From contig NC_087253.1 in the NCBI RefSeq assembly GCF_037042905.1, positions 2,108,001 to 2,172,000 on the forward strand: DNA of 64,000 nucleotides, in the 5' to 3' direction. The position numbers and the translations under genes are program-made. Origin of the DNA: Lytechinus pictus (lineage: Eukaryota). The notes under the pieces were generated by a model. That model was not told the origin of the DNA. It made no database searches and saw nothing but the letters and a program-made list of their open reading frames with translations. Shown one piece after another: positions 1-64,000 of the stretch. How positions within the stretch are numbered: the first letter of the stretch is position 1; the number at the start of each line of letters is the position of its first letter.

Positions 1-2000
1 GTATTCATCTTTCACATGAAAATATAAAGTAGACAAACAAACACGGAAAGCAGCTTGTTTACAAACACACTTCAATATTCTGTAGTAAACGTAAAATTTG
101 AAATCACCCCCACCTTTGAATTAGCCATCATCACATATACTTTACTGATCAGGATATCACCCATTGCAATTTTGAGGTATCACTGTGACATGTATCGGTA
201 TTAGGTGTATTTCGTCATATCGCAACTTATTCATTCATATATAAAAGAGAGAGAGATGGAAAACTGTCTAGTATTAATAACGATAATAACCATCCGAAAT
301 TATAAGTGCACTGTGGGCATGTTGGGATTTGCATTTTGATTGGCAATTTTAAACTAGTGATCGTTCATATTTTGCGATATATAATTCCACCCCTTCCGTC
401 CTAACTTATCCTCAATCTTTAGCGCGCCGTTTTCATGTCGCACCCTAGCTTATTCCCCCCTCTTTCCCCATCTTATCTACAATTGCCTATTTAGACTCTC
501 TCACATACATGATACATGACATATTTCTTGTACTTATCCCTGACCCTAATTAGCCTAGAAAAAAAAAACACCTTGTCAACCCCTGCAGTGTCTGCCTTAT
601 TTCTAATTCTCTCTCTTTCGTTAATGGAAGAAATGAAGAGAAAGTGTTAGACGCCGGACTCTCTGCATTGATGGCTATATAATGAGTTTTGCTGATTGGT
701 CTTGAGTATGTCCTTCCAAAACTAAGGTGTCGTGTGCGCAATCTCGCCATGGAAAGCTATTGGATGCTTTACCCATTCACTCCGCAAAAAATGAATTAGA
801 AATCAGAGTAAAACACGTGGGCGCAGGATACTAACTAAGGCGCGAAACCAAACACATTGAAGAAAATGCATATCAATAAATAAATAATCAACATAAGAAA
901 TAAGGATTTGGAACTGTAATAGAAATGCCGGTAGTGGAGTTAGGGTAGGGTGATTAGAAATACAGTGCAATAGCGTTTTGTAATCGCATGCCCACCTGCA
1001 AGCATTTATTTTGTAGGCGAACTTGGGAGAACAAATATTATTCCAAACGCAGTAAAATTACTGCCTGGTCCCCAAAATTATTTTCATATAAGAGATATGC
1101 ATTTTTTTTGCTTTTTAATAGAGAGGAAAATTATCTAATGTATATGTTTTACAAACATTAAATAATTATTATATTTAGGATAAGTTTGAAAAGTACAACA
1201 GCTGCTGTATATATAATATACGCAAGGGAGCAATGCTTTTAAATTACCGTTTTCGCTTTACACATAATCTTGTAAGATTGCACGAGTCGATGAAACCGTA
1301 TTAATGCCAAATCAATTCCCGTTTTTGTGCATGTCTGATTTAGCAAAGTAAGAATGGCACGTTGCAATAGATACAAGCTGAAATTTCTCACTCGTTATAA
1401 GAAAATATATTCTCTATAAATGTGGATAATTATTGTTCTTGGTTCGGGAAATTTGAAATAAGAAATGTATGAATTGTGATTTCCGTATAGTGTGTCACTG
1501 CTTGCCATATTGATTTATTTTAATCAATATTCTCTCATTGCACACTCCATATTTCTTTAAAGATGAAACACCAAAGTAATCAAATTCCACCAATCATAAA
1601 ATTAAAAGTCTTCAATCGATCAACAAAATCATTATTTTTGGAAAAAATTAATGTAACTATAATATAAACCCTGATAATAAATGTATTGGAAATGTGGAAA
1701 AAGCAAATGAAAAAAATCAAGATGATTAGTCATGAGTAATGATTTAAAAAAATGATATATTTTAACAAGGAGATTTCATCAATCGCACCTTTTCCTGATA
1801 GCGAACGTGGGCGAGACATATTGGATAAAAGCAAGTATAGTGTTTGCTCAGCGATAGACATTTAATTTGCTTTCATTTTAATGTGTCTAAAAATATCTTT
1901 AACCACTCTCACTCGCTGTTGTTGTAATCTCATAACCTCTTAAATGAGACAGGAATGCGATTGAATTTACCTCCATCCATTAGTAAGGGCGAAGGCTGCG

Positions 2001-2008
2001 TTACGTCA
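2001..2008. promoter_or_regulatory. CRE/ATF-like site (TTACGTCA) upstream of the peptide precursor gene
   Basis: TTACGTCA is followed by AT-rich TATA-like tracts (about 2020-2042). The position fits a promoter for a non-coding first exon. Motif only. Confidence 0.3.
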
Positions 2009-2955
2009 CCGCAGAATCATATTTATTACATTATATTTATATTAATTCAGTGAACAGCGATATGTCACTGCAATGAATGTAAGCGGGAGCATCACTCCTC
2101 CATCAGATCGACGGGGGATGGTTGGGTGTTGCTAAATGTTCATTCGTGAGCTTGAATAAAGTGGATTACTGGCAAGGAAGAAGACAAGCAGCGGATCATA
2201 TTTAAATCAAATCTTGAAATCGATTAGAACATTATATCATTCGAAAGAAAGGTTTTGTGCTATTTATATATTATTTCGCGGAATTCTAGAGTCAGTTATT
2301 ACCTGCGAAAATAGGATTTTCATAATAGGATTTGAAATGTATTCATTATAAAAGATAACATTTAAGCGCACAATAGAGTTTCCTGGAATAAAAAAAGCAG
2401 TCGTTAGAAAGGAATATACATACATACAAACCACTCAACAGTAAACCCCCCGATAAAATGAAATAATAAATGTTATCAACATTGTTAAACAAATTCATAA
2501 ATGATAATTGATTGAACACGTAGCATAAAAATACCAAAATACATAAATATATAAACGAAACGAAATGAGTAAATTCATTTTTTTTATCAATTATGTACGG
2601 ATGGAGTAGGCCTACTGTTTTTGCTCATTCGGCTGTTTTGGATGTACTTTTATGTAAAGTTATTAGGCTATAGTTAAAAAAAAAAAATGTTCTCACTAGC
2701 TCGTATCATGATGTATCCAGCTTGTTTAACTATTTCTCCGTTGGAGATAAGGAATAAGCGGATATTTGATTTATGGATTTATATTGAAATATATTGTTTA
2801 AAAACGACTTTTTCTTTTCATTTATATTTCACACTTATTAGTTCATTTCATATTTTATCAAAGTAATTACGCTACATGTTTCATTTTATTGTATCCCCTT
2901 CTGCAGATATAACCTATTTTCGTACACCCCACTGTACACCACCAATCCACAAATC

Positions 2956-4017
2956 ATGTCATCATCTACGCTATCATCGCAGACGTCATCGACGTCGTCG
3001 TCATCGAGACCGCGGTCATCATGGCTCCAGGTCATATGCTTGACGGTCATCGTGTACATTTTTATTTTCTCTACTGCATGCTGCCAAGCCGTGCCCATCT
3101 GGAAGTCCACCTCACCTCACCAGCTGAGATCAATGAGTGCTAACAAGATCGACGACGATATCGCGACGGCCGCCGGCGGCGGAATCCCGAGTTTGCCGGC
3201 TGGTGACGGCGAGTTCGACAGCCCCGAGTCGATACTGGAGAGATGCATACAGGCTTCAGCGGATGGGGATATTGAGGAGAATGTTTTTGTAAAAACTCTG
3301 TGTACGCTGGCACTAATTCATACCCGACATACTAATGACCAAACAAATCATCAAGGATATGTTAAAAGAGGTGGGTACCATAAACTATTACCATGGTTAC
3401 TGTGTGTTTGGTGAAAGGGCGGGGAAATTGGGATAGGGTAATTCGGCTCCGGTATTTTCTGGTGTTAAAAAGATGTACCTTTGAATACGTGATTTTCAAC
3501 AGACTTGTGTCTTGGCGACATGTGAATTTTCAAACACTGATAATATTAATGTCACGAATATAACTTGTATACATACTTATTAAAGCAGCTAAATAGTTAT
3601 AATCTTCAACTAAAAGAGATCGATAAAAATAGCAATGGCTAAAATTATCATTGCCATTTTTTGCAGCAGGTCCATGACCATCAAAACAAAACAATGTAAC
3701 TTGTACATGTATTAGATTGACCATTGACATCGAACGTAAGGGTGAGAAGTCTGCGTTTTTTGGTTTTCTCTCTCATCATTTATTAATATATTTCCATCCT
3801 TCTTGTCTTCTTTTATTATTCAACAGGTGCCTCATCGGATAGATCTGCCTTTGGCGCGTTTGGTCGGTTTGTGACCCGGTTACGGTTACATGCCGACGAG
3901 GTAGCCGACTACCAAGAAAAACTGAACCGACTACAAGCACTGGGCATACTCGATCCGGATTACAACCTCATATCCGTGCCATCCGAAACAGCGAGTCTGA
4001 TGAAACAACAGGGATAA
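2956..4017 (+). CDS. Putative secreted neuropeptide/peptide-hormone precursor, 201 aa, 2 coding exons (2956-3370, 3827-4017)
   Basis: Acceptor ctgcag at 2901-2906 precedes the ATG. Hydrophobic segment WLQVICLTVIVYIFIFSTACCQA|VP resembles a signal peptide. Exon ends ...GTT AAA AGA G|gtgggt (phase 1) right after Lys-Arg. Pyrimidine-rich acceptor caacag ends at 3826. The spliced frame stays open: GASSDRSAFGAFGRFVTRLRLHADEVADYQEKLNRLQALGILDPDYNLISVPSETASLMKQQG-stop (TAA 4015-4017). Both exons are GC-richer than their flanks. Confidence 0.75.
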
Positions 4018-7000
4018 ATTATCACCTATTGACTAATTGTCCAAAATTTTCTTGTCCCAGTCGTTTTCCAGAGAGAACGCTTTAGCCAGTTTTTCGGTTT
4101 GAATTAAGCTCGACTCACGTTTAAACCGGCCAACTGGAGAACCGCAAATTCGAATGAATTCAACGTAAAATAAAGACTCATCTCCTTGAATTTCAAAGCC
4201 AGTTTCTTTCTTTGATTTGAACAAAGAAAATGCTGTTGCTCAGTTTTTTTTTCCGATGTCAGCCTGTTGATGCATTTTCAAGTCGGACTGATGACAGAGA
4301 AAAGACACCATATCTCAGACTTAGGCAACATTGCTCATAATTTGGGAGAATTAATAACGAAATCGTCAATTATTCAATCGCTTGATCAACTACTTTATTT
4401 TACGAGTATCTCTTCGTATTCAATATGGTGAATGAGTAAACCGATGGGTCTTATGAGAGAGAAGCCTGAACTTTCCCTAGAACTATTGGATTTTATCATG
4501 TTTCATTGTGTAGGCCTAAATATTATGATTCGAAGGACTTCGCTTTTTTTCTTAGCTGGTAAATTAATGTACCCTAAATGGACACATTCCCAATCGCTTG
4601 AGGGTTTTTTTTTGCCAAGAGATCGACTGTCCATTAAACTATTCCAAAAATATTAGGCACTAATCTGCACACCAGATGGCGCTCTTACTAATAATTCAAT
4701 TTGACGATAAATTATTGTCAACGGTCGGAGCGCTTGAATGGACTCTGTGTTCATCAAAACCATTTTCATGAACTGGCTATTTATAGCTCTGGATTGCTTC
4801 TATTTATTTTATGATGTCCAATAGATAATCTCAATTTGCTTTATACTATCATATTTTCTCTTTTCTTATAGATATTTCTTTGTTTTGGCGATAGTGCAAT
4901 ATTACGTATTTATGAAGGTTTTGTATAGTAAAAGTATTCTTTGCGTCTGAAAATATATTTTTTTTGTTAAAGCTATGCGAATACTTGAATTATTTGGTTG
5001 AAAATGTCCGGGTCTAATTGATTTTGATATTAAAAATGACTAGTCTTAACGACCATGAGTAAACCATTCCAAGCTAATATGAGTGGTTGATCATTGTAAT
5101 AATTTTCAGTTACATTACTAATCATGTTCCTGTATCACAGTAATCTATTGAATAAAAATAAACGGTTAAGATTTACCCATATGCTTAAGTTGGATGTCTT
5201 GTATCAAGCAAGCAAATCAAAATGGTCACGGACATTACTATGTACTACTCAATGGCCCCTCCTTGTCCGAATTTGGCATATAATCTTCAGCCAACAATCA
5301 TTAAAAATGGATAGCGTCTTATAAAAAGTCGCACAAACGAGACAAATTATATCCCGTTTTAATTCCATGTAAAGTCGAATGCGTGTGATAAGCATGGTGT
5401 AATTCAATATGTGATGACGTAATGTGTGATGACGTAGGCGATCACATGATAACGAACAGAAGTTATTTTATGTATTAACAAACAAAAGCAAAACAAACGT
5501 CCAAGAAAGTACTACTATATGCACCGTTCTCTGCCGATGATGCACGCTTGTAGCAGTTCTATTTATTTCTCTATAAAATAAATAAAGTACTACGGTTTCA
5601 TTTCTAAAACGTCAACTTGTTATGGAACGTACTTATTGAGCTTTAAAACGATTATAGGCAAAAAAGCTGCAATTAGCACGGATGTATGACAGTATGTCTA
5701 AATAATAATAAATAAATGTCTAAATATTGTGATCAAGCAATTCTTGATGTTTTTGACAGAGTATTTACAAGGAAAACAAACAACTCGTTGGCATGTTTAA
5801 AAAAAATGCAAAAATTCCGTTTTCTATATTACAAACTTCGAGACACTTTGCAAATAATATCGCACTCATTTAGTAAGCCTCCTGTTTTTTTATGTCTCAT
5901 ATCAGAATTCAAACTTATTTGATAGAAGATAAAAACTAATATCAGGGAAGTTATATTCCTCTTTTGAAAAAAAAGTGTAGACTCACTTGTGTTTGCATGT
6001 TAGAATAAACGAAGATATTAATGCGATTACGTTTTTTTTTATCTGAATATACTTTCTATCACACTAAACTGACGATACAATTTTCGAGCAGTTTCTTTGA
6101 CAGAATGATAACGATGACCACTCAATGTGGTTAAAACTCTACTACTTAACAAATTAACTTATATTCTCCTTTAAGTCTCTGTTAAGTATTACGTGGTAAT
6201 GAAATACATTACGTAATAGCTGACAAACTATGCTAACCATATTGAATGGCAATGACCCGGTTATGATATAGTTATGTTAGTATCACTGTAATTGCAATGT
6301 ACATACAAATTATTTTTTATGTGTTTGCTGACTGTTCATAAAGTATAAGAAACATCAGAAGATTTACATTTGAGTCCCAGAAAATGTGTATGGAGTGTGG
6401 TTTCCCTTCTCACTATAGAATTGTAAATAACATAGATGATTATCAACGGAGGGAAAACGACAAGTATTTAACGATCGTAGATGGCGCTGCCAAGCTCTGG
6501 TATTCAACTGTTTCTCAACCAAAATAATGTTATGATGGTTCGTCAAAACGATTTTATATTCACCTTTTAAATGTTGAACAATTAAGGTGCACAAACGTAT
6601 CACCAAAGGGTTATTTATTTCCATGTTATCATCAAGTTATGTAAGTTATGTGATTAAAACTTACACCTACCGTAAAACAACCCAAACCAGTCAATCGTTT
6701 AGTCAGAAAACAATCGGATTGAACATTGCTTTCCTAAAGCTTAATAAAAAAAAAACACGCGGTGCTTTACCAGTTTAGAATCCGTTTAAAATCCATATTT
6801 TTAAAGCCATCGTCACGCCATTGTCGATCGTATCTTTATGTGAGAATTTTGTTTGATGAAGAAAGTCTGAAATAAATTGCATGATCTGAGTAAAATTAAA
6901 GACATATAATTTCTGGATTTTTTGTGTGTGCATGTGTCATGTGCTTGGGTTTGATGCACTTTTGTGTAATGAGTGAATGTCTAGTGTTGAGTTGATCGAT

Positions 7001-7544
7001 GGATTGGAAGGAATTTATTTCGCTTCAAACTTTCAACAATAAGATTACGAAGGAATGCGTAATAAAAGAAAACAAAAGTGGAAGTGGGAGAAGTATAAGA
7101 TGTAGAAAAAGAGGGAAGAGAAAATGGAACCAAGAACAGAATTTGAAGGAGAAGGAATAAAAGGTAAGCCAGGGAAATATCGATATAGAGAGAATGCAAT
7201 CCGTTTGCCAATAAATAAATAAGAGAAAAAGGGAAACACAAAGGGATGTGGAATCGAGAGAGCAAGAGAGAGAGATGGATAGAGAGAGGGGAGGGATAGA
7301 GGAGGGGAGATATCAAGAGGGGGGTTATAAATTAAACATAGACGTAAGAAATCCATAAAACATGTGTTTATAAAACTTGGAGAAAAATATGTATTATTTA
7401 ACAGATTACTTATGGATAAAACGACATTTGGAAATTACTGAACACACTAAAATCTTAGGATTGCAGTGGGGGTCAATTAATACTCCAATTAATACTCCAA
7501 TCTCACAAGTGGTAGTCTTCACTGGATAAGTCTGATAAAATTAA

Positions 7545-8140
7545 AGATCGAGTCCACCCAGAAAAAATGTTGATTTGAATAAATAGAGAATAATCAAACT
7601 AGCATAAAGCTGAAAATTTCATCAAAATCGGATGTAAAATAAGAAAGTTATGACATTCTAAAGTTTTGGTTAATTTCACAAAAATAGTTATATGCATATC
7701 CAGGTCGATATGCAAATGAGGAGACTGATGACGTCATCCATTCACTATTTCTTTTGTATTTTGTTATATGAAATACGAAATATTATAATTTTGTCCTCAT
7801 TGTCAAGTGAAACATCGATGAATTCCTCGCTGAACTGTGGAACTAGCATTGTTTAATTTTATATGGTTCAGTCAAGTTGGTCCTTATTTTCAAATTTGTA
7901 AAAAATGAAATATTGTGTAATTCAAATAATGAAGAACAAAAGAAACAGTGAGTGAGGAAACTCGTCGACTGTCTCATTTGCATATCACTGAGATGTTTAT
8001 ATGACTGTTTTGTGAAAATTAAGCGAAACTTTAAAATGCCCTATATAACTTTGTTATTTTACATCCGATTTTGATTAAACAAATTAGCGTTATGATTCTC
8101 TATTTATTCAAATCAACATTTTCTGGGGTTGACTTGACCT
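7545..8140. mobile_element. Non-autonomous TTAA-flanked DNA transposon (Kolobok-like MITE, family A)
   Basis: TTAA on both sides (7541-7544, 8141-8144). Termini AGATCGAGTCCACCC...GGGGTTGACTTGACCT with long internal inverted repeats. Homologous to copies at 35457 and 51814. Confidence 0.85.
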
Positions 8141-8617
8141 TTAAAAAACCCCAAGATGTTTTGGCGATCACAACAACCAACCTGCGGATAGCCGCTGATC
8201 CTCGAATACCGGGGGAAGAACAACAAAGAAGAAGATCTATATTCAAATTCATTCTTGTCCCCAGTCATTTGGATTAATGTAAGATCTATGAAATGAAGCA
8301 CAAATTATGCTACCATAATTGAATATAATAGAACACGTTAATTACCATATCAAAGTGAAAATAATGAACATAAACCGTTTACTTTTTTCAATCGAAAATC
8401 TACAGATGGCGCTAGACCATTTTTATGTGGTAGAAATATAGACTCGATGAGATCAGGATCATTTCTTTTAACTTTTTAACTTTCAAAGTATTCACCAATT
8501 AACAGAGATGTGCTCGAGGTCGCCGGAGAATACCTTCTCTCACAGATTTTTTTTATGTGACACGGGCCGAGGCCAATACCGGCAAATTGTGGCCTCGATT
8601 GCATCCCTGACAAGTAA

Positions 8618-9100
8618 AGCGGAAGTTCAGCCTAAAAAAAGTTTGTTGTTAAAATAGCAAAAAACTCATTGGTGAAGATTTAAAGAAAATCCGTAACACA
8701 TTAAGAAAGTTATTTATTTCTGACGTCATAAACGAGCAGCTGCCCCATGAGTGAGCAGCTTTTCTACATATCGTAATACTATGAGAAAAAATCAATGAAA
8801 TGTCATTTTTTTGTCAGAAAATTGAAAATGTTTTTTTTATTTTACCTTCAGTATATCAATACACAAATCATTTTACACCAGTTCAGACTAAAAAAGAAAA
8901 TTAAAAACAAGCCATCATGAACCATGACAAATGTGAAATTTATGTATTTCATATGTAACATATGAGTCAGCTGCTCGTTTATGACGTCACAAATCCAAAA
9001 ATTAAAAATTCTCATAGCTTTCTTAATCTTAAGTGGATTTTCCTCAAATCTTCTCCAATAATATTTCACAACATAAATTTCTTCAGGGTGAACTTCCCCT
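8618..9100. mobile_element. Kolobok-like MITE, family C
   Basis: Termini AGCGGAAGTTCAGCCT...AGGGTGAACTTCCCCT. Internal inverted arms TGACGTCATAAACGAGCAGCTG / CAGCTGCTCGTTTATGACGTCA. Flanked by GTAA on both sides. Confidence 0.75.
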
Positions 9101-9835
9101 GTAACATGTCAAATGAGGTCTATTATTTGCTATTTTACCTTGCATCAAATAGATAAACTATGCTTTAATATATTGATACCAACCTTTATGCCTACTTGTT
9201 AAAAATATACCATCATATCACCCATTCCATCACTATTATTGTAAGTAAACATACTTTTAATACTTTATTTTGATATAATTAATGGCAATGTAGGCCTACT
9301 TCTATTAAATAGGCACCGTTAATCATAACAGAGCTATGTTCAATTCACTTCGTATCTCGACGTTAACCCATTAAAAACAACCAACAAACATAAAATATAC
9401 ATGAATACACAAGAATATATATATATATATATAATGCGCATGAAGCGTTGTCGAGAATACATGTTGACATGCTTTTTATGTTTTGCAAACTCTCAGTGAA
9501 ACGGCGTACGTAAAAGTTGAAATGAAATAATGCTTGATGAAAGACTAGTAGGTCAGTTGTTGATAAACAACAACTGACCGAATATATCTCCGCTCAGCTC
9601 CAGTTCTCGTCTTTACTGGAAATGCGTGGTCAGTCTGACCATGTAATAAACTCAATGGTCTGACCTATTGATAATAGTTCAGAAGCATTTTGCAAACAAT
9701 AAACAAGGAGCTCGAATCCGCTGGAATAGGTCAATATTACATACTGGGTACGACTACGACTACGAGTCTTTGTATAGCGTGTTGGACCTGTGCGAACAGT
9801 ATCAGTGATTAGTGAATTTATAACACGCGGTGCAA

Positions 9836-9910
9836 TCAGTATTCCCGTACAGTATTGGATATACACCGTATAGTACTGTCCTGCATTATTTCTGTACGCC
9901 GTGAAATCAG
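9836..9910 (+). other. Candidate non-coding first exon of the BBOX1-like gene
   Basis: Inr-like TCAGT at 9836 and strong donor CAG|GTGAGG at 9910/9911. The BBOX ATG exon starts at an acceptor (tttcccag, about 12860), so an upstream exon is required. Confidence 0.4.
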
Positions 9911-10164
9911 GTGAGGCCCTGTTTTATAATAACACTTGTCAATTTAATACATCGTTCTTTCGTTGCATGTAAACTCGCAATGTATGTATGGTCGTGTGTA
10001 GAGAGAAGCCTTGTTAAACTGCTAAGGGGGTGTGTCTGCAATAAAACACGATGTTATGTAATGTTGGCAACTTGGCATAATATCTGTTACTTAAAAAAAG
10101 TGCACACCGGGTTACCAAGAATGCGAATAGCATTTCCATTTACATGCTGGATAAAAGAGCATTG

Positions 10165-10694
10165 TCAATCGGATAACAAATAACGAAGCCTTTTGTTATT
10201 GAATTTTAAAGTTTATCAATATCTTGTGAAAACAGTTATATGCACATGGTCATGAATATTCATTAGGTGGGCTGATGTTGTCATATCCCCACTTTCCTTT
10301 TTCTTATGTTATTACATGAAATCTTTAATGTTTCATTTTTTCATACATGTGTAAATGATGCGTCTCCATCGAATATTAAGTTACAGCAATAAATAGCTAA
10401 CGCACTTAATCAGTTGTCAATACGATTGTTTTAGTTCTTGGTAGAATTTTTTTGAATAAACCTAAATTTCATAAAATAAACTACAAAAGAACAAGTGGGA
10501 ATATGACATCTTCAGCCCAACTAATGAATATTCATGACGACATGCCTAGAATTGTTTCACCGGGATAATGCACATCTTTAAAATTTAATAACTTCGTTAT
10601 TTGTTATCAGATTTTGATCAAACTTTCAGCATTTTGCTCTGTGAATTTTACTCTATTTACCAAGATATAAATATCTCCAGCATGGACCATCCCT
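10165..10694. mobile_element. Kolobok-like MITE, family B (left end degraded)
   Basis: Right end GGACCATCCCT+TTAA. Inverted arms ATGAATATTCATTAGGTGGGCTGATG / CAGCCCAACTAATGAATATTCAT. Homologous to 48521 and 56303. Confidence 0.8.
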
Positions 10695-10699
10695 TTAAA

Positions 10700-10790
10700 T
10701 GCCTTGCTCACGGGCGCGGGCGATGCACTGGTGCCGCGGACTTTCCAGTCAGGCGCCTCATACCTCAGACCACTCGGCCACGGAACCTCC
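10700..10790 (-). mobile_element. Degraded tRNA-derived SINE head
   Basis: Similar to the copy at 42795-42918 (GCCTTGCTCACGGGC...AGACCACTCGGCCACGG). Confidence 0.65.
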
Positions 10791-12877
10791 TTTGATATAC
10801 AACATCGATATTCAAATGCAAATATTTGAATCGCGAATAAGCTGTTCAATTCGGAGATCTATTTAACGACATATTGGTAAACAACCAACTTCTTATTTCA
10901 GTCTGAATATACATGATAAACATTAAATTCATTTACCAGTATAAGTCTCTTTATAAAGGACGTGAGTATGGAGAAAGAACAAGGATGAAAAGAAAAAAAA
11001 TATTTATTGACACATTGTTTTTAGTGGGAAAGCATATATGGGATTTCCCTATTTTTTTCCTGCAGTTTCTTTATTTCTTATTTCTCATTGCGTCAAATGT
11101 TTTCTTATTTTGTTTACATCCTTGTGCTTTCTCCGCATATGATCTTCAAAAGAGATGTTACGGTTATATGAATTCTAATAAATGTTTATCATGTTTATTG
11201 TTTAATTTCATACCCATTAGTTACGAAGTCCTACCATGCCTATAGACCTATTCATTCACGTCATTTACACTTATTAGGCCTACTTGTTGCAATGGGTAAT
11301 ACCTCATCAAGCTTTCAGATCGAAACATACGTATACGAAGAGTTTCTAATTGTTAGTGTCAGTGATCGGGTATATAGCTGTCACAAGGGAACTCGATCCA
11401 CCTACGTTAATGTTATCATTATTCTATTAAAGCGTGCATGTATGCCCTTCATAAGAAGTTCACAGCAAACATTGGTGGGGGCAAAGTTTAGTGGAATGAT
11501 GTAGATCAAATCCTTAATGTAAATGTTACTCTCATTATTGCATAATTGAATTTGGACTTCGTATCCAATCGAACTCAATGTTGACTTTGTACTTTGTATC
11601 TAATCGAACTCAATAATTACATTCAACATGCTGTCTGCCAATGTTTCAATTTTATTATGCGCTATATAAGAGAAGTATTATTATTATTATTTCATTCATT
11701 TGTGTGAAGTTTCATTTGAATTTGAAACAAGACGAAGGCTCAATAGGTTCCAAAAATCTACCTGGGCTCTCACTTAACTTTGGAGTAAACAAACGTGCAG
11801 GGACCGCGGTAAGGTTTTGAAGGGGGGGGGGGCTGAGCCAAAAGTGGGGGAGGAGGGGGTCTGACCATGCACAAAATCACAATCAGACGGTCGTTTTAAG
11901 TTTTGGTGCACGGTTGTGGGGGGAAAAATTGGGGGAGGGGGCTGAAGCCCACTCAGCCCCCCTGTTTCCGCTGCCCCTGATGTGTGGTGTGAATCGTAAA
12001 GACTAAGCTGCTCTTTCCCATGTCATGACGATCCCAAATCAAACAGTCACAGAACGCGATAGCATTCCATTTTCTATTCATAGTCGATTACTTTATTCAT
12101 ATTTAGTCTTCTTGAATCTCATTTGAATTAAAGTCCGTTTAAAGCCTCCATAAAAAAGTTAAATTAATGTGAATCGTACTCGAATATCACGTAATAATCA
12201 AATCCAACACTAGTTCAGTGGCCTTCTATTTTGTTTTATTTATTTATTTATTTATATATTTATTTATTTATTTATATATTATTCATTAATTCATCTGTGT
12301 GTTATTACTATTATTATTATTGTTTTCATTATCATTTTTATTAACATTATTTAGTCGTTTATCTATTTATTATAATATTATTTATATTATTATTGTCATT
12401 TGTCAGTACTATCATTATTACTATTGTCATTATCATTTTTGTTTGTTTGGGGGAGGGGTCCCCGAAGTCCAAGTTAAAAGTAAAGACAAAGCTTAAAACG
12501 AGATGATCAGAATTGTAAATGAAATAAACCTTTGAATGATGATGAAAAAATGTAAACTCTTATGACCCTTTTTTCCACTTGTACCTTTTTATCAAATTGT
12601 CTGATTTATGTGTATTTCTATAATATTTTTTTTTCAATGTGATATCCCTGTTATCGTTATTCATTAGGCATATCATCATTCATTATGCATTTTATGTTTT
12701 TACTTTCTGTACTGTCTTCAAAATGATAAACAATAAATTGATTAATTTTTATTTCTTTGTATTCATTATTATTCTTTTGTGGAGTGGGAATGATTCTTTC
12801 TGCATGAAAGTACTAAATGTGGTTGTGTCCTTATTTACAAATCTCCACACTTTTCCCAGATATAGATATCTTGAAAC

Positions 12878-15800
12878 ATGGCTGACGTGATAACAAAACT
12901 CAAACGGGATGATGACAAGGCTTGGTTCAATGTAGAATGGTCTGATGGTTACAAGGCTCGGTTCCCATACGTCTTCCTATTTGATAACTGCCGATGTCCG
13001 AAATGTTTCCACCCGAATTCCTACCAACGGTCCGTTCTCATGGCTAACATCGACCCGGATATCCGACCGGCCGGACACGAGATCATAGAGGGAGGAAAGG
13101 TTATTCAAGTCACGTGGCCGAATGGTAACGTGAGTCCGTACCCCGCTAAATGGCTCAAGGTAAGTCAATAGTTAATTAGTGGGTGACAGTAAAGATTAGT
13201 AAGTTGACATTCTTATTCATGAACCAGCAAACTTATAACAGATCACGGGGAAGTTTGATAAACATTTCTGCATGGTACACTTAAATTTATAAGAAAGAAT
13301 AGGACAACATTGGCCCTGTTGCTCTGTCTTGGTAACAAAAATTAAATATTACCCAAAAGGCTCTAAATTGGGCATTTTCACTGTGCAGCACATGTTTATT
13401 CATTGAGACCATGCTATGACTAGGGGGGGGGGGGGGGCTTGTGGATCATCGACCCCCCCCCCCCCCGCCCGCCGTTTAGAAAGTTTACCCTAAACATTTC
13501 TGGCTAATTGCGCCACCTAATTCATATACATATACGATTGGGGTAAAATGTTTCATTTATGTATCGACTCAAATCAAAATCACTTCATATAAGGCCTATA
13601 CTATTTTCTTTTTCAACCTGTCAGATGCATCAATTCGGCAAGAAACCGTACGACCCCTTAGAGTCCCTTGAAATCAAATCATGGGGAAAGGAAAAACAAC
13701 AAGATATTCCAACATTCAACTACAAAGAAGTCATGGAAGACAACAATGTTCTTTATGAGTGGCTAGTCAAATTACTCACAGACGGCATCACTTTGATCAA
13801 AGGAACTCCGGGCGTAGAGGGCGTAGTAGCAAAACTTCATGAGAGGGTGTCATGGACAAGAAGGACTATATACGGGTAAGTCTGGTTCGAGAGAATGGTT
13901 AAAGAAAAATCGTTCTGAAGTGGAGGAGGTTGTAGGTAGGGTTGAGTTATTGGGATCACGGAGAACAGGGCCAGCAAACCCCTCTGAGAAGGTCTCACAT
14001 ACAAGAAGGACTATACATGTATATGGGTAAGTCTTATTCGAAAGAATGGTTCAAAGTATCTTCTCTAACTAGGGGAGTTTGTTCAATGATCTGTATAAAA
14101 GAGATCATTGGGTTTGTTAGGAATAGGGATGAGTAATGGGGATTATAAAGAATATGGCGTCTTAGCAAAGATACATGAGAGGGTGTCGTGGACAAGGATG
14201 ACTGATGATAAAAGATTAGTCTGACTCGGAAGAATGGTCCAGGGGTCCGTTTCATAAAACTTGTTACAATAACAAATTGACACTAACAGTTATAAGCTAC
14301 TGAAACCGTTTATTTGTTATAAAAATCAATCATTAATTATCATAGCAAGTATTTATGAAACAGGGCCCAGATGGTCGTTCTAATATGACAGTTTTGTTTA
14401 CCCCCCCAAAAAATGGTAGAGTTATATGAATCAAGACAAAGAGGGCATCTTAAGGCTCTGTCACATCGCCCGTATCTCACGCGCAGTTGCCCGCAGAAGC
14501 GCACGCAAGTCTGGTTTGCACACAGAAAAGTTTTAAAGATGCCAAAAACTTTGTTGCGGGTGAGTTGCGGGCAATCACCCACAGGGCCTTTAGCAGATCG
14601 CCATCAGATGATGTCACGGACAAAAAAAGATTATACGGGTGAGATTCAAAAGTCTATTGAGGATCGTTCTAAAATGGAGAAATGTGATGTCCTTCGATTG
14701 AAAGGGCAGCTGCTCCAATGAAGCACTTGCTTGTTGTAATTCCAGTGCTAGAAATTCACCGGTTAAACCATGATCAAAATAATGGGCAATACTGCAACGC
14801 GTGAACATTTGTTTTAATGTTCCTTATATTAGTGTTATAATTATGGAATTGATATCAATTTTTCTTATATTCTGTAGCGAGATATTCAACGTGATCACGA
14901 TGTACGATGCCTGCAGTTTGGCTTACACTGCTAAGCAGCTCGGATTGCATGTTGATCTCCCAGGCTTTTACCAGACTCCGGGGGTAAGAATGCACTCTGA
15001 CACATTTTTAGTCAAAATTTAATTTAAGTATTAATCGGAGATGACCATGTAGATTTGACTAGTCGGAATGACTCTCACTCAGATCATTAGATCTCACCAT
15101 CAGGTGCTACTTTTTAGGTTTCCATATACTTTATTTTGACAAGACCTAGTAAGATTTGACTCTTCATTGAGTGTGATTAAACAAGATTACCAGAAATCAC
15201 GCCAATAATCCTACCCTACCATCCTATTCTTACTGTATTTCAACTGAATTCATATCACTGTGCAATACTACTTTTTAAACATAAACACAATTTACTTCAT
15301 AAATCATTATCTTCGATGCTTATTGTAAATTCATCTGTGCATGATTATCACACAAGAAATAAAAATAAATATCATTTATGGACTGTTAATAGAAATTATG
15401 TATCATTTTCATTTAGACACCATGCACCAGTTGTGTGGAATAATCTCCCCATTGCAATACAGTCTCTCAACTCAATGTATGCTTTTAAAAGCGTACTTAA
15501 ATTCTGTCTTTACTGCACTGCCTGTTTTTGTTTTGGGTTTGTGCGGACTTTGTATCTTGTTGTGTTCTGCTTTGTTTTCATTGTACAATTATCATGATTA
15601 TATGCCCATTACCTATTCATACATTTTCTTTACTTAAATATGATTTATAACTGCATTTAATCTAATTATATACTGTATTTATCAAGGGTGGTTATCCAGA
15701 CAATTCCTTTTGGTTTTTTTATGACTGCCCTATTCCAATACTGATGTGTTCTTTTTATATTGTATATCATATTTTAATATTATATTTTAAATCTTTCACT

Positions 15801-18800
15801 GCTCAAGTTTTCACGCAATTGTATGATATGTGTATATTTTATTGGAATTAAATAAATAACTTGAATTGAATTGAACCATTGATATGATTCTAGCAAAGTA
15901 TTATTCAAATCGAAATGACCAGCGTTTTAGTAATGTCCTCAAAGAAAAGAAAACACTCATATTAGTCAAAATTGATGAGAGTAGTAACCAGTTTAGATGA
16001 TCAATCTCGGCATCGTTTTTCTGGGACGCTTTTATAGTTTTTTTAAAACAATAATGATGATCTACTTCCTTTCCCCTTGCATTGTCTTTTTCCGTTTTAT
16101 TCGTTTTCACTACGTGAAATATCATAAGGGGGCGGTCGCCCGTAGCCACTTCCTGACATGAGAATGTTTATTTTCATTTATGTATGCCATATTTTCACTA
16201 CTTTGAAAAACAAAATAGAACTGGTGGGTTTAGTAATCGGTGGTGTATCTGTTAATAGGCATTCAGGAAGCAGGGACCAATGAAGAAATGCTGCTCACAT
16301 GAAAAAAGGTTTCTGTTTTAGAAACCCAGAGTGATACAAAATAACAGAAAAAAATCTACAGTTTAATGAACAATACCAATGGTAACACACACGAATAATC
16401 ATCCAATTACTGGTGGATCTTTTGAATTGATCGCAAACTTCAGTATCCAAGGCCCTGTTATCCATTTAAAAAAGATTTCAATATAATTTTCATTATTATA
16501 TTTACCACATCTTGGGCCCATTGCATAAAAACTTTGCCATAAAATACTCTGGCAAATTTTTTACGAGTAATTTTCAATGGCATAATATTAACGGTCGCTC
16601 TTAAATGCCGATGCGTGCATGATATGCAACGCGCGATCTTATTGATAGATAAGCAGTAGTGCGCGTCCTCATGACACGATCTGACCAATGCGGTCAAGTC
16701 TTTCATACCGTATACGCAACTTGGTATTTAAGTGCGACTCTATGTCATACTTAAATCTTTGTGAAACACCCCCAGGACTCATCAGCCAATCAAAACAAAG
16801 GGACCGTTTCATAAAAACTCCAGCTAGACGCCATCTCTATGGAAAGCCAAACTGAACAATTATCGTGTTTGATGACGGGCATAAGGTTTCCATAGAAGCT
16901 ACCATTATCTTTAATCTTAATGAAACATCCCCTGATTTCTTTTAAATTGTCATGTAATGTTCATCGTTCCAGGTTCAGATGTTGCATTGTATCAAGCAAG
17001 TCGATTCTGAAGGAGGTGATAATGAGTTTGTTGATGGGCTTCGGGTAGCTGAACAGCTTGAGCAGGAGTATCCTAAGATCTTTCAGAGATTAACCACCAT
17101 GAAGGTTGACTTCAGGACACTAGGGGCTGAGTTTGTACCTTACCATACTATGACGCAACGTCCTGTTATTGAGTGAGTTCATTTTGAAATCATTGTTACC
17201 AAAGATACTACAAGGGAAAGATCGGACAGTACACAGAGCGCGCAATGAAACGTTCGGGAAGAGCGCCCTACAGCGTTCAGTAAGATTTGTGTATCGCGAT
17301 ATGGGGTATCCCAGGCCTAATTCATTTCCCATAGACTCTTGTGTTAAGGTGGCACTTAAAAAAATTTCATAAAAAATAAGGAGGAAATTCGAGGGTTGAA
17401 TGTTTACTACCAGTGGACAAGATATATGTCTGACATTTCATATCTGACCAGAAAAGGGTACCTCGACCGGCTCATTTTAAAAAGAAATCGGCATTTATGA
17501 AGACTACACCCGACAGGATCAAATTCATCACTGGAGAGAGTAAAATGGCCCTAATCATTCCGCCAGTAAAAAAATAGTTCCAAAGTAGTGATATATCTTT
17601 CCAATTTAGAAAAAGGAAGTTCAGTAGGTACCCTCCCTTGAATCAGTGTTAAATTGTCCATCATATTCATTTTTGTCAATCAGCAATATCAAATTTAAAA
17701 TTGAGCAATGGGTTGGCTCGAAGAATATCTTTGGCCTGCCAGTTGTAGTTAGGCCCGTGTGACCATGGTTGTGTACAAAACATAATTATGAGAGAAATGG
17801 TGGAGGGTGAAGGAATAGACGATTCGTGCATCTTAAGATTTTTTTCTTCCATTTTTTTTTGGAAATTAGAGATGAATTTATTTCACAGGTTTCTGGGTAA
17901 TAAAAGGTGGAATTATTCCCATGCGCTGCCCTTGTGCCCTCTCCAAAATCCCCCATCTCATTTCCCCATATGTTTTCTACACAGCAGCGTGCCGATGTGC
18001 GATGGTTTACTTACTCAATGCTAGTTGGGCGCCCTTCCCCATGAACATTAATCGTGCGTTTCAAATATCGTCGAAGTGTCCAATCTTTCTCTTATAGTAT
18101 CTTTGTTGTTAACTATCATGGGAACTGTTTCATAAAGAATTACAACTGCCTTTAGCCATGATGTCATGTTGTAAACCCATATCCTATTTCCACATAGCAG
18201 TGTTATAGACAGGTCTTCATACCGGGGGGGGGGGGGGGGGGGGTTGAGGTGAAGACGACCCTAAATTCATGCCATTTTTTCTCGATTTGTTTTCTTTTCG
18301 CAATTATGGCAACATAATTGGTTATGTTGATTGCGACTGACTGCCAAGTCATGCTATCACGGTAGCTACCCTGATGGTAAAAGTATAATAGTTGTATAAT
18401 TATTTACTTTAAACCAAACAGGCCTCTGGTTACCATTGTGCTGTTGTATTTCAAACACTAGGAATCAGTTGCATGTTTTTCCTTTTTTCCACTAGAAAAA
18501 TGGCATCATAATATTTCTATTTTTCATCATCATCGTAAAATACATTTAGTCACTAAAGAGACTGCAAATATAAAAAAAAGTTGCATTTTCTACCCATGAA
18601 CTGCTCTAGTAATATTTAGACGTTGCTTTATGCGAGTATCATTTATTTGACCAAAGGCATGCCCTGTCCTTTCTGTAAGATTATTCCGTACAAATATCAT
18701 GTATATGCCTGTCTCAAATCCATATCTTATTCACACTGGGCAGTGGCATGGACAGGCCGTCATACCTGGAAGAGGGGAGGGGGGGGGGGGTGGCAAGACT

Positions 18801-20023
18801 GCTTAAAGGTGACATCATTTTTTTATGAATTAAACTATAAGAGTACACCTCCCGAACTTCTCATATGAGTTGTCTTCTTTCCTCTTTTTCCTTATCTGCA
18901 CCACTTTTTTTATACTCCTCTTTTTCACCCCACCCCCCTACCGTGACACCGCTCCTGAATAAATGCCTTGTAACATTGATACCCGTTTCAGGTACGACCG
19001 AGAAGGCGTCTTTCAAGGTATAAACTACAATGATGGTGTGAGGGCGCCCTACTGGTCTCTGCCCGTTGAGGAAATCACGGAAGGATACAGGGCTATGAAG
19101 ACGTTTCATCGAGCAATGTACGATAAGAGAAACTGCATCTACTACAAAATGGAAAAAGGTATCTACTTATTTACTTCATACAAACGCCTATCCTATTTTT
19201 GAGCATCTGTTTTCATTTGTGATGAAATCACCTCTGGTAATATCTCAATTGTATTTTTATGGTTTCGTTGATCAAGAATGAGAAGTAATTTCTAACGTGC
19301 AATGTACCTGCTTCAGATAGGATGCGTAGCTTCCAAACTGTAGTTGTTGCTATTAAAATACTTTAAAGCTTGTTTACAGTCTACTTTCTTTCTTTTATTT
19401 TCCTTCAATGGACATTATGTTTGTGTGTGGTAAATGCAACCAAGCTTTGCCATTAAATGGGGGTCAATTTTTAGACGATGCAAAGATAAAAATAAAACCC
19501 TGTGCATAATGTGAACCACTGCTCGAGGACTGCTGAGGGTTTCACGATTATTTTTCACCAAATGAATTTTTCACTTTTATAACAAATTACTAAGCATGTC
19601 CATTCCATAAAGAGTGAACTAAAAAGATTATGGAGTGAAAATTTATGTTTTTCATTCATTTTTGAGTGATTGTTGGGAACTTCAAATTTGTGTTTTTCGT
19701 TCATTTTCTTCTGATGGATCATTGTTCAGGTCATTTAAAATGATCAGAATTTTCACTCCCAGTCCAATCATTTTATGGTTATGTACTAGGGAAACCACTC
19801 TTGTGAATGAACATTTTCCACTATTTCCCCGCTCCTCTCAGGTGACATGGTTATCTTTGACAACCGTCGAGTCCTCCATGGTCGTCTTGGCTTTGAGGTT
19901 CACGTCAAGGAAGGAGAAGAGAGCAAGAAGAGACATCTAGAAGGAGGATACCTTGATTGGGATGGCATCAAATCAAAGATGAGACTCCTACACGAGGAGA
20001 TACATGGACTAGAACGGTTTTAA
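12878..20023 (+). CDS. BBOX1: Gamma-butyrobetaine dioxygenase-like (Fe(II)/2-oxoglutarate dioxygenase, carnitine biosynthesis), 395 aa; coding exons 12878-13159, 13625-13875, 14878-14983, 16973-17172, 18992-19158, 19842-20023
   Basis: N-terminal DNCRCPKCFH Zn-knuckle; LAYTAKQLGLHVD (HxD iron motif); QMLHCIKQ..GGDNEFVDG; GDMVIFDNRRVLHGR (distal His, Arg); RHLEGGYLDWD. All introns are GT-AG with consistent phases (0,2,0,2,1); 1188 nt total. No N-terminal mitochondrial presequence, which favours BBOX over TMLHE. Confidence 0.93.
15225..15875 (+). mobile_element. 5'-truncated LINE (CR1/L2-group) 3' end in a BBOX intron
   Basis: Degraded ORF2 C-terminus (VHDYHTRNK...SFRHHAPVVWNNLP...FKSVLK), AT-rich 3' UTR, AATAAA then (TTGAA)n tail. 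Confidence 0.8.
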
Positions 20024-20414
20024 TGATTTTTCAAAACGGACGGGGATGTCTTTTGTTGGTAGATTTGTGCATATCAAAAAAGGGAATCCATTCCAAACTG
20101 AAAGTTGTTTTTACATGAAAAGGAAGAATCAGACAGATAGGTGAACGTTCGAACAATATCAAACAAGAAAATAAGATAATTATGAATTTTCGAAAGTGGT
20201 TAAAAGTTTTAATCATTATACCTATGAAGATTTCAAATTGGCCACATTGTTGATGTCAATGTGGTGAAGGGTATCATGGTCAACTCTTTCGTTTTCAAAA
20301 GTTATACTTCAAATTATATTTTTATTGATGAGGATATGACACGATATGCCCTGATGATAAATGGTGATTATTTTTACATGATCAATACGAAAGCATGATT
20401 GCTTGTAAATAAGC

Positions 20415-20595
20415 AACCATAGGACCGACGGCTTCAGGTCCTCTCCGAGTGATCTGGTAATGAGGATAAATGCCTACTAAAAGGGCACCAGAGCGCTAAA
20501 TTGGGGTAATAATAATAATAAGCCGGGGTAATAATAATATTAACAACGCGCCTCGGAATAGAATATTTCTAGATAGATGGCGCTATATAAATGCC

Positions 20596-20635
<40 letters not shown>

Positions 20636-20685
20636 CGAACCAGGGTCCGAAATGCCTGCTCCACCGATTGAGCTATCGCGCCTCA
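20415..20685 (-). mobile_element. tRNA-derived SINE interrupted by an oppositely oriented retroposon 3' tail (about 20508-20633)
   Basis: The minus strand begins GAGGCGCGATAGCTCAATCGG (A-box) ... GGTTCGATT (B-box). The plus-strand insert ends GGCGCTATATAAATGCC(TAT)n. Confidence 0.6.
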
Positions 20686-23570
20686 CTCTCTGTAATGTAT
20701 TTATATATTTTGATTACCTTTCCAGATGAATAGGTGCTCATGGAAAAAAAAAACAAATCCTTGATAATCAAGTACACAGCCAATTGTCCCTACCACTTGT
20801 CATAATTAACTTACTGAATAAGTTGTCAATTTGAAATTCTCATAACATCATTATTTAAATGGCCATGACGTTCTTATTTCTTGTCCATTTTCTTAAATCT
20901 CCACCAATCAGATTTCTCCCCTCTCCAACACAATTTTATGGCCACGATTTGAATCTCTAATCTCTAATAGTTTGAATCTCTAATCATGATTTTACATTAT
21001 TTTTACATCATTATTTTTACAACATTATTTTACATGTAGTGTTTCTTGCATTTTGATTTCTATTTGGTGCATTTCAGGAAAAAAAGATAAGTTTCCATGG
21101 AAGTAATAAGATTGACATGTGAAGAGTTTAACTGTGTATACAAAAACAGTGTGTGATATTTTATGTGTGTTCTGACAAGATGGATTTAAGCATTTTCAAT
21201 GAAAATGAAGGTACGGACCTGAAATTGCTCCCGTAATATTTTAATAACTTCAAATTAATGTATATAGACTTGCCATTTTCTACCCGTAATTAATCTCGGA
21301 AATACATAATGTTAGTTCACCATTTAAAATGGCAGAGTATTTTTTTCTTAAACACTTTGAACATGCCGGATTTAACATGGTAATGATGATTTCAATCCAA
21401 TGTGTTGAATTTCAGCACAGAAAATTACAATACATTTTATGCTGATGTTTGAAGGAGAATGAAATACATGTATATTCATTGATGATACCTCATTATTATT
21501 CGAGTACAGTTTTTGTAATTGTATATAGAAAGATATTTTATTTCAGATTTATATAAAGCTAGATATGAAATTTTAATTCACATAAAACTAATATTCCATC
21601 TGATTCTCAAATGTATTTTTATAAATTCTTTTTAAAGTTCGTGTCTTTAAGATGGCCAATGTATAATTGAAAGTAAAAGGCTAATTTTTGAACGTCGAGA
21701 TTTTAGTATTATAGTTTTCAATGGGCAATTTCATAACGATTTGAATGTATCTAATGTGAGTTTTTCAATGGCAATACTCGATAAGAATATTCAGGTTGAA
21801 GCTTCAAATTTGAATATAAGGGATGATGCAAATATTAATTGTAATAATACAAAATATTTCGATAGAGCACGTATCCACCTTTTTAGGTGCCCAAGGCGCT
21901 CCTATAGTTACCCCGGCTAAGCCTCGGCTACCGATTCCGATATAATGCAGATAATATAATGTTGATATGATTTGGTTACTAGATATGCTTTCAATGCAAA
22001 ATATACATTGACCTTGAAATCAAAAGTCTCTTTTGTGTGTGTGTGTGTGTGTAGTGATGTGTAATCCTGTGTTAATCAAGAAAGGATAAATATCTGTGTA
22101 TGTTGGGAAGGGGGACTGGGTGGGCTTTACCCCCACTTTTTTTTCCAAAACCGTCTATAAAAACAAAAAAAATGACTATTTGATTTGTTTTTGCATAGTC
22201 AGCCCCCCACTCTGGGCTCAGCCCCCACCCCCACTGTCGAAACCGTTCCGCGGCCCCTGGATCCATGCACTATTAAAACAGATAACAGTAAGATAATTCA
22301 TTAAGAACTTGTCGGGTTACCCCAGTTGTTAATGGGGGGTTTGAAAACTCCCAGCAATTTTTTTTTTTATTCAAATGCCTTTGACCCCCCCCCCCAAAAA
22401 AAAAAAAAAAAAGACCCGTAAAAGAGCAAAATGCGTCTGAGATGTCCACGCATATATCACGTTTAATGTTATGGTTAACCGCTCATGCCTCATTGCGGCC
22501 TTAGCATAATTTTAACAATTTTACCTTGTACCTTGTAGTTCCATTCCCTGAAGTCCTCCACCAGGAAGGGTAACTCAGGGCTGACGAGAGTGGGAGTATT
22601 ATTACTCTGTTTTGTTTTGTTGCAGGTTTTGCATGTTTAGTTTTAATTAAAGTATGTCAGTGCTTTTGGAGAATACCGTATCGGCTGTGAGACTATTCCA
22701 GTGGGAGCTTCAGGGAAGAAGGAATTAGCCAGTTGGGTGGTTGTGATGGAATAATTTATTTGTTTATTTATTTATTTTTTAAATTTATTTATTCATGCAT
22801 TTATTTATTTATTTATTTATTCATTCATTTATTTATTGAATTTTATTTTTATTTATACAGGTTACCTTGAGAAATCACATCGTAAAACAAAAACACATTA
22901 AAACATAATTTCAAAACTATGTGTCATTTGATTCCCTATTTCAATGTAGAATAAAATGTAAATGAAGTTAATTGAAGTGAACATTATTGTACGCGGAGGT
23001 ACCCGTCTTATGTGGCATCAAAACTACTAAGAAAAGATTTCCCTGTCGTAGAGAGAAGGGAGTCTTTGCAAGAGCCATGCAAACGCTTTCTGGAACGTAG
23101 ATAATGAATTGTCAAATGCCCTTTATGATAATGAAGTCTTTGTCGAGGGTCGTCGGTGACTTTGGGCAAACGACATATTTTCGACTTTCGTCAGCTCTAA
23201 AAGGTCGGATGAAACTTCTGTTCCGATTACCGACCCTCGATAACAGCTTCATCTTGATTTGACGTGCATTGTCAATGCGTTTGCTGTGTATTCCGTGTAG
23301 CTGACCAAAAATTTGCTAATAACGTATCATGGAACAGTCAGTGAGTTTAACCGACGATTTGATTTAAGCTACTGAAATCCTTGCATCTGATTGGCTCAGA
23401 GCAAAACAGTCGGTGGAAATCATTCCTATTTTTTTCATGAAACGCTTCCCAGGTCTCAGGCATTTGGAGAGAAATATTATTCCAACATGGCTTCAGGGTT
23501 GTAGATCCTTATGCTGAAGATCTATCTTTACATATATAAAGATAATAAGAATTAAAGAATTAAATGAAAG

Positions 23571-23747
23571 GTTAAGAACCCACTGCACTGTTCGTATAAC
23601 AGTAGGAGGAAACCCCGGTGTAGTGGTCCACCTGCACTCCCCCAATCAGTTATATCGGGAGGAGAGACCTGCGGGTCATAGTGATTCAGTTCGCCTTTCG
23701 CCTCCCGGGCACAGGTGACGCCAAACAAATAATAATAATAATAATAA
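23571..23747 (+). mobile_element. 5'-truncated SINE carrying a Deu/Nin-like central domain
   Basis: GTTAAGAACCCACTGCACTGTTCG..AGTAGG..CCCCGGTGT resembles the Deu domain of DeuSINEs as I recall it. It is followed by a CGGGAGG...CCTCCCG stem and an (AAT)n tail. Confidence 0.6.
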
Positions 23748-24114
23748 AAGATTTGGTCCTTTGTTAAATACAACCCTCGACTCTACATCTATCGTAATCA
23801 TTTTCTCCAGACCCCCTTTTACATGTTTTAATATCAATCACTTTCTTCCTTCCCTTTACATGAATATTTCGTGAGAAGAGGGGGGGGGGGGGTGGGGGTG
23901 GGCGGCATGGCCCGGTTGATTTGTTTAGCTTGCCACAGCACTTGTCAAGAAATTATGGACCTAATCTGGTTATAAATGCAACATCTGACTTGCACTTTCA
24001 AACTTTATCTTTCAACTTTTTTGCATCTTTTCTTATCTTTCACACCTCCTTCTTTATCTCGTCTAATCTCTTATACTCTTTTTTACTTCATTTTTATAAT
24101 TTTAATATTGACCC

Positions 24115-24276
24115 TCGTCATCACCACCACGACCACAACCACCACCACCACCACCATCATCATCATCATACCACCCACCAACACCATCGTCATCATCATC
24201 ATTACTATCAGCACCATGATCATCATCACCAACCATCACCATCATCGTCAACATCATCGTCATCATAATCGTCGTC
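24115..24276. repeat. Imperfect (CAC/CAT)n trinucleotide microsatellite
   Basis: Directly visible. It explains the His/Thr/Asp-rich spurious ORFs here. Confidence 0.95.
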
Positions 24277-26359
24277 CTTAGAATAATTTTTCTTGGATTG
24301 GAGATTATTGAAAATAATGCGATTATCAATAAATTATCTGAATTGTTATCAATAAATTATCTGCACAATTCAAATCATGTCATGCATTTGTCTTTTTCAA
24401 AGAGCGCCATCAAATTCAAGGCCAGTCACAATATCTTCTCTAAACCAATTGTCGACAGTGACAAAATAAAAAGGGTAAGAAAAGAAAAGTACAACTGAAT
24501 GTGATAAACTTTATTGGTCTAAATATATGTACACAAATAAAAACGGCTATATAATTGGCATATACACATAAAGATGTAAAAGCGTTAACTTTTTCATAGA
24601 AATCGGGCAAGAAAATGAACAGGGAACACTCATAAAAAAACATTTTGAACTCAACATGAGAAAACCTGAACAGCTCTATACACACATTGATATAACATTT
24701 AAATAAATTAACAAAACAAAGTCTAAATGAAAACAAAACAAATACGATTTTATAGTATCATTACGTTTTCAAAAATTAAATCATACTTAAACATAATGAA
24801 GTTTCCCATCAAACTATAAGTAATATTACTATTCTTTAATGAATTTCTGTAATAAAATTTCGTTTTGATACAGCCAAGTACAGATAAAGGATCTTGAAAT
24901 TATCTTATAATTTACTGTCACATTCCAGGAATGCTGTCGTCATTCTGTTCTTCAGTTCAGTTTACTTATGTTTTTTTCTATGGTCTCCTCTAAAATGAGG
25001 TTGTTTCTTCACAGAGTAAAGAGCGTCGATCTAAAATGTAGTTTATCTAAGATGACTAAGTAATGTACTCGTATATGAAATTTATTGAGATGAATTTCAA
25101 ATTATCCAAAACAATATACCTTGAACTGTAAAATGCCTTGACCAAACATTTTTAGAAACTTTAACATGAATTTTCCCAGGACATCAATGAATAATTTCGA
25201 CAGTTCTTCAGGGGGGGGGGGGGGGGGGGCTGCGAGATGAAGGGAGATCAAAAAGGAGATTCTGTTTCAAACATGAGTGGTGAATGTAGTCCTCGTTCTT
25301 TAAATATGACATGCCACGTTCATAATCGATGCTAATTTAGTGTGCTAGGGCTAAACCTTCCCCAAAATGGAGTTTATCCAGATCTAGGTCCTGTTCTGGA
25401 TCATGGACCCGTTGAATAAAAGTTACCATTATTGTAACTTTGTCATCCAATGGTAACTTGTCTGGAATCCTTGATTTTGATTGGCTGTTGATCATCGTTA
25501 CAATGGTAGTTACCACTTGATAGCAAAGTTACCATAATGATAACTTTTATGCAAGGGGTCCTGGTCTTCGTATCTTGTGCAGAGTGATTCTAAAACTAAG
25601 GCCAATACAAATGATAAGGCTTGTTCTAAACTCCAGACTGTATTTCTTTCTTTTGGCTATTAAAACCGTTATATATTCTACGATTCATTCTGTATGCCTA
25701 GCACCTGGTCTAATTACTGTTTGGTTAAATGCAATTTCCTAATAGTTGCATTAAAATAACCTGAACATTTTGGAACAAATAGGTAATGTCAAACAGGGTA
25801 ACAAGAGAAATTACTACTACGTCAGAAGACAATGAAAGGAAAGTGTAAGTTGACAAAGTGGTTGCAAACAAACCAAAGTTAGGCCACTTGCAGAGGTCAA
25901 CTAATAATTATACCGAATGGCGTATACCATGTGTAAGTGTAACATTCCCAAGGGCATAATCAAAACAAATGAATCAGAAATTTTGCATCTGCATCGGTAA
26001 GATGCAGAGCCTGACAACCTAGACAACCATCTTGCATCTATTATCAAGTAATATTCCGACATTTACATGAAATGCTTTGTTACTGCATCATCATCAACAT
26101 GGATATCACAGAGGTATTATCCTCGATATTTTAATTTCAGATCAAATGTACTGCATTTAGAAGATCTATATTCATTTCACAAAGCTGGGGCCCGTTTGAT
26201 AATCAGTTACAACTATTGGAGCTTTGCTATTTTGTCTACTACCATGGCAACAGGTCTAGTATCATAATGGCCAAGTTACCACAATAACTGGTCGTTATTG
26301 AACCGGACCATTGCTGAGGTAATAAATGTATAGCGAGGAAATTTCTCAATATATAAAAA

Positions 26360-26722
26360 TTGCCAATTCGTCTACTTCCAACTCGTCTACTCACCACATG
26401 GTCTATCTTCACTTAGTCTAATGCCATTCCGTCCATCAACGTTTTGTATACCAACCATTTGGTCCAAACATCACTTCGTCTATGACCATTTCGTCTCATA
26501 ACTAGTTGGTCTAATATTCGATTTATTTTCATTCATTTCCCCAATCAACACTTGGTCTAATTAGACCAAATGGTATAAGGACTAATTGGCTATTGGACCA
26601 ACTGGTTATTAGACAAAATGGCAATTAGACCATGTGGATATTGGACGAACTAATGGTAGACCAAATGATGGTAGACCAGATGGCAATTGGACAAATTGGC
26701 ATTGGACCAAATTAAAATAAAC
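26360..26722. mobile_element. Foldback-type element built of about 15-bp subrepeats
   Basis: The left arm has CCATTTCGTCTA-like repeats and the right arm has the complementary TAGACCAAATGG-like repeats. An inverted homologue lies at 55846-56224 and a fragment near 33990-34070. Confidence 0.75.
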
Positions 26723-26919
26723 CAATTTGTTCTTCACCCATGCTACAAACATCTTTTTCTCAGTGAGTCTTTAGTTAGTGGCACTAAGCAGCTCTGTTCT
26801 TTCACCGACATAATTATGCTACACTACCTGTCAATAATATGAATTTTGTTGAAAATGAGGGTAGCACCTTAATTTGCCAGGGAACTGACAGATATCCTGA
26901 TAATGCTCACTATGCTAAA

Positions 26920-28563
26920 TTACACTAAAGTCTCTGCAATATTGTACACCATTTGTTCTGAATCGTCTTGACTGTGAAGTGAGCTCAGTCCGGTGTCTGA
27001 GCTAGAGTCCGTGTCACATGACCTCGACGGCGATTTCCTATTGGTCATATCAATCGGTGAGAAGTCATGGTCAATACCCTGATCGAGGCTCGATTCCATT
27101 GAGCTGTTCTTACTGCGCATGTTCACCGGGCTTGAATGATTCTGTTCCACGCATACGCGGATTTCGTCATCTTCAGTCGACCTTTCATGGACATCCTTCT
27201 CCAGTTGTGCTAATTCATTGGTCAGTTTGTTCAATCGATCACATTTATCGTTATAAACTTTCTCAGTCTCGTGGAGCTCACCTTGCAAAGTGTCAATCTC
27301 ACTGCATTTCGCTACGGATGCTTGTGCGGACCGTTCTAACTGCGTTCTTGCAACGCCTATATCCTTCGCCGCTCGGTTTTGCGTTAACTTTGTACTACAA
27401 GCACCTCGTTTCTTTTCATACCGTCTCGGTCTCGTGCTAGGTTTTATTTCACTCATATCAGTAGGGTCAGCCTGCTGCTCAGAGGTTTCCTGAAATATTT
27501 CCTGGGCCAAATCGGAAACGACATCCTGAGTTTGTCTTAATTGTTCATCTGCGTGAAAGAGTCTGTCGCAGAGTGCCGTGTACTCCTCCAGATCACGAAT
27601 GGCTACTTCGTGAGGAGCTGAAGGAACCCGCGTGTTTGGATCAGGACTCTGATCTCCCAAGCTCAAATGTCCAAAGGATTTGGCAAAGTGACCCGCACTA
27701 TTGCCTTCAGCCGCCTCACCATCATTACCTGAACCTGATAGATAAGCTTCTTGAACATAATTCCTGCCATCAGCATGCATTCTAAAATTGTGCAGCCTTG
27801 TTTCATACATATCAATATCGGTGTCTACAGATGATATTGTTTCTAGGAGATTGTGCAACTGGTGACTCTGCTTTAAGATCCTCTGGATGAGGGCCTCAGA
27901 GTCTTGTTCGTTTAACAGGAGTTTCGCCTTCCCTTCGACTTCCTCTGCGAGTGTTGTTGGACCCTCTGCTGTGACTTTCCCGCTTGAACTGGATGTCGAA
28001 GCGCTAGAATCACAATCTAACGGCGGCGGGCACAGAATGCGGACGTCAGAGAAACCAACGTCACTCTCATCCGCCCAACTTCGTCTTCGCTTTTCCTTTT
28101 TCTTACTTTCGCGATTAACCCGACCTTCACCACTGCTAGTCTTTTTCTTCAGGTCAAAGGCTACAATCCCTTCTTTAAGGTTGTACTGTCCCTGGCTCTT
28201 CATCTGTTTGGTCTTTTCTCTGAGCTTAATCCCACCACTTTCACCGTCAACTTCACTGTCTAAGCTGTTACGACGTTTAGAAATAGCAACGCTCTTCCTC
28301 AGCGTGAACTTAACGTTGTCACGCTCAGCTCCCCACGCCTTCCATAGCTTATACATCCGCGTCCGTGGGCTCAGCTGACGCTCGCATCCCCGCCACTTCT
28401 CGAAGAGGGCGTAACACTCAAGATTCGCAGGAGACAGTTCGCACTTTGAAAGTTTGTAACGGTCTTGAAGGAGAATTGCGATGACATCCTCGCATCTGGT
28501 GTGACGGTTGAGGCCTCCGACGATCTTCTCCTTGCCACCCACCCAGACCGGCAACTCGTTCAT
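26920..28563 (-). CDS. RASSF10: N-terminal Ras-association domain protein, RASSF9/RASSF10-like, 547 aa, single coding exon
   Basis: N-terminal RA domain (ELPVWVGGKEKIVGGLNRHTRCEDVIAILL...YALFEKWRGCERQLSPRTRMYKLWKAWG), coiled-coil segments, C-terminal DSSSDTGLSSLHS motif and terminal ETLV. Minus-strand acceptor at 28629-28630 precedes the ATG. RASSF9 and RASSF10 orthology cannot be separated by eye. Confidence 0.9.
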   Translation of the reverse strand: MNELPVWVGGKEKIVGGLNRHTRCEDVIAILLQDRYKLSKCELSPANLECYALFEKWRGCERQLSPRTRMYKLWKAWGAERDNVKFTLRKSVAISKRRNSLDSEVDGESGGIKLREKTKQMKSQGQYNLKEGIVAFDLKKKTSSGEGRVNRESKKKEKRRRSWADESDVGFSDVRILCPPPLDCDSSASTSSSSGKVTAEGPTTLAEEVEGKAKLLLNEQDSEALIQRILKQSHQLHNLLETISSVDTDIDMYETRLHNFRMHADGRNYVQEAYLSGSGNDGEAAEGNSAGHFAKSFGHLSLGDQSPDPNTRVPSAPHEVAIRDLEEYTALCDRLFHADEQLRQTQDVVSDLAQEIFQETSEQQADPTDMSEIKPSTRPRRYEKKRGACSTKLTQNRAAKDIGVARTQLERSAQASVAKCSEIDTLQGELHETEKVYNDKCDRLNKLTNELAQLEKDVHERSTEDDEIRVCVEQNHSSPVNMRSKNSSMESSLDQGIDHDFSPIDMTNRKSPSRSCDTDSSSDTGLSSLHSQDDSEQMVYNIAETLV

Positions 28564-28716
28564 CTTGAAGGTTGGATGTTAGCGCTCTAGAGAGGGCGTC
28601 TCTCTTCCGACCAACACCATGGGGATATCTACATGACAAAAATAAAGAAAGAAAGGGGAAATAATAAGAAACATGATTTGAATTCAAATGTTGGTAAAGT
28701 ACCAATGACAATATCA

Positions 28717-29222
28717 TTTAGACCATGTACAGAAACTAGAAAGAATCCAGAAAAGAGTTTGTAAAATTATCTTAGGTAAAAGTTACTCAACTTATGAAGA
28801 TGCTTTAAAACGATGCAAACTGGATACACTAAAAGATAGACGTGAACAATTATGCTCTGATTTTGCAGTATCTGTAAGCAAAAATCCACATTGTAAAAAC
28901 TGGTTACCGGAAAGGAACGTTGTTGGCATGACTTTACGCAATAAACAAAAGTATAAGCAATACAAATGCAGGACCTCCCGTTTTAAACATAGTGCAATAC
29001 CGTATTTTATTGATCTTCTTAATAACTTGTAAAGTGTATATTTTCATTGTAATTCATTGTATACTGGAATTTTTTTAATGTACCATTAGTTTTATCATTA
29101 TTACATAATTGTTTTATGCTACATGTGCAATTGTTATACTTTTGTAAATACATACATTTCGGCTTTTTAGCTGCAGTATGTGTATGACTGTTTTACTGGA
29201 AATAAATAAACCATGAAATGAA
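28717..29222 (+). mobile_element. 5'-truncated LINE 3' end with candidate 7-bp TSD AATATCA
   Basis: ORF2 C-terminal remnant (YEDALKRCKLDTLKDRREQLC...CRTSRFKHSAIPYFIDLLN), AATAAA plus (ATGAA) tail. AATATCA occurs at 28710-28716 and 29223-29229. Confidence 0.8.
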
Positions 29223-29834
29223 AATATCAAATCAGGCGAAGATAAACAAAAGAAACAACATAAGAATCATTTTGATGAGAGTCAGCTAGGTAGGTATCAA
29301 TGTTAGCTTCGTGTTGCCTCGATCTTGAAGTCAGGCTGCATATTTCACAGACAAATCAAAATTCCAAATCTGTCCGAGATGTAAAATTCCATTACTTACT
29401 TATTGAGTACAACATCCAATAAAAATAAAGACGAATGGAATGTGAAATGTTCTATCCTCAGGTCGACAAGATACGGAATAAAGTTTGAAAAGATCTCAGG
29501 TCCTCGTAACACAAAGGTTAACGATTAATCGCTAATTTGAAATAACAGTTTTGATTTGTTCCTCGTCAGTCTACTGAGCAAAATGTGTAGACAACTATGA
29601 TAGGACGTTGCATTTAGCGATTAATTGCTAACCATTGTGTAACCGGGCCCATGTCAACAATTAATGACCTTTTCTTTGAGCTATACTTCCGACAAAAAAG
29701 TAGGTAAATGCCCGGAAACCTCCAAAATGGTTCACTCCACGTTCAGCACCAGTTATAGCCCTTCAATTTGTCAATACGTGTCACAGCATTTGACGATTGT
29801 TCATATCTCGTATAATTGATTGTTTTGGGGTAAC

Positions 29835-32800
29835 ATGGTAAGTTATTGCTTATACGTTTGTATCGAAAGTAAATTGTGATCAGTTATTGTAAGTCCCCAA
29901 ATAAATAATGATTCTTGTATAATTGCATATTTTCCATTATTGGCTGCGTGCTTCGAGTGTACTTAATGATTTTTCTTCATATTTTTTAAACGGATTTATA
30001 TACTGAAGTAAAAATAGATTTATCAATTGCTAAATTACAAGTCATAATTGCATTCAATCACACATTGATTTCCTGCTGCGGGTCACTTTAGCTTATTCGC
30101 CTCAGTTACACTGACACGAAAGTGCATTTTTAGCACGGGCTGGTGCTAAAATTATACTTATCGATATCTTTGAAACCACACCAAGTTTGCAACCGATTGC
30201 GACAATTTGTTGAATGCATTTCATTTTAATCAAACCGATTCGAAATAATTACAAAGATTAAAATAATGACGGATGTAATGCGATTTTCATCATGTTTCAA
30301 AAGTGTAACATGACTTAAAACATAAACGACCGAGCAAGTACAACAGAATAGTTTAGTGACTTAATTCAATAAGAGATATGTCGGTGTTAATCTTGAATTA
30401 TACTTGACATTGTCTGCGTGACAGAATTTAGAAACGAAACTTAAAACTGAACGTATAATATTTCTCGTAAACAGGTGGATCAATTGACGAAAGAGCAGAT
30501 TGAAGGTAGGAATCTGATTCCCTTTTTTTATTTACTATTTCATGTGATTCCGTTTTATTTTTCAAGAACCTTGTAAGTTGTAAGCTAATGAAACATTTAA
30601 GAGAACAAATTTATGTTGCAGTTGAATTATTATGACATTTGTATCGGGAAGGGGGTGGGCATAGGCAGTCGATGGCGGAGAACTGGAGGACCCCAGAGGG
30701 GTGTGGCAGGCCTCTTACATACACTTTTTTTTTTTCAAATTCCCCTTCCCCTAACAGATAAAAAAAATATCTCGCGTATTGCCATTATGTTACGTATATA
30801 CAGTGGTGTTCAAAAGTTCGTGAATCCCACCAGAAAATGAATGTGTTCAAGTTCTGCCATGCTTTTAGATATTCAATTGTGAAGTCAGGTGATAAAATAC
30901 ATTCAATAAAGTTTGTTTCTCCAGGCTCGAAGAACATTGTAGTGTCGTTGTTTACATTCAACTGTTCAACAATCAGCCTGAAGAAGTCCATTTTGTGATG
31001 AAGTTCACTAACTTCTTACCACAACTGTACATGTTGGAGCTCTGCAGCAGAATTTCTCTTACTAGGTTTCAACACCAATACAAGCACTAAGCTTGATCAC
31101 TCACTGGTTAGTCTTGTCCCCGGAGGCGCGTAGCCAGGGGGGGGGGGTGGTGGGGGCGGTCGCCCCCCCCAAAACGTCCCCAAAAAGAAAAAAAAAGAAG
31201 GGAAAAAAGAGGGGAGAAAAGGAAAAGGGAAGGGAGGAAAGGGAAGAAAGGTAGCTTTGTGTTTTTTTTTTCTTTAATTTTTTTTTCTCAAAAGAGAAAC
31301 TCCTTCTCTCTTGCTCTAAATTTATATATGAATTTTGCTTCCGCGCGGCGCGCGGTTAAATGATAATATTGAAGTTCTCCATTGTTTCCCCCACCCTTTC
31401 TCTAACCCTGTTTTTCCACCTCAGCTATATGTGTTTCTTGCCAGTTAAAGTTCAAATGTATACATTAGGGCATATAATTAGAGTAAGGTTAGGCCGAAGT
31501 ATATGAAGTTATCTTTTTTTTAATTGATTGCGCAACTTCTGGACGGGTCGGCCCTAGGCGGGTAAAATCTTTATATCAATTTCTGCCGTCACCTCCATAA
31601 AGTCAACTTCTCCTGCTTTTCAGCTCATTACTAAACAACCATAATTTGGGGGCAAACAGGTTCCTAATTTGAAAAGAGGAAGGTATAAAATTCGTGTCGT
31701 ATTAGATAATAAAGTACAATATTTATTATCAAATTCTATTAAACTTCATGTCATTTCCCTGCACATTCATCTCCTGTCCTGTTTTGCGCACTCAGTTTGA
31801 AATTTTGAATGACACTTAGGGTTCTTTATAATTCAAAATGAAGCGCTTCAGGATAAGTCAAAGAAATTAGGCATCCTTTTTTATATAATTTCAATGAATC
31901 ACAGAAGTTTCAACTTTTTGCGCACTATTTTCCTTGTAATGAAGTTCAATAATCTTAGAAAATCAATCGAATTAGACCCGATGGGGTATTAGAGATATGA
32001 TGAAACGTCCGCCCTTTGAAACTTCAGAGTTTCATTGCTCTGCGCGGGGAGGAATATCTTCCTCCCGGCATATACACTTCTTCTCCTCTGTTTTGCGAGT
32101 TATGCACTGTCGCTAAATTGTTTGTAATCAAATCTGATCTTTCCAAGGGAAGTATTCAATATATCTTTGAAAATACCCTTTTATCGGGACTCATGGCAGA
32201 AAAAAATTGAAAAAACGCTTTAGCTTCCGCGTGAAGCGTGGTTATTATTTTTTAATTTCCTCCATTTTATTCCCTTTTTATGCGTTCGCTCACAATCACT
32301 TTTGAAAACAAGGTTCATGAAAAAAAGGTTAAAAATCACAATATTGTCAACTGAATTGGAGGTGATATAGGTACTAGTGACAAGAGAGACGGCTCCTTTT
32401 CATTTTGATTTATGAAACACCAAAAGCTTCGCGCTTCGCGCGGGAGGGGGAAACTCCCCCTCCCTGCATCCACCCCCTAGGGAGCGCGCTTCGCGCGCTC
32501 TGTAAGTGTTGGCACGCTTCGCGTGCGATTACCGCCGCCTCCAAAATGAAATCCTGGCTACGCGGTTGCGGGGGGGGGGGGGCACTTCCATTGACGAGTG
32601 GATACCATGCGCGACCATGGGGTCTCGAAAAGCACCCTAAACAGATATTTCCCATATACTGAAAATGCACCCCTTAACAAGTATTGGCGTGGGGGCGTGT
32701 GAAACCATACCCTTAACAATTAAGTATTGGAAACAAAACGATACCCTTAGCAAGTATTCCCTGAAATAAACCCTTAAACAAGTACAGGAATATTTCATTG

Positions 32801-35328
32801 TTATGCCACGGGTCCTTCGGTCGTTGGTTTTACCTTAATTTACACATCATTTGGTTTAGTACGACCCCACCTTCCACACCTCGTGTAAATCGGACTCTAA
32901 ACACGTAGTGTTGGGGCAAAAAGGACATCCGTTATAAAACATTTTAATTTTGTTTTATCATCCCCGCAAATTTGACCCTAAACTCGTAACTTTTCTAGCG
33001 AAATAGATACCCTTTTTTCATTATTTTGGTGTTTTTGACACCCTTATCACGTTACGTACGTAACGTGCCCTATCTTGAAAAAGACATCCCTTTTACGTGT
33101 TTTTTGGTCGCGCATGGTATCCACTCGTCAATGTAAGTGGCCCCCCGGGGTCTTGTCAGGACTTGGAGGCTACACTAAAACAAGTACGACCTTCTTCCAA
33201 TAATCATGATATTCAATGTTCTCTATTAACAGAATACAGAGAGGCATTCGCCATCTTTGACAAGAACGGCGACGGTATCATCACAACCAAGGAACTGGGA
33301 GAAGTGATGACGTCATTTGGGGAATTCCCGAATGAAGGGGAGCTGAGAGAAATGGTTAACGAGATCGACGTTGATGGTATCATACAATATTGTATACCAT
33401 GTTTAGTATACTTATTTCCAAATATTCCGTCAAACTCTATACGATGAACATTAATTGTGGGTTCACTTGATAGTTACCAACGTGAGTTATAAAAAGTAAG
33501 CCTCTAATGTTTATAAATTTTCTTTCATCCACTTTGTTTCTATGACCTTTCGGATAAAACAAACTGAAATAAAACGCCCGACAAACCATGTCATGAAACG
33601 CTCCCTTGTTGAATGCCATTATATATCCTACTACCGAGACTATCCTTAAACCAAGAGGCTGAACTTGCTGGCGTAATTCCTCCGTTCAAAATTTTATGGC
33701 AAACCATTTCCATCGCTTTCATTATCGGTTCCATATATCACAGAGTTCGAACAAGCATTCTTGTAATGATTAATGACAATTTGCAATCCAATTCTCTTTT
33801 TTTTTTCGATAAAGGAAACGGTGAGATCGATTTTGCCGACTTTCTTTCCTTGATGGCCCGACCTATCACCGATGTACACACGGAACAAGAAATCAAAGAG
33901 GCTTTTAGAGAATTTGATAAGGACGGTGATGGATTTATAAGGTAAGGTCAATGTCTCATCTGTACACTTCCAACCCATGATTCTTCGTGTCTACCAGCAG
34001 TTGGCTTACTTCCCAAATCGTCTTATACCATGTTTACCGCATGGGCTAAATCACCTTGGTCTACTACCAATGTTAAGATTGAAACATTTGAAAGATTTGA
34101 ACGAAGAGATACATAATTTCGTTATTTTATGTTACTGTTACATTATTTTCAATTTGCCCCTACTGTCTCAGATATGCGACCGTGTCCTGGGCTCTCTTTC
34201 TTATGTCTAATTCAATGTATAAAATGTATCTGTAGGCCTACTGTTAATTTCAACGTTTCCTTTATTGCATTTCGTTCAATAAAGTAACGCAAAACAACCG
34301 TTGATCGTGCTAAATCATGTAAACCTATCCTATAATTTACAATCTGATACATAACTTAAAAAAGGAACCTAAGGTTATTCATTAACATATGCTTGTACAC
34401 TGTCTCTGCATTACGCAAGTGTTACAGATTTCCGTAACGTGATGACGACGGTCGCCGATACCCTGACTGAAGAAGAGCTCGAGGAGATGATTGAGGAGGC
34501 TGACGCTCACGGCCAAGGTCAGATCAACTACGAAGGTAAGACATTCATTGAGATATTTCGATATCTATATTTTAATTAACAGTGAATGTGAGAGTTTCGT
34601 AGCGGTTCCGACTCTCACCTTGTAATCAGAGGGTCGTGTGTTGTAACTCCACAACGACCTAGCCTAAATCCGCACTTTGCCACTTTTCACCCACGTGTTG
34701 GTACCCGTTAGGAAGCGAAAGCCTATATGTGCATAATTATAGTATGCCTACCAACGTGTAATGACCTATCTCGTCTTTTCTGATGGTGAAAATGACGAGT
34801 TTACATAATTAAGTTACAAAAGTAACCTAATTGAATAGCGCCACCTGTAGGAAATGATGTGAAATGCCGTGCAAAATTTGGAATCCAAAATCGACTCATT
34901 GTTGGTAACGAAATTTGGGGGATGAACAAGACTAGTAATCTTGTATAAAGTAAGCAAGAACTCGGAACGCAAGCTAGGAGGGGAGAGTATTCACCATGCA
35001 TGCTTCACCCGCGTCAGTTATTAAGCTACAAAAACAAAATCTTATTTATGATTTCTGCTAAAAATAGACTTCCAGTTTATGTAGTGATCGGCCGATAGAA
35101 TATGTCTAAAAAGTACAGCTCGCGAGCGCTTTATGTTCACATTATAGGTATTATGGTATCAAAGAAATAAAGATCTTGGGGAAAATGCACTTACACTCAC
35201 AAGTATATCAAAAGTAGACAAATAATAATTGCCTTAATTGATCTCAAAATTGTGTATCACCTTTTTGCCCATTTTTCTTTCTTTCTTTTTCATCATCAGA
35301 TTTTGCAAAGACTATCGCAGAAATGTGA
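29835..35328 (+). CDS. Divergent calmodulin-like EF-hand protein, 149 aa; coding exons 29835-29837 (ATG), 30475-30505, 33233-33376, 33815-33941, 34420-34535, 35300-35328
   Basis: Spliced product [149 protein letters not shown] is exactly calmodulin length. ATG|GTAAGT first intron and the 31-nt and 144-nt exons match canonical calmodulin gene structure. Confidence 0.9.
30801..31100. mobile_element. Tc1/mariner-like terminal remnant
   Basis: TA followed by CAGTGGTGTTCAAAAGTT, a typical Tc1 TIR start. No matching right TIR seen; the end is approximate. Confidence 0.5.
31119..33149. mobile_element. Non-autonomous DNA transposon with 8-bp TSD GTCTTGTC, interrupted by a second element
   Basis: GTCTTGTC at 31111-31118 and 33150-33157. 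TIRs CCCGG..GGGCACTTCCATTGACGAGTGGATACCATGCGCGACCA / TGGTCGCGCATGGTATCCACTCGTCAATGTAAGTGGCCCCCCGGG. Confidence 0.85.
31124..32568. mobile_element. hAT-like non-autonomous element nested in the left TIR of the previous element
   Basis: Termini AGGCGCGTAGCCAGG...CCTGGCTACGCGGTTG and subterminal GCGCTTCGCGC repeats. Its own TSD is not recognisable. Confidence 0.7.
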
Positions 35329-35456
35329 GGAGATACACTCGGTTACACATTCATTACATTGGATGGAAATCCCTCGTTAATGATGATCTAAGAATGTTCA
35401 TCTGGATGCGAACTCTCATTATTGACTGCATGTGGTACTTAGCGTACCTTTCTTAA

Positions 35457-36034
35457 AGGACAAGTCCACCCCGACAAAATATTGATTTCAATAAAAAGAG
35501 AAAAGTTTAACAAGCATAACATTGAAAATTTCATCTAAATCGGATGCAAAACAAGAAAGTTATGACATTTTAAAGTTTCGCTTAATTTCACAAAACAGTT
35601 ATATTTACATCCTGGTCTGTATGCAAATGAGGAGACTGATGACATCATCCACTCTCTATTTCTTTTGTATTTTATTATATTCTAATTTTCTCATTATTGT
35701 CAAGTGAAACAACGAGTAATTCCTCCCTCAACATGTGGAATTAGCATTGTTTGATACTAAATGGGTCCCTCACGTTGATCCTTATTGTCAAATCTGTACA
35801 AAATTAAATATTGTATAATTCAAACGACAAAATAAATAGTGAGGGACATCATCGTCTGTCTCATTTGCATGACACTGAGTTGTGCATATAACTGTTTCGT
35901 GAAAAATAAGCGAAACTTGAAAATGTTATAACTTCGTTATTTTACATCCGATTTCGATGAAATTTTCAGTGTTATGCTAGTTTGATTTTTCCGTATTTTT
36001 TCAAATTAACATTCTTCTGGGGTGGACTTGACCT
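35457..36034. mobile_element. Kolobok-like MITE, family A
   Basis: TTAA-AGGACAAGTCCACCCC...GGGGTGGACTTGACCT-TTAA. Confidence 0.9.
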
Positions 36035-36271
36035 TTAATATTGTTCACATATCATATTATTTAAACGACATGCTCAAACCTGTTCAATTAACTAATCACA
36101 GGTGAAGATTACTAGTTTATCGGTTCTAAGTAATGCATTTTTATTTGCTGAAAACCAGGCCTACATCGATTTGTTTCTTTTAGCATGTTTAGTGAACAAT
36201 AGGAACTTGTACATGAATACATCGGCAAAGCAGTGCTGATGCATGTAGGCATACTATCTTATAACTTGATA

Positions 36272-36466
36272 CACTCTTAAACATGTTGGGCAACATACTG
36301 TCCACACAACATTTGGTTAAAACCTTATCCAATTCTGAGTAGTTTTAAACCAATAATGTGTGATTTGGGTAAAAACTGCACAGTATTGGTTGAAAACTAC
36401 CCAGAGTTGGATATTCCTTTAACCAATTGTTGCGTGGACAGTATTTTGCCCAACATTTTAAGAGTG
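36272..36466. mobile_element. Short palindromic MITE with CAC...GTG termini
   Basis: CACTCTTAAACATGTTGGGCAA...TTGCCCAACATTTTAAGAGTG. Confidence 0.8.
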
Positions 36467-37946
36467 TGCAGTGTGTTATATCGACATATTCAATCCCGGC
36501 AAGGAATAGAACTTTGGGACCACGATCCAAAACAGGCCAAAGTATCCAAACATGACATGTAATATTCAAAATTTTGAATGGGTTTTTATACTGGGTTGGT
36601 AAATTAGTTAAGGTGTCTTTCGGCGATGCTGAATAAGAGGCCCATTTTACCCAGTTCCCAGACACCGAAGTGCCTCCAGAATCCCGTGATTATGCTTTTG
36701 TTAACACATCTGTCAAATTTGTTTGCATTGGAAATATGACAATGAAAATCTGACTTAAGATTACAAGAGCAATGAAAGGTGGGGCAATGTTTAGGTGTAT
36801 TTGACCGAAATAAAACACATTCCCTAAAATGGGGTCTCCCATTGCAAAGGCTTGTTGGATTCATGGATCACCAAGCAGTTTCAAACACGAATTTAGCGCT
36901 CGGGTGCAACCCCAAGGTATCGATAAACAGGATGCCATCAAATTTCTCACCGCATTAAGTACCTGGTTGACATAACACAGATAGAGAACGGTTTGTTTGG
37001 GGATCGGTCGTGGAGCCAACGCGAAAATCATTAATGTGGGGCTGGAATGGCTGAGGGCGTGTTTCCAATACCTAGGAAGCTTTAGAAATCAATAGTTTAT
37101 CTTTAAAGGATGCCGCTGGAGAAAAGCACAAGGACATTTTTACTCCACTTTTCTTTTTACTTCCACAAGTCACTTAAGCATGGGCAAAACAATGTAACAT
37201 CTAGCTACTGTACAAACAGAAACCCCCAGAACATAATCCTTGAGCACATTACAAATGGAAGAGGGTAACATTTGAGAGGAAGGGATTTAGATAATGCAAT
37301 GATGCAAATCGATCATTCTAACATGAATGTGCTACTCCTGATTCAAATAGCATGAATATGGTCATAACAAGAATGTCAAATTTCTATCCAATTTTTTTTG
37401 ACGATATCGGTTTCTTTCTTATATATGAATCTTACAACAAATCTATTGAGAATTGTGTACGTATCAGAGTGTTAAATGTGCTGGTAAATTCAGCAAGAAC
37501 TGAATACAGTTTTCAATCAAATTGACTGATTGAATACTTTTATTTTTCAAGTGTGATGATTTGAAACTGCTTGGAGTGTCATCACCACTGTGGTGAACTT
37601 TCACACATCTAAAATATTAAATATTAGGACACTCTCTATAGTATTGATATAAATTGTAAATTATTTGACTGGTAATAACGGTAATTTTTCTTCCATTGGT
37701 TCTTGCATATTACAAAATACATACCTATGTATATATTTTATTTATTAACCGTGCCTTTTACTTCTGGCGTTTAATTACTGATTGCTTTTCATAGCGAGTC
37801 CTTCAATGTTAAATTCTTGATCTAGAAATGCGGTTCACAGAGAGATTCGTAAAGGTAAAGGATGTTAGTAAAGTATAAAACTCACCCATCGCTACAATGA
37901 CAGGTAATAGTTTTGAAGTTTGATAGAGGTCTAATGACAGAAAGTA

Positions 37947-38184
37947 CACTGCAAAAACTTCGGTGTTGATTAACACCAGCCCGGAATCTATATATGTCCA
38001 CACCAGAGAAGTATTGAAACAATGCCAGTTTGGAATCAAACCGATGGTGTTTTAATACTAATTGTTGTATAAACACCGATCTGGTGTTAGACCAAAACGA
38101 AACTGGTGTTGTTTAACACTTCTCTGATGTGGACATATATAGATTCCAGGCTGGTGTTAAATCAACACCGGAGTTTTTGTAGTG
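37947..38184. mobile_element. Palindromic MITE with CACT...AGTG termini and TA TSD
   Basis: TA-CACTGCAAAAACTTCGGTGTTGAT...ATCAACACCGGAGTTTTTGTAGTG-TA. Confidence 0.85.
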
Positions 38185-38479
38185 TATTCGAGATTTGCAT
38201 CAGAGTTGGCACTCAAACACTTTCCATCACACATTACTTTTAACAGTTCGGTACACCTTTGAGAACAGAGACATTGCACTTGATCATGTATGTCTTGTAT
38301 ATCAATTTGTCATTGATCACAATAAGGAACTGATAGGAATTAAATAACTCCGATATGACAATAAGGGCCCTCTTGTTTGAACCAACAAATGTTAAAACAA
38401 TGATAATTGCACTTGTTCAGGGAGGAATAAAACTTTGTTTCATATGACAACGAAGAGAGAATTAGAGTATTTCATATAC

Positions 38480-38690
38480 CATGTAATGAAATACAAAAGA
38501 AATAGTGAGTGGGTGTCATCAGCCCCCTCATTTGTATACCGACATGGATGTCAATATAACTATTAAGTGAAATTAAGCAAAACTTTAAAAATATCGTAGT
38601 TTTCTTATTTTACATTTTGCTTTTGATGATATATTTTTTTCTCTCTTTTTATTCAAACCAAGTTTTTGCTGGGTAGGACTTGTCCTTTCA
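38480..38690. mobile_element. Right-half fragment of Kolobok-like family A
   Basis: ACAAAAGAAATAGTGAGTG...GGACTTGTCCTTT is similar to the right arms of the full copies. Confidence 0.7.
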
Positions 38691-40289
38691 GATGGACATT
38701 CTGCACACAAGTCTCTGCCAGGGTCTTTAGGCTACATATTCACACCATTTTCCTCGGGTGAGTGGTTTGGATAATATTATCGGGATGGATTCCAAACTTT
38801 CGTTGTGGTTGGCTTATAATTAAAGTCACGCGAGTGAGTCGCAAGGCGGCTTACGACTTTGTTGACTTTGTAACGGTCGATACGGATCTATACCTTGAGG
38901 AAACCGCAAGAATGTCAGACACGTCACGCCTCGACAGAAGTCAGGGATAGTCATTGTGATCTAGGAAATTGTAGTTTAAAGAGAGTTATTGATATTTTGT
39001 GCAACCACGAACAAGCAGGTAGGCCTACATGTTGAGACGATGACGGTGGGTTATCTAATAAATGAAGACAAACACCAGTCCATTTTTCATGCAGAACGGA
39101 GCCACGAGTAGGAACCACTTTGTCCCGAAAATCTAGAAAATAAAAACCATCAAGAAATGTTCTGGACACGGTTTTTCATATATACAGTGTATTATAAATC
39201 AAAAGAGTTAGTCGTTGATCTACCTTAGAATGATCCTGGTTGAACAGTATTCATCAAAAGGGGTAAATCAAAAATTGTACATGCAAGCAGGTGTATCTTA
39301 ACTAATTCTTGGAATAGGAGAAGTTTATTCCAGGAACAAGAGAACTTCCAAGGAGCTTCAAACTCCTTGGAACTATATAGAACGATATTTCACTCATGTT
39401 TAAAATTGATATTTTACTAAATACACTCTTACTCTTAACAATGCGAACTTAATCAGGACCGGCGGGTATACCCGTATACGTAGGATAGCAGGACGCGCTA
39501 CAGTGTAAACAGTGAGTAAGTGGCGTCGCCATCCTCATTTGTTATGTAAACTCCGGTCAAACATTTAAATCGATTTTCATGTAGTCCCCTTTAATGGCGT
39601 CCTTCCCATCTCACAATAAGCACATAATCCCATTTTCACAATCATGACAATAGTGTGTGTAAATAATCACGCTTCATAGACAATTACGGAAGCCAGGGCG
39701 TATCAAGCTTCTTCGTCAAGAGAATGATCGTGTAAATAATCAAATTCATGATGGCAGCACTACTAATAAATTCCAAATTCAACTAGAATTCGCATGAAAT
39801 TATAATCGACAAACACATTTAAAATGATACTACAGACATATTATGCATAACTCACTCGCGTCAAAGTGTGGTCTTCAAATCAAGACAAAACGTTACAAAT
39901 CGAAACGTGTTGTCTATAATGCGCATCTTCGAAATAGTTGCAGGAGCAAAAGTAGCAGCAGGAAAGTGATATCTGGCGCCCTCTATTAGCCATACTTCTC
40001 GTAATCGCGATGCTTTTCTCACCAAACAGGTGGGTGTTTCATCAAAATTTCATGAACATTAATTTTGTGAAATTACAAGTTGTCAGCTCTGCCAAGTTTT
40101 TTTCAGGTTGTTACCATGGTAATTGTCAGATATAACAGACTTTGTCGGATGACACATTCGACGAGTCCTTCAGATTGTACACCTTGAAAGCATGACAATG
40201 GACATTTTCAAGGTGAACTAAAGTTCTCAACAATGAGTGTTCGTCGCCGTCGTCATCATCAGGTTGATCTTAAAAAAACGGGTAATTCC

Positions 40290-41136
40290 CTTAACCGAAT
40301 GCTATCAAGCAGGTACGGAAGAAAGTCACCGCTTTGCACCGAGTCCTGAATTTCCGGACTGCGTCAACCTGAAGTGTCACGAGGCTTGGATGTGATCATG
40401 ATGAACTTCATGATAACGATGGTGTTTGTAGGGCAACTGTCACACCAACGTAACTAGGGTGTATTCCCTCCTTGACGCACGACGGGCTCAAGAAATGCCC
40501 GTCACATTACAAAGAACAGCGGGCAGGTCTTTGTCGAAAATGTGTGAACCAGGACAGCAGATTCGTCCCAAGTTTCAAGGCTGGCGAAAACATGCAAAAA
40601 TGTAGTTTGTCGAGAGCCGAGGTCTCGATGACGAAACTGCATGATGATTTGAATCACCAAAGGGCATTTGACAATGGGTCTATATTTGGATTTTTTCCTA
40701 AAGACGTCGTGCGTCGTGTGGTGAAAACTCTTCAATGACTCCAAACTGACCGATTGTAAAGCATGCAGGTAAACAAAAAGGATGGGTAAAGCAAGGAACA
40801 CTGTGAAAAAACTCTATATTGGGACTTGGGAACGATTTTTTTGACTGGGGGTGCTGATACCAATTTGACAAGCGAAACAAAACAAATTCAGGTCATTTTT
40901 GTTACACTTCTCCATAAATGGGGTGCTGCCTATGGAAAATCATACACGAAGCTCCCCCGTTTCCCAGGGCCATGTGGTATAATTGTAGTAGGTCCATAAC
41001 AGGGGAAATAACGCAATAGCTTTGGTGGGTCTGGGGTCAAACTAGCTGATGTGACTGTGGCAAATCATGATGAATGTCATGGTCACGATGGTGTTGTACA
41101 ACATGGCTGGTTGCATTCTGGTGACAGATTCACCAG
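40290..41136 (+). pseudogene. Possible decayed Cys-rich (TNFR-repeat-like) coding remnant
   Basis: Frameshifted pieces CPSHYKEQRAGLCRKC/EPGQ, TDCKAC|gtaaac, CDHDELHDNDGVC and NHDECHGHDGV. Donors at 40769 and 41137 (CAG|GTGAGT). Multiple stops. Confidence 0.3.
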
Positions 41137-42794
41137 GTGAGTGCCGCATCAACACTCGTTGAAGGACTTCCTCTCCATATTACAAACATTGTGTCATGAA
41201 ACTACAATGAGTTCGCCGACATACCACCCTGGCCAGAGAGACATGTAGGCCTACTTAGGTCATAATAATTTGAATTTATTTATATAGGGGAGTAGGCTTA
41301 CTTTATACACCTACAAATCAAACTAATATTCAACAATGTTCATTACCCTTTTAACTAAAGGGGATTAGATGGACGCTTTGTTGTGTTGTATATAAACACG
41401 ACATAGTGTCCATCGAATTTCCTTTAGTATTTGACTGATTGTTACTATTCACATGCTATATCCATGACAATATGGAAATATTGTACAAAATGTGTGCTGG
41501 TTAGCTTCATTTGCTTGTATTTATCTCTCGTGAGTTACGGCTATTTATCAAACTCTGCCAATTCCTTTTTGAGGCATCTCATCTCATTAATTGTTGACCA
41601 AATTATTCCTCCATATCTGCATCATGTTCGGTGTTACCCGGGACGGAGTTCTGATGCGTACGAGATACAGGCCTATACATTCAAGGACGACGTAAAGAAG
41701 TTAAACAAGATAATATTGATTAGTTAGATTGATATAATGAATGTGGCCTTCGCGAAGGTATGGCGTGAACATAAATCACTTAAAGACAATGAATGCAAGA
41801 TTAGTCACTTTTCAAAATCAATTTATGCTGGCGCCACAAGCTGATACAATTTATTTTTCAACAAGTTGATAATATCGTTTATCTAAACTTGCACACACTG
41901 ATATCAATAATGCCTGTATCATTTTCATATATTGGACGCAAGATAAAAGAGAAAGAGTTATTCTTTATAAATACCACTGCTAATCGATCTCCAATGTATC
42001 TGATTCCTTCACATACAAGCCTTGTGCGACCGTCACACGAAGCCATCACCAAACCGACCGATAAATACCATGGACCTACTACACACCATAGCCGTTTTGA
42101 TGGGTCCGCAATCGGGTTTGGCGGTGTGACAGTTCACTGTTAGAGAAGGCTCCCTTTTCAAAACGATCATCCTATTCAGGAAATCTAGGATTCAACGTAA
42201 TATATGCACATTCTCCACACCGTGGGCATGAATGAGACCAATATGGGAATTTTGTGACGCACGAACTTACTGGAAATATCATCCAATGACCCCACACCCG
42301 GATGCCTCCTGAACTTCGGGGTTGCCACTTGCGCTTGCCAGACGTGACCTGATAACTTGTAGTACATTTTGTACAGAGAACGTTTGAAACTATCCTCGTA
42401 TTACAGCAATAAATTATCTCTAACCACATGAAATGGCTTGTTCGTATTGTTGACTAGAGAGGTATATGCTTTTACCCGATTACTAACAAAATCATAAATA
42501 ACAAGAAATTACTTATGGATTACAAGGATTGACTTGGTTTCAAATACAGGGCAACCAACTTAGCAGATGTGTTTCTAACCAAAACAATGCAAATAACTGA
42601 AATAGATCAATACATGAATAAATAAAAGAAGGTGGATAAATGAAAAAGAAAAGCACACGCATGAACACAAAATAATATGTGTCTCTTACTATATCTATAT
42701 ATTAGGGTGTGAATTGACTCCTTACTCATTTTTTTTAAACAAGTGCACACATAGTTACCAATAATGCATATAGCATATCCAATTATTTGAAAGC

Positions 42795-42918
42795 AGGATA
42801 AAAAGCGCATTGTAGATTGATTGCCTTGCTCACGGGCATAGGTGCCGCGGCCGGAGATCGAACCCCGGACTTTCCATGTGTAGCCAGGCGCCTGAGACCA
42901 CTCGGCCACGGCACCTCC
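42795..42918 (-). mobile_element. tRNA-derived SINE (head and body)
   Basis: Minus strand GGAGGTGCCGTGGCCGAGTGG (A-box) ... GGGGTTCGATCTCC (B-box), continuing into non-tRNA body GCCCGTGAGCAAGGCA. Confidence 0.8.
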
Positions 42919-45900
42919 ACTCATGTTTTAATTCACACGATACGGTTCAAACCTCCTAAGCGGGCTTCTAAGCCAGAACGACAGAGCACGTGGAACAAAT
43001 CTGTGTTTCTTGGACCCTAGGAATCTCCAAATGTTGGAGGGGTCAGCTAAGAGAGAGATACCCGATGTTTAACTTCACTTCAATGAGTATACCCGCCAGG
43101 TTTATAATACCACTTTGAGATGTCATTTCGAAATTGGTCCTCTGAATATCCAAACGTCTTTATGATGAGGTCGAACTCAGAAACCACTGGCTTAGCAAGT
43201 AATACCAAACATTTCAGGAAAGGTGAATAGAAGTCGACAAGAAAGGCAGAATCGACACTGGTAGACTTGACCGAGCATCACGTGTACGCATGATGCTGAT
43301 GGAAACATGATTGCGGTAAAGAGAACGTCGGGGGAACGAACGTGAGGAACTGAAAAAAAAAGATGCAGGGGGCGGGGGGGGGGGGGGAGGGTGAGGTGGA
43401 AGATGAGTTGGGGATCGAGGCCGGGAGAAAAATGAGAATGGAGAGGAGATGGGATGGAGAGGAGCCGGGAGAGGAGATGAGAGGGATATTTTCATTCCGA
43501 ATAGTGAAATACACTACGAATAATTCCTAGAACAATACTCACTCATGAACTTCTCTTCTCTTGAAATTACCAATATCTCCTGACTATTGCAACATCCTTC
43601 ATCTATCAGATCGCTTTTGGAGTATAAATAAAATCAAAAGGCATGTGTGTGTCGGATCATTCAGATGAAATTAAAGACTTTTTTCTTCATATGCGACGTT
43701 ATATTCCTGTAAAATAAATCCAAAAGTGCACAATCTGGCAAGAGAGAATGTACCATTTGTTGTAGAACAGAAATTGAAGTAAGTCAGCTGAGTTGCGAGA
43801 GCCTGAAACCGAAGTGTGTGGATCTCGACGAAGTGAATTCCAATACTGAGCTGACTCGCACAATACTCCGTCTACACATGCTATGTCACTACGCGACAAC
43901 CGTGTCGATTGCAGACGATGGATTTACCTCGCTAGAGTTCCCCCAGGCCCTTTGTGTGGGAAACCATACAACAATCCACGGCGGGTGTGTGGCACCTCAA
44001 AGCGGTGCGACTGGGTGATTAAGCCTATGGAGTGTCACCTGTCAAAAGCTATGTAAGCCTCGTTGTGACTGTTTGACTGGCTTTGCGAACAATAGACAGC
44101 AAATCTCGTAATCGATGAACGTCTATTCGGCAAGTGCGAACTTTCAAAAGGCTAGCTCTAAAGTTATGCCACTCGCTAGCAGGAAAGCTTTTGAAAGTCT
44201 TACGCGAAATTCGCGAGAACTAGTTTCTCTGTTTAGTTAATCTCGGCAAAAGAAAAGGCGATACCAGGTAGGCCAAACCCGATAGCACAGGGGGTAAATC
44301 ACCTATTGTCTACCACCATCTCCCACGAAATTGAATAAAAGGGACATGGGAGAGGCTGTAATGATTCGGCGTTAAATTAAGTAATTGGAACATAATAATA
44401 ATAATTTGATCACTGTGCTCCAAAATGGGTTAGACCAACCGTTCATTCTGATATTCGAAATCATTCATCCATAACTGTTAATATCGATTTATGATCCGTG
44501 ATATTCATACATTTTCAATGATCAGATAGCATGTTGAAGGGGGAGGGGTGTTAAATTAAGCAGTTGAAATACAGTGATTTGCGTATGGTGCACTACAATC
44601 GTTCTTTCTCATATTCGAGATCATTCACACATTTTGATGCTTCTTGAATTATATAGGCCTACTCTGTCATTTTTAATTAACCAGATGACATTTTGAAGGG
44701 GGGGGGGGGGTGTAATCAAGAATGGCAATATACCCGTGATCGTCGGATACTAGATAAGAGTTACATGGACATCGTAATGTCTCAGTGTGAATACAGCAAT
44801 GTAATCTAGACATGGCATATTCAACCGCAGTCAGTAAAAACAAAAGTATCCATCATGAGCTTACACAGATGCTACTCTGTCTAATCATGAAAATACTATG
44901 ATTTGTATGTTTAATTTTGTTATCTAATCAATGAAAAACGGAAAAAAGTATCCATCACTTGTTTTCGTTGTTCATTCATAATTTGAATTATACTCGTTAA
45001 CATTAATTTTCCAAGAACACCCTCGCAGAGAAACTTGTAAAACTGTCATGTTACATAACACACTTTGAACTGTGGACAGTATCTAAAGTGATTTATCCGA
45101 GTCGTTCCCCGCTAGAACCTTGTTTCATGTGTATTGGCTAATTGACAAAAGAAACCTCAAAGCTTCTTTTCTCCTGAAAGCCAGAGGAACTGGAATACTT
45201 GAATGTAATGACTTGATTGCTCGGCAAATACTTCACGAATAAGCCTTCGGAAGTCAAGACTAAAAAATACAGAGGAATGTACCCAACCATTAGAATCATC
45301 TAGGTATACAAGTGCCATTGTCTGTGTATCCAGGTTATCTCAAGGGTGTCTAACAATAGGCACGCAGTATGCCCTTGAGGTTTCATATTAGGTTCAGAGA
45401 AAGCCATTGCCTGGATACTCTTGAACTTAAATCCACATAGATGGAAGCCCCTGGAGAACGTTTCATGAAACAATGATTTTTCAATGGCAAGTCATAAGCT
45501 ACTGAAATCGCCGCATCTGATTGGCTCAGAAGAAATTAGTCGATGAAAATAACAAGACAATTTGCTTCATGAAACACACCTATGATAAAGGTCATTTTCC
45601 TTTGAAAGCTGAAGAGCCAGTCCAGCATCACCCGACTTAACATTTACATGGAACCACAATTGAGCCAGAATTTGGCATCGGATGTTAAAGTAGTTCTCTA
45701 ATTAACGCTATAGAAAACGTTAAATCCACAGAGGTTGTGATGAAATTGATGACTGATAAGGACAGTTTTGCCCTCGCATTTTTGCTCATCCAAAGTAAAA
45801 ATAACCCAACAACAACAAAATTACACAGGCGTGGCAATAGACAGGGTAGAAGGGCTTACTTCTATCATCAATTCATCCACTTGATTAAATTCTGCTCCGC

Positions 45901-48520
45901 TTTATAATCACATCCTATCACATTTGACATGTGGAGAAAGCAATGTATAAATATTTTTAAACAGAAGAACTTTATTTAAGGCCATCTTTCATTAACTTCC
46001 GGCGCTAATTGAGAGCTTTGTAAAATCTTATAAACTTGCGACAATTGAAAGATTAAATGTTTGAACAATATATATTATTATGAATAGGTGTAGTTAAAAG
46101 AAACTCAAATTTACTGGCTAAGTAAATGAGTGGAGCATTAACGAGTTTACCAGTTTACTACAATGTTTGTTATCGTCTTTTAACTTCAGAGTAAGAAGGG
46201 AAAGAAGAAGAAGAAGAATACAAATCTTACTAACGTTTGTCCCTTCAGACATCATAAATGAATGGATATTGATTGAATAATATCTCCTATTGAACGGGAT
46301 AATAGATATAATTAGCTGCATTCTCCATTTCTAACATGTCTTATGTAAGAAAAATAGGTCATTTATCAGAGTCACCTTCTCTAATCGCATTGCGATTAGT
46401 TTTCTTTTATTGAAAAGGCAGTAGCGGCAACAGGGGAGGGGGGCACGGGGCATTTGCCCACTGTCAGGATCGTTGCCCCCCACTCCCCCCGAAATTTTTT
46501 AGAAAAAAAAATGTATAATGAATGTTGTAATGGTTATAGGCATTAGGCACAACATGAAAGGGGTGGGAAGCAACGTTCGCCCAGATTTGTTGGGTACGGA
46601 ATAGTTGACATGGTTGATGGCGCTGTAAGATGATACCCAAGGCCATGATCATGACGTTTGCCCGAAAAATGAAGCTCGCTCCATCGAATTCCCTTTTTTG
46701 CCTTTCCGCCATCATATGAAGATAATCGTTCGTAGTATCTTTACAAAAATGAAATACATTTGGAATATGGGCACAATACTGCCTCAGCTCTCCTGTCTTC
46801 ATGGTCTTGGGGGAGGGGGGGGGGTATATCTGGTCTTGGTGGTAGTTTTACTCATAAATTAAGGATGAATGCCCTACAAAATAACAATAACAAATGTTTT
46901 AAGGGACGTTGTATAACCTGGCAAACCGTATGGTTGTGTGCTTTTACTGTAAATGCATTACAATACAGATTAGGACACCATTTAATGGAAGGCGAAAGAA
47001 GAGGATTAGATAAATCTGTAAAAGACTGATATAATAATAGCTTAATTAGACTATAGCTTTTTGCTGAAGCGTGAACACGATCTTTTAGAAATAAAGCAAC
47101 TTCCGATATTCTAAATCCTTTCACTCAGAGCTGATTTTGTCAATTAAGATTATGCTATTGGCTGATTTTAAAAAGCAAAGGTTGAACGAAGGAGGCCACA
47201 GAATGAAAAAGACGTGCTTAAAAAGCATCTAAGTAAATCTTTTCATGTTTTTAATAAGATCCGACACAATCCAAACTGACAGGCACGTTTGGACGCATCA
47301 GTATAACAACAACAAAAAATCGATGTTGGTAAAATGTTGCTCTGTTATCAAGTTTATAAATAAGAGGCCTTTGTTGAAGCTGATACAGATTAGAATATAA
47401 TGATTGTTGCGATCGGACCCATTGATCCTGATTAGGTATAAACACAGTGGGGTGCAAGGGGGCAGGGCCCCGGGAACGACTTTAAAACGGATTTCACTAC
47501 GAAATGAAGGCCATTTTGGTCCCTGGAAATTAGACAAGCAATACAAAAGTTCTGTATAAAAATTGAAATTTTGTTATATTTCTCCATTTTGTCACACCTA
47601 CCAGAATTCCAGGGGGTGCTGCCAAAAATGGGGGTGTTCCAGCATCCTCACTTCCTAGAGACATGGCCATGATGGTTGGGGGTGGGTAAGTAGCATGTAT
47701 ACCCCCAGTCCAAAACTGACAATGCGCCTGTCATTAATGTGGGGACTGCCTACAATTTTTGAGTGAAACCTTTCAATTTGTAACTGAGCTTTGTTTATGA
47801 GATGAATCCAGGCTTTCCATAAAAATATCTTCACACTGTTGAATTCGAGCATTTTAACAGTGTGAATAATATGTTCACATAGTCCACTATGTGAACACAC
47901 TGTGATCACACTGTGTGACACTGTGTTCTTACTAGCAGAGTAATGTTGACGCAACACCTTGTGACTTCTACTCATCACCAATCAATATCCGTTTATCAAC
48001 ATCTATAATTAGCTCTTATAGATCGCTTTATCATAATAGATGATGTTACAAGAACATCCCCGAAGAACTTGTATCGATTTTAGCGTCTAGGAAATGAATA
48101 CACACACCCGTTTGTTATCCTTTGTCGGCTATAACTTAGGAGGAGGAGGGGGGGGGGGGGAGCGAAACATTTTGAAAGGAAAGTGAAAATGTCAACAGAG
48201 ATTTTAACAGTCGTCAGATAGCTCACACAAATAAAGTCAACGAAATGAAACAGTGATATATCTAAAAGAAAACCGTTCTTTTGACCATTGAAAATTTGAA
48301 ACGATCAATCATCATTGATTGGCATCAAAGCTTCCAAAAGTCAGATGCCATACATGAGAAGAAAAAACAAAAAAAAACAAATTAGCACTTTCGACATGAA
48401 CATGTAATAAAAACACGGTATACACAGACTGAAATATTGAATTTTGTCAACAATCAAATTGACAGATTACACATACTCTACTCCAACAGCAGGTGTACAG
48501 ATGCGGATAAAAATCGTGAA

Positions 48521-49115
48521 ATGGATGGTCCAGGCTGGATATGTTTATATCAAAATAAATAAGGTAAAATTCACAGAGCAAAATGCTGAAAATTTGATCA
48601 AAATTGGATAACAAATAACGAAGTTATTGAATTTTAAAGATTTGCATTATTCCAATGAAACAGTTCTAAGCATGTCTTCATGAATATTCATTAGGTGGGC
48701 TGATGATGTTATATCCCCACTTTTTCTTTTGTATTTTATTATAGTTTATCAAAAAATCTTTTACCAAAAAACTAAAACAATTGGGTTGACAACTGATTAA
48801 GTGCATTAGTTATTTATTTGCCGCAACTTATTTCATCATGATGGAGACACATCATTTACACATGTATGAACAAATGAAATAATTATGATTTCATATAATA
48901 ACACAAGAAAAAGAAAAGTGGGGATATGACATCCTCAGCCCACCTAACATGCCTAATTAATATTCATGGCGATGGGCATATAACTGTTTTCACAAAATAT
49001 TGCTAAACTTTAAAATTCAATAACTTCGTTATTTGTTATCCTACATGTCCTATTTTGATGAAATTTTCAGCATTTTGCTTTGTGAATTTTACTCTATTTG
49101 TTTAGATCCAAATCT
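48521..49115. mobile_element. Kolobok-like MITE, family B
   Basis: Left end GGATGGTCCAGGCTG with long inverted arms. The right terminus is degraded. Confidence 0.8.
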
Positions 49116-50319
49116 CAATTCGCTCCTTTTTCCATTCACTACTATCCTTAAAATAATTGACATACTGATATTTTTTGAATTATCATCACTTATACCATTT
49201 CCCGCAATTATTTCGGTCTCCGCCTGATACATTTTCGTTGATCTATGTATGCAAGATAATGATGCGATACAAGGAATTGAGTGAGAGAGATATGAGGATG
49301 CAGATTGACGTGTCTGATTCTGAAATGGGAGGGGGGTGATTCATGGGGGCGGTCATGGGCTGCAGAACATGAGCGGCACCCATCCGTAAACCACTGCTTC
49401 CGACAAAGTGACCCTTGACGGTTCTGCCGTTCATTTAACAGAATAATTAATAGGATTTATCGATTTTTGCCGTCTCTTAAAGGCTCTCTTATCAATACAA
49501 TTTCGCTTCATCAAATAAAGGGCGTGTTAATTAGATCTTCAACATAAAACGATGACTTTTCTAAATGACAGCTTGAGTGTTTCGATACAATCATGATGAT
49601 CCCGTGATATTCCCTAATCTACCATCGACAATAAACGAGTTCGAATGATGAACGTTTGACTGCATGATAAAAACATCACCTCTCGTACCATGGAGATGCT
49701 AATGCGATAAGAATATGAAATCTATAGAAAATGAAAGTGGTGGATAAACAGTTACAAAAATTTCCTCCATAACTTGATTTTTTTTCCTTATCAGGATGTG
49801 GGAAGCATACCCGAAAAACGCCGGATTTCCAGAAAATAAACAGTTTGTGACACGGTGAGAATGGAAGACATATGTTTTGCATTCCACAGGGATTTCCTAC
49901 AGATGATAGAGATCTGTGATATATTGCTTGTAAGAGTCACAGGCAAGGATGGTGTCATCCTCTCAAGAAGGGGTTAGGGCGGGGGCGTTCGCCCTATGAT
50001 TTTTCGATTACAACTCGGAGTAGTAAAAATGACGAAAGAAGAAGAAAATATCAAAGGCACTTTTAGCCAGAGCAATGTTATACAGAACAATGTTTTCCCG
50101 ACTTTTTGCCGGGAACGCCGCTTTTAGCAACACCCATATCAAATGCATAGGTTAACATAAATTTGATAATATAAAATCTGAGCTGCAAGGTCTCGAATTT
50201 AACGTGTGTCCGTGATAAAATTAAAGCTCTAAACGCAATCGCGTCCGAAAAGTATTACTTGGTGCTTCAAAAAGTGAAATACTAAGTGACCTAAAAAACA
50301 CCATCTTAATTTCATCATC

Positions 50320-51331
50320 TCTGCAAACTGTTGTCAAAAAATACCGGTGTTATATACAAGTTGAGATCAGTTTTTCCTAAAGAAATTTTATTTATATTAT
50401 ATTCCTCATTAATTGTTCCTTACTTAAACTACGGTGTGCTTGCCTGGGGCAACTCACTTAAAACGCAATTGCAAAAATTATTCATTGTTCAGAAGAGAGC
50501 TATTAGAAGTATATGTAATGTCAGTTATCGTGCCCATACAAATGTTTTATTTCATGACAATCACTTATTGAAAGTGGAAGATATTTACTTTATGCAGCTA
50601 GGATCTCTTATGTATGATTTTGATTCAGGAAGTCTCCCTTCAGCCCTGGCACTGATATTTAAGAAAAATAGTCAAGTACACAATTACAATACTAGACAAT
50701 CTTCCACTCTCCATATATCTCGTGCAAGAACAAAGTTCACTTTGGGCACTCTAGTTTGCACTGGACCCAGGTTTTGGAATGCACTTGGCCCTGACATTAC
50801 ACATGCTGTCAGTTCTACAGTGTTTAAACGAAAATTGAAATCTTATTTACTGAGTAACTATGGAAGTGATTCGTAAAGCCTATTTTTCGTGTGTTATTTA
50901 TCAGTTAATGCTAAATTATCAATACTTAACATCCCCCCCTTTCCCGGGCCTGGCTGGTCTCTGTCCTCATGTCCCCTTTTTTGTCCCTTTTGTACATAAA
51001 TGTGTCCCTCTTCTCTCCCCTCCTCTCTCTTTAGTTATCATATTATATTATATTGCCATTTCTTTGTTGTTTATCCAATGTTCTTTGAATTCGTAATGAG
51101 GAACCTTAATTTACAAGCATTGCTTCACTTAGGTCTCCTCGTCTTCCTTTAAAATTATTTCTTTTCTGTCTTAAGCTGTATAATGTATTTAAAAACAATG
51201 TTTTCTGCATACTCTGTTTTATATATACCTGTTTTATCATGTACTCTGCTCATTGTTTCATACACACTTATATGTTTGTCATGTATTCAAACTCAAAGTT
51301 GGAAGACAAATAAAATGAACTTATGAACTTT
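50320..51331 (+). mobile_element. 5'-truncated LINE retrotransposon (ORF2 region C-terminal to the RT domain, plus 3' UTR)
   Basis: ORF 50331-50876 (LYSSLIVPYLNYGVLAWG...QKRAIR...HNYNTR...GPRFWNAL...FKRKLK) is typical of CR1/L2-group ORF2 ends. AATAAA and (TGAACTT) tail near 51310-51331. Confidence 0.9.
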
Positions 51332-51813
51332 ACACTTTATGAGTTCTATTAAAACAACTCGGATAAGCGAAATTATGAAATCGTGGTTACGTTGTATTAT
51401 GTCATTTTTTTTTTTTTGCTCTACTACATGAACTCATACACAATCATGTTTCATCTTGGTTTGAGAATTTTTAAATCGGCTGTTCGCTAGGCTAGCAAAG
51501 TGACCTGACACAGTGAACAGCACATCACTAGAGGTGTTCAAGTCAAAGATCGAACAGAGCTACCTACGATACGACTAAATATCACCGTGCCCTCTCTCAC
51601 CCGCTGCATTCATACCAATTGGTCCAGCAGTGTACACATCCAGATCCAGAGCAAATATCTTTAAGTTTTGTTAAACAGAGAGTAACATGACGACTCCGCC
51701 CATGGTTGAAAGTATCTTCAAAGTTTCAATCAGAGTCTTTGCCTGCAGACTACGTGAAACCGACTTCTGAGAATCTGACTGACCAATCGAGTCGGTATAT
51801 AGTGCAGCATTAA

Positions 51814-52417
51814 AGGACAAGTCCACCCCAACAAAAAGTTAATTTGAAAAAAGGAGAAAAATCCAACAAGCAAAACACTGAAAATCTCATCAAAATTGGA
51901 AGTAAAATAAGAAAGTTATGACATTTTAAAGTTTCGCTTAATTTCACAAAACAGTTATATGCACATCCTGGTCTGTATGCAAATTGGCAGACAGATGACG
52001 TCACCCACTCACTATTTATTTTGTTTTTTATTATATGAAATATGAAGTATTCTAATTTTCTCCTCCTTGTCAAGTGAAACAAAGTTTTATTTCTCCCTGA
52101 ATATGTGAAATTAACATTATTTTATAGGTTAATGGTTAAGTGAAATTGGTCCTTCATGTCAAATTTGAAAAAAATTGAAATATTGTATTATTCAAACAAT
52201 AAAAAACAAAATAAATAGTGAGTGATGGACATCATCGACTCTCTCATTTGCATAACACCGAGTTGTGCATTTAACTGTTTTTTGAAAAATAAGCGAAAAT
52301 TAAAAATGTCATAACTTTCTTATTTTATATCCGATTTTGATGAAGTTTGCAGCGTTATGTTTGTTTGATTTTTCTTTATCGATTCAAATCAACAAATTTC
52401 TGGGGTGGACTTGACCT
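51814..52417. mobile_element. Kolobok-like MITE, family A
   Basis: TTAA-AGGACAAGTCCACCCC...GGGGTGGACTTGACCT-TTAA. Confidence 0.9.
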
Positions 52418-52475
52418 TTAATTTGCAAATAAATTGCATAACCATAATTCCAGGGTCATTATTCCTGTCCTAGAT

Positions 52476-52624
52476 TAGTCTGCAGGCACAGACCCTGATT
52501 GAAACTTTGATCAGCAAGTGTGTCTCCACGCAAAGACTAGCACACTGGGCCTTCAGCACACATAGCATGAGTAGGCTGCACATACAGACCCTTAACTCGA
52601 GTGAAGGGTTTGGACAGCAGACAC
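52476..52624. mobile_element. Short non-autonomous DNA transposon, 9-bp TSD (AcademH-like)
   Basis: TSD GTCCTAGAT at 52467-52475 and 52625-52633. Termini TAGTCTGC...GCAGAC(AC). Confidence 0.8.
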
Positions 52625-53033
52625 GTCCTAGATAGACAAATTCAAAACACACTACGTTGTAGGCCAATTGTCCATTCATGGACGGTCCCTCAGTCAAAGA
52701 AAAGAATATAAGATCAAAGTTAGATCACATTTACCGATTTCTCATTGAACGCTATCGAGAATTTGTCAACGACCACTTATCCCGTCCCTCTGTAAATACT
52801 CAATCTTCTATGGGTCGGACGCCAAGTTCGTTACCACGGTGACGGTAATCCAAGAGTTGCAACCGATCACGCTCCACTAACAAGGGTTCTACTGTAGGTA
52901 AAGGTAGTATCAATCGTCGTTGAATCAAGAACGTGATATCCAATCCCATGAGAATTAATCACCGATCATGACTACTTGACAGTTTAAACATGGTCCATGG
53001 TTTAAAGTACAAAAGTTGGATTTACGTTGCTTG

Positions 53034-53193
53034 TGCTCCGTAACACAACGGTTTCCGATGATTTCAAAATATGAAAGAACCGCACTGATTGGTTCCCAGT
53101 CAGTATGCTAAAGAGAGCGCACATGCAACGATGATCTTGATTGGTCATTGGTATTTAGCGATTGATTGCAAACCTTCGTGTTACGGAGCCCTG
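53034..53193. mobile_element. Short MITE (GCTCCGTAACAC type); relative at 29499-29651
   Basis: GCTCCGTAACAC...GTGTTACGGAGC inverted termini. Confidence 0.7.
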
Positions 53194-53296
53194 GACTGAC
53201 CAATGTTCCGGTGTTAAGTTCATTTTCCTCAGAGAGAAGGTTCTTATGATCGAATAGAGGACCAAGGACTGTTCACAAATCTTGTCAAGTGCTCGC

Positions 53297-53338
<42 letters not shown>

Positions 53339-55401
53339 GGGGGGGGGGGGCATTTGCCCTATACGCCATGCCTGTGTCCCGTGACAAGTTTAGCTTTGCA
53401 TTTCTTCACAAGCAGTTACGGTTATGGTTAAATTACCATCAATTAAAAGTAGACCTGATTATAGGCCACTATGAATTAATAACGTTTAAGAGGACTGGGC
53501 AACGGAGACTGTCGAGTTTTCAGAGTGTCAAGCGGACCAAATAAATTGTAAATTGGCGCGAAAAAACTTGAAATTGATCAAACTTGACAGGAGTGTGAAA
53601 AGAGGGTAGGATTATGGGACGGGTCACATGAAGTAGCGTGACATCAGAGAAAGAGAGAAAGAGAGAGAGAGAGGGGGGGGGGGCGCAAGTGAAACAATTC
53701 GCATTTCGATTTTAAGCATATTCGACGATAAGTCACGAAAGCATTAAAGGTGGAGCGTTAGCACTATTTCATCACGGGGTTGGTAGAAGAGAACAACGGC
53801 TGACATTTGGTGACAGACACACAAAATCCACTCAGACAACATTACGATATTCACCCCTCCCCCTCCACCCCCCCACTGTCCGTTTTCTGTCAAACTGATA
53901 GGTCCCATAGGCATAATACACCCTCCCTGTTGCTCATTTAAAAATTACATATGAACAGATAATTAAAAAAAAATCAATTCGGACAAACTAAAGAAAAATT
54001 GAAAAAAATATCGTGTGGTGAATATATGGATATGTGTGTGCTGGGTATGGTGTGGGTTGTGTGTGAGTGTGTGAGATAGAAATGGACATAGAGCAAGGGA
54101 AGGGGTGGGGGGGGGGGGGCTTGTACACTGACTAATCCTCCCTTTTCCCCCAGGTCTATCCCTTTTCTGCTATGTCGACAAACGAATGGCCCCAAGTGGG
54201 TACATGTCATGAGCCCCATTTGCCATTATAAATCTTTTTTTTCAAATAAAGAAAACTCGAAAAAAGGCGCGCACACACAAGACGCCTACAAGGAGATGAG
54301 GGATAATTCAGGTAAGATAAAAACGCATTTTCTGTTAAAAAAACCTTTGGATTATCAGGCAATCTTGACATTGCGCGTTACTCTCGTTAAGGTTTTCCGT
54401 GATTTCCTGATTTGAAAAAAAAAAAAATTTAATGAATGTTTTATATTACGTCAGCAATTTCTTAATTAAGACCTTGGGCTTTATTCGTCGCTGCAACGAT
54501 AATCAAGAAGAGGACATTAGAAATTGTTTTCTTTTGGTCTGTTTGTATTCTACTATTTCAATATCACCCATACTCAAAACAGCAAAGTGTTTCATGTAAA
54601 TTTATGCCATCCAAATATTTTTCTTCAATTTTTAGGACAAGGATCCAAACTTTGAAACAATTTGTCCATCGCTAGGATTATTTCTAAACGGGATTTTCCT
54701 CAAATATTTGTTTTGAAAAAGAAAGTTGTGTATTGGGTCTAAATTAGATTCCCCATTATATAAGAAGATTTTAAAATAAAAGAAACAAAACAAAAACGAC
54801 ATGGCCAATGTGTGACTTTCAAGTTCACCACACGCCCCAAGCTGTAATCTCGGGCAAATAATGGGTTACGCCTTCTATCCATAGCCTGAGGTAAGGGACA
54901 TTTCATGGCACCCAAGACGTTGAATGAGAGGTACATGGTTACCATGACAACGGGAAAATGTTGATATAGATATTTGTCATGGATGTTAACAGTTTCAGGG
55001 ATTTATCAATCAGGGAGGTCATGGCTTTAAAAGACCTCCAACCGAGTCCGTCGAATTGAAATGTTTATCAAATATCACACAGGGCCAAACCGAACGTGTT
55101 AAATTCTAATGGGAAAGCAAATAATTTCCAATTGAAGATAAGCTTTTTACGAGATGGAGTAATGTATTTCTGATGCATATCTCAGTTTTATTTCATGCAA
55201 TGTAAACAATTCTATGTGGGGGTATCGTTACTAAACGTCGCCTAGTAAACTTAAAGATAGTAACAAACATTAAACACTGATTTAATATCCAAACTAGTTA
55301 CGACTGTTCCTATGCAAAGGTGCCCTGGGGCGTTGCCCTTATTTATTTATTCATTTATTTGTTATTATTATTTTTATTTTTGTTTGTCTGTGGGGGGAGG
55401 T

Positions 55402-55573
55402 TAGTCTGCAGGCACAGTCCCTGATTGGAACTTTGATCAATAAGTGTGCCTCCATGCAAAGACTAGCACATACAAAACTTGCTGTTCCAATACAGGAGCC
55501 TTCAGTACACAAGGCATGAGTAGGCTGCACATTCAGACCCTTAACTCGAGTGAAGGGTTTGCCCAGCAGACTA
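55402..55573. mobile_element. Second copy of the 9-bp-TSD AcademH-like element
   Basis: TSD GGGGGAGGT at 55393-55401 and 55574-55582. Perfect TIR TAGTCTGC...GCAGACTA. Confidence 0.85.
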
Positions 55574-55845
55574 GGGGGAGGTGTTGAATGAAACACATTT
55601 TTACCATCATTGCCACTGAATATCCTTTCATATCTGGTTGGTACATTATTTATCTTTATTAACGAATCGTTCACCTATTAAAAAACGCTGATTTATCTTT
55701 TCGTTCGTTCGCTTTTTCGCTTTTGTAAATATAATTTTGCGCTCTATAACTCAGTTACTCAAATATTTTGACTCATAACGGAAATTGAACATGAACTTAT
55801 TCTGAACAGATATTGTGTGTGAAGGCTGACCAATAAAAAACGGCT

Positions 55846-56224
55846 TATTTCCAACTGGTCTATATTAATATGCCAATTCGTCCAATTACAAACTACTCTC
55901 ATTTGGCCTACCCAACGTTCGTCCACTATCCACATGGTCTAATTTCCATTTCGTCTACTCACCATTTCGTCTAATAACCAGTTGGTCCAATGGCCATTTA
56001 GTCCATATACCATTTGGTATAATTGGACTAAGTGTTAATTGGGCGAAATGAATGAAAAAGAAAATGGATGAACGAAATTGTCATAGACGATCTGGTGACT
56101 AGACGAGGTGATTATTGGAGCAAATGGTTGATAGACAAAATTTTGATGGACGATGGCATTAGACTAGATTAAGGTAGACCATGTGATGAGTGGAGTTGGC
56201 AATAGACGAATCGGCAGTTTACCA
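55846..56224. mobile_element. Foldback-type element (homologue of 26360-26722)
   Basis: Same subrepeat arms in inverted arrangement. Confidence 0.75.
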
Positions 56225-56302
56225 AACAACACTAACATAGATGGTTATGTTTGCATTTGTGTGAACCCCCAGCTCCCCGGTTCTGCGGCCCCCCCGCATT
56301 AA

Positions 56303-56577
56303 AGGGATGGTACAGGATGGAGATATTTATATCTCAAAAAATTGAGTAAAATTCACAAAGCAAAATGCTGAAAATTTGATCAAAATCGGATAACAAATAA
56401 CGAGGTTATCGAGTTTAAAAGATTTGCATTATTCCAGTGAAACAGTTCTAGGCATGTCTTTATGAATATTCATTAGGTGGGCTGATGATGTCATGCCCCC
56501 ACTTGTTCTTTTGTATTTCATTATATGAAATGAGGTTTATTCAAAATATTCAAATATTTTCAGCCCGGACCATTCCT
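56303..56577. mobile_element. Internally deleted Kolobok-like MITE, family B
   Basis: TTAA-AGGGATGGTACAGG...CCCGGACCATTCCT-TTAA. Lacks most of the right arm present in the 10165 and 48521 copies. Confidence 0.85.
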
Positions 56578-59500
56578 TTAACTTTCATTTGTAAATCCCC
56601 ATTCCATTTACAATAATGTTTGAATAAGCAAATTAATGAAATTTAATCATTCTAAAGACACCATCAACAAAGCTGAAGATAAAATGTGTTCAACTCACCG
56701 TAGCTGAAGAGGGATTCCTTGAAAATTATCGCGTCGAATTCTCGTGATCAGCAACCATCCATTTCACTAGATGTTATGCTGAGAAAGTAATAAGGAGAAA
56801 AAAAACAAAGTCTTCTTCAAGAACTGTTCTTTTTTTTTCATCGGTGGACACCTGTTTGTATATCACCAGAACATTTAACTTCCTACAAAGTAGTTAATAG
56901 AAATAGGCTCACTGACGAGTTCGAAAGACACTGTGTATTCGCCAACCAGCGAAACTGCGTGTGGGACAGAACTGTTAGTGATTATGGTGATGGGATAGTA
57001 AACTGCTATTAAAACAACATGAGATAGTATCCTACATGCTAACGACCTCATGTCGTCAAAAGTTGGCAAGTTAGTAAGCTGGGTAGGGTATTCAACTTAT
57101 CGTGTATGGAAGAGTGGATGGATTTATACCGTACACACAGTTAGTCAGTGTTTACTATTTTGACAATGAGTTGTAGGGTCGTTGACACGTGGGTCATGAC
57201 AGTCGCATTAGAAACTGTTTTAACATCCAGAGGAAAAAAAATAAGACAACGACTTTCAATGACCCCCTCAGTGACACATCACGGACATTCGCCAACGACT
57301 TGTTTTATCAAAGATTTAGGGTTCGAATCAACGACATGGCAATCCATTAGACCCCATTTCTTTCTGCAAGACACCAAACCCAGAGTCGCCCCTCTTTAAA
57401 ACCAATTTATCAAATGCAACAATCTGACAATGAACACTTCAATGGACCCTGGTTATGATGCTGCTGAGAATGGTCGCGAGTGACGTAATGGCAACCCTTG
57501 TAGTAGTGAAGAGTGTCGGCACAACGGGAAGGAGGAGGGCATGATGGCACCCACCCGGCGCCCCTCCCCCGTTTAACCCGATGCCCACCAAGTGTTCCCT
57601 CGAAACTAAAAAAAAAATAATGAAGAAAAAAAAGAGTGCAATCTACCCTAATTGTATAATTAACCCCAACAGTTTTTTGGCCATCCACTTGCAACCCAAT
57701 TTGAATATCTTCATGTTGGTTCTGCCACCAATCAAGTGGTGAAGTGTTGTTGTAGCTGTTTTTCCACCAAGTATGTTCTAGAATTCTAAATGGTTCTTGA
57801 AGAGAACCTCGCCTTGTTCAAGATAAAAGACACTGACTTCAAAATATCTTGATGGCAGGATTATTCGTAGAGAATAAAGCGTTTCCAATAAACAAATGAT
57901 TTCACGAGTAAGTAAAAACATCCAATATCAATACAAGATATTCGCAGACCACACATGCTACACTTGTATGTGTGTTTTTATGAAAGACTTTTCATGGATA
58001 AGCATTGTTCATTGTGTATGAAGATTTGAAAAAGATGCCCTGCTAGCCAGGGTGCCGCATATGTACTAACTCAAACATGGAACTGAGAAATAGAGCAAAC
58101 AAAATTGACTTTCTTTGTAATGAGTTTACCTTCAAGGCATTAGGATTTAGGATAAATCTCAACAAACTTTTGAATAAGAAATAAGCCAGGATTCTCCAGA
58201 ATGCCTCAAGAAAAGGAATCACAATGTTGTTGACTTGTTAGTTTGAAAATTTGAAATTGTATGCATTGATGACTCATTTTTTAAGACCGCTTTACATGCA
58301 GCTTTGCAAAAATTATATTTAGGGGGAAAATAATTTAGGGAATGAAAACCTTTTATTTTGTTACATGCATATTGTCAGAAAAACGCGCCCACTTTCTATC
58401 TCGGCTCATTTCTCTCTTGTCTGTGACACAATGAATCTATTCCTCACTGGAAATGGGTCGATAACGATGTCTATGTAATAATAATGATGGTGATAATAAT
58501 TTAGAAGATGACGTTGACTGTAAATACTATGAACCAGCTATGGTGAAACCAAATGAGATCAAACTAAATCATTCAATGAATATCATGTGATGAATGGATG
58601 ACATGTGTATCGTGTGATGAACAAAAATACAAAATGGATACCATTTCAAAACATGAAGTAAGAACTTTACTTTCTCCACTTTACACGATTTACGAGAAAA
58701 AAAAAACGCGATTCTTGCCATGATTTCACGGAAGATCATTGACCGAATCAATATCACTTGTAACAATAAATAAAGAGAAACCTGTTTATTTCTAACAGTG
58801 TGTCATTCACATTGTAAATATATCATGCATTTGTAAACAAGATCCGGATTCTCCGAAATGTTTGAATCAGGTGAAAACTGATGGCATAGACTGTCGCGAC
58901 TAAGGGGGATTTAATGTGCCAATTGAAACTAAATAACGGGTTTAGGGCTGAAGAATAGAGAATACAAGTCAGTGTAATCTCCAAAAAGGGTCGTTAACCG
59001 TACAGATGTTGAAATGAGAATGTTAAACGGTGTTAAAAATTGGTTTTTCGTGAACTTTTAAGTGTTTTGTTTGTCTTATTTTATTTATTAAAATCACATA
59101 AGTTTCAGCCTGGATATAATATTCCACATAAAATTGAAAGGATGATACCGGTTCGCATTCTGGATGTTTACAAAGCACCCCCGTGACATATTGTGCTCTG
59201 TGTAGGTGGTAAAGCAGATGGGGGGAGGGGGATTCTTCAAAAGGAACAACGTTGATAAAAGTTATACGGTATCCCCAAAGAAAAGCTAATATGTCTGTTG
59301 CATTATGCTCAAACAACGTCACTAGACCTGTAACAGACGTCCGCAATCCTAGAATTTATCAAGATCAATAGGCAGATTATTCGGTTCCAAACGAATGTGA
59401 AAACATTGAATTGTAATGGTTATACAGACATCACTGCACTGTCACGCAAGCCTGGGGAAAATGGTGGTGTAAATATTTTGCAAATGCAGGCCTAGGCAGT

Positions 59501-59962
59501 AAATCAATACATTTTCTCAAGATTTTGACCATCAATCAACATAATCAGCCGATCAGATATATCCGAACGAATTGCTAGGGCTTGCATTACTTTCCCGCTT
59601 TGTCAAAACTAAATGCAACATTGTAACGTCACATATTTTGATAACGGGGTGGTTCGATTCTCCCGACTCCGCACTCGGTTTATAAGTTTTGTTTCTCTGG
59701 ATGATGATCGAATCACACTTTGGTAACTTCTTAAATTTAAGGTAGCTGGAATTCCCTGATATTCTTGTCTCAAAACCGATGCGAGGTAAGTTGAAGCAAG
59801 TATTGTTGTCCTACTTGCTCCGGTCTGAATTACCGTCGGGGCCAAAAAGGCCTAGGCATGATGATCAGGTACAATAGGGAATGAATGGAAATATCAATCA
59901 TCCATTTGTAAAACCGATTTATTACACAAAAGGGCATCAACACCGATCTGGATGCACGTCTC

Positions 59963-60143
59963 GGGGGCCGTTTCATAAAGCTGTTCGTAAGTTATGAGCG
60001 ACTTTAAGAACGACTGGTGAACCTTTCTTACACGCTAAATAATCACCTATGAACATAATGGTGAACATCATTTACCACAAGAAAAGTTCACCAGTCGTTC
60101 TTAAAGTCGCTCTTAACTTAGGAACAGCTTGATGAAACACCCA
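59963..60143. mobile_element. Short palindromic MITE (GGGGCCGTTTCATAAAG type); relatives near 14241-14369, 25404-25561, 26187-26310, 45450-45580
   Basis: Near-perfect inverted arms TTCATAAAGCTGTTCGTAAGTTA..GCGACTTTAAGAACGACTGGTGAAC and their complement. Confidence 0.85.
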
Positions 60144-60189
60144 CTCGGAATGAGCCCACTATCAGAGTGCACGGGTTTTGCCATGTTTA

Positions 60190-60415
60190 CACAGTAAAAA
60201 CGCTGTTTAAGATTTTATACAACGCTGTTTACTATATGAACCTTACAGTATTTGTTTAACCGTTTAAACAATCATGTTTAATTTATTTAAGATTAGATAT
60301 TGAAAATTAAACTTTGTTGCTTAAGATTTAAACACTGTCTTGTTTAAACTTTTTAAACAATAACTGTAAGGTTCATATACTAAACAGCGTTTTATAATTC
60401 TTTTTTTTTACTGTG
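60190..60415. mobile_element. Palindromic MITE with CAC...GTG termini and TA TSD
   Basis: TA-CACAGTAAAAACGCTGTTTA...TAAACAGCGTTT..TTACTGTG-TA. Confidence 0.85.
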
Positions 60416-63400
60416 TACCATGCTTTGTATTGATCTCATATAGTTGTTATCCTCATTTTTTCTCTAACTGCTGCTGGACGTCTTTATTTCAATCAAGAAG
60501 ATATCACTCTAACATCTCCTTGGTTCAGTATAATCATAATAAATTATCTCAATTACTGGGTAGAATTCCCCTTTAACATGTTCAATGTCTCTTGTGAATC
60601 AGAGCAATTGATATCACTCATCAGGCGACTAATTAGCCACATACAGTCACCTATACTTGAACTCATTCTCATTGTTCATGACGATATCTTTATAACGTTT
60701 CGTAGCTCTGACATTCTCTATGGAGGTTTAGATGAGGGGATGGGAGGGGGGGGGGGTACCTGGATCCCAAACATCATAATTCCTAACTCTACTGAACGCC
60801 GTAAATTGTTTTAGTATAGTATATTATTGCCTTGAATGTCCGATCGAATATCTTACTGAATCGGTAAGTATAAGTAAAAAAATGTGTATATTTTTATGTT
60901 TTTTTCATTAATATTCTTGTTATAATGTTTTATATTACTTCCTTTGTATTGTTACGTTGTTTGTTACAAGGGGCCCCTTTCACAAGCTCTGCTACTATGG
61001 GGTCCCAAACATTTCATGTTATATTCTTTTTGCCAACCTTTGTACTTTATTATATCGCCTAATTGTTAAGCCTATCTTTCGAAGTATGAATATGTTCAAG
61101 TGCATGAGAAAACATCCAGTACATCAGTCAACACGTAGGGAACTTGTACAATTAAAAAGTACTTTATTACATGTATTTATCAAGTTTGTATACGACCACT
61201 TTAGCCTGAGCATATACAGTCTCCCTTCTCTCCTTTCATTTCGGTCATAACATTAGATTGCATTTATGAGATTTATCCTCAATTGGACAGATGGGGTCAT
61301 GTAGAAGAATGGGGGTAAATTATAATCACAACATGTTTAACAGTCATTGTTGACATTGACCTCTTAAATCCTATTTATGTGTCATGACAACTTTCAAATC
61401 ACATTTCCAAGCATGAATCATTTTGCTTTGGGTCTATAGCCCATCTGCGCTACAGGTAAAGCAGCAGACGACCGCAATATTGATTCTATTTTTCAAGCAG
61501 TGGGGGGGGGGGGGGATAAACGAGGAAAATCAATAAATGAGAGATGAACAACAAGAAAGGATTTTATGTTTTTAATTTGTTTCCATGTTATGTCTACATT
61601 AGAAACAAAATTGTAGGCCGCCTAACCCACTCCCTCTGTGAAAATGCCCTGGCGCCGCCCACGGGCTGATCAGAATATTTTTATCACCTCTCTGATTTCT
61701 TTGGTTATGAAGTTCTTTGATAAAAAAATATTGTCTTAGTTATTTACAAGTCTAATTTATACCCTTTCCGTATCATTTCATTTCTTTTCTTTTCTCTTTA
61801 TCTTATTTGCATATTCTACCTTCTTCGGTAATATTCTTGAAAGGTCACAGGGGCGAAGGCTCCTTTCACCCAATTTTGGTAGCGCCACCCCCGCTCGGCC
61901 GCTCCACCCCAACCCGTAATAGAAGCTACTTTGCCATTCGACTTCTAGCCTCGTTCACGATGTAAAGCAAGAATTGACTATAAATAATAATCCTATTCCA
62001 TAATGAAGCCACCTGTCTTTTATTCCAATTGACGCACCGATCAATCATATCTCTTTGTGTGATTTCTCTTCTAGGTCTATTTTCCGTCAGGTGACGGGTC
62101 AATACATTGATTATCCACAAGCTGGAGAAATGGTTCCCATATTTGATCGGTGTACATCCCAATGGCACATTAACAGATTAATATCCTTAACCCGTCAACA
62201 GTCGTAATTCACATTTACTACTTCCAACATAGCTTATTAGATTGCGCTAAGGCAACATTTATTTTAAAAACATTGAATTAAAATAAAAACACTTCCGAGA
62301 CGATGAGTAAAGTATAAAATAAAATATGACGAGGACACCTCCACATGTCCACTGGATGAGCTCAGGATACCGTCTCAAAAATTATTCGTAAAGCGGGAAT
62401 TCTGTTACATTGCAAGTTCCACGCTATTTGTGTATTTTACACTTTATAATGTGATATTATATGAGGAGGATGAGAGGATAATTGTCAAAGAATTCAGGCA
62501 AGATATTGAGTTTATGAAACACGGTCTCATCGTCTTATCAGTTTTCAATATGCTCATGCGCAAAGTGAAAAGTCCTCCACTGTCTCTGTTGTTATGACAA
62601 CTTCCTAGTCTCAAACATCTGAACTTGCAAATGGTCATTGCTTTTTTCCTAATTGACCCTATAAAGCAGAAAAAGGTCACTGACATAGCTAGCGGTCAAT
62701 GACTGTCGTGGTACTCGAGAGATATGAACTGTTAGCATTCTGAAACTTGTCAACTTTGAGTCCATTCACTCTGATGAGGATTCGCAAGTGAAAGGTATTG
62801 ATATCGACCTTCTTTTCAAAAGAAATTGTGATGATTATCAGCAAGAGGGCAATTAGGTTGAAGAAAGGCAAACAAAAGTCGATTTTTATTGGAGATTAAA
62901 AGGAATAAGTAGCTTGTAAGTGGTTAGTTTGAGGGGAAAAAAGTATGCCCGCGAGGAGAAGGTTTAGGATTTCAGACAGCGATGAAGAATGGGCCTATCA
63001 ACTGAACAGGCATGGCAGGAGAAAAAATGAAGAAAACGAAATGAAATTATCGTATTCGTAAATTACGACAACAAAAAATCTATAATGATAATAATGATAA
63101 TTAAAGAAATATCATGAATTCTGTACTGAGGACAAATAAGACCCAAAATAATACTCTCCGTCATTCTTTCATTTATTAACAATTTAAGAATGATACAACA
63201 TACTCTGGCATACCATGTATACTTATGCAATACTGAAAGTTAAATGATGACGATATTGTTAAATGAACTAGTAAAAGGAGGCAATGAAGTCTATCAGAGA
63301 TGGTTACATAACTGTGATTAGAATGAGAACATGGTGAATATGTATTGTGTAAGCGAGAGAGGGAAGCTATACCGAGCTGAGCACAAATACAGTTTTTTTG

Positions 63401-64000
63401 TTATATTGAACTTGGAGGATCTGGTACACATTTAATCTTATTTAAAGTTTTATAATAATATGCAATAAAATTGATTCGTTCTACTGGGAGGGGGTAAAGT
63501 CCCTGCACAACCCCATTCCCCGCTGTGTACGAGCATGCTTGAAAAAATGACAAGTGAGAAAAGAACAGTGCATACATTGCAGGAGGGGCGAAATCAACCT
63601 CTGTGAGGCAATATTCTAATGGGCTTTCTCACTTTTGTATTATATTATCAGAATATTGGTTCTGGATGCGTGACAAACAAAGCAAACGGGGTATTTGTAC
63701 CTCCTTTCTGCATGGTTAAATACCTGGAGGAGTTTTATAGAGTAGCTTTGAGTTATAAGATTTGGAGTGTAATATGAGAAACCACTTGTAATTCTTGTAA
63801 AACCAGCAAGAGGACAAATCGGCTTCTTTCTGAACGAGCGCTCTCGAATTTCATCCGAAATATGTTTTTATAAGACCACTGCAGGGCAAAGAAACACGGG
63901 AGTATGATTTCAAACTTTATAGAAGTTTTTGAAAATATCAGGGACCCCTCCCCCTGATCATTTATATGAGGATGAAATATTTTCAGTATAGGCCTACAAT

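Follow-up and report, generated by a model that had tools for sequence, protein, structure and literature searches.

We propose that a spliced gene of the sea urchin Lytechinus pictus, carried by NCBI as 'uncharacterized protein LOC129268447', encodes a member of a new orphan family of prohormone-like proteins seen so far mainly in echinoids, a reading to which we assign roughly even chances. The features of the predicted protein make it plausible that LOC129268447 is an orphan member of the peptide-hormone precursor class that falls within no named peptide family. If so, residues 23-45 would probably carry the nascent chain into the endoplasmic reticulum with the C-terminus in the lumen, and cleavage would probably follow Ala45. 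A prohormone convertase would cut after Lys137-Arg138 (after KRR in a short paralogue described below), a carboxypeptidase would trim the basic pair, and Gly201 would be used by peptidylglycine alpha-amidating monooxygenase. The predicted product is a mostly helical peptide of ~62 residues, Gly139-Gln200-amide, which would be released as an intercellular signal. The gene lies within the 64-kb stretch of L. pictus DNA analyzed here (64,000 nucleotides in full, hereafter the window), and its features are collected in Table 1.

The list of open reading frames for the window contains a 152-aa product (2956..3414) that runs through a GT donor at 3371. A preliminary description of this DNA had interpreted this product as an intron read-through, and the ORF list, the exon translations and the RNA data all agree with that interpretation. 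Joining 2956-3369 to 3829-4017 through a Gly codon divided between the exons (g at 3370, gt at 3827-3828) yields a protein of 201 aa, and the exon translations reproduce the two halves of the spliced protein that had been quoted previously. The 3370/3827 junction, which skips 456 bases bounded by GT..AG, is represented in two RNA contigs (X1 and X2) and in nine stranded raw reads with six start positions. Across positions 2700-4400, two RNA contig sets and two stranded raw RNA-seq runs provide zero coverage inside the 456-nt intron, and the RNA reads in this interval are all oriented as predicted for a transcript of the + strand. The intron acceptor ending at 3826 is preceded by a strong polypyrimidine tract. 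Translation of the spliced exon 1 (2956-3369) gives a 99% match to an NCBI L. pictus protein (P0001, 201 aa), the LOC129268447 product, and a 73% match to the Strongylocentrotus purpuratus orthologue, 'uncharacterized protein LOC100893023' (200 aa). The existence of the NCBI model qualifies the earlier statement that the precursor is hidden by splicing, which applies to a plain ORF track but not to annotation pipelines.

The start of the coding region can also be assigned. No stop codon occurs in frame between 2908 and the ATG at 2956, and, as we read it, the loose-end sequence of the RNA contigs has an in-frame TAA at the end of the upstream exon, which fixes the ATG at 2956 as the start. The ~550 nt of 5′ sequence that X1 and X2 carry upstream of 2907 have no match within the 64-kb window. 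The exon or exons bearing the remainder of the 5′ UTR must therefore reside outside the window, along with the promoter, and the first intron must exceed 2.9 kb. At the other end, X1 (3128 nt in total) is still colinear with the genomic sequence at 4400 and continues for 1532 nt beyond this point, implying a 3′ UTR of ~1.9 kb. Expression of LOC129268447 is modest in whole-sample RNA. When the variant table is read against the reading frame, the coding variants present in the reads comprise four synonymous changes and one Thr/Ser replacement located in the pro-region; both variants in the exon encoding the peptide are synonymous. Elsewhere in the window, a 547-aa ORF on the opposite strand (26920-28563, -) carries a Ras-association domain of the RASSF8/10 type (Pfam PF21712, E 1.2e-08), and probably corresponds to one large exon of a gene resembling RASSF.

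Table 1. Features of the LOC129268447 gene and its predicted precursor, in window coordinates
Feature	Position	Strand	Description and basis
5′ UTR part of first coding exon	2907..2955	+	Acceptor ...ctgcag/ata at 2906/2907; X1 and X2 matches start at 2907
Coding exon 1	2956..3370	+	Residues 1-138 and first base of Gly139; translation, RNA coverage, P0001
Hydrophobic signal-like segment	3022..3090	+	Residues 23-45 (W..CCQA); Kyte-Doolittle; kept in S. purpuratus and Diadema
Two-Cys pro-region (C97, C116)	3211..3363	+	Two predicted helices; sequence conservation
Lys137-Arg138	3364..3369	+	Only dibasic site of the protein
Intron	3371..3826	+	456 nt, GT..AG, phase 1, splits the Gly139 codon
Coding exon 2	3827..4014	+	Residues 139-201, conserved C-terminal peptide; terminal Gly codon 4012-4014
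Stop codon TAA	4015..4017	+	Directly after the terminal Gly; protein ends ...KQQG
3′ UTR	4018..5932	+	Matched to 4400; end near 5932 inferred from the size of X1

Homologues of this precursor were sought by an exhaustive phmmer search over 1.84 billion representatives, which returned seven hits. One of these, a repetitive protein of 928 aa (P0008, E 3.6e-5), was judged to be spurious, and a profile search of a collection of 5.8 billion proteins added no further members. The long forms of the family comprise, besides the L. pictus protein, that of S. purpuratus, two 191-aa proteins named 'uncharacterized' from Diadema antillarum and D. setosum, and one ENA gene call that is likewise an intron read-through. 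The position and phase of the intron, which follows the KR codons plus one base, are the same in Lytechinus, Strongylocentrotus and Diadema. Phmmer and profile searches detected no homologues in the annotated proteomes of starfish, sea cucumbers, crinoids or hemichordates.

Two shorter proteins share the C-terminal peptide with the long forms. In S. purpuratus, a short paralogue (XP_011673172 / LOC105442603; P0004) is 120 aa in length and consists of a Ser-rich hydrophobic N-terminus, of the kind present in the long form, with AKRRAK immediately behind it and then a 64-residue peptide ending in Gly. A short-type peptide exon is also found as a single genomic exon (L002:783-971), and the exon encoding the short-form peptide seems to start in phase 0, whereas the long form has its intron in phase 1. 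An arrangement in which a paralogous peptide exon lies nearby, as in alternative splicing of the calcitonin/CGRP style, was considered and set aside, as tblastn with the short forms found none in the 64-kb window. The same type of search found no short-form copy within 10 kb of the long-form gene of S. purpuratus, indicating that the short form occupies a separate locus or lies farther away. The second short protein, P0007, is the most divergent family member. It is a 106-aa precursor encoded by a 1.2-kb, mRNA-like Logan contig of SRR6173504 (L001:152-472), and contains a classical 24-residue signal peptide, an acidic spacer and the family peptide, with no dibasic site. The source of P0007 would decide whether the family extends beyond the echinoids sampled. 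As neither the short paralogue nor P0007 carries the Cys region of the long forms, the peptide that they retain is the autonomous conserved unit.

A single dibasic pair, Lys137-Arg138, had been noted previously, and this description of the 201-aa protein stands. L. pictus, S. purpuratus, both Diadema species and P0005 share the pair, which every long form keeps, and the loss of the KR among orthologues that would have counted against the preliminary description is not seen. Among the seven aligned family members, KR or KRR is located exactly at the peptide boundary in six, with P0007 having only DDDR at this location. The preliminary description also had the C-terminal peptide end in Gly, as translation of exon 2 confirms. 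In all seven members the last codon before the stop encodes this Gly, while the three residues that precede it vary, and it may serve as a putative amide donor. Within the ~60-residue peptide as a whole, eleven positions are invariant among the seven members (L, A, Y, L, G, D, Y, I, P, M and the terminal G).

Comparison of the L. pictus and S. purpuratus genes yields dN/dS values of 0.12 for the whole protein, 0.06 for the Cys region, 0.12 for the KR plus peptide and 0.14 for the spacer, and the gene is under purifying selection. For the same four segments, the amino acid identities to Diadema are 47-50%, 43-44%, 55-60% and 28-30%, respectively. It had been anticipated that conservation would be concentrated after the KR. 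The peptide persists across the Diadema/camarodont divergence, and at the distance of Diadema it is indeed the best-conserved segment, but the Cys pro-region is also well conserved (80% identity between L. pictus and S. purpuratus). Between these two species the pro-region is about as constrained as the peptide, which would be unusual for a mere spacer. The two-Cys pro-region might give rise to a second product, or might instead aid sorting or folding.

This constraint, and the character of the N-terminus, bear on an alternative explanation that we judge possible but on balance unlikely, namely that LOC129268447 is a small single-pass membrane protein of type II, or else is secreted without processing, with the conserved helical residues ~86-201 forming one luminal or extracellular unit. 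Such a protein might be, for example, a binding partner or a chaperone-like factor of the secretory pathway, with the KR and the terminal Gly kept for structural reasons. The signal-like N-terminal segment reported in the preliminary description was recovered, with Kyte-Doolittle windows above 1.6 covering residues 23-43. Small residues occupy the -3 and -1 positions (C-Q-A before V-P), in agreement with the -3/-1 rule for signal peptide cleavage. The echinoid hydrophobic stretch, at 21-23 residues, is also compatible with a type II anchor that stays uncleaved; it lies behind a long, Ser-rich n-region of 22 residues that contains R18 and R20, and this n-region is itself conserved to Diadema. 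The positively charged residues that precede the hydrophobic segment would place the C-terminus in the lumen irrespective of cleavage of that segment, so that a cut at the dibasic site would free the peptide from a cleaved and from an uncleaved form alike.

Other evidence is likewise divided between a processed and an unprocessed protein. The strong constraint on both the Cys region and the peptide is consistent with a single functional unit, as is the lack of a dibasic site in P0007. However, P0007 possesses a textbook short signal peptide, and both P0007 and the short paralogue keep the peptide despite having no Cys region. The near-universal placement of KR or KRR at the exact peptide boundary, and the persistence of the Gly-stop arrangement amid varying neighbors, also argue against an unprocessed protein. 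Structure prediction points in the same direction. An AF2 model based on an eight-sequence alignment is non-compact and of low confidence (mean pLDDT 53, pTM 0.25), and in it the Cys region and the peptide do not pack together. The helices in this low-confidence model span residues 22-44, 90-103 and 110-131, together with a long helix at 144-176 (pLDDT 70-75) and a short one at 191-200 that comes after a conserved LD.DYN.I.VP loop. The anchor-length hydrophobic stretch, the P0007 sequence and the constrained pro-region nevertheless constitute weak points of the proposal that LOC129268447 is a prohormone.

Further arguments against a prohormone come from the peptide itself, which lacks Cys and at ~62 residues is long by the standards of neuropeptides, and its helix is no more amphipathic than shuffled sequences. 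The preliminary description had noted that long amphipathic helical peptides are typical ligands of secretin-class receptors, a character that our analysis does not sustain for this helix. For five of six family peptides, 15-37% of shuffles attain the observed hydrophobic moment of ~0.5, and for P0006 4% do so. With regard to length, amidated hormones of comparable size are known, including adrenomedullin (52 aa), crustacean hyperglycaemic hormone (72 aa) and neurosecretory protein GL (80 aa), all of which have disulfides. Given such precedents for secreted, amidated peptides of 50-80 residues, a hormone need not be ruled out on size alone. Unlike these three examples, the LOC129268447 peptide has no Cys, and hmmscan against Pfam detected no sequence similarity.

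If the peptide is indeed secreted and processed, its role might not be neuronal. Immune or antimicrobial, gamete or fertilization, and matrix or biomineralization functions could be envisaged, an alternative that we find improbable. The family appears to be lineage-restricted, as are many echinoid effector peptides, and its modest expression in whole-sample RNA would also be compatible with such functions. However, the peptides carry a net charge of -3 to +2 and thus are not cationic, and they lack both Cys and repeats. Moreover, a dN/dS of ~0.1 and conservation to Diadema are atypical of immune or reproductive effectors. The neighbors of the protein in a language-model atlas are hormone precursors, which also speaks against a non-neuronal role. 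For the whole protein, these neighbors are the vertebrate and arthropod neuropeptide precursors of NMU, NMS, DH31, NPFF, 26RFa and urotensin-2B, and for the peptide alone they fall in the Hormone_2 (35 of 100 hits), Hormone_3, NMU, CRF and calcitonin clusters, although with scores of 0.82-0.87, all below 0.9, and fewer than 120 shared features, these matches represent leads rather than evidence of kinship according to the calibration of the atlas.

The presence of Hormone_2 and CRF clusters among these weak neighbors, together with the long helical peptide and its predicted amidation signal, might suggest that LOC129268447 is a known bilaterian type of ligand for family B receptors that has diverged strongly in echinoids (CRH/DH44, PTH or secretin/PACAP). 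The preliminary description had pointed to faint resemblances of this kind, but these found no support in profile searches, and we regard such a relationship as very improbable. Using hmmscan with two full proteins and six isolated family peptides, no Pfam family was matched at E<=10, and this result includes CRF (PF00473), secretin/glucagon (Hormone_2, PF00123), Parathyroid (PF01279), Calc_CGRP_IAPP (PF00214) and PDF (PF06324). A profile search of PDB sequences likewise produced only noise and matched no solved structure. Matches to Imm75, Spc25 and a LigA-domain/RiPP precursor that arose in the Pfam and PDB searches (E>=0.016) were dismissed as noise.

Comparison with the CRH/urocortin/DH44/ELH group (PF00473) illustrates both the likeness and its limits. 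Precursors in this group also contain a single-copy helical peptide at the C-terminus that follows a dibasic site, and amidation is predicted here as well. However, CRH-type peptides are ~41 residues in length, or ~20 residues shorter than the peptide in question, and end in G-K/R-R rather than in Gly followed directly by a stop codon. Echinoderm precursors of the CRH type have already been described in starfish and brittle stars, and the echinoderm CRH-type peptides listed in an ophiuroid supplement look different when compared by eye, being bounded by KR...GRR. A possible link to SALMFamides was also considered. Residues 145-153 (3844-3870), with the consensus S-[AS]-F-[GS]-A-F-[GN]-R-F, superficially resemble the F-type motif ..SAFNF-G, but neither an amidation Gly nor a cleavage site is conserved at this location, and the resemblance is therefore taken as a coincidence. 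A match to 'FSAFN' in the ophiuroid supplement corresponds to a SALMFamide and is unrelated.

The closest analogy in terms of the class of evidence and the architecture is provided by the echinoderm orphan 'Np' precursors (for example, Spnp/Arnp/Ovnp 18 and Arnp21-25; Semmens et al., 2016, PMC4772807; Zandawala et al., 2017, PMC5627052). The members of this series and LOC129268447 have in common a signal segment, an acidic or otherwise variable spacer, a dibasic site, a conserved C-terminal polypeptide and a lack of similarity to peptides of other phyla, and a terminal Gly is sometimes present in the Np series (PMC4772807, PMC5627052). In contrast to this series, the LOC129268447 peptide has ~62 residues without Cys, and the long form adds a pro-region with two Cys. 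No sequence relation was found between the Np precursors and LOC129268447.

The suggestion in the preliminary description that the peptide is possibly undescribed is consistent with the literature and supplements searched, in which no published description was found. Full-text searches of the literature for the LOC identifiers, for sequence motifs and for SRA identifiers returned no relevant description, although the precursor could have been listed earlier by Rowe and Elphick (2012) or Monroe et al. (2018). It is absent from the supplements of an ophiuroid study, of two single-cell papers and of the S. purpuratus larval neuropeptide study of Wood et al. (2018; PMC6209648), which does not contain the peptide sequence motifs. 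A set of 28 qPCR and probe primers from Wood et al., which cover only the as yet unclassified genes Np8, 9, 10, 11, 13, 17, 18 and 20 together with PDF, SS1, SS2, MCH, Kp and Nesf, show no match with three or fewer mismatches to the 21-kb S. purpuratus locus (L003). Spnp9 was rejected as a member of the same family, being a different precursor that yields a 13-residue peptide.

A more ambitious proposal, which we regard as doubtful and advance with considerable reserve, is that these genes constitute a new hormone system that is echinoid, or possibly echinozoan, in distribution. In it, two paralogous precursors, a long one with a two-Cys pro-domain and a short one, would each give rise to a Cys-free helical peptide of ~60 residues, amidated at its C-terminus, and the receptor would be an orphan GPCR that might belong to the secretin class. 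If this proposal is correct, ligand and receptor would form a pair specific to the lineage, in a sea urchin that is amenable to genetics.

Echinoderm neuropeptides have mostly been catalogued through their likeness to known peptides or by means of short amidated motifs. A family of long, Cys-free amidated peptides could easily have escaped notice. Should LOC129268447 prove instead to be an unprocessed membrane or secreted protein, it would be a correctly annotated but uncharacterized echinoid gene. If it is a prohormone, an orphan ligand and its paralogue would join the signaling repertoire of deuterostomes, and since L. pictus can be bred and is amenable to gene editing, knockout, expression mapping and receptor pairing would be practical in this species.
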